Shown: positions 1 through 64,000, numbered from the stretch's first letter. The stretch is 64,000 nucleotides of DNA from Poseidonia sp. (GCA_040261535.1 JBDQNU010000003.1:42334-106333), one strand, 5' to 3'. Notes: generated from the letters alone by a model not told the origin. Program-made: numbers and translations.

Positions 1-1
1 C

Positions 2-220
2 GATGGATTGGTCCAGACTGGTGATGCGAACGACATGGAAACCGTTGTCCAGTGCTCGGACGCTAACGGAGGCTTGGGGCGGTGCTTTTTCGACCGAGGT
101 CAAGGCTCCTTGCATCAAGACGAAAACCATGCTGGACAACATCACCGTGATGGCGAGAAGCAGGACGGTTGCGATGACGGGGCTGACCGCCTCATCGTTG
201 CGTCGCAGGTGCACTCGCAT
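2..220 (-). CDS. Archaeal type IV pilin (class III signal peptide); 3' end runs off the window
   Basis: Not in the ORF track because it has no stop in the window. Manual translation from ATG 220: MRVHLRRNDEA|VSPVIATVLLLAITVMLSSMVFVLM..., a typical archaeal prepilin motif (charged leader, A|VSPVI, hydrophobic helix). Confidence 0.85.
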   Translation of the reverse strand, partial: MRVHLRRNDEAVSPVIATVLLLAITVMLSSMVFVLMQGALTSVEKAPPQASVSVRALDNGFHVVRITSLDQSI

Positions 221-298
221 GGAGGTTACCACACCGTCAAATCACTTGAACCAACCGATGAAAGGCGGCTTTGGAGGCTTGATTCAGCGCCGATGTTC

Positions 299-1444
299 TC
301 AAAGCAACCACAACGGTTTCTCGCACTCCATCGCTCGTTTGATGCCGCCAATCGGCCCAAGAATGCGAAGCACGGCTTCGGTGATGAGGTCGCCTCGCAG
401 GAAAGCATAGCCCATGTTCTTCGTTCGTAGCGAATTTTTCAGGGCGGGCCCCAAGCACGCACGCAATCGCTTTTCATACGCTACGAGGGGGGCACCGGTT
501 TGGAAGTGGTCAATGATGGCTTCCGCAGCAAAGCAACCCGAAATGATGGCTTGACTGATTCCGCCACCGTTGCTCGGCATCACCAAACCCGCAGCATCGC
601 CAACGGCAAGCGTGTTCCCGTCCACCATTCGCTTCACGGGACCACCCATCGGAATCCAGCCGCCGCCTATCGACAAGATTTCGAGGTTCAAATCCTTACA
701 AAATTGCTCGAGATGGTCTTTGAGCGAGCCTTTGAGTTTGCCAGCACGCACCCCCAGACCGACGTTGGCGAAGCCCGGCCCTTTGGGGATGATCCAAGCA
801 TATCCAGAGGGAGCCACCGAGCCCAAAAACACATCAAAGGTTTCAGGAACGTCGCCCTTGACTTGGGCGTAAATGGTGGGAACTTGGTCTTCGGGTCGAA
901 CGGATCGGTCTTGGCCATGACGCAACCTTGCGACGTGCGCGAGGCTCCCGGAGGCGTCAATGAGCACATCGCAAGTGAACCGCCCTTCGCTGGTGACGAG
1001 AATCTCTCGGTTGGCTTTTCTTTGCCGTTGCAAACGCTTGAGCGAGGTGTTGGTCAAAATCTCTGCACCTGCTCGGACGGCCTTATCGGCGAGATAACCG
1101 TCGAACTGCAAGCGATGACCTGCAAAGGCATCCAGTTCGAACTCGTAGGATTTCCCCGATGGAAGGAACACGCGCATGTTGTCAAGACGGTGCAGGCGGA
1201 GCCGTTGTGGAAAGTCAAAATAGGATTTCAGCCATTGATTGTCGCCGATATGGCAAAACGTCCCTACGACTTCCCCCCAATTTGGTATGCACTCGCCGCA
1301 CTGGGCAGGATTGCCGACCACCGTTCGTCGTTCAAGGACAAGAACATCGATGCCCTCTTCGGCCAGACGCTGGGCGGCAGCACTTCCTGCAGGACCGGCT
1401 CCGACCACGATGACCGAGCGATGTTGAACGTCCTTCACGGCCAA
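299..1444 (-). CDS. Geranylgeranyl reductase family FAD oxidoreductase (DGGGPL reductase-like)
   Basis: VVGAGPAGS FAD motif, CGE, GYAWIIPKG, GDAAG...GGGI motifs. Confidence 0.9.
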   Translation of the reverse strand: MAVKDVQHRSVIVVGAGPAGSAAAQRLAEEGIDVLVLERRTVVGNPAQCGECIPNWGEVVGTFCHIGDNQWLKSYFDFPQRLRLHRLDNMRVFLPSGKSYEFELDAFAGHRLQFDGYLADKAVRAGAEILTNTSLKRLQRQRKANREILVTSEGRFTCDVLIDASGSLAHVARLRHGQDRSVRPEDQVPTIYAQVKGDVPETFDVFLGSVAPSGYAWIIPKGPGFANVGLGVRAGKLKGSLKDHLEQFCKDLNLEILSIGGGWIPMGGPVKRMVDGNTLAVGDAAGLVMPSNGGGISQAIISGCFAAEAIIDHFQTGAPLVAYEKRLRACLGPALKNSLRTKNMGYAFLRGDLITEAVLRILGPIGGIKRAMECEKPLWLL

Positions 1445-1453
1445 ACGATCGCC

Positions 1454-2437
1454 TCAAGTGTGCCTGATTTTGACAAATTCAGTGATGTGCAGCATCATGG
1501 ATTTCGCTTCGGAGTCGGGGAAGGTGTCCAAGGCGGCTTGGGCCCGTTCAAGGTGGGTTCGGACCAACAACTCGGCATACACCATGCTGTCGGACCGGTC
1601 AAGCAGCGCCATCAGTTCATCAAAATCATCGTCGGTGAAGGTCTCGATGAGTTCTGACAAACGGGTACGGTGCTGGCCGTGAGAAAGCGTCAGCGCATGA
1701 ATGAGGGGCAGCGTCATCTTTCCTTCGTAGACATCAGCCCCTCGTGGTTTCCCCATCCGTTCATCGCCTCGCAAATCCAAAAGGTCGTCCACGAGTTGAA
1801 AAGCGATGCCAAGTTCCATCCCAAAAACTCGCAAGGCTTCGGCTTGTTCTTTGGAAAGGCCGGCGACGAGGCCGGCGGTGTAGCATCCGGCTGCAAAAGG
1901 TCCTGCGGTCTTTCCACGGACGATGGCGAGGTAATCCTCTGGCGATGTGGCCAAATTCAACACGTGGTCGAGTTGATGAAACTCCGAGACGGCGATGTCG
2001 GCACAGCATCGAGCGATCACCGTGACGATTTGTTCGCTGTATCGGCCTCCCAGAGCGAAACCGTGCACGAACAACCAGTCGCCCGCAATAACGGCCTTGG
2101 CTTGACCGGCTTGGGCGTGGATGGTGGGAATGCCCCGGCGATGACGAGCGTCGTCGTTGATATCGTCATGCACCAAGGTGGCCGTGTGGATGAGTTCAAA
2201 CGCCAAAGCGAGGGGCATGACCTCTTCTTGCTTCGTCCCTCCAGCGAGTTTGTAAGCGAGAAGAAACAACAGGGGGCGGAGGCGTTTTCCTCCCGCATTG
2301 AGAACGCGACCTGCTTCAAGAGCAACTTCGCCCGCCCCTCCTTTGACCTCTTCGTCGATGAGCCGTTGGAGTTCGTTGTTCACTTCTTCGCGCATGCTTT
2401 GGAGCGCGGCGGAGAGGACTTCGACATCGCTGCGCAC
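1454..2437 (-). CDS. idsA: Polyprenyl diphosphate (GGPP) synthase
   Basis: GGKRLRP, FARM LVHDDINDD..RRG, KT, SARM FQLVDDLLD, D..EGKMTLP. Confidence 0.9.
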   Translation of the reverse strand: MRSDVEVLSAALQSMREEVNNELQRLIDEEVKGGAGEVALEAGRVLNAGGKRLRPLLFLLAYKLAGGTKQEEVMPLALAFELIHTATLVHDDINDDARHRRGIPTIHAQAGQAKAVIAGDWLFVHGFALGGRYSEQIVTVIARCCADIAVSEFHQLDHVLNLATSPEDYLAIVRGKTAGPFAAGCYTAGLVAGLSKEQAEALRVFGMELGIAFQLVDDLLDLRGDERMGKPRGADVYEGKMTLPLIHALTLSHGQHRTRLSELIETFTDDDFDELMALLDRSDSMVYAELLVRTHLERAQAALDTFPDSEAKSMMLHITEFVKIRHT

Positions 2438-2518
2438 ACTCGGTTGACGACGGTGGGCTTCTTAACCAATCGTCCACGCCCACAAGCCGTGGGGGGAGAC
2501 CTCCGCCGAGGTGAACGG

Positions 2519-3628
2519 ATGGAAGAACAAGAGCGACTTGTCGTCCTCACCACCTCCAACCGTGACGACGGCGTTCGTAACCAAATTGAGCGCACCGTCC
2601 ACACCCATGGGCGTCTCAGAGACATGCGAATGAAGCAACTGCCCCATCTTGAAACGGCGATTGAGGCCCTTCGAGAGGGACACGGCGACATCGTGGCCAT
2701 GAGCGCTTTCGATTGGGAGAATCATGCGGTCGACGGCCTGATCATCGCTGGAGTCTTGCCGAGAAAGGAGCCAACCTGGGTCCTTGTTGGTCCGGACAAA
2801 CCGGAGTATCTTCTTCCCGAATCGGTGGTGATGTGCGACCACGAACTGCTTCGACGCCAAACGCGGCGAATGCGATCCGACCTGGTGTTGATGTCCAAGG
2901 AGGAACTCATCGCTCACCTCGGCCATCAAGAAACGTTTGCGTCCCTTGATGTTGACGAGCAGTGGCCCTGGATCGAAGAGCGCATGAAGCAAGGGGAGTT
3001 TGCTGGTTTCATCGTCCCACGTTCAATCCATGCAGGCCACCGAATGAAGAGTCGAAGGCACACGCTGGGTCTTCAACGGGACCAATCCGAGAGCGAGCGA
3101 GAACGGTTCGTCCCACCACCGCTTCACGGATTTACCCTGCTCGTGGCCCGCCATGGTTTCCCAAAAGGCAGTCTGCGGGAGATGGTGGACCCCAGTGCAG
3201 AACTCGCTTACCGACTTGAATCAGCCATGCTGGAAAGCCTGGACCCCGTGTACCACCCCATCACCGGCATGTACGTTGAACAGCGAAAAATCTCGACCTT
3301 CTTGAAAAAAGCGACCAACGAAGGCGACGAAACCTTGCTCAACACCTTGGTTGACCCCAACAAGAAGAAGGGCGTCTACAAAGCGGGTCCGAGGGTTGAA
3401 CTGCTGATCGAGACCCTCAACCCGAGCGGTACGGTCACCGCTGCATGTGAACGGATTGTTCTGCCCGAAGACAGCCATGTAGGCATGGTGAACCTGTTGC
3501 GAGAATTCATGGAGTTGGTGAACTTGATGACCAGCGAGCATGAGAGCACGAAACGGAACATACCCGGCTTTCCCGCATCCTTCTCAGAGCCCCGCCCCGC
3601 CATGATGCGCCTGAGCGAAGAAGAATAG
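2519..3628 (+). CDS. Divergent porphobilinogen deaminase (HemC)-like protein, probably inactive
   Basis: Likely start ATG 2519 after GAGGTGA; the upstream part of the 1670 ORF is antisense to idsA. Segments resemble HemC: ALREGHGDIVAMSAFD, LPRKEPTWVLV, LLRRQTRRMRSDL, FVPPPLHG, RLESAMLESL. Confidence 0.6.
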   Translation: MEEQERLVVLTTSNRDDGVRNQIERTVHTHGRLRDMRMKQLPHLETAIEALREGHGDIVAMSAFDWENHAVDGLIIAGVLPRKEPTWVLVGPDKPEYLLPESVVMCDHELLRRQTRRMRSDLVLMSKEELIAHLGHQETFASLDVDEQWPWIEERMKQGEFAGFIVPRSIHAGHRMKSRRHTLGLQRDQSESERERFVPPPLHGFTLLVARHGFPKGSLREMVDPSAELAYRLESAMLESLDPVYHPITGMYVEQRKISTFLKKATNEGDETLLNTLVDPNKKKGVYKAGPRVELLIETLNPSGTVTAACERIVLPEDSHVGMVNLLREFMELVNLMTSEHESTKRNIPGFPASFSEPRPAMMRLSEEE

Positions 3629-3732
3629 GCGGCTCGTCCAAACAAGGCCACGAACCCTGCATCTCGCCTCCGTCCGACGGCGAAGACATATATGCTTTCA
3701 ATGCGGCAAACCGCCAAGAGGTGAAGCGAATC

Positions 3733-5409
3733 ATGGCAGCGTCCGACATGTTGGCCACGCTCTACCAAGCACGCTTCGATGACCTCAAGTCCATCGCTGG
3801 CGAACATAACCTGCCCAAAACGGGTCCCGTTGAATCCTTACGAGCACGGCTTATTCGGGCCTTGGTGTTGGACGACTGGGACCTCTCAACCGCCGGTATG
3901 CGGGCCATTTCAAACAACGATCTCGGCGAATTGTTGGGATTGTTTGGAATCAAGAAATCCGGTTCCATCAAAGCCCGAAGGCAACGCCTCTACCTTCATC
4001 TGAACCACGACCCGAAGACGCTTACCACCGATAACCTTGACCAGATGACGCGTGACGAGTTGCACGCTCTTTGCAAAGAATTGGAACTCCCGCTTTCGGG
4101 CAATAAACAGAGTTTGCTCGCAAGGGTGGCCGGCGTCCTCGCTTCTCAAGAAAATGCATGGGGCAAGGTCAAGAAAAGCCTTCGCCGACCGAGAGAAGCA
4201 GCGCCTGTTCCACAACCAAGTCTTCCGGTGCCAACCCCCTCCGCAACCGATGAGGTGGAGGCGAACGTTTGGGCAGAACCGATGAACGAAGTCCATGAAG
4301 AGGTGACGGAGGTTGTATCGTCTCACGATGATCTTCAAAGCACGTTCGAGGAAGAAGCGAGCGTTGCTCCGCCGATGATTCAACACGTCGAGGCCGGCGA
4401 GGTCTACAGTTTGGAAATCGAAACGGCGCTGATGGAAGTCGACGAACGAACCGCTGAGGTGCAGGCCTTTGCTCGTGATTTCTTGACCGTGAGCTCGACC
4501 ACCGACGTGGACGACATGAATGCCTTCATCGCCTCCCTCCGGGACCAAGGCTTCGCCACGGACTATGCACTGGTCCACCAAAAGATCGCCAACATCGTCA
4601 TGGAATTGGACTATAGAACGCAACATGAGTCGGCGGCCGCAACGTCACTCCCCCAATCATGGAGCGAACGAGAGGCGCTTCGGTTGTTCGAGGAAGTCCG
4701 GAGTCACCTTCGAGACCAATTGGAGAATCTCCTCGCCCTTCACAAGGGTGACCTCGTCAAAGCTCGGATGGCCTTCGAAGAAGAAGGGCGAACGCTCGGC
4801 TTGGATTTGCGGGTGCCGAGCGTTTCAGGACGATTGCATGCGCTGTTCGACCTCCACGTTGAAATCGCAGAGTCGCAGGCGCTGCACGACCCGGTGGTTC
4901 AGCGTCGCCAACGCATGCTCCGAATCCTTCACCGAGGCGCTGTTCACATGTCCGAATCGGAGAAATTGACCGTGAACCGACTTGAACGCAACCTGGTGGC
5001 GTTCGAAGAACTGGTTCAAACGGTGCTCGAATCATCTGAAGACGGTTTCGAAGAACACCACCAAGCCTTGGTCATCAGGTTCCTCGAGTCCAAAGGGTAC
5101 GAGGTGAACACCAGCAACCTGCGGCCGAGAATCCTCGCATGTGCAGGCGTCTTGGGTGCAGAATTGGGTTACCTCTCACCGGCGGACATCCCGAAAATTG
5201 CCCCCGGCGTTCTTGTTTCAGAAACCGAAGTCGATGCGATCGTGACCGAACTCCGTGCATTGGCCTCGAGTTTCAAGCCCCAAGCGGATGCCGTGGAAGA
5301 AGAGGAAATCGAGGTCGCCGAATCGGTGTCCGATGCCTCGCAAAACGTCCAGCGTGTCCGAGGTAAAATCGACAAAATCGATGAATTGCTCAACCGTTTG
5401 AACGGCTGA
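3733..5409 (+). CDS. Triple SAP-domain DNA-binding protein with acidic linker and helical C-terminus
   Basis: Three SAP-like repeats (LKSIAGEHNLPKTGPVESLRARL; LGELLGLFGIKKSGSIKARRQRL; LHALCKELELPLSGNKQSLLARV); GAGGTGA SD before ATG 3733. Confidence 0.75.
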   Translation: MAASDMLATLYQARFDDLKSIAGEHNLPKTGPVESLRARLIRALVLDDWDLSTAGMRAISNNDLGELLGLFGIKKSGSIKARRQRLYLHLNHDPKTLTTDNLDQMTRDELHALCKELELPLSGNKQSLLARVAGVLASQENAWGKVKKSLRRPREAAPVPQPSLPVPTPSATDEVEANVWAEPMNEVHEEVTEVVSSHDDLQSTFEEEASVAPPMIQHVEAGEVYSLEIETALMEVDERTAEVQAFARDFLTVSSTTDVDDMNAFIASLRDQGFATDYALVHQKIANIVMELDYRTQHESAAATSLPQSWSEREALRLFEEVRSHLRDQLENLLALHKGDLVKARMAFEEEGRTLGLDLRVPSVSGRLHALFDLHVEIAESQALHDPVVQRRQRMLRILHRGAVHMSESEKLTVNRLERNLVAFEELVQTVLESSEDGFEEHHQALVIRFLESKGYEVNTSNLRPRILACAGVLGAELGYLSPADIPKIAPGVLVSETEVDAIVTELRALASSFKPQADAVEEEEIEVAESVSDASQNVQRVRGKIDKIDELLNRLNG

Positions 5410-5415
5410 TCAGAC

Positions 5416-6657
5416 TCAATGTTGCTGGGCGTAGAAGTTCTGCACGACGGACGTCACCGTTTGGATGTCCGAGATGCCCCGAGAACACAAATCCTCGATG
5501 ATGGCTTGGCGTTGAGCGACGTGCCGTTCAAACACATCCGGCGTGACGCCTGCGGCGTTGCAAATGGTTTCGCGGAGTTTGGATGGAATCCCCGTTTCTT
5601 CGATCTGGTCGGTCGCTGCGTTGTATTTCCAAATGGCGTTGAGGCGAGGCTTGTCGCCTTCCATGCCGGCGACTTCCGCAACTTCCGTGATTTTACGGGC
5701 CGTCCTACCGTTGACGTGGAGACGAGCCTGAATGATGATCAAATCGAGTCCGCTCAACATGATGGGCGGGACGTTCATGGGTGGGTTGATCATTCTCGTG
5801 ACGGTCTCCTGGGCAGTGTTGGCGTGGAGTGAGCCAAAGGAACCGTCGTGTCCGGTGTTCATCGCGGTCAACAGCGTAGCGCACTCCGGGCCACGGACCT
5901 CACCGACGATAATGCGGTCAGGACGCATACGAAGGCTGGATTTGAGACAGTCGTTCATGTCCACCTCCGATGTTCCGTCGGGTCGCTCGCGGCGGGTTTC
6001 CATCCGAAGCCAATGGTCGTGATAGACCTGCAATTCGGCGGTGTCTTCCACCGTCAAGAGGCGACGGGACCAGGGAATGTACATGCCGAGACAATTCAAC
6101 GTCGTGGTCTTACCGGACCCCGTACCGCCAGCGATGACAAAGTTCGCTGGCCGGCTGTCAAGTCCTTCAATCCACACCCACATCATGGCAGCAAGGCGGG
6201 AATTGACGGTTCCAAAATTCACGAGGTCGATCATCGTGAGCGGGTCTTCCTTGAACTTACGAATGGTAAGGGTGGGGCCGTCGGGAGAGACCGGAGGGAT
6301 GGTTCCGTTCACACGAGAGCCGTCGGGCAGTCGTCCGTCAAAAATTGGGACAAGTCCGGGCCCGTCGCCGAGCGGCACGTTGGTGAAGGAAGCGATGTTC
6401 TTGGCGATTTGCAAGCCCGATTCGTCGTCGATCCAGATGTTGGTTCGGCACATGCCGTGGTTGCGATGGGCGACCTTGACGCATTGCGTGCCTCCGTTGT
6501 ACATCACTTCTTCAAGAGCATCGTCCTCAAACAACGCCGCCAAATCCCCGTACGGGTTCGCTTCAATGTCCCCTTCGACATGATAAATCGGCGAGGGGTG
6601 GTTGGCCTCGGTGTAAATCGTTACGCGCCCGTATTGTTCCAAAATTTGTTCAGACAT
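5416..6657 (-). CDS. TadA/CpaF/VirB11-family pilus assembly ATPase
   Basis: Walker A GGTGSGKTT, Asp box VEDTAEL, LRMRPDRIIVGEVRG, His box TGHDGSFGSLHA. Confidence 0.92.
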   Translation of the reverse strand: MSEQILEQYGRVTIYTEANHPSPIYHVEGDIEANPYGDLAALFEDDALEEVMYNGGTQCVKVAHRNHGMCRTNIWIDDESGLQIAKNIASFTNVPLGDGPGLVPIFDGRLPDGSRVNGTIPPVSPDGPTLTIRKFKEDPLTMIDLVNFGTVNSRLAAMMWVWIEGLDSRPANFVIAGGTGSGKTTTLNCLGMYIPWSRRLLTVEDTAELQVYHDHWLRMETRRERPDGTSEVDMNDCLKSSLRMRPDRIIVGEVRGPECATLLTAMNTGHDGSFGSLHANTAQETVTRMINPPMNVPPIMLSGLDLIIIQARLHVNGRTARKITEVAEVAGMEGDKPRLNAIWKYNAATDQIEETGIPSKLRETICNAAGVTPDVFERHVAQRQAIIEDLCSRGISDIQTVTSVVQNFYAQQH

Positions 6658-6660
6658 GGT

Positions 6661-7392
6661 TTAGCCTCCTACTGCTTTCACGGCTCCAAGGTACAAGCCC
6701 ATCGAAACGGCCATCCAAAGCGGAAGCCACCAGAGGGTGTCTCGGAACCGACCCATCATCCTCCCCGACACGCTCACGCCCACGGCGGAAGCGGCGGCAA
6801 AGAAGAAGGAGAAGGTCTGGTTAAAGGAAGCGATTTGGAAGCCCTTGCTCGCAGGGGCAAACAAACCGACGATAAAGGCGATAAGAACAGGTAAGCCTAC
6901 GCTTACAAAGATGATGATGAGCATGCCTCGGCCTTGCAATTCGCTCTCCCTTCGATTCATGAGGTCGTTCAGGCGCTCGTAATCGCGGCTCAAATCGTTG
7001 AGGATTTCGCGCAGCGAGGAGTTCTGCTGAAGCGCTGTTTCTACCAACATCATGACGCGTTGGACTTGGCTGGACCGGGTCTTCGCAGCAAAGGCGGAAA
7101 GGCTCGCTTCAAACGAAGAGGCGTGACCTTCCTGAAGCGTTTCGCGAAGCAGGAGGGCGAGGGGTGAATCGCTGGCTTCGGATTGCTCCTTCATCGCTTC
7201 CTGGAGGCCCCGGCCTGCACCCACCGAATCCGCAAGGGCTTCAAGGAACGAGGGGAGCTCGTTCTCGATCGCTCGGCGGCGGCGGCGTTCAAGCATCGGC
7301 GGAATACCGCCGCCCATGCAGGCAACGGCCACGACGATCAAATACAACAAAATGGGGGGGTCGTTGAAGGATTCGAGAAGGCCAAAAATCAT
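6661..7392 (-). CDS. TadB/TadC (GspF-like) pilus membrane platform protein
   Basis: IENELPSFLEALADSVGAGRGLQEA motif, several TM helices, adjacent to the ATPase. Confidence 0.8.
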   Translation of the reverse strand: MIFGLLESFNDPPILLYLIVVAVACMGGGIPPMLERRRRRAIENELPSFLEALADSVGAGRGLQEAMKEQSEASDSPLALLLRETLQEGHASSFEASLSAFAAKTRSSQVQRVMMLVETALQQNSSLREILNDLSRDYERLNDLMNRRESELQGRGMLIIIFVSVGLPVLIAFIVGLFAPASKGFQIASFNQTFSFFFAAASAVGVSVSGRMMGRFRDTLWWLPLWMAVSMGLYLGAVKAVGG

Positions 7393-7401
7393 CTCTCCAC
7401 C

Positions 7402-7983
7402 TCACAATCCCGGGTCTTTTGTGTGCGCCTTAAGCCCGATAAGCGCCATTCCAACGAGCGTGATGAGCAAGCCCATGTTGACCACGCTGTTGATGACGGC
7501 CGGATCGGGAAGGGACATGAACGCACCCAAGTCCCCCGACATCAATTGCGGGACCAAGCCGACGATGGCGAGAATAATCGGGCCGATCATACCGATTGAC
7601 AACAGCGTTTCAGGAACGCCGCCCAACTCTTCGATGTATTTCTCAACCTCCTCGGTGCGCTCTTCCTCCATCCGAGTACCCTGTTTTTTCAAGGTCTCAA
7701 CAAGGTCGGTGTTCTGCGTGACGTTCGTGTAGAGCGTGTTGAGCAATCGCTTGTACCCGGCGGATTCAGCGAGTTTCATCATGTCTTTGAGTTCACGATC
7801 AAGGCCCTTTGAGTTCCCTTTTTGCAGGCGCTTCATCATCGCAGAAAAGTCGGCTGAAATAATGCCGTAACCGCCCCGGCCAATGGTGTGAAGGGCTGCT
7901 TCAAGACCCACGCCAGAGGACATCAAAACATCGAGGGTACGAATAACGTAGAGGAGTTCTCGCTTTTCCTCTAGTTTTCGCAT
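7402..7983 (-). CDS. Short TadC/GspF-like pilus membrane platform protein
   Basis: LDVLMSSGVGLEAAL...YGIISADF motif, two C-terminal TM helices. Confidence 0.78.
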   Translation of the reverse strand: MRKLEEKRELLYVIRTLDVLMSSGVGLEAALHTIGRGGYGIISADFSAMMKRLQKGNSKGLDRELKDMMKLAESAGYKRLLNTLYTNVTQNTDLVETLKKQGTRMEEERTEEVEKYIEELGGVPETLLSIGMIGPIILAIVGLVPQLMSGDLGAFMSLPDPAVINSVVNMGLLITLVGMALIGLKAHTKDPGL

Positions 7984-7993
7984 CTACTGCACC

Positions 7994-8347
7994 TCAAATG
8001 ACGTCTTCGAGCAACTCAAAATGGAACGATTCGTTGGAACTGTCGTATTCCATGACGGCGAAAATCACCTTGACATCTCGCTCCTCAAAGGGGTCGTGGA
8101 TGTAGGGCTGCCCTGTTCGGAACATGGCCACGATGCGCTTGTATTCGTCCAGCGAGAGTTCTCCTCGAACCGTGTACAGGGTTGATTCTGAACCCTCGTC
8201 GTGAAGGTCATCGCCCTCTTGACCGCGGATCACGGTGCGTGTTAGACGTCGGGTCATGCGGACCTTCATGTCAGCGTTTGCAATTCGGACCCAATCGGAA
8301 CTTGATGTCCCCGTTGCGGGGCGTATGAAGAAATCCATTCCAGCCAT
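7994..8347 (-). CDS. Small hypothetical protein resembling phage DNA_circ_N / tail-tube-initiator fold
   Basis: RRLTRTVIRGQEGDDLHDEGSESTLYTVRGEL...HDPF...FHFELLE resembles the remembered DNA_circ_N pattern; 10 bp from the next tad gene. Confidence 0.5.
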   Translation of the reverse strand: MAGMDFFIRPATGTSSSDWVRIANADMKVRMTRRLTRTVIRGQEGDDLHDEGSESTLYTVRGELSLDEYKRIVAMFRTGQPYIHDPFEERDVKVIFAVMEYDSSNESFHFELLEDVI

Positions 8348-8411
8348 GTTTGACCCTCATGACTTCCACGCCATGAGAAGGACTTCAATGTGTTGGAGTG
8401 ATTCAATCGCT

Positions 8412-9329
8412 TTAGGCAACCTTGAACCATCCAAACCTTGGCTCATCAAGACGACCGCTTTCGAGCAGTTCATCGAGGACCGATTCGGCTTTTTCCCTGA
8501 CGTGCCCTCTGGCGACAGCGTTTTTCAGAACGGTGTCAAAATCAACGCCTTCTCCCTGGTCGAGGTGGCCCACGACCTGCACGAGGAACGCCTCAAGATC
8601 GGCGCTGCCTTCACCACCGCCATCACCGTTGACTTCTCCCTGATCGGAGGGCAATGACATCATCGGCGGGGGGGTCGTCGCCGCCTCAAGACGGCCCTCG
8701 GCAATGTCAAGGGCTTGCATGAGGTTGAGTTTGAACGGTTCGAGATCAACCTCGCCGTAATGGTTGCGAGCCACCAAGAGACTGCTGGCCAAGCCGGCAC
8801 GGTTGTAAGCGTCCGCCGTGGGTTCAACTTCCAACGAGGCGGTGTGTTCGTTCATTCGCACCATCGTGCTTTGACAGGCATCCAAAAGCCAGTTTGCGTA
8901 AACGTCACGGGAAACAACGCAGGCTTCTTCGGGACGTAGCGAGGTGTAAACGGCCCCCTCATCGGTTTGATACCAGCGCGTTTTCGCCGTCATCATCACG
9001 AGAAGAGGTTCGCCGTCGTTCAAGCGCTCGACCCATTGGTGCGAGAGTTCTCGCATCATCTCGGAGTTGTAGTCACCCACCGAGAAATAATGCAGTCCCG
9101 TTGGGTCTCGCAGTTGCCCTTGGTAGAGCGTTGAACCGTTGGAGGTTTCACGTTCCTCCAACCGCTCCAAGAGACCTGCTGCAACAACGCGATTGACCTT
9201 TGCACCAAGCTTTGTGATAACGAACGATGGGTCGTACTCGCCCGAGCCCTTCTCATGCAGGGTTGCGCTTCCAAATTCTGAGGCGAGGAGCAAATGAGCC
9301 GGTTGGCGGGAGATGCGTGCACGCTCCAT
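8412..9329 (-). CDS. RPA-associated OB-fold protein (RPA2/RPA32-like) with C-terminal winged helix
   Basis: TKLGAKVNRVVAAG, LRDPTG, SLRPEE OB motifs; C-terminal LLESGRLDEPRFGWFK; TGATG overlap with the rpa stop. Confidence 0.82.
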   Translation of the reverse strand: MERARISRQPAHLLLASEFGSATLHEKGSGEYDPSFVITKLGAKVNRVVAAGLLERLEERETSNGSTLYQGQLRDPTGLHYFSVGDYNSEMMRELSHQWVERLNDGEPLLVMMTAKTRWYQTDEGAVYTSLRPEEACVVSRDVYANWLLDACQSTMVRMNEHTASLEVEPTADAYNRAGLASSLLVARNHYGEVDLEPFKLNLMQALDIAEGRLEAATTPPPMMSLPSDQGEVNGDGGGEGSADLEAFLVQVVGHLDQGEGVDFDTVLKNAVARGHVREKAESVLDELLESGRLDEPRFGWFKVA

Positions 9330-11017
9330 CAACTCCACCCCCATTGAGCACGCAGTTCCGTCGCCCTCATCTGGGCGTCTCTGGATTCGACGTTCAGACC
9401 TTCAGCGAGGATCATCGCTCCTTGCTCGTCCACGATGGTGCGACCTCGAACCGAGACCGCTCGGCCGAGAAGATGCTCTCGGACCTGTTGAACGAAACCG
9501 AGGTCACCGTGCTCCTCCACGCTCGCCCTCATTTCATCGTCGGCCATCGAGAGGGCAGCCAAGGAAGCCTCTTTGTTGACCAAAACGGCCGTGGTCGCGC
9601 CGTCATCATCAACGACGAGGCGCAAGCGGACGTCCTCGTTGCCTTCGTTCGCCCCGTGATCGTAACATGCACCGTCACGAAGCACCCGGCGGCATTCCGT
9701 GCAGCGCATGATGAAACCCGAGTCTTCTCGGACGCTGACGACCATCCCGCTCGTTTCAATACCGACCCGGCTGGGGCCTGCAGCGAGTTCAGCGAGTGGA
9801 ACGACCACCGAATGGTTGGCGAGGTCAAGGGAATCGTCCCAGGGAGGGGCCTCGAGGACTTCCAGTTGTTCGGTTCGGTCCACGGTGATGTCGGGAATGC
9901 CCTGCCATGCACGTACCCGAGCACCCTTTACGCTCACCGTCACGGGCAAGGAAGCGGGGTCAAAGGGCAATTCATCCCAGATGCTCATTCGGCATCGCCC
10001 CGTCGGGTCAACGATTTGACCCGACCAGAGGAATTTCTCTTCGCCGTCCCGCTCAAAGGTTCGTTGCGTGAGCTCCGTGATTTGCACCACAGCGTCGACG
10101 TCTCGAGCACCGTCGGTGAATCCCGAGATGGAAGTGTTGGCGCTGTCGGAAAGCGTGTCGAGGTCGGCAAAGGATGCATCGTGGTACACCTCAACCCTCG
10201 TTGTGCGCCCCAAATTGAGTTCCGGTGTGTTTCGGAAACTTCGCACTTGGGCGCCATCGAATTTGAGCAACGTGCCAACTTCGTGTTCGAAAGGTTCCCA
10301 AGAGAGGAAGCCAATCGTTCCGGTTCCGTCCGCAATTCGACCACGAACGACATCGATGGAACCTGAGCCGTCCTTTCGGTGAATTTGGTCGGGCCTTGAA
10401 GCAAGGACACGACCAACAACGCAGATGTAGCCTTCTGCAGGAACATCGGTGATGTCGATGGGGTCGTTGGAAGCCGGGACCGTCGCCACGCCTTCTTTCA
10501 ACACCACAACGCGAGTGGACTGGTTGATGTTCAGCGACATTTTGCCGTTGTATTCGTTCACGCTCGCACCTTCAAGCCGAACGATGCTGCCTGCCGCCAG
10601 GTTCGCATGCGGGCCCCAGTCTTTGTAATCCCAGCGTACACGGGTGCCGTTTTCTTCCCACGGGTTGTCCTCGAGCATGCCGAACGCGATTTGCTTGTCC
10701 TCGCCTCGGATGGTCTGGTCCCGAATGTTGTGGGTGATGATCGCCACTTCAAGTTCAACGTCTCGATCCGAACCGTTCAATTCGCTCAAGGAAGCCACCT
10801 TCTTGGTGGCCTTGGCCTCTCGGGTCCCGCCGTGGGTGGCGGTAGCGGGAGATGTTCCGCTTTTGAACCGACGCAAGACGGAACGCATGGCGTCCTGAGG
10901 AGGGATGTAGAATTCTTCCTCGTACTTGGCGAAGGCTTCCGAGATTTGAGCCGCATCGGCGTCGGGGCATTCCTTCAAGATCGCCTCAATGTAGTCGGCA
11001 TACTTGTCTTCAGCCAT
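9329..11017 (-). CDS. rpa: Replication protein A (multi-OB-fold ssDNA-binding protein with Zn finger)
   Basis: Repeated OB folds (GRIADGTGTI, GQIVDPTGRC, VVDDDG) and a CTEC...CYDH zinc finger. Confidence 0.88.
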   Translation of the reverse strand: MAEDKYADYIEAILKECPDADAAQISEAFAKYEEEFYIPPQDAMRSVLRRFKSGTSPATATHGGTREAKATKKVASLSELNGSDRDVELEVAIITHNIRDQTIRGEDKQIAFGMLEDNPWEENGTRVRWDYKDWGPHANLAAGSIVRLEGASVNEYNGKMSLNINQSTRVVVLKEGVATVPASNDPIDITDVPAEGYICVVGRVLASRPDQIHRKDGSGSIDVVRGRIADGTGTIGFLSWEPFEHEVGTLLKFDGAQVRSFRNTPELNLGRTTRVEVYHDASFADLDTLSDSANTSISGFTDGARDVDAVVQITELTQRTFERDGEEKFLWSGQIVDPTGRCRMSIWDELPFDPASLPVTVSVKGARVRAWQGIPDITVDRTEQLEVLEAPPWDDSLDLANHSVVVPLAELAAGPSRVGIETSGMVVSVREDSGFIMRCTECRRVLRDGACYDHGANEGNEDVRLRLVVDDDGATTAVLVNKEASLAALSMADDEMRASVEEHGDLGFVQQVREHLLGRAVSVRGRTIVDEQGAMILAEGLNVESRDAQMRATELRAQWGWS

Positions 11018-11154
11018 GCAGCAAACCTCCGCAAGGCGTTGTTCTTCGTAGCCTGTGCGGAGGACAGGCGGCGGGCTTTCGTGCGGGTTGGTTAAGATTG
11101 GACACTCCCATTACCTCCATGGGAAGGCTCACCACTGACGACAGGTCATAAAGA

Positions 11155-11171
11155 ATCCCGTGAGGCGGGAT
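11155..11171 (-). terminator. Possible terminator hairpin downstream of tldE
   Basis: ATCCCG-tgagg-CGGGAT stem 8 bp past the stop, followed by TCTTTAT on the minus strand. Confidence 0.3.
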
Positions 11172-11178
11172 GGACGGT

Positions 11179-12588
11179 TCAAGCCGGGTTCACACGAAGG
11201 CCGTTCATGAGGAGGACATCGGGCAAGTGCATGCTTCCCGAAGAGTACGAACCTTGCCGCCTCACCTCGTCGCCGAGCAGCACTTCTCCGTTGAGCGCCT
11301 TCGCCAAATTTCCCGAAAGTCCCGCTTGCTTGAGTGCGCCGACGACTTCGCCGTTTTCGACCTTGAGAATGGCGCTGGTGGTGACGGAAAAATCTCCGCT
11401 ACTCGGGTTGGCTGTGTGCGCACCCATGACGCTGTTGATGATGTAGCCCTCTTGCATGGCTTCCAAAAGATCGTGTTGAGAACGCCCTGGCTTGGAGGAG
11501 GTCAAGAACAGTTCTGTGCATCCGGTTGAAGGCGGGGCTTGGTGGCCACCGCTGGAAGCCGAACCGGTGGATGCTGCGACGTCGATGCGCCCTTCCGCCA
11601 CCTGTTGAGCAGCATCTCGTGTCGACCAGAGCATCGAGCAAAGACGACCGTTTTCAATCAGCGTTCTTCGCTGTCGTGGGACACCTTCAGCGTCTCTGGA
11701 CCCCGAGGACAGGCCGCCCTCAAGCAAACCGTCGTCAACGACGGTCAAGGTCTCGTTGAGCACTTGCTGCTCCATGCGATCGGACCAAAACGATTCTTTG
11801 CGAACCATTTTTTCTCCCGTGAGCGCCGGTGGAACCACCATGGAAAAGAGGGGAGAGAAGCCTTCGCTGGTCATCAAAACCGGTGCGTCAACGGGTTCGC
11901 TTTCCACCTCGAGAGGGTTTTGCGTGACTTGAGCCCAATGAACGGCCCTGCCGACGCAAGCGGGAATTTCAGGCAGTTTTGCTCGGCTTGAATCTCCTTG
12001 ATACGAGCTCGTCAGTTCCCCGTTGGCGTCGATCGTGACTTGCAAGCCGATGCCGTGAGACGTCGTGATGCCCGAGGAGAGAATCCCTTCGCTGCTCATG
12101 AAACACGAGGCGGTTGCGGAAATGCCAACGCCGCCCCCCGTGATGACGGCTCGCTCGTCTAAACTTGCAACCTCGGAGAGGACACCGTCCGCTTGCTCAA
12201 GCAAATCCTCGGGAGAAACGTCAAGCAACGAAGGATCGTATCGGCCGCCGACCGTTTCAGCAGGTTGAGCCGAAGGAAGCACAAATCCGTTCACCGAGGG
12301 CGACTTGTTGGCGATGTCCAAGGCTTGCTTGACCGCTCGCTCTGCACCGGTCACGTCGACCAGATGGGCGAAGCCAAATCGGCCCCGGTCAACCAAGCGC
12401 AAACCGAATCCGCCTTCGCCACCACCGCTTGCCATCGTGATTTTTCCGGCTTCAATGTCCAATTCATGACCGTAGGATTGGAAGCCAACGAGGTCCCATT
12501 GCTCGACGCCGCTGGCTCGACAAGCATCTGCGAGCCGTTTGGCGTTGGCCAACAAGCGGTCTTCCGCATCGCTTGGGAGCATGCTCAT
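11179..12588 (-). CDS. pmbA: TldE/PmbA family protein
   Basis: RDAEGVP...LIENG, GAHTANPSSGDFS motifs; no HExxH; ATGA overlap with tldD. Confidence 0.88.
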   Translation of the reverse strand: MSMLPSDAEDRLLANAKRLADACRASGVEQWDLVGFQSYGHELDIEAGKITMASGGGEGGFGLRLVDRGRFGFAHLVDVTGAERAVKQALDIANKSPSVNGFVLPSAQPAETVGGRYDPSLLDVSPEDLLEQADGVLSEVASLDERAVITGGGVGISATASCFMSSEGILSSGITTSHGIGLQVTIDANGELTSSYQGDSSRAKLPEIPACVGRAVHWAQVTQNPLEVESEPVDAPVLMTSEGFSPLFSMVVPPALTGEKMVRKESFWSDRMEQQVLNETLTVVDDGLLEGGLSSGSRDAEGVPRQRRTLIENGRLCSMLWSTRDAAQQVAEGRIDVAASTGSASSGGHQAPPSTGCTELFLTSSKPGRSQHDLLEAMQEGYIINSVMGAHTANPSSGDFSVTTSAILKVENGEVVGALKQAGLSGNLAKALNGEVLLGDEVRRQGSYSSGSMHLPDVLLMNGLRVNPA

Positions 12589-14027
12589 CCCACCAAGGCT
12601 TCACGAATTCGCATCACTGGGCCGCCGTCGCCAACAGGAACGGTTTGCCCCTTGCCGCAAAATCCAGGCGAAGCCAGCATCGCATCTCGGGTTAGGCCGT
12701 CCACGTTCTTCAAAATCTGAAGCGTGAGGCCGCTCACGCTGACGTCTTTGAGGGGGCGGGTGAGTTCACCGTTCTCGATCAGCCATGCCTCCTGTGCAGC
12801 GAATTGGAAGGACCCGCGACCTGTATCGACTTGACCGCCTCGGGTTCCGCACGCATAAACGCCGTATTCGATGTCTTCCATCAATTCGTCCATGTCCGCA
12901 TGGTGACCGCCTTGAATCATCGTGTTGGACATCCGAACCAGAGGATGGTGCAAGCCGTCCTGCGCTCGTGCGCCTCCGTTGGGGTCAACGCCAAAATGGT
13001 GAGCCGTCTCGCGATGATTGAGGTATTCCGTCAACACGCCGTTCTTGATGAGAACCTTTTCTCGTGTGTCAACGCCCTCGTCATCAACGGGATAGGCCCC
13101 GTAACCGCCCATCATGGTGGGGTCGTCAACCACGGTCACGATTTCGTTGCCGATTTGATGGCCGAGTTTTCCATCAAGGCATGAATCTCCAGCAGCCACC
13201 AAATCGGCTTCACAGGGATGGCCGAGGGCTTCGTGAATGTAGACGCCGGTGAGGTCGCGGTCGGCGATCAGCGGCATCTTGCCTGACGGGGCCCGCTCTG
13301 CGGTGAGCAGGCGCAAGGCCGCGCGCTGGGCCTGTTCTCCAAGTTCGACAAGGTCGCAGGCCTGAATCACTTCGAGGCCCCCTTGCCCCCCGTGCCGGGT
13401 TCGGTAGGAGACCACTTCGCCGTCTCGGCGAGCCGTGACCATCCCGTGAATCAAGGAACGCTGGAAGGACCAGACTCGATCCATTCCCTCGGTAGTCATG
13501 AGTTCGGTGTGAAGGTGTTCGTCGCTCCATCCGGTTCTGACCGAGACAACGTCGTCGTGCCCGGTTGCCCCCCTGTACAGGTCGTTCATGAGTTCCATCT
13601 TAACGTCCAGTTCGGTGTGGCGGACGTCCAAAACGGAGCGCCAATGTTGTTCGTCTTCGATAATCGGAACCTCAGCGAGCCCCACGGGCCGGTCCTTGGC
13701 CGACCGGCGGGCAGCGACGGCTTTGGCCAGTCGGGTGGTCGATTCGATTTGGTCGTTCAACGAAGCGAGATCGGTGGTCGAATGCACGCCCCAAGCCCCG
13801 TCGGCGAGGACGCGTAGGGTCATCCCGAGTTCTTGGCCGGGAATGGCTCTCTCGAGGACGCCATCCCGCATGGCGACGGTCGACTCGGTGAGCGACATCA
13901 CCCGAACTTCTGCATACTCGGCGCCGAGTTCTTTGGCATGACCGAGGGCTTTACGCACCCGTTCTTGGTCCAAATATCGGCCCGTGGAAGGCATGTGGTT
14001 TGTTCCGGGAGTGGCCGCCATCACCAT
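12585..14027 (-). CDS. tldD: TldD metalloprotease
   Basis: HEALGHPCEAD, DDEG, RMSNT, GGQVD, CGKGQ..PV motifs. Confidence 0.92.
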   Translation of the reverse strand: MVMAATPGTNHMPSTGRYLDQERVRKALGHAKELGAEYAEVRVMSLTESTVAMRDGVLERAIPGQELGMTLRVLADGAWGVHSTTDLASLNDQIESTTRLAKAVAARRSAKDRPVGLAEVPIIEDEQHWRSVLDVRHTELDVKMELMNDLYRGATGHDDVVSVRTGWSDEHLHTELMTTEGMDRVWSFQRSLIHGMVTARRDGEVVSYRTRHGGQGGLEVIQACDLVELGEQAQRAALRLLTAERAPSGKMPLIADRDLTGVYIHEALGHPCEADLVAAGDSCLDGKLGHQIGNEIVTVVDDPTMMGGYGAYPVDDEGVDTREKVLIKNGVLTEYLNHRETAHHFGVDPNGGARAQDGLHHPLVRMSNTMIQGGHHADMDELMEDIEYGVYACGTRGGQVDTGRGSFQFAAQEAWLIENGELTRPLKDVSVSGLTLQILKNVDGLTRDAMLASPGFCGKGQTVPVGDGGPVMRIREALVG

Positions 14028-14065
14028 GGTTCAAAGTAGGCAGTGGTAGCCTTTGAACCCTCCCC

Positions 14066-14632
14066 CTACCGGTGGGAGGAACTTTGGTCGTCGGCCATCA
14101 AAACATGAGCGAGAATCGCTTCCTCAAGGCGTTCCTCTGCCCACCCCTCCACGTCGATGCCCAAACGTTTCATCCCCTCTATAGATGGAGAGGCTTCGGA
14201 TTCGCCCTTCGACCATGACAACGAGGAAAGAAGCGAGGCCAGTCCGTCATCAAACGTACCCTCGAGAACGGCTTTGGGCTGAAGGTGCCCCAAATCGTTC
14301 GCCTCCCCTTCTGCTCGAGGGAGCCAAACAACCCAAGCCAAGGCATCGTCAGCACCTACTCCTGCTCTGGAGAAGGCCTCCGAGATGTGATGCGTTCCGG
14401 CGAGGTAGCGAAGGAACTCTGCGTCGACCGAACGGGCAACCATGGTGTTGCGCAGTTCGTTACGAGCAGCTTGAATCCATGCTGTCCAAAGTTGAACATG
14501 CGAGTGAACGGCGTGCTGACCGATCAAAACCCAGCGTGCGTCGCTCCGGTGTTGTAAAAACCGGTCAACCGGGGTTCCCTCCTCACTCGCTGCCATGGCT
14601 ACGAGAGAACACGGAAACGGCTCGCCCGACAT
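14066..14632 (-). CDS. cgi121: KEOPS complex subunit Cgi121
   Basis: VARSVDAEFLRYLAGTHHISEAFSRAGV matches the Cgi121 signature; start uncertain; follows hel308 as is common in archaea. Confidence 0.75.
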   Translation of the reverse strand: MSGEPFPCSLVAMAASEEGTPVDRFLQHRSDARWVLIGQHAVHSHVQLWTAWIQAARNELRNTMVARSVDAEFLRYLAGTHHISEAFSRAGVGADDALAWVVWLPRAEGEANDLGHLQPKAVLEGTFDDGLASLLSSLSWSKGESEASPSIEGMKRLGIDVEGWAEERLEEAILAHVLMADDQSSSHR

Positions 14633-14657
14633 GGTTTGGCGAAGGTTCAATCGCATT

Positions 14658-17261
14658 TCAATGATGGTCTTGGCGTTCACCGGCGAGCGGGGCATCGTCA
14701 ACTCTTGGCTTGTCTTGAGGTGGTTGTTGCTTTGAGCGTTTGAGAATGCGCTGGATTTCTGCTTCGATGTTGTCGAGCAGCAAAGGACCCCAACCCCGCA
14801 ACGAGAGCACCTTTTGCCGCATGCTCGGGCTCATGTTCAGGACATCGCCGGGCTCCCGCAACCCCAAGGCGGCGAGGTCACGGGCTCGTTGTCGCCCAAC
14901 GTGACGAATGTTGACGAGTTGAAGCAAATCGGCTTTGCAACCGTGCCGTACGCGTTGTTGGAGGACGCTCACTTGTTGTACCAGTTGCGAAACGATGCCC
15001 ATGTGCTCCTCAGCAAACACGTCGTCGGTGAGGACAACGTGTTGAGCACCCGAAAGAAGCCAACCCATCAAATCCACGCGATGGTGAACATCGCCCGGGA
15101 GAACGTCCAACGATTTCTCCAGTTCTCGCAGCGTGGTTTCTTCGGTCCACTCTTCAACCATCCATGCGCTTTTGATGTCGCTCAGCATGGCTTCTGCATA
15201 GCCCGGTTCGATCAGGAGCTCGTTCTCGGTGGCGTTGGCTTTGAGCCACGTCGCCGAATTGGCCTCCATGTCCGCCGTCTTCGCCCACAACGACGCAAAA
15301 TCCGGCGTTGCAACGGCAAGGTGGAGCAACCCGAAATCACTCACCGGTGCATCTTGGCGAACCAATCGCCTCACCGCTCTCCGCAAGCCCGTCCGCAAAA
15401 TGGAAGCGGAAAGAGGGTCAAGGTAGAGCTGCGTCACCCGCTCACCCATCGCCGTGGCTTCGTAACGCATACCGGGCCCGTCCTCCACCGGATTCAAAGC
15501 GGGGGTTGAACCGTGCCCAAAGGAGGAAGCCGGCGAAAACCCGAACACCGGCGAGGTGTGTACGGAGGGGGAGCGTAGCACAGGCGACCCTGATGCCTGG
15601 GGGGACCACGCCACACCAGCGGTTTCCACAGCGCTCGATGCCCACGCTGGAACCGTGTCGTCCCAAGCCTCCTCCTCGCCATCAGCGTTGTTGGCCTCGG
15701 TTGAACGGGGGGTGAAGTGCGGGTCATCGCCGCATTTTCGCAGAAAGCGTTCCTCGACCAACCACCCGAGCATGGTTGACAGGCGCTCCTTGAGTTGGCT
15801 CGCCGGCATGGTTGAACCGAGGAACGTTGAGAAGAAAAAGTGCTCAATGTCCCCTCGGTGGACCAAGCCTCCGGTGGCGACGCTTGCCAGGAGGTGCATT
15901 CTCAAGGCGGGTTCAGAAGCCAATTTCGACGTCACGTCCTCAACGGGACCGAAGAAATACCGATCCGCCACGGCGTCGGCCACCTCCCAACCGTCCGTCC
16001 CTTTACAGTACACCCATGCTTCGCCTTGCGTGTCGTATTTTGGCCGTCCTGCCCGCCCAAGCATTTGGCGCACCTCCATCACCGGTAGGGGACGACTCAT
16101 GCCGTCGTCCCATCGTTTGAGGTCACGCACCAAAACGCGGCGTGCAGGAAGATTGACCCCCGCTGCGAGGGTGGGCGTGGCGGTGAGCGCCACCAAAAGA
16201 CCGGACTTGAAGGCGGCTTCGACCTCCTTTCGCTGGGCATGGGTGAGTCCCGCATGATGGAATCCGACACCACCTGCGAGGCAAGAAGCAAGTTGTTCTG
16301 CGAGGTTTGACTGATTCCGTCCTGAAAGCCGTTCAGCGAGTTCATTGAGTTTGAGCAATCGGTCAGGCTGTTCCTTAGAAAGTCGTTTCGTGACGCGCTT
16401 TGCGAGGTTTTTCGCCTCCGATTGGGCGCTTCTTCGGGTGCCGACAAACATCAGGACTTGGCTTTCCGAATCCATACCGTCGCTCACCACACTCCAAACG
16501 GGGTGGCTTTTGAGCCCCTCGAGATGGCGGGGCGGCCCCAATGGAGGAACGTCCCCCCCCTCTCCAGGCGATTGCAATTTCCGAGGCTCGACGTGAAAGT
16601 CATGGAACGTGGCGTATTCAAGGGCGACGGGCCGCCAATCGGACTGGATGAGCGTGGCATCCAGCCACGTCGCCAACGCCTCGGCGTTCCCCACGGTTGC
16701 AGAGAGGGCGACGAGTTGAGCATCCGGTTTGATGTGCCGGAGACGGGTGAGGTTGATCTCAAGGGTCGGGCCCCGAGTAGCGTCGTTCATCAAATGGAAT
16801 TCATCGGCCACCACGCAGCAAACATCAGCAAGAAGTTCGGCGTTGTGACGCATCAACGAATCGAGTTTTTCGGAGGTGCATACCAAGATGTTGCACTCCT
16901 TGATGTTCTTCGCTTCAGACGTCGCGTCCCCGATGCCCAAGCCCACCGAGAATCCCATGGCTCGACCCACTTCGGTCAACTCCTCGTATTTCTCCATCGC
17001 CAACGCCTTGAGCGGGACGATGTAGATGGCTTTTGAACGGTCGTGACCTTCGCTCAAGCGCTTCACTATGGCAATGTAAGCAAGAAGCGACTTACCGGAT
17101 GCCGTGGGTATGGCGATCAGGGTATTCCGACCCTCGACCACCGAGGGAACGGCTTCGGCTTGCGGCGGGTGAAGTTGTTCAATTCCCCATTCTCGCTGGA
17201 GAAACTTGACGAATTTGGAGGGCAGGTCAAGCGCTGCAACATCACGCTCAAACCCCTCCAT
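14658..17261 (-). CDS. hel308: Hel308/Hjm Ski2-like DNA helicase
   Basis: PTASGKS, DEFH, LSAT, FHHAGL, TPTLAAGVNLPA, QMLGRAGRP, C-terminal HhH. Confidence 0.93.
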   Translation of the reverse strand: MEGFERDVAALDLPSKFVKFLQREWGIEQLHPPQAEAVPSVVEGRNTLIAIPTASGKSLLAYIAIVKRLSEGHDRSKAIYIVPLKALAMEKYEELTEVGRAMGFSVGLGIGDATSEAKNIKECNILVCTSEKLDSLMRHNAELLADVCCVVADEFHLMNDATRGPTLEINLTRLRHIKPDAQLVALSATVGNAEALATWLDATLIQSDWRPVALEYATFHDFHVEPRKLQSPGEGGDVPPLGPPRHLEGLKSHPVWSVVSDGMDSESQVLMFVGTRRSAQSEAKNLAKRVTKRLSKEQPDRLLKLNELAERLSGRNQSNLAEQLASCLAGGVGFHHAGLTHAQRKEVEAAFKSGLLVALTATPTLAAGVNLPARRVLVRDLKRWDDGMSRPLPVMEVRQMLGRAGRPKYDTQGEAWVYCKGTDGWEVADAVADRYFFGPVEDVTSKLASEPALRMHLLASVATGGLVHRGDIEHFFFSTFLGSTMPASQLKERLSTMLGWLVEERFLRKCGDDPHFTPRSTEANNADGEEEAWDDTVPAWASSAVETAGVAWSPQASGSPVLRSPSVHTSPVFGFSPASSFGHGSTPALNPVEDGPGMRYEATAMGERVTQLYLDPLSASILRTGLRRAVRRLVRQDAPVSDFGLLHLAVATPDFASLWAKTADMEANSATWLKANATENELLIEPGYAEAMLSDIKSAWMVEEWTEETTLRELEKSLDVLPGDVHHRVDLMGWLLSGAQHVVLTDDVFAEEHMGIVSQLVQQVSVLQQRVRHGCKADLLQLVNIRHVGRQRARDLAALGLREPGDVLNMSPSMRQKVLSLRGWGPLLLDNIEAEIQRILKRSKQQPPQDKPRVDDAPLAGERQDHH

Positions 17262-17349
17262 GCACCCAGAGTTGAGGCAGCGGTTCAAAAGGACGACGGA
17301 GGGGGGTGCAGGCCGACATCCCTAAGTCCCACCGAGGGATGGTCAGTTC

Positions 17350-17967
17350 ATGAGCGACGACGTTGAGTCCATGGTTGAAGAACGGCTCTCGGTGTTTGAC
17401 GATGAACCCGATTTGAACGATTGGGTGGAGGTCATGTGCGGTGCAGCGATGGTCGTTTTGGGCATCTTCCACCTCATTGAACCCGGTGAAATCGTGGACG
17501 CCAACGTGATGCGCTGGTTCTCCGCTGCCGTCGTCGCGGCCGGTGCGGTCTGGGCAGGCCACGGACTGAAAGACATGGCCGTCAAGGAAGTCCGCCGCTC
17601 CATCGCTCTGCTCGACATGGCGGACGGCCCCTCCGGGGTCGACACCGGCTTGATTCGAGACGTTTTGCTCAACCAAGACGCCTACCGTGACTTTTTGGTT
17701 CACGCTTACGAATCCGCATGGCAGGACGGCGTCATCACCAAAGAGGAACTCGTGGAATTGAAATCATTCCAGGAGGCACTAGGCATTACCGATTCCGAAG
17801 CGGCTGACATCAACGTCAAGGCCGCCATTAAGTCCGCAGCAGCGGATGGCAAGATCACCGAAGCCGAAGCCGAATCCATCGATGAAGCAGCCAAAGCTGC
17901 AAACATGTCAAAAGAGGAAGTCTCGGCTGCTGTTTCCGATGAATTGGAAAAGAAAAACAAGGAATGA
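17350..17967 (+). CDS. Membrane protein with TerB-like C-terminal acidic domain
   Basis: Two TM helices; AWQDGVITKEE and AADGKITEAE repeats. Confidence 0.55.
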   Translation: MSDDVESMVEERLSVFDDEPDLNDWVEVMCGAAMVVLGIFHLIEPGEIVDANVMRWFSAAVVAAGAVWAGHGLKDMAVKEVRRSIALLDMADGPSGVDTGLIRDVLLNQDAYRDFLVHAYESAWQDGVITKEELVELKSFQEALGITDSEAADINVKAAIKSAAADGKITEAEAESIDEAAKAANMSKEEVSAAVSDELEKKNKE

Positions 17968-17968
17968 T

Positions 17969-20044
17969 TCACGCCCATTGGCCGCCCTCTGAGCGGTAAG
18001 CCTCTGCGAGTTTTTGGGCTCTTGATGCTCGTTGAACCTCCATCGTGGTGGCGCTCGCACCCAAAATGAGGCCCAACCACATCAACACCGAACCGTAGGG
18101 GAGGAGACCCACGGCGTTTCGCAGGCCCCACTGTTGAGGCAAGTCCGCCAAGTCAAAACCGCTGGAGGGGAGGAAGGTGACGTCCAAGAGATCCAAGTCG
18201 CAATCGCACAAACTGATGGAAATACGATCGGGGAACAGGGAGCCTTGCAAGCGGACCCATTCCGCTGTAGAAATTCCCTCGGGCCGAGTGCCCCATGCAG
18301 GCGCAGCGATGGACCCGGCGGCATGGGTAGCGACCATCGTGGTTTCAATGTGGAAGACCGATGAGTCGGGAACGTCATCAACCACCAACAAGGCTTCCAA
18401 CATCAAGAGGTCGAGCAAGAGGGAACGTCCAGCGAGCAACACGAAGCGAACGGTCTGGCTTTCCAACATGCCATCGTCGGACTGGTACGTTTGCCCTTTG
18501 GCGACTTGCCCGAAAATGGCTTGGTCAAGACGAAGCGAAGCAAGTTCAGGAACCAACAACTGCCATCGGCCGTCTTCGAGCGGGATCGCTTCTTCAACGG
18601 TCAGTTTCAGTTTCAATTTCTCGCCGTCGAGCATGCCCCAAGTGGCCCCTGTGTGCGTGGAGAGGGTCTGGTCGGGAACGCCGTCGGCTGAAACGTCCCA
18701 GAGTTGTTGCAAGCGCATTTCAATGAGCGTGTCGAGCGTGATTTCGTCTTCATGCTGGACTTCATCGGCCATGGCCCACAACGGATGCAGAACCCCACCG
18801 ACGAGAAGGAGAACCGCACCGGGGACGAAGAGGCCCAACCGAAGCTTGTAGGAGGTTGTTGGTCGCATCGCCACCAAGAGAAAGACCCCGAGCATCACCA
18901 TGGAGAGGAGAAGAAGCGCAAGACCCTGGCCGTGGAGTCGGTATGGGTCGTCGAGGTCTCCGAGCAAAGCGGCGCCTTGAGGATAGTAACTTGCCGAACC
19001 AAAACCCGTGGGGTCGGTGGGACCCAATCCTTCGTAGCCAAACGCCCCTGACCACGTGTAGGGCTGAACCTTCCCCGGCGAGCCGTGCATGCACATCGTG
19101 TAATCGCCCGTGGATAAGGCGCGCCATCGGTACGTCATTTTGACCGACGAGCCGTCATCATCAACCAGAACCTCCGGCGCAGGTGCTCGGCGGCCTGCGG
19201 CGGTGATGAAATCGGGAACGGGATGCGGTTGTTCCAATTCAATGGGCACTTGCTCCCATTCGACCAAGAGCCTCAAGACTTCGTGGGTTTCCACCTCAAA
19301 GGCCCAACAGTCGTGGTCTGCGCCCACCAACGCCCCAACGTTGAGGTCCTCAAACTGGGTTGAGCGGGGCTGGGTGGTGGAAGTGGGTTCGTCTCGGTCA
19401 ACGGCCTCAGCATCGATGGACCAAGGGACATCGAGTTTGACCACGGAAGCCCCACGCATGTTCAAGGCCCACGTACCCGGCCGGTCCAACGTGAACGTGA
19501 GCACCAAACGAAGAGGTTCATCCTCCCACAGGACCCGCCCACCGGTGAGCGAGAGGGGTTCATCCTCCAACACGTAGGGGGCCGGGTTCGTTTGCGGAAG
19601 TTGATCCGCTTCGAAGGACCACTCGTTGACGCTTTGACCCAAAATTAAACGGGCATTGAGAGCGGGCCGGAACAAACTCCCCGCTTCGGTTTGGTGTTTG
19701 AAATCAATTTCCATCAGCGCCATCAGGTCTGGAAGCAATGCCACGTGGTGTTGGGGAGGGTCGGCTTGAAATTCAAACGTCAACGTTTCCGACTGAAAAG
19801 CGTTGGCTGAACTCTGGCCCGTCACAACCTCTTCGCCGATCGGCGTTGGCGTGAGGACGCAGTCGTTGTCCTCTCTGCACGACAAGAAGAGGTCGCCGCC
19901 GTTCTCTTCGGAGGTGAGGCCAGCGGATGCATGAACCAGCGTCCACGGCTGGTAGAACGACACCATCAGCACCCCGAGCACCAGGAGCGGACGCGTGAAG
20001 TTGGCCATGCTCAACACGACGACCACAGTGAACTGGTATATCAT
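17969..20044 (-). CDS. Large secreted/membrane hypothetical protein
   Basis: Signal peptide, beta-rich ectodomain, three TM segments; ATGA coupling to the upstream gene. Confidence 0.65.
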   Translation of the reverse strand: MIYQFTVVVVLSMANFTRPLLVLGVLMVSFYQPWTLVHASAGLTSEENGGDLFLSCREDNDCVLTPTPIGEEVVTGQSSANAFQSETLTFEFQADPPQHHVALLPDLMALMEIDFKHQTEAGSLFRPALNARLILGQSVNEWSFEADQLPQTNPAPYVLEDEPLSLTGGRVLWEDEPLRLVLTFTLDRPGTWALNMRGASVVKLDVPWSIDAEAVDRDEPTSTTQPRSTQFEDLNVGALVGADHDCWAFEVETHEVLRLLVEWEQVPIELEQPHPVPDFITAAGRRAPAPEVLVDDDGSSVKMTYRWRALSTGDYTMCMHGSPGKVQPYTWSGAFGYEGLGPTDPTGFGSASYYPQGAALLGDLDDPYRLHGQGLALLLLSMVMLGVFLLVAMRPTTSYKLRLGLFVPGAVLLLVGGVLHPLWAMADEVQHEDEITLDTLIEMRLQQLWDVSADGVPDQTLSTHTGATWGMLDGEKLKLKLTVEEAIPLEDGRWQLLVPELASLRLDQAIFGQVAKGQTYQSDDGMLESQTVRFVLLAGRSLLLDLLMLEALLVVDDVPDSSVFHIETTMVATHAAGSIAAPAWGTRPEGISTAEWVRLQGSLFPDRISISLCDCDLDLLDVTFLPSSGFDLADLPQQWGLRNAVGLLPYGSVLMWLGLILGASATTMEVQRASRAQKLAEAYRSEGGQWA

Positions 20045-20571
20045 TGAGCGTCATGCACGGGAACATCAAGCAGGGGAGTTCGACACGTTCGGCAGATATA
20101 TCTGCCGTTTCCTCGCTTTTGGCGAGGAAAACGCTGATCGCACGTGGAGCACGACCACATCCACGTGGCCCGATTCGTTCGCATCGCCTGCGTAAACGAA
20201 GGTCCGAGTCTGCGGGCAGCAGCATCGGGCCACAGGGCTTCAAGCCCTCGGAAGTGCATGTCGTGGGCTCGCCACCCGAGTGCATGAAGAAATTCGTGGT
20301 ACAAGACAAACTTCGCATATGAATTCCAAGCCTCGCACAACAAGTTTGGATGCAAATCCACCGTTTCAACGACGAGGGTACCGTCGGCTCCCCGCCTCCA
20401 ACGCGTCACGCCGTGCCGCTGCGTGGCGCTTCGCCGCAGGACACCAAGAGGCAGGTGTTCCAACGCCGATATGACTTGAACGCCGACCAACGACAGGTCT
20501 TGCATGGTCCCGAGGACGTCTTCACGGAGCTGTTCAAGAGCGACCTTTTGCTGAGGGTTCGCTCTGGCCAT
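20041..20571 (-). CDS. SprT-like zinc metalloprotease with C4 zinc ribbon
   Basis: HEFLH...H..F motif plus CSTC...CRTC. Confidence 0.78.
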   Translation of the reverse strand: MARANPQQKVALEQLREDVLGTMQDLSLVGVQVISALEHLPLGVLRRSATQRHGVTRWRRGADGTLVVETVDLHPNLLCEAWNSYAKFVLYHEFLHALGWRAHDMHFRGLEALWPDAAARRLGPSFTQAMRTNRATWMWSCSTCDQRFPRQKRGNGRYICRTCRTPLLDVPVHDAQ

Positions 20572-20581
20572 GCCGTTCGCC

Positions 20582-21049
20582 TCACGACCAGCGATGGTAT
20601 GCAGGGTGGCCTTCCTTGACGGCGACAAAGAGCCCACTTCCGGTAGCGCAGGTTTTCCCGTTTGCTTCAAGCGAGAGTTCGACGTTGGCCCGGTCCTCCA
20701 TGAGTTCGACCACACGGGCAACCACGGTTAACTCGGTGTCGACCGGCGTGGGGCGGCGAAGTTTCACTTCGTACGTTGCCGTCACGGTGCAGGGAGGTTC
20801 GTCCAAGTTGCCGGCGTCCATAAGGGCCATGGCGGCTGCCCAGTTGCCGTGACAGTCGAGCAACGTGCCGATGATTCCGCCGTTCACCATGCCTGGGAAG
20901 GCTTGGTGTTCTGGTTGAGGTTGAAAGGTCATCACGAGACCGTCTTCGGTTCTGTACGAATCGATTTGCAAACCGTGTTCATTCGCCGGGCCACATCCAA
21001 AACAGATGGAGTTGGGCGCATAGGTTCGCTGGACACCTTGCTCGCTCAT
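20582..21049 (-). CDS. PaaI-family hotdog thioesterase
   Basis: CFGCGPANEHGL, NGGIIGTLLD, VKLRRPTP. Confidence 0.88.
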   Translation of the reverse strand: MSEQGVQRTYAPNSICFGCGPANEHGLQIDSYRTEDGLVMTFQPQPEHQAFPGMVNGGIIGTLLDCHGNWAAAMALMDAGNLDEPPCTVTATYEVKLRRPTPVDTELTVVARVVELMEDRANVELSLEANGKTCATGSGLFVAVKEGHPAYHRWS

Positions 21050-21134
21050 GTCCACCCACGGGCAAGGACGCTTCATGGAGTTTGTTGCGGCTGAAGAGCG
21101 GAGCGTTGATGAGGACGACAACCGTCGAAAGGCC

Positions 21135-22454
21135 ATGGGCGAGCGACGGAAGAAAACCGTCCGCAAAGTGCGTGTCGCTCACGAGTTGCCCAAACGGCGA
21201 AAGGTAGCGATTGAAGAAGCCATGAAAGCTCATCAAACCGAAGACCGACCCGAATGGGACCGCACATCAACATGGGGCGACATTCGGTTTTACCGCAAGC
21301 GGATCAAGCCCGGGACGCTTCGAACCGTCCACCTTCCGTTGTTGGATGTCAACCTTGGCGACCGCTGGCCGGTCCCGGTAACCGTTTTGCACGGCGCACG
21401 ACCGGGGCCCTGCATCACCGTACTGGGTGCCATTCACGGCGACGAACTCACCGGCCCATCAGCATGCACCCACCTCCTGAGCAACGCTTTCACCGACTCA
21501 GGAAAACCGCTGGACCCCGCCACCATGGCTGGCACCCTCCGAATCGTGCCCGTCGTCAATCTCCCGGGCTATCGGATGAAATCTCGCTATTTCCCAGACG
21601 GCAGGGACCTGAACCGTCAATTCCCCGGCGACCCCGGAGGGTCCACCACCCGTCGCGTGGCGGACCAAGTTTGGTCGCATCTCGTGGAGGACAGCGACGC
21701 CATTATCGACCTGCATAGCGCAGCAAAAGGCCGAACAAACATGCCTCAGGTTCGGGTCGACTTGACCCATACAAGTTCATACTTACTTGCGAAATCCTTC
21801 GGCATTGAAATCCTCTTGGATTCCATCCCACCAAAGGGAACGCTGCGGCGAACCGCCAACAAACTCGACATTCCCGTCATCACCTACGAAGGAGGAGGGG
21901 CTGATTTTCTTGGAGACCAATCCGTCAAGGTCGCAGTTCACGGCATCCTGAATGCGCTTCGTTCCATGCGCATGATTCCAGGAAACCCACAGCGACCTAA
22001 GTTCCGGATTTTGGCGAGCGGCTCAACGTGGCTGAGAGCCGGCGAAGGTGGCCTGTTGGACATGTTTGTCTCAGCGGGCAGCGTGATGCGAGAAGGAGAG
22101 GTTGTAGCGACCATTTCCGACCCAGCAACCCCCGGGATGACGGTGGACATCGTTGCGCCAGAGGACGGCCTCGTCATCGGGGCGGCAACCAACCCGTTCA
22201 CTTCCGCCGGCATGCCCGTTGGCCACTTCTTGCCGATCGCCAAACACTTCTCGCTTTTGCAGGAGCAAATTGACGAGAACGGGCGCTTCATCGTCAACGG
22301 CTCAATGGAAGAACGGGTATGGCGAGAAGAGCACGAAATCAACGAGATTTCGCTTGACGGCGAATGGATCGGTGGCGAGGTTGATTCGGAATGGATCGCC
22401 TCAAAAATCACCAACGAAGAGAAAGAGTTCGAGGAAGAAGAAGAAGCAGCGTGA
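21135..22454 (+). CDS. Succinylglutamate desuccinylase/aspartoacylase (M14-like) family protein
   Basis: AIHGDE, DLNRQFPG, IDLHS, TYEGG; start uncertain (21048-21135). Confidence 0.85.
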   Translation: MGERRKKTVRKVRVAHELPKRRKVAIEEAMKAHQTEDRPEWDRTSTWGDIRFYRKRIKPGTLRTVHLPLLDVNLGDRWPVPVTVLHGARPGPCITVLGAIHGDELTGPSACTHLLSNAFTDSGKPLDPATMAGTLRIVPVVNLPGYRMKSRYFPDGRDLNRQFPGDPGGSTTRRVADQVWSHLVEDSDAIIDLHSAAKGRTNMPQVRVDLTHTSSYLLAKSFGIEILLDSIPPKGTLRRTANKLDIPVITYEGGGADFLGDQSVKVAVHGILNALRSMRMIPGNPQRPKFRILASGSTWLRAGEGGLLDMFVSAGSVMREGEVVATISDPATPGMTVDIVAPEDGLVIGAATNPFTSAGMPVGHFLPIAKHFSLLQEQIDENGRFIVNGSMEERVWREEHEINEISLDGEWIGGEVDSEWIASKITNEEKEFEEEEEAA

Positions 22455-23711
22455 TCATTGACCCGAGAAAGCAGCGACGGCCTCGTGGATCTCGCTCTCC
22501 AGCATGTTCCGTTTTTGGCTCTTCGCCACTTCAAACAGATGGGCGACCAAGTCATCGTTCGCCTCAATACCGTTTTGTTCAAGCCACCAAATGATGTTCG
22601 AGCGCCCGGACATGTGACCGATACGAATGACCTGTTTGAGACCGAAATCACCCGCAGGAACACCGGAATACACCCGGTCGGCCAGCCAGTGGTCGCCCTT
22701 TCGCATGGCTTTGATGACCGCCGAGGCGTGAACGCCCGTTCCGGTTTCAAAGGCGTCGTTCCCAAACACGGGGTAGTTTCGAGGCAGAGGGACCTCGATG
22801 TATTCGTTGGCCTTTTGCATGTAGGTGTCGAGCAAGGTGAGGTCGTTGTCAATGACGCCCATGAGTTTGAGATTCACCAGCGTTTGGTCAAGAGGTGCGT
22901 TCCCTGCGCGTTCACCAACACCAAGGGCGGTTCCGTGAATAACGTCGGCGCCCGCCTCAACGGCAGCGATGTTGTTGGCAACGCCCAAACCACGGTCTTG
23001 GTGGCCGTGCCAGTTGACCTCGATGTCTTGGCGTTGATACCCAGCGTCTTTGATGACCTCTTCGTCAATGAACGAGAGGAGTTTCTTGACCCCGTTGGGA
23101 GTGACGTGGCCGCACGTATCACAAACGCAGAGGCGGCGAACGCCCAATTCCATTGCTCTTTGGTAGATCATTTTGACATCTTCAGGGTTGGAACGGGTCG
23201 TGTCCTCCGTAACGAACATGACCGGAACATCGTTGTCAACGGCGTAGGAGACGGCGGCTTCCATGGTTGTGATCAACTTCTCCATCGTCCACCCTTCGGT
23301 GTATTGGCGAATGGGACTGGTGCCCAAGAATGCGGAAGCTTGGATTTCCATTTCGTGTTTGGCTTGCATTTCGACGAGCGGTTCAATGTCCCCCATCAAG
23401 GTACGAACAGCGGCGCCAGGGCGGATGCTGTAATCGTTGTCGTTGATGTGACTCAGCATCGCATCGATGTGGTTTCGGTGAAAAGGCCCTGCTCCTGGGA
23501 GGCCCAAGTCGACTTTTTGCAAGCCGAGTTTTTCCATGTACCCCAACAATTCGATTTTTTGTTCGATGCTGGGATTGCGTGCGCTTGGACTTTGCAGACC
23601 GTCTCGCAGCGTTTCATCGTCAAACCAAACACCGTGAGGATGGTTGGAGGGGTTTCGGTTAATGTCGTAATCCACAACGTTCCAATCGTAAATCAATGAC
23701 CGTTCGTCCAA
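22455..23711 (-). CDS. LeuA-family DRE-TIM synthase (isopropylmalate/homocitrate synthase-like), lacking the regulatory domain
   Basis: DETLRDGLQ, HGHQDRGL, GVGERAGNA; probable TTG start after AGGTGA. Confidence 0.85.
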   Translation of the reverse strand: MDERSLIYDWNVVDYDINRNPSNHPHGVWFDDETLRDGLQSPSARNPSIEQKIELLGYMEKLGLQKVDLGLPGAGPFHRNHIDAMLSHINDNDYSIRPGAAVRTLMGDIEPLVEMQAKHEMEIQASAFLGTSPIRQYTEGWTMEKLITTMEAAVSYAVDNDVPVMFVTEDTTRSNPEDVKMIYQRAMELGVRRLCVCDTCGHVTPNGVKKLLSFIDEEVIKDAGYQRQDIEVNWHGHQDRGLGVANNIAAVEAGADVIHGTALGVGERAGNAPLDQTLVNLKLMGVIDNDLTLLDTYMQKANEYIEVPLPRNYPVFGNDAFETGTGVHASAVIKAMRKGDHWLADRVYSGVPAGDFGLKQVIRIGHMSGRSNIIWWLEQNGIEANDDLVAHLFEVAKSQKRNMLESEIHEAVAAFSGQ

Positions 23712-23819
23712 GAAACTCACCTGCGGAAGAAGAAACCCCTCGCAGGTTTGGAGAACACGCCCCCCCGTTTGAATGCGTCGCTTCTCCGCCCTTGCAAACA
23801 ACGAGGCCGCTGCCCGCCC

Positions 23820-28686
<4,867 letters not shown>

Positions 28687-28754
28687 TCACCTGCGGCCTT
28701 GCCCCACACCACCTCAGGCGTGAGCGTTAAGAGGAGAGGGCAGGTGGCCGAGCC

Positions 28755-29552
28755 ATGACTGGACCGAAAGTGTGCGTTTCCCTTGACGGTACGACCGTGA
28801 AAGCGATGGCTGACGAAGCTGCACGTGCCAACCTTGCAGGTGCCGACATGGTCGAAGTGCGCTTTGACCGCCTCTATCTCAAGAAACCCGAACCCGTTGA
28901 GGTGGAGGACGAAGAAGGCGAGATCAAGCGAGTGATGGCTCCCGAAGAGGAATGGCCGGTACGAGAAGAAAGCGAAGTCGACGTGGACGAAGCGATTTCC
29001 GCCCTCAAGGAAAGCATCCCGCTACCGGTGGTGTTCACCGTCCGACCAAGCGAAGAAGGCGGCTACTTCCCCGGTGACGAAAAGACACGCATCGCTATTC
29101 TCGAGAAAGCCATTGCCTCCGGCGTTAGCCGCATTGACTTGGAACTCTCCATCGACGAAAAGCAACGCTCTGCCTTGCTCTCGCAAGCCGAAGAAGGCAA
29201 CGTCAGCGTCATCTCGTCGATTCACAACACCACGACCACACCTTCTGCGGAAGAACTGGTCAAGATGGTCGAAGAAAACGCCAATGAAGGGCAGATTTTC
29301 AAATTCTGCGGCACCGTGAACGACCACCAAGACGCCCTCCAAATCATTGAAGCAAGTTATGAACTGCGAAACTCCAAGCTCGCCTTTTCCCTGATGGCGC
29401 TCGGCAACGGCGGCGACTGGACCCGCCTTCACGCACCGGTCTTGGGCCAAGACCTCGTGTATGCCACGCTCCGTTCAGAATACAAACTCTCCAACAAGGG
29501 CCTTGTGAACGTTCGGGACTTGAAGAACGCCTGGACGCTGCTTGAGTATTGA
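28755..29552 (+). CDS. aroD: Type I 3-dehydroquinate dehydratase
   Basis: ADMVEVRFD, FTVRPSEEGG, IDLEL, SIHN, FK, ALG...TR motifs. Confidence 0.85.
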   Translation: MTGPKVCVSLDGTTVKAMADEAARANLAGADMVEVRFDRLYLKKPEPVEVEDEEGEIKRVMAPEEEWPVREESEVDVDEAISALKESIPLPVVFTVRPSEEGGYFPGDEKTRIAILEKAIASGVSRIDLELSIDEKQRSALLSQAEEGNVSVISSIHNTTTTPSAEELVKMVEENANEGQIFKFCGTVNDHQDALQIIEASYELRNSKLAFSLMALGNGGDWTRLHAPVLGQDLVYATLRSEYKLSNKGLVNVRDLKNAWTLLEY

Positions 29553-29556
29553 TTCC

Positions 29557-30585
29557 TTAGCCATCGTCCCCTGAGCCCACCTGCTCGAGGTGAGGGACGG
29601 AGGTTGACGACGACAACGTCGATGTGTCCGCTCCGCCCAAACCCGCTTCCATGTAACGCTTGTTGAGCACGACGGGGACGATGATCAGCGTGGCAAAAAT
29701 ACCCAGCAGCACCAAGGGCACCGTCCAAGGAGGGAAAAGCACCGAACGGGATTCGGCGATGACGGTAACTTCGGCGAGAACCACCGTCCCGGGAGCAGGC
29801 GCATCGGTGTCATGGGTGTTGTTCCACGTATCGATGACGAGGTAGAAATCCTGCCAGTCATCGCTACCGAACAACGAACTGTAGACTTCAGGGCCGTCAA
29901 GACTCACGGAGAAGGTGGCGCTGGAGCGGCTTTCGTACTGGTGAACATCGCGATAACTCTGCCAGCCCGTGGGGTCAAAACTGCGCCATTCAGGTGGGAT
30001 GTTGCTCAAATCCATATCCCCCTGGTCACTGAAGGCCGCATCCCACATCCACCACCCACCGTGGACCATTTGGTACACGTTTTCGTAGCGGTTGTATTGC
30101 GATTCCGTCATCAAATAAACATCGGCGTCCACGGGCTGGGTGTCGTTGCCGACAAGGGAAGAGAGGGTCACGCAAAACGTGGTTCGGTGCGAGCTGGATA
30201 GATTCAATCGCAGAGCCCCGACGCTGTCGTTGCCGACCTCCATCGTGATGTAATGACCTTTGGTAAAGAGGTCGAGGGCGGGCAGAGGCCACGACGGATT
30301 GTACATCCAATATTCCTCGGGGTGAAGCGCGTCGTTCGATGCAACCGAGGTCCCGCTTGAGGGGCGTTTTTCAACGTCCTCGATCCAAACATCGTCTTCG
30401 TAGTACGGTTCGTTCCATGAAGAAAAGGGGACGAGCGCATGCCGTTGGACGGTTTCGTTCCAAACCGGGCTCTCGATGGAACCCTCGCACCCTGTTGCCG
30501 CTTGGGCGGACGGCAGGCCACCCCCCCCTCCAGCGAAGAGTGGGAGCAAGAGGACCCCAAGAAGCACGTACGAAAGGCACCTCAT
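29557..30585 (-). CDS. Secreted hypothetical protein with C-terminal membrane anchor
   Basis: N-terminal signal peptide, C-terminal TM helix followed by basic residues. Confidence 0.65.
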   Translation of the reverse strand: MRCLSYVLLGVLLLPLFAGGGGGLPSAQAATGCEGSIESPVWNETVQRHALVPFSSWNEPYYEDDVWIEDVEKRPSSGTSVASNDALHPEEYWMYNPSWPLPALDLFTKGHYITMEVGNDSVGALRLNLSSSHRTTFCVTLSSLVGNDTQPVDADVYLMTESQYNRYENVYQMVHGGWWMWDAAFSDQGDMDLSNIPPEWRSFDPTGWQSYRDVHQYESRSSATFSVSLDGPEVYSSLFGSDDWQDFYLVIDTWNNTHDTDAPAPGTVVLAEVTVIAESRSVLFPPWTVPLVLLGIFATLIIVPVVLNKRYMEAGLGGADTSTLSSSTSVPHLEQVGSGDDG

Positions 30586-30630
30586 GGATTCACCAACCTC
30601 AACGAATACTTGGAGGTTATAGGAGATTGC

Positions 30631-33600
30631 TCAACGACGGCGCAACGGCCGAACATAACCGCTGTCGTCGCTGCGTCGTTCGTCCTTTGAGAGAATCTTC
30701 GGTGCTGGAGGCGGTTGGTGGTGATCCATCCCGAGCAATCCACCCTGAGATTCAACGTGTTCAATGTCCGAATAGGTCTCCGCAGCCTCCTTGGCCTCTT
30801 CCTCGAGTTGGGTTGGTTCTCGCATGACCAGCCATCCCAGAATAAGGGCGACCACGATCAGCGCCACGAAGGTGGCCAATTCGGAGCCCGCATCAGCAAT
30901 CCAAGACTTCCATTCTTCGGCGCTAAACTCCGAGAGTGAAGGTGGACCCTCGGGCTCCGGAACGATTTCGATGTCTCGAGTGAGGTCCGAACATTGACCC
31001 ATGCCGTCGCAAACTTCCACGAGAACAGTGTAATATCCCGTCATGTCCCAGGTGTTGATGGCTCGGGTGGTTGAGCCGGCAACGGGGAGCACCCAGTCGT
31101 CATCCAAGACGCCGTTTCCGTCTTCATCCGTTTCGATGTCGAAATCCCAACGAACGGTAAGATCGGTGACAATTCGCTCGTCCCGCTCGGTAATGGAGCC
31201 GTCCTCAACATCGAGGTCTCGGTAAATCTCCATCGTTGACCCGGCTTCCATGTCGGAAACCTCGGCGCTAAACGAGGCCGATGATTCGGAAAACACGGTT
31301 TCTGGGACGAAAATCTCGGTCACGCTCGGTGGATGGTCAACGACCACCGTGAAACTCGACCGGGTGACATCGCCCGTGCCGAAGGCATCCCGCACCGTTA
31401 ACGAAACGGTGTAAGTTCCCGGGAGGGTGTAGGCGTGCCAAGGAGATGCGCTGTGGTCAAGGGGGGTGGCGTCACCGAAATCCCACGTGTATTCAACCAA
31501 GCCGTTCCAGTCTGGAGATTCTGTTTCAAAGGGAAGGTACTTTCCTTCGAATTGGCGATCACCGTCCCGAGTACCTGCGGAGTCGAAGTACAGCAAACGA
31601 TGAGGTGCCGTGACGGCGGCCCCGTCCTCGTTGAATGTGTGCGACCAAGCATCGGGAAGGGAGCCTTCGGGGAACACGGTTGAAGTCGTGATCAGCTCGC
31701 CTTCCAGCCAACCGTCAAGGATCCTGACGTTGACGATGGGCAACGGATTGGTGATGCGAACCGTCATGGTTCGAGCAAAACTCTGCTCTCCCTGCTTGTC
31801 GGTCACCACCAACGTCACCGTGTGAATGCCTGGAGTGGTGAAGGAGTGAGTGACTTGAGGTCGGTCGCCAAAGGTACCGTCGGAGAACGTCCAATTCCAA
31901 ACTTCAATGTCGCTTGAATCGCCAACGAGCCCGTCGGGATCTTGGCTGTCAAGCCCGTCGAACACGTACGCCGTATCGACCTCTCCGTCTTCTTCACGGA
32001 AGTCGATCTCTCGAGAACCCATCGCTGAGAGGGTACGAACATCAAACGTCGCCACCGGGAGTTGGTTCATGACCACGATGTTGAGCATCGTCGTAGCATC
32101 GCTTCCATCGTCATCGGTAACGGTCAGGAAGACGGTTTTGTTCCCGGGTGTATCCCAGGCGACAAGGGGGTTTGAGGACGTGCTGGAGATGGTCGAGAAA
32201 TCATCACCTCGTTCAGGCATGCCGGTGCCGAGACGCACGCCGTCGGTGAACGTCCAGTCGTAGGAGACGATTTCTCCGTCGTCGTCTTCGAAAACATCGG
32301 GAAGCACCAGCGTGGTGTAGGTCATCGTTGTCATCGTTTCAGCATAAATCTGCACAGGGATTCGGTTGTTGATGTGGACGAGGATGGTTTTAACGGCGGA
32401 ATTGATGCCGTCAGAGACCGTGAGCGTGAGGTTGAACGTGATGTTCTCACCGTTGATGTCGTCCCACTCGTGTTGTTGGGCGTAGACGCCTTGCCCGCCG
32501 CTGCTGGTCCCGTCGCCCCAATCCCATTGGAAATCAAGGAACTCCAAGGGAACGTTGTCTGCCGTGCGGCCGGCTGAAAAGAGCACGCGTTGTCCGGTGA
32601 GCAGGGTAAGTTCCTGGTCAATGACCACGTTGTTCACCGTGATGATCGGAACGGGTTGGGAGTCATCAGAGACGTTGATGGAGAGAACCTGCGTTTCCGA
32701 CCACGAACCGCCCTGGTCTTGAACCCTCAGCGTGGCGTTGTACGAACCGACATCGGTGTAGGAGCGCATTGGGGATTTGAGGTTGGACGAACCGTTATCG
32801 CCAAACACCCAAGCGTACGCCGTTGGCGCATCGAGATAGGGGAGACTGTTGTTGTCCACGGATAGGCCCCAAGCATCAAAGCCGCCACCAAGGAACTGGA
32901 TGTTTTCCCACGTTTGAACGTCGTTCATCGAAACCGTGCCGTTGGCGACAGGCTTCATGTTGTTGAGAACCTGAGGCGATGTCTGGAGCGTATCGACCAC
33001 GTCCCCAAGCATGTCTTTCATCACCATGGAAAAGGTGTATTGGTCGTTGAGTGGGGCGGTGAAATAAACGGACCCGGGAACATCAACACCTCCACCAGCA
33101 GCGATGCGATCCGTGATGCTGTCAACGACGTTTCCGGCGTTGTCTCGGACATGAATCTCAACGTCAAGGTCTTCGAAGAAAGCGTTGGAAAGGACGCCGT
33201 AGTTGATGTTCACCGTATCGTCGAGCCCGTCGCCGTCGCGGTCGGAGAGGACGGTGTTGTTCAGCGAGATGGTGGCCGGTGAGGTGATTCGTGCGGCCTC
33301 AACATCGACGACACCCGTCGGATAGGAAGGACCACAGGAGGTGTAATCGCAATCCGCCACCGTGCTCGCATACCAGGTGATGACCCAAACTTCGTCGGTG
33401 AGGTTCCCAAATCCTGGAACAAGTCCAGTAGCGACGTTGTTGACAAAATTCAACTCGCTCACCGACCAACGTCCGTCGGTTGTCGCTTTCGTCACCACAA
33501 CGCCCTCAAATTGGCTCTTGTCCGCCGTGAGGCGAAGCGTAAGCGGTGCGGGGGAGGCGCTTCCCGGGGTGAATTTGAACGAGCGAATCCCCCATCCCTC

Positions 33601-34860
33601 AAGCGTGTTGCCGGTCGACGACCATGGGGCAGACCAGTCGCTGTTGGATTCCGTGGCTTGAGCACGGCAGAACGCCCCTCCAGTGCAGACAGGGTTCAAA
33701 TCGAGGTTCGGGAAACCGTAGATCCCCTGGTCGGAATCCAAGGTCACGGCGACGCTAAAGTTCGCAAAGGCTTCGTTCATGGTTCGGCCCAAGAGGCCGA
33801 CTTGTCCTGCTTGGGGCGAGAGGAGGAGGTTTTCAACGCCCCGTCCGCCCGTGGCGGAATCCTGAACCAGTTGCCGAACAGCCGGTCCGCCACCCAAATG
33901 TTCTGCGAGATACATCGTGAAGAGGTATCCTGCGCCGTAGTCCGCAATGCGTTGATTCCACCAGCGAACCGATTGCTCGGGTGAGCCCGTCCAAGCGTTC
34001 ACGTGACCTCTCAGCGTCGAATCGGCACCGAAGCAGAGGTAAATCGCTACGTCAGCGTTTCCTTCATCAATCCACAGATTCTCGTACGGGTCGAGGGCGT
34101 TGTGCAACAGGTGTTCAAGTTCGTGAGCGAGGATGGATTTCCCCCAACTAAGGGTGATGTCAGCAAAGTCGACGAACACCGCCTCTCGGGAACTTGCGAA
34201 CGACGGGGCAAAGTAGCCGCCGGTGTTGTAGGCGCCGTCGATGTCGTAGATGATGATCTGCACCTGACAGTTGTTGTCAACGTCCGGAGGAGCGAGCCCA
34301 CGACCGTCTTGGTAATCCTTGCCGTAATAGGTCGTCATCGTGGGGTAGATGGTGGAGTCCCAGGTGCTTGCGAGGTTGTTCAGGACCGTGGAGGAGAGCG
34401 TTCGCCCGCTTTGAACGATGAAGGCCACGCTGGTGGTGGTTTTCGCAACATATGCCGAGATTTGTCCGCCGGCGGTGTTCACCGTCAAACTGTCCCCGAC
34501 CGAATGAGGCGTGCACGCCCGGCCGCCGGAACGGCCCAAGGAGGGCTCAACCACCATTTCTTCGACGCCCGGACGGCCGGCATCAATCCATGCTTGACGC
34601 ATGAAGGAGGTGGCGGAAACCACGGGCTCTTCTTCGTGAATAAACAGATACTCACTCCCTGTACTGGGGTCGAATTCGTCAAGGTCACCGATGACGAGAC
34701 CACCGGCGTCGTAGGTCGGCGAGGAGGCGGATTCACGCTCGCCTTCTGCGCTGGCGCTGAGCGTGAAAGGAAGGGTGGTGGAAAGGACCATCATCGCCAC
34801 AAAGAAAATCGCAAGACTAGAACGCCGTTCCGACAATTGAATCACCGTTGAGAAACGCAA
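30631..34860 (-). CDS. Membrane-anchored extracellular zinc metallopeptidase (M30-like gluzincin) with multiple PKD domains
   Basis: Signal peptide, AHELEHL...WIDEG, repeated W(D)FGDG / YTV.LTV.D PKD motifs, C-terminal TM. Confidence 0.82.
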   Translation of the reverse strand: MRFSTVIQLSERRSSLAIFFVAMMVLSTTLPFTLSASAEGERESASSPTYDAGGLVIGDLDEFDPSTGSEYLFIHEEEPVVSATSFMRQAWIDAGRPGVEEMVVEPSLGRSGGRACTPHSVGDSLTVNTAGGQISAYVAKTTTSVAFIVQSGRTLSSTVLNNLASTWDSTIYPTMTTYYGKDYQDGRGLAPPDVDNNCQVQIIIYDIDGAYNTGGYFAPSFASSREAVFVDFADITLSWGKSILAHELEHLLHNALDPYENLWIDEGNADVAIYLCFGADSTLRGHVNAWTGSPEQSVRWWNQRIADYGAGYLFTMYLAEHLGGGPAVRQLVQDSATGGRGVENLLLSPQAGQVGLLGRTMNEAFANFSVAVTLDSDQGIYGFPNLDLNPVCTGGAFCRAQATESNSDWSAPWSSTGNTLEGWGIRSFKFTPGSASPAPLTLRLTADKSQFEGVVVTKATTDGRWSVSELNFVNNVATGLVPGFGNLTDEVWVITWYASTVADCDYTSCGPSYPTGVVDVEAARITSPATISLNNTVLSDRDGDGLDDTVNINYGVLSNAFFEDLDVEIHVRDNAGNVVDSITDRIAAGGGVDVPGSVYFTAPLNDQYTFSMVMKDMLGDVVDTLQTSPQVLNNMKPVANGTVSMNDVQTWENIQFLGGGFDAWGLSVDNNSLPYLDAPTAYAWVFGDNGSSNLKSPMRSYTDVGSYNATLRVQDQGGSWSETQVLSINVSDDSQPVPIITVNNVVIDQELTLLTGQRVLFSAGRTADNVPLEFLDFQWDWGDGTSSGGQGVYAQQHEWDDINGENITFNLTLTVSDGINSAVKTILVHINNRIPVQIYAETMTTMTYTTLVLPDVFEDDDGEIVSYDWTFTDGVRLGTGMPERGDDFSTISSTSSNPLVAWDTPGNKTVFLTVTDDDGSDATTMLNIVVMNQLPVATFDVRTLSAMGSREIDFREEDGEVDTAYVFDGLDSQDPDGLVGDSSDIEVWNWTFSDGTFGDRPQVTHSFTTPGIHTVTLVVTDKQGEQSFARTMTVRITNPLPIVNVRILDGWLEGELITTSTVFPEGSLPDAWSHTFNEDGAAVTAPHRLLYFDSAGTRDGDRQFEGKYLPFETESPDWNGLVEYTWDFGDATPLDHSASPWHAYTLPGTYTVSLTVRDAFGTGDVTRSSFTVVVDHPPSVTEIFVPETVFSESSASFSAEVSDMEAGSTMEIYRDLDVEDGSITERDERIVTDLTVRWDFDIETDEDGNGVLDDDWVLPVAGSTTRAINTWDMTGYYTVLVEVCDGMGQCSDLTRDIEIVPEPEGPPSLSEFSAEEWKSWIADAGSELATFVALIVVALILGWLVMREPTQLEEEAKEAAETYSDIEHVESQGGLLGMDHHQPPPAPKILSKDERRSDDSGYVRPLRRR

Positions 34861-34923
34861 GACAGGTTTCTAATTTGACGAAGCGAAAGGAGGTATTTAA
34901 GAGTCCGTGGTGGAGGCATCACC

Positions 34924-36123
34924 ATGCATCAACGCAACCGCCCTCGTTTCCAACGAAAGCGGGCGACGGTGCTCTTCGTGCTCGCCTTAGCCTTGGCTCC
35001 GCTGAGCGGGGCCGAGGAACCGGCCGTCGCATGGCCGACGGATAGCGATCCACTCTGCGAACGAGTCGACGAACTGCTGTTCAACGGAAGCCAAGCAAAC
35101 GCCACGGTGCAATGGCAGGTTTCGCTCGGACCTCGCGTGCCTGAATCAAACGCTTCGCTGGCCTTTCGGGAACACGTCAACGCAACCCTCTCCCAAGCGG
35201 GTTGGCAGGTCCAACAGACGGTTCACGAACGACACGGGATGAACCTGACCAACATCGAGGCTCGGTGGACGGCCCCCGGCTCACAGGGGCGACAAGTGGT
35301 CCTGGCAGCCCATTACGACTCCAGAAACATCGCCGACAAAGACCTCAACGAAACAAACCGGAGTCTTCCGGTGCCCGGAGCGAACGACGGCGCAAGCGGC
35401 GTGGCGGTTTTGCTCGAGTTGGCGACGATCGTTCCCGGCCTGAACTTATCGTACGACGTTGTCCTCTTCCTCAACGACGCCGAAGACCAAAATCAAAACT
35501 TCACGGTGGGCGCAGAGGCGTGGGCAGAAAATCTCTCCACGGAGGAAATTGCGAACACCGAGGCCTTTGTGTTGTTGGACATGGTCGGCGATGCTCACCT
35601 TCAACTTCGCAACATCAACCCCGGTAACGAGACCCTAAAAGAGCGAACGGTGCGCCTTGCTGAAGCCTTGGGCCTGGTTGCCGACACGAACGACTGCAAC
35701 GGAGCGGCTGGACTTGACATCGTGCAATACGATATCGAAGTCGGCGTGCTTGACGACCATTACCACACCCATGTCCGCAACATTCCGAGCATCGACATCA
35801 TGGACCCTGAATACGGAGAACCGACGCCCTATTCATTCGGCAGTCTATGGCACACCATGGAAGACACGCCCGACAAAGTCAGTGCGACCTCACTCGAGCA
35901 GGTCGGTCGCTTGGTGGAATTGGGTCTGCGAACCGGTGCGTTCGTGGGCATCGTCACGAGCGAAGATTCAACCGAACCTCAGCAAGAAGAGCCATCGCCC
36001 CCTCCAAGCGACGAAGAGGAGGTTGAGGGCGGCGGAAACCCGAGGATGGCGATGGCAGGATTGGCGACGCTGATCATCGTCAACTTCGGCCTCTTGTTGC
36101 TCGAAACCAGCAGGAAAGGATGA
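34924..36123 (+). CDS. M28-family peptidase / glutaminyl cyclase-like, membrane anchored
   Basis: AHYDSR, GANDGASG, DAED, LLDMVG, DDH, WHT..D. Confidence 0.85.
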   Translation: MHQRNRPRFQRKRATVLFVLALALAPLSGAEEPAVAWPTDSDPLCERVDELLFNGSQANATVQWQVSLGPRVPESNASLAFREHVNATLSQAGWQVQQTVHERHGMNLTNIEARWTAPGSQGRQVVLAAHYDSRNIADKDLNETNRSLPVPGANDGASGVAVLLELATIVPGLNLSYDVVLFLNDAEDQNQNFTVGAEAWAENLSTEEIANTEAFVLLDMVGDAHLQLRNINPGNETLKERTVRLAEALGLVADTNDCNGAAGLDIVQYDIEVGVLDDHYHTHVRNIPSIDIMDPEYGEPTPYSFGSLWHTMEDTPDKVSATSLEQVGRLVELGLRTGAFVGIVTSEDSTEPQQEEPSPPPSDEEEVEGGGNPRMAMAGLATLIIVNFGLLLLETSRKG

Positions 36124-36193
36124 GGAACATGCGCGGGAAACATGGAAAGAGGTCATATCCGCGCATGGTATCGTCGCGCTAGGAGGGGAATGC

Positions 36194-37054
36194 ATGGACG
36201 AAGACCGTGAACAGCGCATGCTCGCCCTTCGCGAACGTGTCAAGGCAAAAAAAACAGCAAACCTCACCGGACAAGTCACCGTTGAAGCCGAAGCGGGAGA
36301 AGAAGAGCTCGTAGTCTCTCAAACCTTCGTTGAGGCCGAACAAGCGAACGACGAGTGGATGGAAATGCTCGATCGGGATGCTGACCGCTGGCGGAACCTC
36401 GCTGCGACGCTGATTCTTCTCGGGAGCATTTTGGGCATCATCAGCGGCGCACTCATTCTCCAAGGCAACCCCAGCGAATTGCTGAACACCTCTCTTTTTG
36501 CTGAACAAGAATCCGTTGACATCTCGGGAACAGCACTTGAGGACGTTGACGGCTCTGGCGTCGAGGGCGTCACGGTTCAGTTGCTTGAAGAAGGTTCGAG
36601 GATCTTGCTTCAGGAAGCCGTGACGGACCAATTTGGCCATTACACGATGGACAACGTAAAACAAGATATTCACGTCATCGTCTTCTCCAAAACCGGTTAC
36701 GAAACCGTGGAAAGGACCTTCCTCCCGGACAACGTCGGTTTGGATCCCGTCACGATGAAACCCGGAGAGGGTACTCGGTACGAGAACAACGAACAACGCG
36801 TTGATGGATGGACCTTGGACAACGCCGTGGCGCTCTCAAGCGCCATCGGCCTCATTACGGTTATCGCTGCGTTGTTCGGCATCCAATCGGCGGTTGAAAT
36901 ACGACGAGGAAAGCACTACCGACGAAGCCAATACCTTGCTGGCTTGGCGTTGTTCAGCCGTGGACTCATCATCGTAGGGCCTGCGCTCATCCTGTTTGGA
37001 ATGGTGATCAACGTCTTCGCAAGAGACGACTTTGAAGACCGTCGAGAGGACTGA
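36194..37054 (+). CDS. Membrane protein with carboxypeptidase-regulatory-like (transthyretin-like) domain
   Basis: GVEGVTVQL...TDQFGHY...SKTGY pattern flanked by TM helices. Confidence 0.72.
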   Translation: MDEDREQRMLALRERVKAKKTANLTGQVTVEAEAGEEELVVSQTFVEAEQANDEWMEMLDRDADRWRNLAATLILLGSILGIISGALILQGNPSELLNTSLFAEQESVDISGTALEDVDGSGVEGVTVQLLEEGSRILLQEAVTDQFGHYTMDNVKQDIHVIVFSKTGYETVERTFLPDNVGLDPVTMKPGEGTRYENNEQRVDGWTLDNAVALSSAIGLITVIAALFGIQSAVEIRRGKHYRRSQYLAGLALFSRGLIIVGPALILFGMVINVFARDDFEDRRED

Positions 37055-37056
37055 AC

Positions 37057-38424
37057 ATGTACCTGATCTCGGTCGAGGGGGGAGACGGCTCCGGAAAAGG
37101 CGAAGCCGCACGAATCCTTGGCGAATTGCTTGCTGAGTTTCCCTTTCCCGAGGTCGTCATGACGCACGAACCTCGTCGCCACAGTGAATTGGGGAAATTG
37201 GCCCTCGCATCGGTCAAACTCGGTAACAAAACCCCGCTCGAAGAAGCGGGTCTCTTTGCCGCCGACCGATTGGACCATTCCCACACCTTCATTCGACCGC
37301 ATCTTCAGCGGGGAGCGGTCGTGGTCTCGGACCGGAATATCCACTCCTCGCTCATCTACCAGGGCGTTGTCGGCGACTTGGGCGTTGAACAGGTGGCGAG
37401 CATGAACGCTGCCGCCATGATTCCCGACCTCGTGTTTTGGATTGATTGCGACCCCGAGAAAGCCATGAAACGAATCCGTTCGGGAACGCTGAGAATGACC
37501 AGCCAGAAGCAAGAATATTTTGAGACGGAAGAGATTCAAACCACGATTCGTCAGGGCTTTCACGAGCTTTTCGCCGAGGGGAGCACGGTTCCGGCTCCTT
37601 TCCACCAGTGCACCGTGGTCGGCCCGATCATGAACGAAGGGGGATTGGATGAACTCAAGAGCAAATTGAGAAGGGAGCTGCGACGATTCTTCAATCGAAA
37701 ACCGGCCCCGTTAAACACCGATTTGGATCTTGTTGACCGAAATCTGCTGAACGGATTGGTACACGATGTCAAAAAACAACGACGCCTTCCCGGAGCGCCC
37801 CAAGAACGTACCGCCATTCATATCGGATGGCTCGGGGGCAAATCGCCAGCACAATGGATGCAGGATGCCGAGGACAACTGGCCCACGGCGTCCGCTCAAG
37901 ACAACGACGTTCCGGCGACCCCAATGGCGCATTCTTGCTGGTCCATTCTCGGCACCCTTTCCTTGATGGTGGGTTCGAGCGAAGTTCCTCGCCTCCATGC
38001 CTCCCTCGGGCCCGTGAGAATGGTGACCCAACGTCACACACAACGGCTCATCAAGTGGCTTCTGGTGGAAAATTGGGTTCACAAGCAGCAAAATCACACG
38101 CCGTTTACCGATGCACAACTGTTCAAACTTCGGGATGAACGGCTTGGTTTCGCCCGCTTAACGCTCGCCATGTGGCCGTTGCGCTCCTCGCTTGCAAGCT
38201 GGCGGAGGGCGAACCCCACCGCTCCTTGGGAGGGGGCTCTAAGCGACGTGTTTTCCACCGCAGACGGGAAGGAAATAGCTCCTGCGCTCACCAAGGCTGC
38301 AAGCGACATCAGCCACCGCTTGGCCATCTTGACAAGCGGTCACGAAGGGTGCCCGCTTCCGACCACCCCAGCCGAACTTGAGGTGTGGTGGTCGATGCCA
38401 CCACCGACTCATTCCTCGTCCTGA
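37057..38424 (+). CDS. tmk: Thymidylate kinase with long C-terminal extension
   Basis: EGGDGSGKG, HEP, LFAADR, SDR...SSLIYQG, PDL. Confidence 0.85.
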   Translation: MYLISVEGGDGSGKGEAARILGELLAEFPFPEVVMTHEPRRHSELGKLALASVKLGNKTPLEEAGLFAADRLDHSHTFIRPHLQRGAVVVSDRNIHSSLIYQGVVGDLGVEQVASMNAAAMIPDLVFWIDCDPEKAMKRIRSGTLRMTSQKQEYFETEEIQTTIRQGFHELFAEGSTVPAPFHQCTVVGPIMNEGGLDELKSKLRRELRRFFNRKPAPLNTDLDLVDRNLLNGLVHDVKKQRRLPGAPQERTAIHIGWLGGKSPAQWMQDAEDNWPTASAQDNDVPATPMAHSCWSILGTLSLMVGSSEVPRLHASLGPVRMVTQRHTQRLIKWLLVENWVHKQQNHTPFTDAQLFKLRDERLGFARLTLAMWPLRSSLASWRRANPTAPWEGALSDVFSTADGKEIAPALTKAASDISHRLAILTSGHEGCPLPTTPAELEVWWSMPPPTHSSS

Positions 38425-39185
38425 TCATTGGCCTCGCGTTTTGCGAGCACAAAGGTAGCATTGCCCGGCAAAAGAACCTGCCCTGCCCCGAGGAAGGCTT
38501 GGGCTCGTGCCGAGAACATCCCGCACAGCAACACCCCTAGACCGAAGCCGAAGGGGATACCCGTGAGCACGCGTTTCAGGTTCGTTGATTCATACGAGGT
38601 CAGCAATTGGAGAAATCCGTCGAAGATCAACGGCATGCAAAGAAGCAAACCGCAAGCCAACCAAACCAACGTCCTTCGATTTTTTTCGTAGGTCGTTTTC
38701 AACCAAGCATCCGGAAAGAGGGAGAGGCACGTATCGCGAACCGTCCAGCGATTCCAACCCCTCCGTGAGAAGACCACGCCCCCGACAAAAAGACCCATGA
38801 AAATCCCGATATCGCGGGTGCAGACAGGAAGTTGGTTGTTGTTTACTTCCCAGGAACGTTCGTGTTTCTGGTGGCAGTTCAAATCCCCAAACCCGTAGAT
38901 GAGGGCAGCGTACGGATTGATTTCACCCCACGCCAACTGCCCGTGATCGTGCTGCTTGTCATCTTCATGCGTGTGTGCAGGGACGGGTTCGTTCCCGCTT
39001 GAGCCCCAGCCCTCCGTGCCCAAGTAATCGATGGCGTTGGCGCGCGCCCCCAAGCTGGTAACCGTGCCCGGATCGAGGGTAAGGGGTGCAACAAAAAACG
39101 AGAGCAGGAAAAAACCGCAAACCGCCATCACCCATCGGCCCACCTTTGCTTCAGCGTTACGGTGGTCCAAGCCGTTGGGCTCCAT
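38409..39185 (-). CDS. DUF2085-family membrane protein
   Basis: CHQKHERS...PVCTRDIGI, PLIFDGFLQ...YESTN..RVLTG. Confidence 0.85.
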   Translation of the reverse strand: MEPNGLDHRNAEAKVGRWVMAVCGFFLLSFFVAPLTLDPGTVTSLGARANAIDYLGTEGWGSSGNEPVPAHTHEDDKQHDHGQLAWGEINPYAALIYGFGDLNCHQKHERSWEVNNNQLPVCTRDIGIFMGLFVGGVVFSRRGWNRWTVRDTCLSLFPDAWLKTTYEKNRRTLVWLACGLLLCMPLIFDGFLQLLTSYESTNLKRVLTGIPFGFGLGVLLCGMFSARAQAFLGAGQVLLPGNATFVLAKREANDQDEE

Positions 39186-39266
39186 AGCGGTGTTTGGGTG
39201 CGGAATGACTTGATTCTTTGCCCGACCAGCCAAGACTTCAATGCTTGAGGAGCCTTCCCCCGCTTC

Positions 39267-39902
39267 ATGGTCGTCGACCCACCCCCTCGTGTTGGTCTGG
39301 TCACCGGCCTGCAAGCCGGGGGCTTCATCGGGTTGTTCCTCGGCTTCTCCCTTGCCGTGGTCTCGGCCCTCACCCAACCGGACGAACTGATGCAGTTGGT
39401 TGAATTCATGTGCATCACGCCGCTGGTTTGCGCTGTTTTCCTCGGTCCGATGTTGGCGTGGCGGCGTGCACCTCCACCGCCCCCCGCCGACCCGTTGGAA
39501 GCGGTTCGAGCGGTGCTGGAACCGTACAACGAAGGGCAAGGAAAATGGAGGGCGTTAAGCCATGTGCGCAGCGATGGACGAAACGTCCGCATCGACCTGC
39601 ACAATTCAACGCAAGCCTTGGCCATCGTCGCTGCGACGTTGCCTTTCGCAGAAGAGGTCCCCGTGAAATACATCGTTGGACGGGGTGAGGCAAGAAGCCG
39701 TGAGCCAACGCTCCGCCCCAAGGTCCTCGCCCACATCGAAGGGCGAGTTGAATTGCACCGTCGGCGCCGAACCTCTTCAACCATCGAAGTCATGCCGCCT
39801 TCGATCATCGAACACATGGAGGCGACCCACCGGATGCATCGCCGACTGTTCTACCTGCTCCCCATCATCCTGTTCTTTGCATGGTTGGAATTGCGGGCTT
39901 GA
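39267..39902 (+). CDS. Membrane protein with Smr-like domain
   Basis: Two N-terminal TMs, IDLHN...YIVGRG...LRPKV, C-terminal TM. Confidence 0.6.
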   Translation: MVVDPPPRVGLVTGLQAGGFIGLFLGFSLAVVSALTQPDELMQLVEFMCITPLVCAVFLGPMLAWRRAPPPPPADPLEAVRAVLEPYNEGQGKWRALSHVRSDGRNVRIDLHNSTQALAIVAATLPFAEEVPVKYIVGRGEARSREPTLRPKVLAHIEGRVELHRRRRTSSTIEVMPPSIIEHMEATHRMHRRLFYLLPIILFFAWLELRA

Positions 39903-39940
39903 ACGCAACAGGCTATGAGGGACGGCCACCTCCATCCAAC

Positions 39941-40933
39941 ATGGCGAGCGACATCGGCAAGGCGATGGCTCGGTTGCGCCACCGCGATGTTCGTACCCGT
40001 CGGCGGGCGGTGAGGACGTTGTTTGAACACGATGACCCCTCCACGCTTGAGGCCTTTGAAACCCTCTTGGACGATGAGGATGCGTGGTTCGTCACGAAAG
40101 CGCTTGATGCATACCGCCTATGGGCTCCCCAGGCCGGTCCAAGTGCGGTTGGAACGTTGATGGAGCATGCAAGCTTGGACGTTCGCCGATGTGGAGCGAA
40201 TCTCTTGGTCGCCCTGGGAGAGGAAGGCGTTGGGCTGGCGCTGAAAGCGTTGAGCGACGAGGACCGCGTGGTCCAGAAGAAAGCAAGCCAAGCCCTTCTT
40301 GCCCACGGCGGTGCAGACGGCGTTGCCGCCTTGCTTCAGCATGCTTCGCCAACCGTTCGAGCCATGGCCATGCGCCACCCTCTCACCCCAGAAGACGCCG
40401 TGCTTGCAGGATTGAGCGACCCGTCGTCCAACGTCCAAAGCATGGCGCTTGAAGTGGTCTTCAAGCGGGATTTGGGCACCTCGTTGTCAACCTTAATGCC
40501 CTTTTTTGAGGCGAATGTCCAACCCGTTTCCATTTTGGTTTGGGCGGCCCGCCATGCACCAGAGGAACTCAAAGGATTGACCGGGGGCTTGCAAGTCGGC
40601 CATGTCAAGGCGTTGACCGACCATTTGCGAAACGATGTTTCCACCAGCGACGACCCGCTGCTTCAAGCGCTCATCAGTGCCGGTCTGCTTACCCCCGTGG
40701 CCCGTTGGGTGGCGAAACAGGGAGCGGTGGAGGATGCACTGCGATGGTCGCTCATCAACAACAACGACCTCGACCTCATCGAGCGTTGCAAGTTGCTCGA
40801 ACGCTTGGTCGGCCGAGCCGGTGAGCAGACGGTTCGTGCTGAAGTTCAGGCTTTGCTGGCTTCCGAGCCGGAGGAACTGCTCAAAGTGGCGTGCGAGAAC
40901 CTATCAACCGCCGCAGACGAAGTGTCCCCATGA
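39941..40933 (+). CDS. HEAT-repeat protein
   Basis: Repeated L.D....VR..A units. Confidence 0.8.
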   Translation: MASDIGKAMARLRHRDVRTRRRAVRTLFEHDDPSTLEAFETLLDDEDAWFVTKALDAYRLWAPQAGPSAVGTLMEHASLDVRRCGANLLVALGEEGVGLALKALSDEDRVVQKKASQALLAHGGADGVAALLQHASPTVRAMAMRHPLTPEDAVLAGLSDPSSNVQSMALEVVFKRDLGTSLSTLMPFFEANVQPVSILVWAARHAPEELKGLTGGLQVGHVKALTDHLRNDVSTSDDPLLQALISAGLLTPVARWVAKQGAVEDALRWSLINNNDLDLIERCKLLERLVGRAGEQTVRAEVQALLASEPEELLKVACENLSTAADEVSP

Positions 40934-42735
40934 GCACGAACGCTTCGGGCCTCTGCTTCCACGCTGACGCAACCCACGGGGCAGAACATCGATTGGTGGC
41001 CGGACTCACCATCGACGGACCGTTCACGTCCACCTCGCTCGTCCTCCGTTTCCCTCGTTGGGTGCCCGGCTCCTATTTCCTCCGAGAACCCATTCAACAC
41101 CTGTTCGATTTTGAGGCAGAAGACGAGAACGGCCTGTTGTCTTGGAAACGTGTCGGCGTGGACGGCATCACCGTACGCATGAAAACAACCACAACGAGGG
41201 TCAAGATAACGTACGGATTGCTGGCCAAGGAACTTTCCGTCCGATCCAACCACTTGGACGCAACACACCTTCATTTGATGCCCCCTTTCACTTGGTTTTG
41301 GCCTGAGCGAGGCATCGATGCTGCACGACTCCATCAAACGCACGCCGTTGAATTAACCGCACCGTCATCCTGGACACCGGCAACCCAACTTCAAGGAGAA
41401 ACAAGAACGGGCGACAACGAATCGAATCGTTGGACGTACCGTGCAAATGGAAGAGACTTCCTCTTGGACAGCATCATTGAGGTGAACGAAAACCCAGCCA
41501 TCACCTACGTGGTTGACGGAAGAGAACACCGTCTCAAGTGGTGGGACAGCGGCGGCCACGCACCGGACAAAAAGCGTCTTGATGCCTTTGTAGAGGACAC
41601 CAAACGCATCATCAAAGAACACCACGCCCTTTTCGGCGTCCCTCCTTGGCCGGCCTACACGACCGTCCTTCACCTCACCGATACGGCAAGAGGAGGCTTG
41701 GAGCACATGAACTCACAAACCTCCATGATGCCCCGTTCGTGCCTGTTCCCCAAACATCCCGATGAATATCGAGATCTGGTGAGTCTGTTCTCTCATGAAT
41801 ATCTGCACCAATGGAACGTCAAACGCCTTCGCCCCAAGGCCTTCTTGGATTACGACCTCCAATCGGAAACCCACACCGACCTGCTTTGGTGGTTTGAGGG
41901 AGGGACATCCTGGTTGGGGGACATGATGTGCGTCCGGTCCGGCGCTTGGAGCGAGGAGGATTGGCGAATTGATTTCGAACGCAAGATGAAGCGGCATACC
42001 GTTCGCAACGGCATGCATCGAGAATCCCTGGCCGAGTCGAGCCATGATGCTTGGATTCACCTCTATAGAAGCGGCCCTTACACTCGTGAGAGTCAAATCT
42101 CGTACTACCTTGAGGGCGAGTTGGCCATAATGTGCTTGGATGTCGAACTCCGACGTCGAAACCAAAACGCGTTTGGGGCTTGCGACTTGATGGCGGAAAT
42201 GGTCCGCAAGTATGCGCTGGAATCCGAAGAAGCGGAAGAGCTCGGCGTTGAGTATCGTGACATCCGGTCCACCCTCAAAACCTGTCCAGGGGGCGAAAAC
42301 ATGGGGCCGTTCTTGGACAAATTGGTCAAGAAACGGGCGCTGCCCAACGTTGCGAAGGCCTTGTCATCGTTTCGTCTCAAACTGACCCCCCACGCATCGG
42401 ATGAACCGGGAACCGGGTGGCTGGGCATCAACTTGAAGGAAGCGGGAGGTCGTGTCATCGTCTCAAGCCATCAGGCAGGCTCCCCGCTCCGGTTGCTCAC
42501 GCACGTTGGCGATGAGATCGTCGCCGTGGACGGGGTGCGTGTCCGCTCCACCAGCCACCTCAACAAGTTGATCGCAGGGCGAGCAGGCGAAAGCATCAAC
42601 CTCGATCTCTCTCATGAGGGCATCCTCAAGTCCACGGAGGTCACCATCGGTGAATCGCTTCAGCACGGCGTCACGCTCAAAGGCAAAGGCAACGACCGTT
42701 GGCGGGCATGGATCACGACCCGTCAGGACCCGTGA
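40930..42735 (+). CDS. M61 glycyl aminopeptidase with PDZ domain
   Basis: PRWVPGSY, GGLEH, SHEYLHQWNVKRLRP, LWWFEG, SYY..G; C-terminal GDEIVAVDG. Confidence 0.9.
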   Translation: MSTNASGLCFHADATHGAEHRLVAGLTIDGPFTSTSLVLRFPRWVPGSYFLREPIQHLFDFEAEDENGLLSWKRVGVDGITVRMKTTTTRVKITYGLLAKELSVRSNHLDATHLHLMPPFTWFWPERGIDAARLHQTHAVELTAPSSWTPATQLQGETRTGDNESNRWTYRANGRDFLLDSIIEVNENPAITYVVDGREHRLKWWDSGGHAPDKKRLDAFVEDTKRIIKEHHALFGVPPWPAYTTVLHLTDTARGGLEHMNSQTSMMPRSCLFPKHPDEYRDLVSLFSHEYLHQWNVKRLRPKAFLDYDLQSETHTDLLWWFEGGTSWLGDMMCVRSGAWSEEDWRIDFERKMKRHTVRNGMHRESLAESSHDAWIHLYRSGPYTRESQISYYLEGELAIMCLDVELRRRNQNAFGACDLMAEMVRKYALESEEAEELGVEYRDIRSTLKTCPGGENMGPFLDKLVKKRALPNVAKALSSFRLKLTPHASDEPGTGWLGINLKEAGGRVIVSSHQAGSPLRLLTHVGDEIVAVDGVRVRSTSHLNKLIAGRAGESINLDLSHEGILKSTEVTIGESLQHGVTLKGKGNDRWRAWITTRQDP

Positions 42736-43156
42736 ACGGCGGGTACTCCCGCAACGTCTCGAGAGGGAAGAAAATCGGAGGCGTCTCGTCGGCGATACGG
42801 TGCCGGCTGGTCTTTGGAGGAAACACCTCTGGCGAGAGGCTCATTTCGATCACGTCGGTTTTGGTGATGCTCTCCCGGCCGCATCCCGGCCAAACATCAA
42901 CCTCGATTCGGTCGTCCGTAAGGTAGTCAAGGCAGATGGCCGGAACGCGTTTCAAACCAAGGAGCAAACCAACGGAATGCCGATGATGGCCGTCAAGAAT
43001 CGCCCCGGTTGCTCGGTCAACGATGAGCGGTTTGGTGTAGCCGTCCCACCGTTTGGTCATCTCGAGCAACTTATCCCGGTTCTTCTCCTTGATTTCTTCA
43101 TGAGCCTTCAGCCACGTGAGAGGGACCAGCGTAACATCGGATTCGGTCCACTCCAT
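42713..43156 (-). CDS. ParB/Sulfiredoxin-fold protein, SerK/SbnI-like
   Basis: LKAHEE, KPLIVD, ILDGHHR, FPPKTSRH. Confidence 0.75.
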   Translation of the reverse strand: MEWTESDVTLVPLTWLKAHEEIKEKNRDKLLEMTKRWDGYTKPLIVDRATGAILDGHHRHSVGLLLGLKRVPAICLDYLTDDRIEVDVWPGCGRESITKTDVIEMSLSPEVFPPKTSRHRIADETPPIFFPLETLREYPPFTGPDGS

Positions 43157-43232
43157 GCCTTTGCGACGGTTGATTCTCCCATAATGCTTTTTCACGCCGT
43201 TCCGTGGATTGGCCCGGAGAGGCGGACATACG

Positions 43233-44591
43233 ATGGTCGGCGAACAGTGGATTGCGGGCATGGAAGCGGACCTGCCCGGCGTTGATGCTCCACCTCACCT
43301 CCAACAATGGATCAAAACCCTTCCCGACGAGTTGTGCACCATCGCCAACCGTCTGTGTTCCGAAGGTTACGGGGTCTGGTTGGTGGGCGGAGCCGTTCGT
43401 GATGCGCTGCAGGCAAAGACGGTCGAAAACACCGATATCGACCTCGCCACCTCCTGCCCTCCGGAAGAAATGCTGGCGCTGTTCGGCGACCGTGCCGTTC
43501 CGACCGGTGTTGAGTTTGGAACCGTGACCGTGAAGGGAGAGACGCAAGCATACGAGGTGACCACCCTACGTTCCGAATCGCTTTACAGAGACGGCAGGCA
43601 CCCCGAAAAGGTCGTGTGGGGGCGTTCGTTGAAAGACGATTTGAGCCGCCGAGATTTTACCATCAACAGCATGGCCGTTGACGTTGCACGCCAGCAACTC
43701 TACGACCCGTTTGAAGGCCAAAGCGACCTTGAAAAACGGTGCGTTCGAGCCGTTGGAGAAGCGATGCAGCGATGCGAAGAGGATGCATTGCGGATCCTAC
43801 GGGCCTATCGCTTCCTTTCACAAGATGCGGTTTCCCTGTGGTCGATGTCGCCTCAACTTCGTCTTGCCGTTCGCCACCACCGAGACCGACTCGCCATGGT
43901 GGCCGTGGAACGGCACTGGCGTGAAATCAGGAAGGTCTTGAAAAATCCGTTCTCAGGCGCCATCGTCTCGATGATGCAGGACGACGGTGTCTTCCCGGTC
44001 GTTTTTCCTGCATCCCGCACGATTGAGGCACCCCTACTGAGGGCCGTTGACGATGGACACCTCCGCAACCTCAGCCCGATGCAGCGACTCGCTGTTTTGT
44101 TCATCCAACAACCGACCTCCACCTTCTTGGAGGAACTGCGGAACCTACGGACCTCACGGGAAGAACAACGGGAAGCAGCCACCTTCCACGAACAACTCCA
44201 ACACCTCCCCGCTCCACTGCCGGCCTCCCTTCGGGTCTTTTCCTACGTCTTGGGACCCTCGGCAGCCTTGCACCTTGCCGCCCGGAAAGGCCTCGCAATC
44301 CACGGCGTTGAACTCCAAGCGGATACTGAAACGCCGGTTGACGTCGTGCTTGCCGCTTGGGAGGCGCTTCCGCCAAGGAAAAGTCCCGATGCGTGTCTCG
44401 TCGACGGGCATTGGCTGATGCAACGCTCTGGTATTCAACAGGGCCTTCGCTTGGGCAGGCTCAAGAATTGGCTGCACCGGTTGCAAATTGAGCACGACCT
44501 GGTTCGCGTTGAAGACATGGAACGGCATCTGAGTCAACTTCCGTTTGAACACGGTGAATGCGAGGACTGGCCGCAATTGGAATTCCCTTGA
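43233..44591 (+). CDS. cca: Class II (bacterial-type) CCA tRNA nucleotidyltransferase
   Basis: VGGAVRD..DIDLAT, EVTTLR.E..Y.DGRHP, DLSRRDFTINSMA, EDALRILRAYRF. Confidence 0.85.
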   Translation: MVGEQWIAGMEADLPGVDAPPHLQQWIKTLPDELCTIANRLCSEGYGVWLVGGAVRDALQAKTVENTDIDLATSCPPEEMLALFGDRAVPTGVEFGTVTVKGETQAYEVTTLRSESLYRDGRHPEKVVWGRSLKDDLSRRDFTINSMAVDVARQQLYDPFEGQSDLEKRCVRAVGEAMQRCEEDALRILRAYRFLSQDAVSLWSMSPQLRLAVRHHRDRLAMVAVERHWREIRKVLKNPFSGAIVSMMQDDGVFPVVFPASRTIEAPLLRAVDDGHLRNLSPMQRLAVLFIQQPTSTFLEELRNLRTSREEQREAATFHEQLQHLPAPLPASLRVFSYVLGPSAALHLAARKGLAIHGVELQADTETPVDVVLAAWEALPPRKSPDACLVDGHWLMQRSGIQQGLRLGRLKNWLHRLQIEHDLVRVEDMERHLSQLPFEHGECEDWPQLEFP

Positions 44592-44635
44592 GCGCAGGCA
44601 TCATCTTCATGACGATGAAGTCCATGGAGGGTACC

Positions 44636-45697
44636 ATGGCAGAGATTCTTTTGCCTGAGAAACAAGAATTCGAACGCCGGGTGGATGCCGTTTCGCAACG
44701 CATCTCATCCATCAGCGAAAGCAACACCATGGCGAAGTTGCTCCACTCCAATTTCACCAATTGGCTCAATTCATCCGCCGTTTCTCCCGTGAAGCTCACG
44801 CAAGACCTTGATGAAGACAAGAACGGGATGATTTCGGGGGATGAATTCGCCACGCTGCTCGGAAAGATGACCGGTGAAAAACCCCCTGAATGGGTGGTTG
44901 AGGTGGTCTTTTCGTTCGTTGAAGCCGATACGGCGAAGGGCATACCCATTGCGGACTGGATGGCCTTCCTCGCTGCGAGTGGACTTGAAGTGCCCGATTC
45001 GCTCTTTGTTGCGCCGGTGATTATCACCGGCTCGTTGTTAATTGACAAACCCGAAATTCAAGTCGGAGAAAGCGTGACCATCACGGCTTCCTTCAACGAA
45101 CCGGTCGAAGCGTATGAATTGAAAGTGACGTCCTCGCTTGGAGAAAGTGAGAACTTCGTTACTCTGCAAGCCATGATGGATTCACCAACCTTTGACGAGT
45201 TCCTCCTGGACGGCAACAACGCCGCCGATTACACCGTTGAACTCCTCCACCTGGGCGTCCGCTTGGACACCGGCTCCTTTGTCATCACCGAGGCGCCTGC
45301 GGTTGACCCCGAACCTCCGGTCGAGGAAGAAGCCCCTTCCGAAACGGAAAGCGTCGAAGCGACTGAACCCGTGCTGCCCTCGTCGCGTTCGTTTTCCGAG
45401 GTCAATGAATCGCTTGCCGCCATGCGTTTGCGCAGCGAAACGCAAGCCTACATCGCCTCTTGTGGCTCGCACGACCTTCAGTTCACGGTTCTTTCCACGG
45501 CGCGAACGTTGCTCGGGGAAGGGCCCTACAAGAACGGCACGACACTCACGTGCACGGGTGACGACGGGACGGTGTTCGAATTGATGACCGTTCAAGACGA
45601 GGGCCGGGCGTTTACAAAAGGCGAGGTTTGCAACGCTGTTGTCCAACCCTTCGCTTGGTCGGTCGCCCTTCGGCGATTGGTGTGCCTTGAACGCTGA
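44636..45697 (+). CDS. EF-hand-containing hypothetical protein
   Basis: Canonical loop DEDKNGMISGDEF; GGAGG SD before ATG. Confidence 0.65.
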   Translation: MAEILLPEKQEFERRVDAVSQRISSISESNTMAKLLHSNFTNWLNSSAVSPVKLTQDLDEDKNGMISGDEFATLLGKMTGEKPPEWVVEVVFSFVEADTAKGIPIADWMAFLAASGLEVPDSLFVAPVIITGSLLIDKPEIQVGESVTITASFNEPVEAYELKVTSSLGESENFVTLQAMMDSPTFDEFLLDGNNAADYTVELLHLGVRLDTGSFVITEAPAVDPEPPVEEEAPSETESVEATEPVLPSSRSFSEVNESLAAMRLRSETQAYIASCGSHDLQFTVLSTARTLLGEGPYKNGTTLTCTGDDGTVFELMTVQDEGRAFTKGEVCNAVVQPFAWSVALRRLVCLER

Positions 45698-46867
45698 TCA
45701 CTTCAGGGCTCGAGCGATGACGATGCGCTGAACTTCTTGCGTGCCTTCGTAGATTTGAGTGATTTTCGCATCGCGGAAAAAGCGCTCGACGGGGAATTCC
45801 TTCGTGTAGCCGTAACCGCCGAGAACCTGGATGGCTCGTTCGGAAACCCACATTGCCGTGTCGCCCGCAAAGAGTTTGGCCATGCTCGCTTCTTTGGAAT
45901 GTCGGGGGCCATCGGCATGGTAGTGCTGTTCCTTGGTCCATGCGGCTTTGTAAACCAACAACCGGGCGGCCTCAATTTGCGTGGCCATGTCGGCCAGATA
46001 AGCCATGATCATTTGGTGGTGAGCGATGGGTTTTCCGAAGGCTTCTCGCTCGTGAGCGTACTGCAAAGCCGACTCGTACGCACCCTGAGCGATGCCGAGG
46101 GCTTGGGCGGCAATCCCGATTCGGCTGTTGTCAAGCGCATTCATGGCGATGGGGAAGCCGTTTCCAACCCCCTTGATGACGTTCTCGACGGGAACCTTGC
46201 AGTCGTTGAGAACGAGGGTGCACGTATCGGATGAACGAATCCCGAGTTTGTCTTCTTTCTTTCCAACCGAAAAGCCCTCAAAGTCAGCGTCAACGATGAA
46301 CGCCGTTGTACCGCCGTGCTTCTTGGTGCCGTAATCGGGGTGGTCCACATCTTTGGCGAACAGCACGAGAATGTTGGCTTGGGCACCGTTGGTGACCCAC
46401 ATTTTTTCGCCGTTGAGCAGGTAGTGACGGCCGTCCTCGGAAAGCTTGGCTTTGCAAACCATGGCGGCTGCATCGGTCCCGGCTCCGGATTCAGAAAGCG
46501 AGTACGCGCCGACTTCTCCAGCAGCGAGGCGAGGCAGGTAGGTGCTCTTTTGGTGTTCGTCGCCGTGCAGGGCGATGGTCATGGAGCACAAACCAACGTG
46601 AACGCAAAACATCACGGCAAAGGAAGGGTCAACGCGAGCCAACTCCTCGATGATGATGGCTTCGGACACGTCATCGATGGGGGAGCCCCCGTAGGCCTCG
46701 GGTATGGTGATGCCGTGGAGACCGTATTCGAGGAAGGCTTCCCATTCCTGTGAAGGCGGAATTTGGTTTTGGTCGCGGTGCTCAACCGTCGGAGCAAGCA
46801 CCGTTTCTGCAAAGTCTCGAACCAGTTCGCGAATCATTTGCTGTTCGTCGGTTTCGCCAAAAATCAT
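45698..46867 (-). CDS. Acyl-CoA dehydrogenase
   Basis: SLSESGAGTD, NGEKMWVTNG, KLGIRS, QVLGGYGY, IYEGT. Confidence 0.93.
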   Translation of the reverse strand: MIFGETDEQQMIRELVRDFAETVLAPTVEHRDQNQIPPSQEWEAFLEYGLHGITIPEAYGGSPIDDVSEAIIIEELARVDPSFAVMFCVHVGLCSMTIALHGDEHQKSTYLPRLAAGEVGAYSLSESGAGTDAAAMVCKAKLSEDGRHYLLNGEKMWVTNGAQANILVLFAKDVDHPDYGTKKHGGTTAFIVDADFEGFSVGKKEDKLGIRSSDTCTLVLNDCKVPVENVIKGVGNGFPIAMNALDNSRIGIAAQALGIAQGAYESALQYAHEREAFGKPIAHHQMIMAYLADMATQIEAARLLVYKAAWTKEQHYHADGPRHSKEASMAKLFAGDTAMWVSERAIQVLGGYGYTKEFPVERFFRDAKITQIYEGTQEVQRIVIARALK

Positions 46868-46985
46868 GCGCTCACTAACCTGCCCACATCGGGGAGTTTC
46901 TTAATCCGTTGGTTCGCTCAAAAAAACACTTTCATCCTCAGCCTTCATATACCACCTGTGGAAGCCGCGATTACGAGGGAGACCT

Positions 46986-47411
46986 ATGGACGATGACATC
47001 GTTGAATTCGTGATTGCCCAAGACCGAAAATACTCCATGGACCACTTGTGGTTTCAGCAAAAAGAACAGAAATTGATGATCGGCGTCAGCGAGTTCATGC
47101 GTGTCGAGATCGGCGATGTCCTGCGGGTGATTCTGCCCCAAGCCGAAACCGAAGTGGACGAAGGCGGGAGCCTCTTTTCGCTCTGGAGCGCCGATGAGAA
47201 AGTCTCGCTCACCTCACCATTTTCGGGCGTCATCTCCGACGTGAACGGCGAGGTGGAGATCAACCCGGATCTCGTCAATGAATCCGCTTACAACGACGGA
47301 TGGATCATCCTGTTCGAACCGCACGACCTCCAAATCAATCCCGAGGACAAACAGTTGCTTGAAAATCTCATGGAACACGACGAATACGTTGAGTACCTCG
47401 CCGAGTTGTGA
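46986..47411 (+). CDS. Glycine cleavage H-protein-like, lipoyl Lys apparently absent
   Basis: YSMDHLW, IGVS, SPFSG, VN, PDLVN..AY..GWI. Confidence 0.8.
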   Translation: MDDDIVEFVIAQDRKYSMDHLWFQQKEQKLMIGVSEFMRVEIGDVLRVILPQAETEVDEGGSLFSLWSADEKVSLTSPFSGVISDVNGEVEINPDLVNESAYNDGWIILFEPHDLQINPEDKQLLENLMEHDEYVEYLAEL

Positions 47412-47474
47412 GGCTCTGGCAAGGCCCATTGAGGCCGACTCAAGAATGATTAACTCACACCGGTAGCGAATCGC

Positions 47475-48068
47475 ATGAGCGACGCCATGCAACAACTGCG
47501 GGACAGTCTCCAAGCCGCACCCGTCATTTGGAAGGGAGCGTACCCCTACTTCATCCACCCCATCACCGACGGCGTCCCCCGAATGCATCCCGACGTGCTG
47601 ACCTCCATCATCGAGTTGGTCGTTGAACGCGTCGATTGGAGCGAGGTCGATGTCCTGTTGGGAATTGAAGCCATGGGGTTGCCGCTCACCGCTCCTCTGA
47701 GCATGGCCACGGGGATTCCCCTCGTTATCGCAAGAAAGCGGTCCTACGGTTTGGAAGGGGAGGTCGAAATCGACCAGGCCACCGGCTACTCAAAGGGCGA
47801 GATGTACCTCAACGACCTCGGTGACGGAGAGCGCATCGCCATTCTCGATGACGTGCTTTCGACGGGAGGCACCTTGGAAGCGGTCGTGGAAGGCGTTCGG
47901 CGAGCGGGTGCCGAGGTCACGAACATCGTGGCCGTGGTTGAGAAAGGAGGCGGTTTGCGCCGATTGCAAGGGAAATATCCCGACATCAACATCCAATCGC
48001 TGGTCCGTTTGGAGATGGACGGGGACAAAGTCGTGCTGCTCGACGAGGCCGAAGACCGCCTTCTTTGA
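47475..48068 (+). CDS. hpt: Purine phosphoribosyltransferase (archaeal Hpt/Apt family)
   Basis: YPYFIHPITDGVP, EAMG, ARKR, ILDDVLSTGGT. Confidence 0.88.
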   Translation: MSDAMQQLRDSLQAAPVIWKGAYPYFIHPITDGVPRMHPDVLTSIIELVVERVDWSEVDVLLGIEAMGLPLTAPLSMATGIPLVIARKRSYGLEGEVEIDQATGYSKGEMYLNDLGDGERIAILDDVLSTGGTLEAVVEGVRRAGAEVTNIVAVVEKGGGLRRLQGKYPDINIQSLVRLEMDGDKVVLLDEAEDRLL

Positions 48069-48171
48069 GAATTTCCAATCCGCCATCGACCGCAGGGAGG
48101 GATTCCCCCCTCCTTCACGAGAACGGGTGGCTTCATGAGGGGGTGGCCCCGCCGTCAAGGTGAGGGGAAGC

Positions 48172-49281
48172 ATGGATCTTGACCGTCACGACTTCGAACT
48201 CGAGGAGTTGATGGAACGCATTCGTTCCAACGACAACCGACTCATCGCCCTCCAAGTGCCCGAAGGGCTCAAGATGCAAGCCCTGGAGATGATGGACACC
48301 ATCGAGACCGAAACCAGCGCTCAAGTGGTTCTGGCTGCCGACCCTTGTTACGGTGCGTGCGACCTCGTTCACGACAAAATGAAACTAATGGGCGTGGAAT
48401 TGGTTGCTCACATGGGTCACTCCCAAATGAACATCGATTCCGGCATGCCCACGCAATTCATCAACGTCACCTACGACGGCGACCCCGAACTCTCGCCGGT
48501 CCTTCCCTGGCTTGAACAGCACCGCAGTATGGCGAAACAACGCTTGGCCACTCAAGACGAGGCATCGCCCCTAAGCGAGGCCGAAGCTCAAGAGAAATTC
48601 ATGGACGCTGTGGGTCGGATGGCCCCGCTCACGGACACCAAACTCGGCTTGGTCGGCTCCATCCAACATTTGCATCTCCTTCCCGAGTTTCACGACCGTC
48701 TGGAAAAAGCGGGCTTTGATGTCACCGTACCCATCGGTGGTGCTCGACTCTCGTTCCCCGGCCAGGTCCTCGGTTGCAATTACTCCGGAGACGACGCTTC
48801 TATAGGACACTATTTGTTCCTTGGGAGCGGCGATTTTCACCCGATCGGTTTGGTATTGCATACCGGAAAACCGTTGGCGATGCTCGACCCGTACACCGGC
48901 GACGCGGAGGAAATGTCGTTGGAGCGCATCGAGCGCATCCTGCGCCAGCGCTTTGGCCTCATCATGAGCGTCCAAGACGCTTCCACCTTCGGCATTCTCA
49001 TCGGCGAAAAGCCCGGACAAATGCGTCGCACCCTCGCTCTTCGCATGAAGCGGATGCTTGCAAAACACGGCAAGAAAGGGTACCTGCTCGCCTTGGAGCA
49101 CGTTGGTCCAGAGCTCATCGACTTCTATCCCGTTGACGCCTTTGTCAACACCGCCTGCCCGCGCATCGCCATCGACGACGCCGTCAAGTACCGCAAACCG
49201 CTCATCACGCCGTTTGAACTTGAGGTGGCGCTGGGCGAGAAGAAATGGGAAACCGGTTACCAGTTCGACGAAATCCCCTGA
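48172..49281 (+). CDS. dph2: Diphthamide biosynthesis radical enzyme Dph2
   Basis: LQVPEGL, CYGACD, HMGH, QVLGC, TACPR. Confidence 0.92.
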   Translation: MDLDRHDFELEELMERIRSNDNRLIALQVPEGLKMQALEMMDTIETETSAQVVLAADPCYGACDLVHDKMKLMGVELVAHMGHSQMNIDSGMPTQFINVTYDGDPELSPVLPWLEQHRSMAKQRLATQDEASPLSEAEAQEKFMDAVGRMAPLTDTKLGLVGSIQHLHLLPEFHDRLEKAGFDVTVPIGGARLSFPGQVLGCNYSGDDASIGHYLFLGSGDFHPIGLVLHTGKPLAMLDPYTGDAEEMSLERIERILRQRFGLIMSVQDASTFGILIGEKPGQMRRTLALRMKRMLAKHGKKGYLLALEHVGPELIDFYPVDAFVNTACPRIAIDDAVKYRKPLITPFELEVALGEKKWETGYQFDEIP

Positions 49282-49370
49282 TTGGTGTACGTCTCCTGTG
49301 AAAAAAGCCGCACAATGGCCCAACAGCCTACCACATCTTTTAGAACGGTTGACATCAGCATTCCCTTGAT

Positions 49371-50576
49371 ATGACGGGCTACTTGGACCGGATTGGCGCT
49401 GGGCTCATCATCGCCCATCCTGAAATTCTGGATTTTGACCACCTCCCCGAAGAACTCGTGGGTCGAGAAGACCTTCAGGAAGCCTTGGCCTCCAAATTCA
49501 CGACCGTTGGCTCGCCCGAAGGCGCCGCCCGAGCCGTCATCACGGGTCCGGTGGGGAGCGGGAAAACCGTGCTCGCCAAGACCTTCTGCCGTGACCTCCG
49601 AAGGCACCTCTCGGGCAAGCGAGAGATCAACGTCGCCCACGTCAATTGTCGAAACGCCTCCACCAGCATGCGGGTTGCTCAGCGCATCCTCCACCAATTT
49701 GACCCGGGTCATCCCGACCGTGGCTTATCGATGGGCGAACTGTTGATGAGTCTGCGGAAGATGTTGCGCCGTACATCCACGCACCTCATCGTTGTCCTCG
49801 ATGAGGTGGACCACATGCTCCGACGTTCAGGTGACGAACTGCTCTACCAACTGCTTCGCATTGATGAGGACCAAGAAGGAAAAGGCACGGTATCCCTCAT
49901 TCTCGTTAGCCAAGAACAGGTCCTGGACGTGCTTGAGACGGCGGTTCTGTCAAAGTTCGGCCAATCAAATCACATCCGAGTTCCGCCCTACACCGTCGAC
50001 GGCCTCGAGGCCATTGCACGTCAACGGGCGGAATTGGCCTTGGTGCCTGGAACCTGGAACAATGGAATCCTTCGTTTGGTGGCCGAGCGAGCGGGAAACA
50101 GCGGCGATGCTCGTCGGGTGATTGAGTACTTGAGCAGCGCCGCCGAGCGTGCTGAATTTCGCCAAGACGGTCATTCGGAACAGGCCATCACCGTCGATGA
50201 CCTCCATGTCGTGAACGACGAATTGGCGACAAACACAAAGCAGCGGTTGGAGATTGTTGACGAACTGTCGGCCCAAGGAATGCTGGTTCTCTTGGCGATG
50301 TGTCGTCGGCTACGAACCGAGGAATCCATGACCATGGGCGACGTGGAGCGCCTCTACAACGTGGTTTGCGAAGAATACGAACAGCGTCCGAAGAGCCACA
50401 CGACGCTCTGGAAACACGTCAAAAATATCGAGCAAGAAGGCATCGTGGCCAGCCGAGTGGCCACCGTCCCCGGCGGCCGAGGTCGCACGACCCATCTGAG
50501 CATGCCGCATTTCCTCCCTGCAGACTTGGCTCAGCGGCTTGAATTGCTTCTTCCAAAGCGACTGGCCCGTCGTTGA
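49371..50576 (+). CDS. cdc6: Orc1/Cdc6 replication initiator
   Basis: P..LVGRE, GPVGSGKT, VNC, LDEVD, PY, GDAR, C-terminal WH with GRGRT. Confidence 0.92.
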   Translation: MTGYLDRIGAGLIIAHPEILDFDHLPEELVGREDLQEALASKFTTVGSPEGAARAVITGPVGSGKTVLAKTFCRDLRRHLSGKREINVAHVNCRNASTSMRVAQRILHQFDPGHPDRGLSMGELLMSLRKMLRRTSTHLIVVLDEVDHMLRRSGDELLYQLLRIDEDQEGKGTVSLILVSQEQVLDVLETAVLSKFGQSNHIRVPPYTVDGLEAIARQRAELALVPGTWNNGILRLVAERAGNSGDARRVIEYLSSAAERAEFRQDGHSEQAITVDDLHVVNDELATNTKQRLEIVDELSAQGMLVLLAMCRRLRTEESMTMGDVERLYNVVCEEYEQRPKSHTTLWKHVKNIEQEGIVASRVATVPGGRGRTTHLSMPHFLPADLAQRLELLLPKRLARR

Positions 50577-50643
50577 ACTTCAGTGCATAGACGATGGGGC
50601 TAAATACGGGTCATGAGTCGGACAAATCCCAAGAGGTGCTCTC

Positions 50644-51132
50644 ATGGCTGGCAACGATTCAGAATTTATCGCAGTGGTCAACGATACCGACCCGATGAAC
50701 GGCGGGAAATCCTACGCCCTCAAAATCACAGGAAACAACCACGCTCAAATGCTCGGAAAGCGCATTGGCGATGTGGTTGACGGTTTGTTCGTCGGCGAAG
50801 GCGACAAGACCCTCAGCGGTTACAAACTCGAAATCACGGGCGGCTCCGACAAGACCGGCACCCCCATGCGTCGAGACCTTGAAGGCGGCAACCGTCAGTC
50901 CATCCTCGTGACCCAGTCAACGGGTTACAAGGGTCAAGTCGTCGTTCACAAGGAAAAAGGAGGCGGCAAGAAGCGTTTCCGATACAAGCCCGACGGCCTG
51001 CGCAAGCGACGAAACTTCCGCGGCAACACCATCACCCAAGACACCCGCCAAATCAACCTCCGGGTTGTCGAGGCCGGAAAGAAACCACTCGAAACCATCC
51101 TCTCAGCAGAGGCTGAGGAATCTTCGGAGTGA
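50644..51132 (+). CDS. rps6e: 30S ribosomal protein S6e
   Basis: GKRIGD, GYKLEITGGSDKTGTPMR, RKRR..RGN..QIN. Confidence 0.95.
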   Translation: MAGNDSEFIAVVNDTDPMNGGKSYALKITGNNHAQMLGKRIGDVVDGLFVGEGDKTLSGYKLEITGGSDKTGTPMRRDLEGGNRQSILVTQSTGYKGQVVVHKEKGGGKKRFRYKPDGLRKRRNFRGNTITQDTRQINLRVVEAGKKPLETILSAEAEESSE

Positions 51133-51174
51133 ACCCGAGAGGGCGTTCGACGGGCATGAAGGAGAGAGGGAAGC

Positions 51175-52413
51175 ATGGCACGAAAGCTTCCCGCTCAACC
51201 CGAAGTGAACATCGGCCTTGTCGGTCACGTTGACCACGGAAAAACAACGCTCACGCAGGCGCTTTCTGGCGTGTGGACCGATACCCACTCCGAGGAGCGC
51301 AAGCGAGGAATTTCGATCAAACTCGGTTACGCTGACACGGCCTTCTACCAAGACGACCAAGGGCAGTTTTACGCCACCGGAAAACGACCCGATGGAGGCG
51401 AGGATATTGAAGGCGAGTTGAAGCGTGTAGTTTCCTTCGTTGACGCACCCGGGCACGAGACCCTCATGGCCATCATGATCACCGGTGCCTCCATCATGGA
51501 CGGAGCAATGTTGATGGTGGCGGCCAACGAAACCTGCCCGCAGCCTCAAACTCGAGAGCATTTGATGGCGCTTGAAATCGCCGGCATTGAGAACATCGTG
51601 ATCGTTCAGAATAAAATCGACCTCGTGTCCAAAGAACGAGCGCTTGAATCCCACAAGGAGATCAAAGCCTTCCTCAAGGGGACCATCGCAGAAAACGCCC
51701 CCGTCATCCCTGTTTCCGCTCATCACGATGTGAACCTGGACGTGTTGATTCAGGCGATTGAAGCCACCATTCCAACACCTGACCGTTCAAAGGACAAGCG
51801 CTCGATCATGCACGTTGCCCGTTCCTTTGACATCAACCGACCCGGTACCCGGCCTTCAAAACTCAAAGGCGGCGTGATTGGAGGAAGCATCGTTGAAGGG
51901 GAATTCAACGAAGGCGACACCGTCGTGATTGGACCGGGACGGAAAATCGAGAAAGGCAACAAGGCCACGTGGGAACCGATCGAAGCCGTCGTCAGCAGCA
52001 TGCAAGGTGGAGGTCTGAGCCTCAAAAAAATGCATGCTGGAGGCTTGTGCGGCATGGCCACCTACCTTGACCCCTCCATCACCACCTCGGACAACCTCTC
52101 CGGGCAAGTCGTTGCCCGAAAAGGCGACCTCCCTGAAATCCACTCTTCGGTGGCCATCAGCGTCAATCTGATGAGCCATATGGTGGCCGGTGACGGCGAA
52201 TCGCCCGAGAAAATCCAACCTCTGCGCAACAACGAGATGTTGATGCTCAACGTGGCCACAGCGACGTCCGTTGGCGTGACGAAAAACGCTGAGAAGACGC
52301 GAACCGACCTCGAACTTCGCCTTCCAATCTGCGCCGACAAAGGGCAGCGCATTTCGCTCTCGCGTCGTATCGGATCCCGCTGGCGACTGATTGGCTACGG
52401 CACCATCGAATGA
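51175..52413 (+). CDS. eif2g: Translation initiation factor 2 gamma subunit
   Basis: QPEVNIGLVGHVDHGKT, RGISIKLGY, DAPGHE, QNKID, RWRLIG. Confidence 0.97.
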   Translation: MARKLPAQPEVNIGLVGHVDHGKTTLTQALSGVWTDTHSEERKRGISIKLGYADTAFYQDDQGQFYATGKRPDGGEDIEGELKRVVSFVDAPGHETLMAIMITGASIMDGAMLMVAANETCPQPQTREHLMALEIAGIENIVIVQNKIDLVSKERALESHKEIKAFLKGTIAENAPVIPVSAHHDVNLDVLIQAIEATIPTPDRSKDKRSIMHVARSFDINRPGTRPSKLKGGVIGGSIVEGEFNEGDTVVIGPGRKIEKGNKATWEPIEAVVSSMQGGGLSLKKMHAGGLCGMATYLDPSITTSDNLSGQVVARKGDLPEIHSSVAISVNLMSHMVAGDGESPEKIQPLRNNEMLMLNVATATSVGVTKNAEKTRTDLELRLPICADKGQRISLSRRIGSRWRLIGYGTIE

Positions 52414-52425
52414 GAGGTCGGTGCG

Positions 52426-52803
52426 ATGCAGCCCGTCCTCATCGACGCTTGCGGCTGGGTCGCTTGCATGGACGCTCGGCTGAACGTCGAACAAGAGTTG
52501 GAGGCCCTGCTCGGCCCTTGTTCATGGACCGTCATCCCGTCGGTGATGCAGGAATTGGAACGCCTTGAGCCCCAACGCCCTCGCTCAAAACCCCTCTTGC
52601 TCGGTTTGCTCGAACAAAAAGCAACCTTGGTGGAGGCGCCGTTTGACGGACACACCGACAACCAACTTCTCTCCCTGGCCAGCGAGGAAGGGTGGCCCGT
52701 CCTCACCGTTGACACCGAGCTCAAGCGACGCTTGTTTGAAGCCAACGTACCGGTGGTCGAGGTCAAACAAAACAACCGACTGGCCCTCATCGAGGCCCTT
52801 TGA
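52426..52803 (+). CDS. PIN-domain nuclease (Fcf1/Utp24-like)
   Basis: LID, V..EL, TD, LTVD.ELK; conserved position after eif2g. Confidence 0.8.
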   Translation: MQPVLIDACGWVACMDARLNVEQELEALLGPCSWTVIPSVMQELERLEPQRPRSKPLLLGLLEQKATLVEAPFDGHTDNQLLSLASEEGWPVLTVDTELKRRLFEANVPVVEVKQNNRLALIEAL

Positions 52804-52808
52804 GGGCA

Positions 52809-53108
52809 TCAAGGAAGGGTGAACAACACATCGTCGCCGTGACCGTCGAGCCAACCGATCTTGACGCCTGCATCGATCCATGCGTGTGCATAATTGATGG
52901 CTCCAAAGGCTCGAACGAGGTCACCGATTTCGAGAAAGTGGCGGGCATCCGCTGCGTAATCATCGGCCATACGAAGCATCACGGTCAATTTCTGACCTTC
53001 TTCCGTTGATTCATCAACCGTTCGTGTGGCCTTCTGACGGGCTCGACGGGTGATATCGAGGTAGTGTTCCACCCGTTCAACCGTGAGGCTGGTGAGTTCC
53101 GACATCAC
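52809..53108 (-). CDS. DUF357 family protein
   Basis: MA..Y..DA.HF...GD...AF.AINYAHAWIDAG..G. Confidence 0.88.
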   Translation of the reverse strand: MMSELTSLTVERVEHYLDITRRARQKATRTVDESTEEGQKLTVMLRMADDYAADARHFLEIGDLVRAFGAINYAHAWIDAGVKIGWLDGHGDDVLFTLP

Positions 53109-54157
53109 GCATCGCCTTCCTTGATGCGCCCGAGCAAACGGCGGGCGTCTTCAGTTCGCCCCAAGGCCTCGTAGAGTTCGATGGCCAAGGACACTTTTCC
53201 AAGGTCTTCGGCTTCCTGCGCACGGAGGAACATTTGCCGTCGCTCTTCCCAGTTACGGGCCATAGCCGCCTCCGCCACCGCCTTGTACCTCCCTTCACGC
53301 TCGGCATCCGAAAGATGGGGGGCCGTCCATCGCCGGACAAGGCCTTCTCGTGTAGCGGTCGCCATGGCATCGGGCGTGCACAACACGAGAAGGTCGCCGA
53401 GGTTCATGCGCTCGGTAAGCGGAGGCTCTTCGCCCTCGTCCTTTCGTGCGGTGGACAACGAAACGAGGTGTCCTTCAATGCCCAGAACCCACCAACCGTC
53501 GCCCGAGCGTACGGCTTCCATCGGTTCAAGAGAATCGCTTTCCAAGCGTTCCAAGTGGTCCCATCCAAAAGGATGAGGGACGCCCTCCCAGAGCCCACCG
53601 TCGGCGCTCTGCAAAAGCAAACGGCCGTCCTTGAGGGCTGAGCACCAACTCCATGCGCGGTCTTCGATGCGGCGCTTCCTGTCTTCGCCCGTCAATCGGC
53701 CGCACCACAGGCATCCTTGCGGGTCTTGCCAGAGCAGATGTTCTCGGTCAAGCCAACCCACCATACGACGAACAGGCCCGCTGTCAACCCGGCGGATGCC
53801 TCGGCCCTGTTGGGAGAAGAGGTGAATCTGTCCGTGGCGTCCTGCAAGCGCCCAACCGCCTCCGGGGCGAGCCGCGAGGTCACGGAAACCCCCTGGCGTG
53901 CTTCGCCCTTCGCTCACGAAGGCGCCGTTTGAACTGTTGATGATGTAAAATCCATGAGCCGCAAGCAAGGCAATGGAGCCCTGCACTGCTCGTGCGGCAT
54001 GGACTTTGAAGGGAACTTCGATCTGCCAACGGACACTTCCGTCCGCCTCCAAAAACACGAGATCCAAACCTGAACTTACCACAAGCCCGCCTTCGACCGA
54101 GGCCATGGTGGCGATACGGGAGGATGCCTGCCAAGACCATGCGACGTTCCACGACAT
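53105..54157 (-). CDS. Predicted beta-propeller protein with C-terminal TPR-like helices
   Basis: Trp/Gly-rich repeated beta segments; C-terminal AIELYEALG; overlaps both neighbours. Confidence 0.55.
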   Translation of the reverse strand: MSWNVAWSWQASSRIATMASVEGGLVVSSGLDLVFLEADGSVRWQIEVPFKVHAARAVQGSIALLAAHGFYIINSSNGAFVSEGRSTPGGFRDLAARPGGGWALAGRHGQIHLFSQQGRGIRRVDSGPVRRMVGWLDREHLLWQDPQGCLWCGRLTGEDRKRRIEDRAWSWCSALKDGRLLLQSADGGLWEGVPHPFGWDHLERLESDSLEPMEAVRSGDGWWVLGIEGHLVSLSTARKDEGEEPPLTERMNLGDLLVLCTPDAMATATREGLVRRWTAPHLSDAEREGRYKAVAEAAMARNWEERRQMFLRAQEAEDLGKVSLAIELYEALGRTEDARRLLGRIKEGDA

Positions 54158-56094
54158 CAGGCCTCACCTCCTTTGAGAGCGCCCCACGCAAGAAGTTGCG
54201 CCCGAGCAGCCTGAGTAAGCGAATACTTTCTCGCCCGTCCTGAAGGCCGTACTTGGAGAATACCGAACTTCAGGAGACGGTTGCTGATCTGGGAAAGTCG
54301 AGACCGTTTGATGTCCAGATGACCCAAAATTTCGGGGTCCGATGGTGAAAATGCACGGCTATTGGAGATGCCAACCACGTAGGTCTCGGCGATGGTGAGT
54401 GTGCCGAGGGCGACCTTGTCGAGTGCATAGGATTCCTTCGGCCCCGTACGCTCAACGCGACGCTTTGCAAAGAAGTCAACGAGGTGTTGAACCTCGCCAC
54501 TCGAAGTGTTCTCCCTTTCACCCATCAGCAACTGAAGCAATCTGGAGAGGGTTGTTTCGTCAAGGACAGGGTGGACTGGAACGGGGTTCGTGAGCGACGG
54601 ACCCACCGTTTCCTCATCGCTCGTTTCAAATCCTTCGACCTCGGACTCAAACAACGCAACGGGTTCGGGAGCGGGTAAACCGATCTCATCGTGGATCAAG
54701 GCGGCTGATTCGGCCTCAGGCACCTCTTCTTCCGGTTCATCGGCCAAACTTCTTTCCTCAACCCACCATTCCGCAGCCTCCGAATAATCTTCAAGTCGCG
54801 TTGGACGGCTCATGGCGTCTTTCTTGATGGCATCAACCGATGAAAGGGAGACTTTGTTTCGGTTCACAAGGTTGCCAAATCCGCCGCTCGCCACCGGTTG
54901 ACGGGCTGGTGGATAACTTGAGGCATCGATGATGTCGTTGGTGAACTTAGGCGGTTTCAGCGGGTCGTCTTTGGTGATGGAGCGGTCAAGATCGTCCATG
55001 TCCAATTCGAAAGACGAACGACCAAGCGTTGTATCGTTGTCTTCAGCGTTTTCTTCATCGCTCGTCTTCGTTTCGACCGATGTTGCATCATGCACGGCGT
55101 CTTGGCGCTCGTTCCAGGGCGTGGAGGCGTCGATGATATCACCCGGAGGGGTTTGGGATGCCGGTTGAAGTTCTGCACCAAGGTTGCTCGTGCCTTCGTC
55201 TTGCTTTGCAAGGAACGGTTGTTCATTCTGGCCCCCGCTTCTCAACGCATCAAGCGGTTGTGACTCATCCCGGGGTTGGAGACGTGCAGACGTGTCCCTG
55301 TACGGCGGTGCAACCCCTTCAGCGTGCTCAATGCGAATCCGGTCAACAGCATCGCGAAGGGTTGCGACCACCTCGGAGGGGTAACCGCTGCATTCCTCGA
55401 GGATGGTTTCGGCATCCTGCAGGGAAAAATTGCTGCTCATGACCCCGACATCACGCAACCGGTGCTCCACCAATTCCACGACATCGCTTGCGCCAAACGG
55501 CGAGAGGAGAAACCGTTCAAAACCGGTGACCACCGTTGCAGGAAGGTGATTTCGTTCTCGGACATCGCACACCAAAACAACGACGGCGTTGAGCCGTTCA
55601 AGGGAAGAATGCGCATCTCTGAGAGCCACATCAACGACCGAGAAATCGCTTGCTGGAACGTCGATGACCACGAGCGGAAGTTTGTCCGTATAGGCGTACA
55701 TTTCCGTGACAAGTTGGTTCACCAGTTCGGTGCGCTCCGGGAGCGTGTCGCCTCCAATCAGTTGCTGGTAGCACATTTCCAACATCGCTTGCGCAGGGGC
55801 CTGCGCGGGCAAGTGATCGATGGAAATGTAGGCTCCCGCATAGGGTTTGAGGCATCGAACCAACGAGGTTCGCCCTGAGCCCAACGGCCCTGTGAGCATG
55901 ATACGGCGGGCCGTGCCCAGTTTCAGATACGTCCTGAGGAGGTTGAACTCCTCGCTTCTGCCGATGAGCTTCCCAGCATCGCCTGACTCAAGCGGCCGGG
56001 TGGAGAACGGATTCATATCGAGAAGTGGCAAGCCAAAAAGACCAGATTTCTGGACCATGGCAAGCAACCGCACTTCACGTATTTGATGTTTCAT
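54157..56094 (-). CDS. AAA+ (degenerate Walker motifs) - acidic linker - winged-helix protein
   Basis: NPF...LIGR, GPLGSGRTS, LVVID, SGYP; C-terminal LDIKRSRLSQISNRLLKFGIL...GRARKYSLT. Confidence 0.72.
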   Translation of the reverse strand: MKHQIREVRLLAMVQKSGLFGLPLLDMNPFSTRPLESGDAGKLIGRSEEFNLLRTYLKLGTARRIMLTGPLGSGRTSLVRCLKPYAGAYISIDHLPAQAPAQAMLEMCYQQLIGGDTLPERTELVNQLVTEMYAYTDKLPLVVIDVPASDFSVVDVALRDAHSSLERLNAVVVLVCDVRERNHLPATVVTGFERFLLSPFGASDVVELVEHRLRDVGVMSSNFSLQDAETILEECSGYPSEVVATLRDAVDRIRIEHAEGVAPPYRDTSARLQPRDESQPLDALRSGGQNEQPFLAKQDEGTSNLGAELQPASQTPPGDIIDASTPWNERQDAVHDATSVETKTSDEENAEDNDTTLGRSSFELDMDDLDRSITKDDPLKPPKFTNDIIDASSYPPARQPVASGGFGNLVNRNKVSLSSVDAIKKDAMSRPTRLEDYSEAAEWWVEERSLADEPEEEVPEAESAALIHDEIGLPAPEPVALFESEVEGFETSDEETVGPSLTNPVPVHPVLDETTLSRLLQLLMGERENTSSGEVQHLVDFFAKRRVERTGPKESYALDKVALGTLTIAETYVVGISNSRAFSPSDPEILGHLDIKRSRLSQISNRLLKFGILQVRPSGRARKYSLTQAARAQLLAWGALKGGEA

Positions 56095-56113
56095 TCATCA
56101 GGGTGCACTCAGA

Positions 56114-56220
56114 GACCTGTTAGGACCTGTTAATCGTGGAGCGGTAACGCTTCATCCGACTGCATTAACGCCAAATTAACGCACGGCTAACGCGTTAATG
56201 AAAGCGTTAAACCCGTTAAC
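56114..56220. repeat. Phased direct and inverted repeat array (TAACGC/GCGTTA; GACCTGTTA x2)
   Basis: GACCTGTTA at 56114 and 56124; TAACGC at 56145, 56166, 56177, 56188; CGTTAA at 56193, 56205, 56214; central palindrome TAACGCGTTA at 56188-56197. Confidence 0.8.
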
Positions 56221-56238
56221 ACAAGCCCGCCAAAGCCC

Positions 56239-57588
56239 ATGCGATTCATTCAAAGAACGCCTTGTCTACCCTCGGAACAGGGGACAGTCGTGCCGGTGGA
56301 AAACAGTCGAATCAAGGGCTTGTACAACCAAAGCGTGGAGGAACGGCGAACCATCGTCGCTGAAGCCTGCAACCTGACGGCCGAACACGTCGCTGCTCTT
56401 GCAGCGCATGGCGAATTGGACGAGGCAGCGGCCGACCGGATGATCGAGAACGTGATCGGGACGATGTCGTTGCCCATTGGTGTAGCGACCAACTTTTTGA
56501 TCGACGGCAAGCCCTACCTCATTCCGTTTTGCGTGGAAGAATCCAGCATTGTCGCTGCAGCATCCAACATGGCCAAGCGATGCAGGGCTTTGGGCGGATT
56601 CACCACCAACAACGACGAGCCCGTGATGATCGGGCAGATTCAACTGCTCGAAGTTGCCGACCTCGACGGTGCCGTGGCGGCTTTGGAACGCGAGAAAGAA
56701 GCCCTTATGGCGTTCTGTAACGACATCCCCTCCCGCATGATCGCCCTTGGCGGGGGATGCAAGGACATCCAATCACGAAAACTGACAACGGCATTGGGAG
56801 ACATGCTCATCGTTCACCTGCTGGTGGACTGCCGAGACGCCATGGGCGCCAACGCCGTCAACACCATGGCCGAGCGCGTCGCCCCACGCATCGAGCGTCT
56901 CTGCGGTGGCCGTGCTCATCTCCGCATCCTTTCCAACCTCGCCGCCCACCGCCTTGCAAGAGTATCCGCTACCTTCACGCCCGAGGAATTGGCTTCGGAC
57001 GGCTCACGGAAAGACGGTTTAGCCGTCATACAAGGTATTCTCGAAGCCCACGCCTTCGCCGTGGAAGACCCGTTCCGAGCCACGACGCACAACAAAGGCA
57101 TCATGAACGCCATCAGCAGCGTTGCCCTTGCCTGCGGACAAGATTGGAGGGCGATTGAAGCAGGATGTCATGCTTGGCCCAGCGTGGAACACGGACGCTA
57201 CACCTCCATGTCGAATTGGTCCCAAGATGATGAAGGCAATCTCGTCGGGAGCATGGAATTGCCGTTGGCTGTCGGCGTCGTGGGGGGCGCTTCCAAGGTC
57301 CACCCTGCTGCACAGGCGAACCTGGCCATCTTAGGCGTAGAGGGGGCTCAGGAGTTGGCCGGCATTATGCTCTGTGCAGGGCTCGCTCAGAATTTGGGCG
57401 CTCTGCGTGCGCTATCAACCAAAGGCATTCAGGCAGGCCACATGAAACTCCACGCCAAGAACATGGCCGTGAGCGCTGGTGCCGTGGGCGAGGAGATCGA
57501 CCTCTTGGCGGCAAGGCTCCAAGCTCACGAGGGTCACCGAACCCAGAGTTTGGTTGAGGAATGGCTCAATGAATTACGCGAAGGATGA
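56239..57588 (+). CDS. mvaA: Class II HMG-CoA reductase
   Basis: MIENVIG, EESS, DAMGAN, RILSNL, THNKGIMN, GIQAGHMKLH; true start may be a GTG near 56290-56296. Confidence 0.93.
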   Translation: MRFIQRTPCLPSEQGTVVPVENSRIKGLYNQSVEERRTIVAEACNLTAEHVAALAAHGELDEAAADRMIENVIGTMSLPIGVATNFLIDGKPYLIPFCVEESSIVAAASNMAKRCRALGGFTTNNDEPVMIGQIQLLEVADLDGAVAALEREKEALMAFCNDIPSRMIALGGGCKDIQSRKLTTALGDMLIVHLLVDCRDAMGANAVNTMAERVAPRIERLCGGRAHLRILSNLAAHRLARVSATFTPEELASDGSRKDGLAVIQGILEAHAFAVEDPFRATTHNKGIMNAISSVALACGQDWRAIEAGCHAWPSVEHGRYTSMSNWSQDDEGNLVGSMELPLAVGVVGGASKVHPAAQANLAILGVEGAQELAGIMLCAGLAQNLGALRALSTKGIQAGHMKLHAKNMAVSAGAVGEEIDLLAARLQAHEGHRTQSLVEEWLNELREG

Positions 57589-57591
57589 AGT

Positions 57592-58200
57592 TCATTCTTC
57601 CTCACGTACAGGAAGCGACGTCTGAACGGTGCCTTCGGCCTCGCTTTCTTCACGCAAAACATCGTTCGCCCCAAGGTCGTCGAGCAAGCCCGAGGCTTGA
57701 ACTTGCTCTCTGAACCAAGCTTTGACTTTCTTCCGGTCGGTGTGAGGGCAGCCAAAAGCTTCCGAAAATCGCCGGGTCGTCGCCAGACGTCGCGTGTTGC
57801 CGTCCTTTCGCCGGTCGACCATGCCCAATTGGGCCAACTCGCGAACGTAATCGTAGGCCTTCTGACCCAACAATTCAACCAACCTTGACTGGGGCATCGG
57901 CTGGTGATAGGCGATGAGGGCGGCGGCTTTGAGCAACTTCGGAGGCATGTCGGTCTTCGTTGCTTTGGGCAGATGGGTCGCAATGGCGGGCTTCACTTCC
58001 AGCGCCCATCGGTTACCGACCTCGGCGAGTTGCAGAGCCCCTCCTTTTCGGCGGCGAAGCGTGGCTTGGAGACTCCCAAGAGCATCCAACATCTCGTCTT
58101 CGTCGTAGCCCAAGGCCTCGGACAACTCCGGGCCCGACATTGACTTCCCAGAACTGAACAACGTCGCTTCAATCAGCGTCTCAAGCGGCATTTCTGACAT
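57592..58200 (-). CDS. scpB: SMC-Scp complex subunit ScpB
   Basis: IEATLF, LIAYHQP, ELAQLG, TTRRF...FG. Confidence 0.92.
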   Translation of the reverse strand: MSEMPLETLIEATLFSSGKSMSGPELSEALGYDEDEMLDALGSLQATLRRRKGGALQLAEVGNRWALEVKPAIATHLPKATKTDMPPKLLKAAALIAYHQPMPQSRLVELLGQKAYDYVRELAQLGMVDRRKDGNTRRLATTRRFSEAFGCPHTDRKKVKAWFREQVQASGLLDDLGANDVLREESEAEGTVQTSLPVREEE

Positions 58201-58211
58201 TGCAAACCCTC

Positions 58212-59447
58212 CTACTCAACCAGCCACGCATGTTCATCAAAACCTTCAGACGATGACTCTTGAACAACGACTTCACTTAACGGCTCGCCATCATCCCCGG
58301 TCGATTCCTCGAGCAGGCTTTCTTCTTCAGCAGCCAATTTGGCCTGACGACGGGCTTCGCGCTCCTCTGCACGGCGTGCACGGGCCGCAATGGCCTCCAT
58401 TCGGTGGTCCGAACCCGTGGCCTGACCCTCCAAATCGTCCGAGTCGTTCGCCATCATCGCTTCAACCTCTTCGAGGATGTCCTCAAAGGCGTCAATCTTG
58501 GGCCAGAGGTCGGTGATCATGATGTTCGCCACCTCTTCGCCTTCTTGTGAAATGCTGGCGATGCGGCGGTGCGTGAGGAACAAGCCGGCGATGAACGAAG
58601 CAACGAAGGCCTCGCTTTGAGCGTTCTCGGCGTCGAGGCCGAAAACCCGGATCAACACGGGTTCCAGTTTGGAGATGACATCAACGAGCGGCACCGTTTC
58701 GCTGCCGTGCTCGTTGCAGGTTGCTCGCAGAGCGGACCAACAACGTTCAATGTCGCCCTCGAGGTCTTCGTTGTGCATTCGTCCGCCAACGTTTTCGAGG
58801 TACTCGCTGAGTTCCTTTTCGTGCTCCAGGCGATTGATTTCCCGTTGTTTGAGGCTCGCCGCATCGTCGGCGGCGTCCTTGAACGCCGAGAGCAGTTCAG
58901 CGAGCGTGACCGGTCGGCCCTCATCGCGGCGAACACGTTCATCAAACAGGCCTGGCAGCACATCATCGGCGGCACCGTCGAGAACGGATTGCGTGAAAAA
59001 GAAGGCTTCGTCGTCATACTCGCTTTCCCAACCGAACATGCCGTCGTCATCCCATACTTCCTCTTCCTCCACGGGCTGAATTCGCTCGAAGAGCATCGCA
59101 GATTGGTGATGCAACACCTCCCACGAGAGACGAATCAAACGGCCACAAGCGGGCAGGTCGAGGTTTTCTCCCTCACGAACGCGTTGCGAAAACACCGTGA
59201 GAAAGGCCGAGAGATCGACGTTCCACGGATTGAACGCTTCTTCCCGTACCAACGAGAGCACCAAGGCCACCGAACGGTCAAAGGGGTCGTGCAGGCTTTG
59301 GTGTTCAGCTTCTTCTGCGGCGGCGATTGCGGCAATCCGCTCACCAAACAACGCCGCCTCGGCTTCGTCCTCACCGTGAGCAAGCAGTTCATCGATGACC
59401 TCCTGTTGCAGGAACCATCGGTCCAAACCGGTCTGCTCTTCCACCAT
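58212..59447 (-). CDS. scpA: Kleisin ScpA
   Basis: LVREEAFNPWNVDL, RPVTLAEL, F..LFL...ISQ; located between smc and scpB. Confidence 0.85.
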   Translation of the reverse strand: MVEEQTGLDRWFLQQEVIDELLAHGEDEAEAALFGERIAAIAAAEEAEHQSLHDPFDRSVALVLSLVREEAFNPWNVDLSAFLTVFSQRVREGENLDLPACGRLIRLSWEVLHHQSAMLFERIQPVEEEEVWDDDGMFGWESEYDDEAFFFTQSVLDGAADDVLPGLFDERVRRDEGRPVTLAELLSAFKDAADDAASLKQREINRLEHEKELSEYLENVGGRMHNEDLEGDIERCWSALRATCNEHGSETVPLVDVISKLEPVLIRVFGLDAENAQSEAFVASFIAGLFLTHRRIASISQEGEEVANIMITDLWPKIDAFEDILEEVEAMMANDSDDLEGQATGSDHRMEAIAARARRAEEREARRQAKLAAEEESLLEESTGDDGEPLSEVVVQESSSEGFDEHAWLVE

Positions 59448-59456
59448 CCGCTCACC

Positions 59457-62400
59457 TCACTCGTCCGTGATTTCAACCGTTTCTTCAGCCTCGGCTTGGT
59501 CGCCCTCGCTCACTTCCATCAACTGCGAGGCGATTTCTGCCCGTTCGTTGATGTCCTCGGTGGTCTCTTGCGCCCGTTCAAGCAAGCCTTCGAGCCGTGG
59601 TTCGGAATCGGTATCTTCGTCTGAAGAGAGATGAGGGAGCAAACCCCCAAGGCTCTTCGGGACAGGCAGTTCATCGGGAACCTGCGGCATGTCTTCTGCA
59701 GCGGCCACGGCATCCATGATGCGACTCTCGTTCTTTTTCACATCACGTTCTGCTTCCTTGAGGGCCGCTTCGCCCAAAGCCATGGCTCGCTCCCGGTCAA
59801 AGTCGAGAATGCGTCGGCTGCACCCGTCGCCTCCGTGCGTGATGCCGATGTGATGGTCGGCCAGTTTGAGCGACACCTTTCGCAGCGTCACCATGATGAA
59901 TTGGGCACGTTGACTTCGTTGCTGACACATCTTCGCAATACGCTCCGCATTGTACGCGTCCAGATTTTGGTCAACCTCATCAAAGTAGTAGAACGGACTT
60001 GGGTCGTAATCTTGAATGGCGAAAATGAGGGCCAAGGCCGCCATCGATTGTTCGCCGCCAGAGAGTTGTTGCCGGCTGACCTTAGATGATTTACCGCGGG
60101 GTTGTGCCCACAATTCAAGGCCGCCTTTGAACGGTTCATCGGGGTTCTCGAGGAAGAGTTCCGCACGGCCACCGTCGGAGAGTTCATCGTAGGATTTCTG
60201 GAAGTTCTTGTTCACCTTCTCGAGCACCGTCAACAGACGCTCTTTCCGCTGACTTTCGAGTTGTTCGGTGATGTCGATGAGGTGTTTGCGGCGGGCTTGA
60301 AGCATGGCGAATTCATCCTTCATCAGGTCGAGGCGCGCCTGGCAGGCATCGTATTGCTCAATGGCCATCATGTTCACGTTTCCAAAGCCTTCCATGGTCC
60401 GTTGATAGCCACGCAATTTGCGTTCAAGTTCACCCACGTTCTCGAGGTGCTCTGGCAAGTCGGTAAGCGAAAGCCCAGCGTCGATCAACTCCTGGGCCAT
60501 GGCTTGGATTTCCGCTTCTTTTTCACCCATCACTCGCCCCAAATCGTGAGCGAGGCGCCGATGGTTTTCGGCCTTCGTCAGACGTTCTTCGTTTCGAACA
60601 CGGAGGGTTGCTCGCCTGTCCGTGAGTTCTTGGCGCTCTTGTTCAAGCCCTTGATTCTCTTCAAGGTACACCGCCTGTTCGTCTTTTTTGGCCTTCAATT
60701 CAATGCGATCCGACGCCAGGGTGGCCTCCAATTCGTCGATTCGCTCCAACCTCGCCTCTTTGTTGTCAAGCAGCGTCTGGGCTCGTTTTGTGATGTCGTC
60801 CACCCGGCGCTGAAGGACGGCTTGGTGGTTGGCGCCGCTGGACAAGGTTTCCTGGGCTTTCTCCTGCTCGCCTGTTGCGGCAACCCGCTTCAAATTGGCA
60901 CTGTGCAAGCGGTCACGAAGGTGCTCCGGGCTTGCCGCTTCGAGGGCGGCTTTGGCATCGTCTTTCGTTTCGATGGCGTGCTGGAACGTGCGCTCTGCCG
61001 CATCCAATGCCCGTAGCGCATCCTGCGCATCGCGACGAACATCATCGAGTTTTGATTCGAGTCCTTGAGCGACCTCTCGAGCTCGTTTTTGAGTTGAGAT
61101 GACCTGCTTCTTTTCGGCTTGAAGGTTGCGAACCCCGGTGGCGTGGGAATCGTCAACGAGCGAATTGATTTTGTTGCGCAGATCTTGTTGCCGACCACGC
61201 GCTTCTCGAAGGGCTTCGTTGACCGTTTGTTCCGTAAGGGTGTACTGCTCGACTTGCGCCGTGTATTTTTCAACCTCCGAAGCCCCTTGGATGCGACCGC
61301 CAAAGGAAATCGACATCTTCCGTTTTGAACCGCCAACCATGGCGCCTCCGGCTTCGACCACATCGCCACGGAGCGTGACCAATCGAATACCGCCCATGTG
61401 CCTGCGGGCCGCAGCCATGTTGTCAACGACCAAGGTGTTGCGGAGCGCAAACCGAACGGCGACCTCAATGCGTGGATCAAAATCCAACATTTCGTGTGCA
61501 AAACCCAACACGTCGTCTTTCCGAGCAGTGATGACGGCACGCCCTGCGGGCCGAGTGCTGCTGAGTTTGTTGAGGGGAAGGAAGGTGGCTCGCCCAGCTT
61601 TGTTCTCGGCAAGCCAACGGATGGCCTGGGCGGCGTTTTCATCGGTGTCGACGACGACCGAGGCCATGCCTGCACCGATGGCCGTCGCAAGCGCAACCTC
61701 GTGGGTGGAATCTTTTGGAGCACACAACTCTGCAATGGTCCCGATGATGCCGGTCAATTCTTGCCGGTCCCGTGCAGCGAGCACGGCGCTGGCGCCCCCT
61801 GCGAGGCCCTTTGCGCCGGATTTTTGTTCCATTTCCGCTTTGGCAAGACTCAACGCTCGCTCCGCTTCACGGAGCTTGACTTCGATGCGCCCTCGGTCTT
61901 CAGTGAGTTGAGCTTCGGTACGCTGAGCATCAAGCAGCGCCTTTGCAAGCGCCTCTCGGTCAAATTCAGGGGCGTCTTCTTCCATGCGCTCCAGTTTGAT
62001 GTCGAGTTCACCCAAAGCAAGTCGGATGTTCTCTTCTTCCTCTTGTGCAGATGCCAGTTGTTGGCTCAGCAAGTCCGCTTCGACAGCGAGCCGGTCAACG
62101 TCGCTCTGGGCTTGATTTCGATGCCCTTGGTGGCGCTCAAGTTGCGCTTCTGCTTCCGTGAGAGCGTTGCTCAAATCCTGGTTCTTTTGGCCAGCGGATT
62201 CGAGCGCGAGTCGGACTTCATCCTCCTCGGCTTGCGCCTCCTTCAAGGCCAGCAAGGCCTCCTCAAGGGCTTCGTTTGCAGCGGCAAGGTTGGCTTTGAA
62301 GGCCTCCAATTCAGCGTTTGCTTCGTTGAGTTCGTTATCGCAAACGATCGCTTCCTCAGCCTCTTCTTCCGCCTCCTTCGTGGCTTCTGCAATGCGGTCA

Positions 62401-63353
62401 GCGTTGAGTTCAATCGCCACCTGCAGGGCTTGAATGGCCTGTCCGAGTTCGGAGGTTTCACCTCCGGTCAATCGGTTGATCTCCGCTTGGAGTTCACCGA
62501 TTTGGTCGTCGAGAACCAACAACGCCTTTTCGGTTTCTTTGTGCTCATCGAGGAGGTTTTGACTTTCGTCAAGGTAGGTTTGGCGCTGGTCGATATGGAA
62601 CTGAAGTTCGTTCTTCAGCGTGGCGTAACGGGATTGGAGCAACATCGCATTGGTCATGGCGATGGCATCGGCTACTTCCTTCGCTTTCTGGGCGACATGT
62701 CGCTCTTTGGCCAGCGTGGACAAGCGCTCAAGTTGTTCCTTTTCGAGCAAGCCGATGCGCTCAAGATAACTTTCCACCATGTCCTTTTGTTTGGAGGCTT
62801 TTCGGATTTCGTCGTCGTACGACGTCACCCCTGCGACGTTGTCCAACACCTTTCGCCGTTCGTTGGCGGTCATCTTGGCAAGGCTCGTCACGTCCCCTTG
62901 CAAGACGATGTTGTATCCGTCAGGGCGGGCGTTGGCGGCGCCCAGCAATCGGTGGAACACTTTCTGTGTGCTGTCTTCACCGTTCAACTGGTACGTTGTC
63001 ACGGGGTTGTTTGAGGCGGTGAGGCGGATGCTGCGCGACATTCGTATTTCTTCGCTGTCGAGCGGAAGGCGACGGCGCCCGCTGGCCATCACGGGATTGG
63101 CGAAGACCAAGGTGACCGAACACTCCCGAGCGGGTTTGGAATTTTTCCCGCCGTTGAAGATGAGGTCGGTGGAATTCTGGGCCCGAATCACCCGGTTGGA
63201 CTTTGGTCCAAGAACAAACTGGATGGCGTCCCCGCAATTCGATTTGCCCGAGCCGTTTGGCCCGGTGATGGCGGTGAAACCACGGTCAAGGGGAACGGTG
63301 ACTTCGCCCTTGAAGGATTTGAAATTCAGCATTTCGAGTGACTTCAGATACAT
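59457..63353 (-). CDS. smc: Chromosome segregation protein SMC
   Basis: NFKSF, GPNGSGKSN, hinge GRATFLPL, LSGGE, FDEVD, long coiled coils. Confidence 0.97.
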   Translation of the reverse strand: MYLKSLEMLNFKSFKGEVTVPLDRGFTAITGPNGSGKSNCGDAIQFVLGPKSNRVIRAQNSTDLIFNGGKNSKPARECSVTLVFANPVMASGRRRLPLDSEEIRMSRSIRLTASNNPVTTYQLNGEDSTQKVFHRLLGAANARPDGYNIVLQGDVTSLAKMTANERRKVLDNVAGVTSYDDEIRKASKQKDMVESYLERIGLLEKEQLERLSTLAKERHVAQKAKEVADAIAMTNAMLLQSRYATLKNELQFHIDQRQTYLDESQNLLDEHKETEKALLVLDDQIGELQAEINRLTGGETSELGQAIQALQVAIELNADRIAEATKEAEEEAEEAIVCDNELNEANAELEAFKANLAAANEALEEALLALKEAQAEEDEVRLALESAGQKNQDLSNALTEAEAQLERHQGHRNQAQSDVDRLAVEADLLSQQLASAQEEEENIRLALGELDIKLERMEEDAPEFDREALAKALLDAQRTEAQLTEDRGRIEVKLREAERALSLAKAEMEQKSGAKGLAGGASAVLAARDRQELTGIIGTIAELCAPKDSTHEVALATAIGAGMASVVVDTDENAAQAIRWLAENKAGRATFLPLNKLSSTRPAGRAVITARKDDVLGFAHEMLDFDPRIEVAVRFALRNTLVVDNMAAARRHMGGIRLVTLRGDVVEAGGAMVGGSKRKMSISFGGRIQGASEVEKYTAQVEQYTLTEQTVNEALREARGRQQDLRNKINSLVDDSHATGVRNLQAEKKQVISTQKRAREVAQGLESKLDDVRRDAQDALRALDAAERTFQHAIETKDDAKAALEAASPEHLRDRLHSANLKRVAATGEQEKAQETLSSGANHQAVLQRRVDDITKRAQTLLDNKEARLERIDELEATLASDRIELKAKKDEQAVYLEENQGLEQERQELTDRRATLRVRNEERLTKAENHRRLAHDLGRVMGEKEAEIQAMAQELIDAGLSLTDLPEHLENVGELERKLRGYQRTMEGFGNVNMMAIEQYDACQARLDLMKDEFAMLQARRKHLIDITEQLESQRKERLLTVLEKVNKNFQKSYDELSDGGRAELFLENPDEPFKGGLELWAQPRGKSSKVSRQQLSGGEQSMAALALIFAIQDYDPSPFYYFDEVDQNLDAYNAERIAKMCQQRSQRAQFIMVTLRKVSLKLADHHIGITHGGDGCSRRILDFDRERAMALGEAALKEAERDVKKNESRIMDAVAAAEDMPQVPDELPVPKSLGGLLPHLSSDEDTDSEPRLEGLLERAQETTEDINERAEIASQLMEVSEGDQAEAEETVEITDE

Positions 63354-63368
63354 CCCTATACCCCAACG

Positions 63369-63421
63369 GGTGGAAGATTCTTCCACCACATTCTGAACAC
63401 CCGTCCCTTACAGGATTTAAA
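63369..63421 (-). promoter_or_regulatory. Putative smc promoter (TTTAAA at 63416-63421) with downstream palindrome
   Basis: TATA-like element about 65 bp upstream of the ATG; GGTGGAAG-att-CTTCCACC at 63369-63387. Confidence 0.45.
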
Positions 63422-63486
63422 CAATGCGAACAATCAAGCCTCAGTCACTCGGTTTTGGACATGGCGTCAGCGACGCCGAACAGCGC

Positions 63487-63999
63487 TCAAAACACGCCGT
63501 GTTCGTTGCAATGTTTGCATCCTGCCCCACGGCAGTACGGGCAGGTCGCCATAACCAATATCTTGCTCCGCCGCCGCTTCATGGCCAAATCCTTGTCACC
63601 GCTAATCAAACGGGACCGATCGGTTCGCTCCAAGTGTTTCTGATTGTGAACGCCCTTGTTGAAGAACGAAAGCCTGAACCGGCCCGCCTTCTCCCGGCGC
63701 CGTTCCAATTTTTCACGCGTCTGAACCACGGCTTCGGCTTCCCAATATTTCGGCCCCCGAATCATCAAAGCCCCAAAGACGGCAAAGAGAATTTGGATCA
63801 CCCAGGGCTCGATCGGCATCGGCGCAAGGTCAGCAAGGCCTTGTGAACTGGCGGAGGTCGGCAGCCAACCCAAGCGGTCGAGAACGGCCAAACCCACCAA
63901 TACGCTCCCCATGACGAAGCCCGCTTTGCGCAATCGCTTTGCCCAAGCCTTGTTCTGCGGCAATTCGAAGCCGTAGACGAACAAAAACAAGCCTTCCAT
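63487..63999 (-). CDS. Membrane protein with C-terminal DnaJ-type Cys-rich zinc finger; probably 5'-truncated by the window
   Basis: TM helices; CPYCRGAGCKHC..HG. Confidence 0.6.
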   Translation of the reverse strand: MEGLFLFVYGFELPQNKAWAKRLRKAGFVMGSVLVGLAVLDRLGWLPTSASSQGLADLAPMPIEPWVIQILFAVFGALMIRGPKYWEAEAVVQTREKLERRREKAGRFRLSFFNKGVHNQKHLERTDRSRLISGDKDLAMKRRRSKILVMATCPYCRGAGCKHCNEHGVF

Positions 64000-64000
64000 G

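Follow-up and report, generated by a model that had tools for sequence, protein, structure and literature searches.

A mirror-symmetric, helically phased site array between hmgA and a divergent AAA+ winged-helix gene in Poseidoniales: a candidate multi-site operator

A compact array of six short DNA sites, arranged as mirror images on one face of the helix, separates the gene for HMG-CoA reductase (hmgA) from a divergent gene, P0001, in a marine archaeon. We think it somewhat more probable than not that an oligomer of the P0001 protein binds the array, which would then serve as a multi-site operator or upstream activating site and control both hmgA and P0001. The array lies in a window of 64,000 nucleotides, the whole stretch of DNA that was analysed, which comes from a Poseidonia MAG (Marine Group IIa, order Poseidoniales) whose relatives are titled “MAG: Poseidonia sp.”. 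The assembly comprises 1,894,489 bp in 78 contigs with 57.7% G+C, and the window corresponds to C33:42334-106333. In surface ocean waters, Poseidoniales (Marine Group II) rank with the most abundant archaea. To our knowledge the order has no cultured member and its gene regulation is uncharted. A literature search, with subscription journals and bioRxiv supplements outside its reach, found nothing on Poseidoniales promoters, transcription factors or origins; likewise, nothing was found that links Marine Group II to HMG-CoA reductase, and no published regulator of an archaeal hmgA was among the matches listed.

The core of the array consists of two converging series of three sites each. The direct series (56165..56193, plus strand) reads TTAACGC at 56165, TTAACGC at 56176 and CTAACGC at 56187, at 11-bp spacing, and the inverted series (56192..56219, minus strand) reads GCGTTAA at 56192, GCGTTAA at 56204 and CCGTTAA at 56213. 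They meet in a central palindrome, TAACGCGTTA (56188-56197, no strand), which occurs once in the genome and is found in 25 of 29 related loci. The six sites are mirror-symmetric around 56192/56193, and the centre-to-centre spacings of their TTAA cores (11, 11, 8, 12 and 9 bp) place all six within about 1.5 bp of one helical face, in agreement with the one-face phasing proposed in an earlier note on this DNA. To the left lies a distal pair, two copies of GACCTGTTA (56114..56132, no strand) that start 10 bp from each other, at 56114 and 56124; their GTTA cores, at 56119 and 56129, are oriented as the inverted sites of the main array. Together with this pair the array spans 56114-56220, of which the six-site part takes up 56 bp. 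A sequence check of the window places TAACGC at 56145, 56166, 56177 and 56188 and CGTTAA at 56193, 56205 and 56214, so that every site coordinate in the earlier note (TAACGC, CGTTA-type, palindrome and GACCTGTTA pair) is correct. Its list of repeats holds in position but not throughout in conservation: the TAACGC copy at 56145..56150 (plus strand) is particular to this genome and falls in an alignment column that is unconserved in relatives. Folded as a single strand, the array gives z = -2.5, a value that reflects merely the inverted sites; these are invariant, so there is no covariation, and an Rfam search of the array returned no match.

The clustering of TAACGC at this place is far beyond chance. 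The window as a whole is not enriched (14 copies against 10.5 expected, with at least 14 in 18 of 100 shuffles), but 6 of the 14 copies fall within 65 bp, at 56145-56209. Assembly-wide, TAACGC/GCGTTA occurs 224 times and every other 110-bp stretch holds at most two copies; the genome-wide count that the earlier note called for thus finds no comparable TAACGC cluster, and the exceptional density claimed there is real, though the window-wide total is not in excess. The shorter TAACG/CGTTA 5-mer behaves in the same way, with 991 occurrences genome-wide, seven of them in the array and three in the next densest cluster. The combination TAACG-N6-TAACG is confined to the array in this genome, which contains no second locus with phased site pairs.

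The array occupies a 231-bp gap between P0001 on the minus strand and hmgA on the plus strand. As first drawn, the long ORFs on both sides begin too early, as comparison with 29 related loci indicates. For P0001, ATG 56058 is the start codon in all genus relatives, the upstream ATG 56094 is absent as a start in many, and one locus (L017) carries a stop codon between the two positions; with the revised start, P0001 (54157..56058, minus strand) encodes 633 aa in place of the previous 645-aa ORF. Orthologues of hmgA begin with ATGCCnGT at the column of GTG 56290, and the “MRFIQRT” of the longer hmgA ORF corresponds to a conserved non-coding block; the revised gene runs from 56290 to 57588 on the plus strand (Pfam PF00368, E 2.7e-103). 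With these starts, the true gap between the two genes extends over 231 bp, 56059-56289. Downstream of P0001 lies P0003 (53105..54157, minus strand), which encodes 350 aa of unassigned function. Because its start overlaps the P0001 stop, the gene order suggests that the two are probably co-transcribed and form one transcription unit. P0003 has no Pfam or NCBIfam match and is found downstream of P0001 in 27 of 30 loci, with L027-L029 lacking a match. A WD40-like beta-propeller for the P0003 product is a lead only, with Atlas scores below 0.9.

On the right of the array, hmgA is followed by scpB, an scpA-like gene and smc, the last three on the minus strand. The setting is as the earlier note had described it: the array is upstream of the gene for the AAA+ winged-helix protein, about 1.4 kb from the beginning of scpB-scpA-smc and about 5.5 kb from a canonical cdc6 to its left. 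The order smc-scpA-scpB-hmgA-P0001 ... cdc6 is conserved among relatives, including the closed genome G039 of family f3.

To place the array relative to transcription, a promoter motif was derived from the 848 long ORFs of this genome that have their first ATG near an upstream stop. The motif, cTT[CG]A[AT]g, has its starts concentrated at -31 (24 matches) and -30 (32 matches) from the ATG, against 1-8 elsewhere, which is the signature that would be expected of an archaeal TATA element on leaderless genes. A TATA-like element conforming to it, CATCAAATAC (56079..56088, minus strand), lies upstream of P0001 within the genus-conserved block GTATaT.aTgTTTca; it starts exactly 30 nt before ATG 56058, implying a leaderless mRNA. 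On the hmgA side, the block GCGATTCATTCAAAGAACG (56240..56258, plus strand) is conserved as gCGaTt.aTTcAA.gaAcg and is non-coding, since most relatives have no ATG there. It contains the TATA-like element ATTCAAAGAA (56248-56257, plus strand; promoter PWM score 6.0 at 56248), which lies 42 nt before GTG 56290 and leaves a leader of about 11 nt. This leader contains a Shine-Dalgarno-like GGGGA (56280..56284, plus strand), conserved as a ggG.A block ahead of the start codon; GGAGG-type words are enriched at -18..-1 genome-wide. From the position of the TATA-like element we infer that hmgA transcription starts near 56278.

With both starts revised, the sites lie in non-coding DNA between two TATA-like core promoters. 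The nearest site is about 58 bp from the predicted hmgA start on one side and about 59 bp from that of P0001 on the other, upstream in both cases, and no site lies over a TATA element or a predicted start. Relative to both predicted core promoters, the array is in an upstream-activating position. The TTAAC sites were also considered as TATA boxes themselves and rejected, as their PWM scores, on the wrong strand, do not exceed 5.5 and the conserved blocks on either side are the better match. RNA evidence was drawn from Logan contigs of four metatranscriptome runs, which do not resolve the ends of transcripts and may stem in part from DNA in the libraries; they yielded no usable transcription start. 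In X1, the array is crossed by unitigs with 30-nt overlaps at a depth of 9.9, compared with 18.5 and 26.6 beside it. In X3 and X4, 56071-56204 is without any contig, and several contigs begin at 56234-56237.

In sequence alignments the array has the character of a textbook phylogenetic footprint. Across 25 aligned genus loci the sites are nearly invariant, and it is the intervening 4-6-bp spacers that vary among species. The direct sites have the consensus aTTAACg....atTAACgc....tTAACGC; the distal pair is conserved in the same 25 loci as cGTTA..a...GTTAa (that is, cGTTA-N6-GTTAa), of which the GACCTGTTA copies are a local, slightly decayed version. Among 29 related loci, the window excluded, the orthologous gap holds a median of 7 TAACG/CGTTA (range 3-9), corresponding to 33.8 per kb against 0.46 per kb in flanks of about 4.5 kb. 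Conservation upstream of orthologues, another check that the earlier note had suggested, is thus found for the sites. The full geometry, TAAC-7-TAAC-7-TAACGCGTTA-8-GTTA-5-GTTA, is exact in 27 of 33 other genus loci. Outside the genus the exact arrangement of six sites is not kept (3/16 loci in eight other genera of the family, 0/10 loci in the other families), which counts against the operator reading as we have put it. Loci without the exact geometry show variant layouts of the same site, and variant TAACG arrays stand at the same place in 16/16 loci from 8 further genera.

A strict 15-base core, TAACG-N6-TAACGCGTTA, was found in 148 of 401 genomes of the order (144/199, 0/2 and 3/199 by family), nearly always once per genome; a reversed control pattern gave 2 hits. 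Where coordinates were compared by eye, the core lies 110-170 bp from the P0001 start, as in G077 (core at C2:354607, P0001 at C2:352631-354466). P0001 was present in 41/41 genomes of a first draw, with hmgA as its divergent neighbour in 30/30 loci, and in 64/64 and 40/41 genomes of the order's two large families. In the single genome without P0001 a hit to hmgA is missing too, which makes it probable that the assembly does not include the locus. P0001 was found in none of the genomes from the sister families of the class (0/43 and 0/2). Twelve hmgA loci, recovered from 15 sister-family genomes, have neither array nor P0001, with at most one TAACG in 430 nt; their upstream regions are short and ordinary and have a TTTAA-type box some 25-30 nt ahead of the ATG. 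The array and P0001 therefore share one phyletic range. This sharing reflects a single evolutionary event and counts as one observation, since kin are not independent. A scan of IMG/VR with the 15-base core returned 87 stretches, approximately the chance level by a rough estimate, and P0001 or HMGR was found in none of the 80 loci retrieved from among them.

P0001 is predicted to begin with an AAA+ domain plus lid (residues ~1-250) and to end in a winged helix (the last ~110-120 aa), the two being joined by some 270 aa of acidic, low-complexity linker. A PDB sequence search gave nothing significant, NCBIfam gave no match, and the 322 named database relatives are just “hypothetical” or “ATP-binding protein” of Poseidoniales. 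The AF2 model of the N-terminal 262 residues has a pLDDT of 87.6. In structural comparison (VIA), Cdc6/Orc1 chains are the top matches, with Z 15.9-14.6 over 222-229 aligned residues; other AAA+ proteins follow closely, within 1-2 Z (MuB and TnsC, Z 14.5-14.1; RFC, Z 14.0). Alignment of the AAA+ module by hhalign with the lineage's own Cdc6 profile, Cdc6 being the sole clade compared, gave 93.3% with E 2.7e-7 over 225 columns, running from the pre-Walker VGR motif to the lid. Profile and model together argue that the AAA+ plus lid module is homologous to Orc1/Cdc6. With Pfam, 19 family members matched AAA_16 in 19/19 cases, nSTAND1 in 13/19 and ORC-CDC6-like in 6/19, and the P0001 of the window itself fell under the AAA_16 cut-off (28.2 vs 32.6 bits).

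The ATPase motifs of this module are degenerate. In Walker A, GSGR(T/S), an invariant arginine takes the place of the lysine; Walker B (hhhhD, then V, Y, M or F) is missing the glutamate; and GY/GxP (GYP[A/S]) replaces the sensor-2 GDAR of Cdc6. P0001 thus has neither the canonical Walker A GKT nor Walker B DE nor the sensor-2 arginine.

The C-terminal 120 residues are modelled as a winged helix (AF2, pLDDT 82.2). AdcR, ZitR, MarR, HlyU, SqrR and CzrA head the Foldseek matches (E from 5.8e-4; TM 0.5-0.56), and on the strength of the model the domain is a MarR/ArsR-like winged helix, with SmtB-type matches as well. Pfam matches in this part of the 19 members are all weak (MarR_2 in 4/19, Cdc6_C in 2/19); the domain from the window matched no Pfam family and stayed below the MarR/HTH_20-type cut-offs. 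Comparison with the Cdc6-type winged helix (PF09079) by hhalign gave 1.8%, and here the ~270-aa linker separates lid and winged helix. Between families P0001 is otherwise 23-31% identical, and the invariant C-terminal residues are SPSD, R.RLSQI (predicted recognition helix) and, in the wing, GR. The recognition helix and wing are invariant in the protein, and the core of the sites is likewise invariant in the DNA, a parallel that supports P0001 as the reader of the array. When recognition-helix residues were set against site variants across families, variation was too small for covariation.

In the mechanism that we favour, each P0001 winged helix would recognise a single TTAAC(G) core in the major groove, with every contact on the same side of the double helix. 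The Orc1/Cdc6-like module would probably serve for oligomerisation or nucleotide sensing, as its catalytic Walker residues are lost, and several P0001 subunits, perhaps six to eight, may assemble on the array, the long linkers allowing contact with sites of either orientation and with the distal pair. Such a complex would set hmgA transcription and feed back on the P0001-P0003 operon. We infer P0001 as the binder from its place beside the array and their joint occurrence within one clade; that it oligomerises, and with what sign it regulates, we infer likewise. Since TATA elements and predicted transcription starts are free of sites, we favour activation over repression, although the sign is at this stage a guess. 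The replacement of lysine by arginine in the P-loop and the missing Walker B glutamate make nucleotide-driven assembly uncertain. A dedicated local regulator would agree with the absence of phased site pairs elsewhere in the genome. The earlier note had offered, as one of two alternatives, a multi-site autoregulatory operator that also controls HMG-CoA reductase; this agrees with the anatomy (an array between promoters, conserved as a footprint and found only in the P0001 lineage).

The same anatomy and conservation would serve as well for an unlinked transcription factor that binds the array, with P0001 merely a conserved neighbour sharing the promoter region. Synteny of the region is conserved across the order, so that neighbourhood is weak evidence for the binder and adjacency alone discriminates little as to its identity. 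We regard this explanation as rather unlikely, however, since the array and P0001 have the same range, P0001 being found in none of 45 sister-family genomes and the array at none of 12 hmgA loci there; P0001 has a winged helix of its own, with the recognition helix as its most conserved part; and a factor with a wider regulon would be expected to have a second phased locus, of which there is none.

A bolder reading, in our view distinctly unlikely, would make the array the single chromosomal landmark of Poseidoniales, read by a catalytically degenerate derivative of Orc1/Cdc6. It could then be an unconventional origin or an SMC-loading or centromere-like site between cdc6 and smc-scpAB, or part of an initiator-derived device that couples the cell cycle to membrane lipids via hmgA transcription.

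That the array constitutes, or contributes to, an origin of chromosomal replication beside the divergent gene of an Orc1/Cdc6-type initiator appears quite improbable. In archaea an origin commonly lies beside its initiator gene, and the locus has several features in keeping with this rule: the array is single-copy in the genome, the adjacent AAA+ plus lid module is closest to Orc1/Cdc6 in structural comparison and aligns with the lineage's own Cdc6 profile, the canonical cdc6 is 5.5 kb off with the linkage kept in G039, and no repeat array or long spacer was seen beside either cdc6 gene. A classical origin was not found elsewhere either, in the ORF-free gaps of G039, around the cdc6 of the window or around the second cdc6 (contig C11), and a genome-wide scan of repeat density, dominated by coding repeats, found no origin. 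The locus itself, however, has no AT-rich unwinding element. The AT-richest 40 bp of the gap are 60% AT, a value reached by 29% of random 231-bp genomic pieces, and the spacer at 56135-56164 is 40% AT. The 231-bp gap is filled by the two promoters and the array; 7-bp sites at 11-bp spacing would be too tight for the footprint of whole Orc1-type monomers; and there are no long ORB-like repeats. The lysine of Walker A, the glutamate of Walker B and the sensor-2 arginine of GDAR are all missing from P0001 itself. GC skew, which the earlier note had proposed as a check, shows no inflection in contig C33, where it is weak and noisy. In G039 the locus (614 kb) is not at an extremum of the similarly weak and noisy cumulative skew and lies inside a plus-strand gene bias of about 160-900 kb, not at a switch; replication-linked GC3 skew is approximately zero in this genome, which makes skew a weak test.

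That P0001 coats the array as a centromere-like or SMC-loading landmark, in the manner of parC, tubC or parS, is highly improbable: short phased repeats at a promoter with a small DNA-binding fold do resemble the layout of parC (ParR) and tubC (TubR), the array is single-copy, and scpB-scpA-smc begin 1.4 kb away in conserved linkage, but no ParA, ParM or TubZ-type gene adjoins (the neighbours being P0003, hmgA, ScpB, ScpA-like and SMC), hmgA intervenes between the array and scpB, and general conservation of synteny accounts for the linkage equally well. We know of no mechanism for sequence-specific SMC loading in archaea. The other alternative of the earlier note, the cis site of a replication or segregation module, is thus unsupported, with no unwinding element, ORB-like repeats, skew or orientation switch, or partition NTPase at the locus.

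Understood as the operator of P0001, the locus offers a concrete candidate regulator-operator pair, a 56-bp six-site array and a 120-residue winged helix, whose target would be hmgA, the committed step of isoprenoid (membrane-lipid) synthesis. As far as the literature search reached, the regulator family, its site and its architecture are undescribed, and the general kind, a multi-site operator with an AAA+ winged-helix regulator, is known. By-products of use for annotating these genomes are the two corrected starts and a model of the promoter, TT[CG]A[AT] at -30, under which many genes are leaderless.

Among known systems, archaeal oriC with its ORB and mini-ORB elements resembles the locus in having inverted sets of repeats by an Orc1/Cdc6-like gene and in being single-copy. 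The array differs in its lack of an unwinding element, in its 7-bp sites at 11-bp spacing over 56 bp, in sharing a 231-bp region with two promoters, and in having no skew or orientation signal at its locus. In parC (ParR) and tubC (TubR), phased repeats of about 11-12 bp at the operon promoter are bound cooperatively on one face and mediate autoregulation. By comparison, the present array is chromosomal, is without a cognate gene for a filament-forming NTPase and is mirror-symmetric, not purely direct.

Regulators of the MalT/LAL (AAA_16/STAND) type and NtrC join an N-terminal P-loop oligomerisation module to a C-terminal helix-turn-helix, and assemble cooperatively on short phased site arrays upstream of a core promoter. 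The likeness to P0001 extends to the AAA_16 and nSTAND1 matches of its family (19/19 and 13/19 members). These regulators differ in being bacterial, in their LuxR or Fis-type helix-turn-helix and in acting with sigma-70 or sigma-54 polymerase, and P0001 is without a sensor or TPR arm.

An archaeal parallel, and a precedent for the role proposed for P0001, is Orc1-2 of Saccharolobus islandicus, which like P0001 has an Orc1/Cdc6-type AAA+ domain plus a C-terminal winged helix and which, according to two reports, is a non-initiator Orc1/Cdc6 protein that works as a transcription regulator and binds a short motif in promoters (PMC6061795, PMC9738581). P0001 departs from it in its degenerate Walker A, Walker B and sensor 2, in its acidic linker of about 270 aa and in a winged helix that is MarR/ArsR-like rather than clearly Cdc6-type. 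Orc1-2 reportedly has canonical ATPase motifs and a compact domain order, and is said to govern a genome-wide DNA-damage regulon through a hexanucleotide. P0001, in contrast, has one putative target locus with 6-8 phased sites, and would represent a second, independent case of an Orc1/Cdc6-type AAA+ module in a non-initiator role, here with the ATPase motifs lost.

The gene on one side of the array, P0001 (window 54157-56058), encodes an Orc1/Cdc6-like AAA+ module and a winged helix, set apart by an acidic linker of ~270 aa. Its nucleotide-binding motifs depart from expectation across the whole order: an invariant arginine (GSGRT) replaces the lysine of Walker A, Walker B is without its glutamate, and GYP[A/S] stands where GDAR is expected. 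The gene downstream, P0003 (window 53105-54157), is a conserved partner that encodes a 350 aa protein found only in Thermoplasmatota. Language-model neighbours, with scores below 0.9, offer a lead that P0003 may fold as a WD40-like beta-propeller that ends in a TPR-like tail.

Mechanical ORF calling over-extends the 5′ ends of both genes flanking the array, P0001 and, divergently, HMG-CoA reductase (window 56059-56094 and 56239-56289, respectively). The most likely start of P0001 is the ATG at 56058 rather than 56094, and that of HMG-CoA reductase is most likely the GTG at 56290 rather than the ATG at 56239. Read as “extra” codons, these two stretches are conserved promoter DNA. Across 848 upstream regions of the whole genome, a cTT[CG]A[AT]g promoter motif starts sharply at position -31/-30 from ATG codons, implying many leaderless mRNAs, and among other genes in the same set Shine-Dalgarno words of the GGAGGTGA type are enriched at -18 to -1.

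In the closed relative G039 (1,598,520 bp), genes are biased towards the plus strand at ~160-900 kb and towards the minus strand at ~920-1320 kb. The minus-to-plus switch is broad, a stretch from ~1320 kb through the start of the record to ~160 kb that might correspond to the origin region; GC3 skew is ~-0.12 and driven almost wholly by coding strand. The window’s own genome carries a second, divergent cdc6/orc1 paralogue (contig C11:98886-100133), which shares 25% identity with the cdc6 of the window. Obvious repeats were not found in the ~190-bp gap upstream of this paralogue.

In another closed relative (2.06 Mb), a withheld stretch of 15 N occupies the centre of the array, so that this locus (L152, G041:C1:694500-695140) could not enter the palindrome scoring. 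Elsewhere in the window’s own genome, the sole other promoter-like spot with two close sites is a single convergent pair, TTAACGCcaatCGTTAA, at contig C22:31763-31790, ~25 nt upstream of a Shine-Dalgarno-like GGGGAAGG and an ATG.

Scanning IMG/VR with the 15-base core of the array also brought up dense GTAACGCGTTAC or CGTTAC..GTAACG arrays on unrelated viral contigs, with 9-13 TAACG per ~140 bp. They lie around position 1500 of eight fetched loci (L166, L198, L171, L231, L179, L161, L186 and L167), and TAACC- or GGTAA-type tandem repeats often adjoin them. Because neither P0001 nor HMG-CoA reductase is found near the arrays at these eight loci, they probably represent something separate, a phage array for regulation or an origin.
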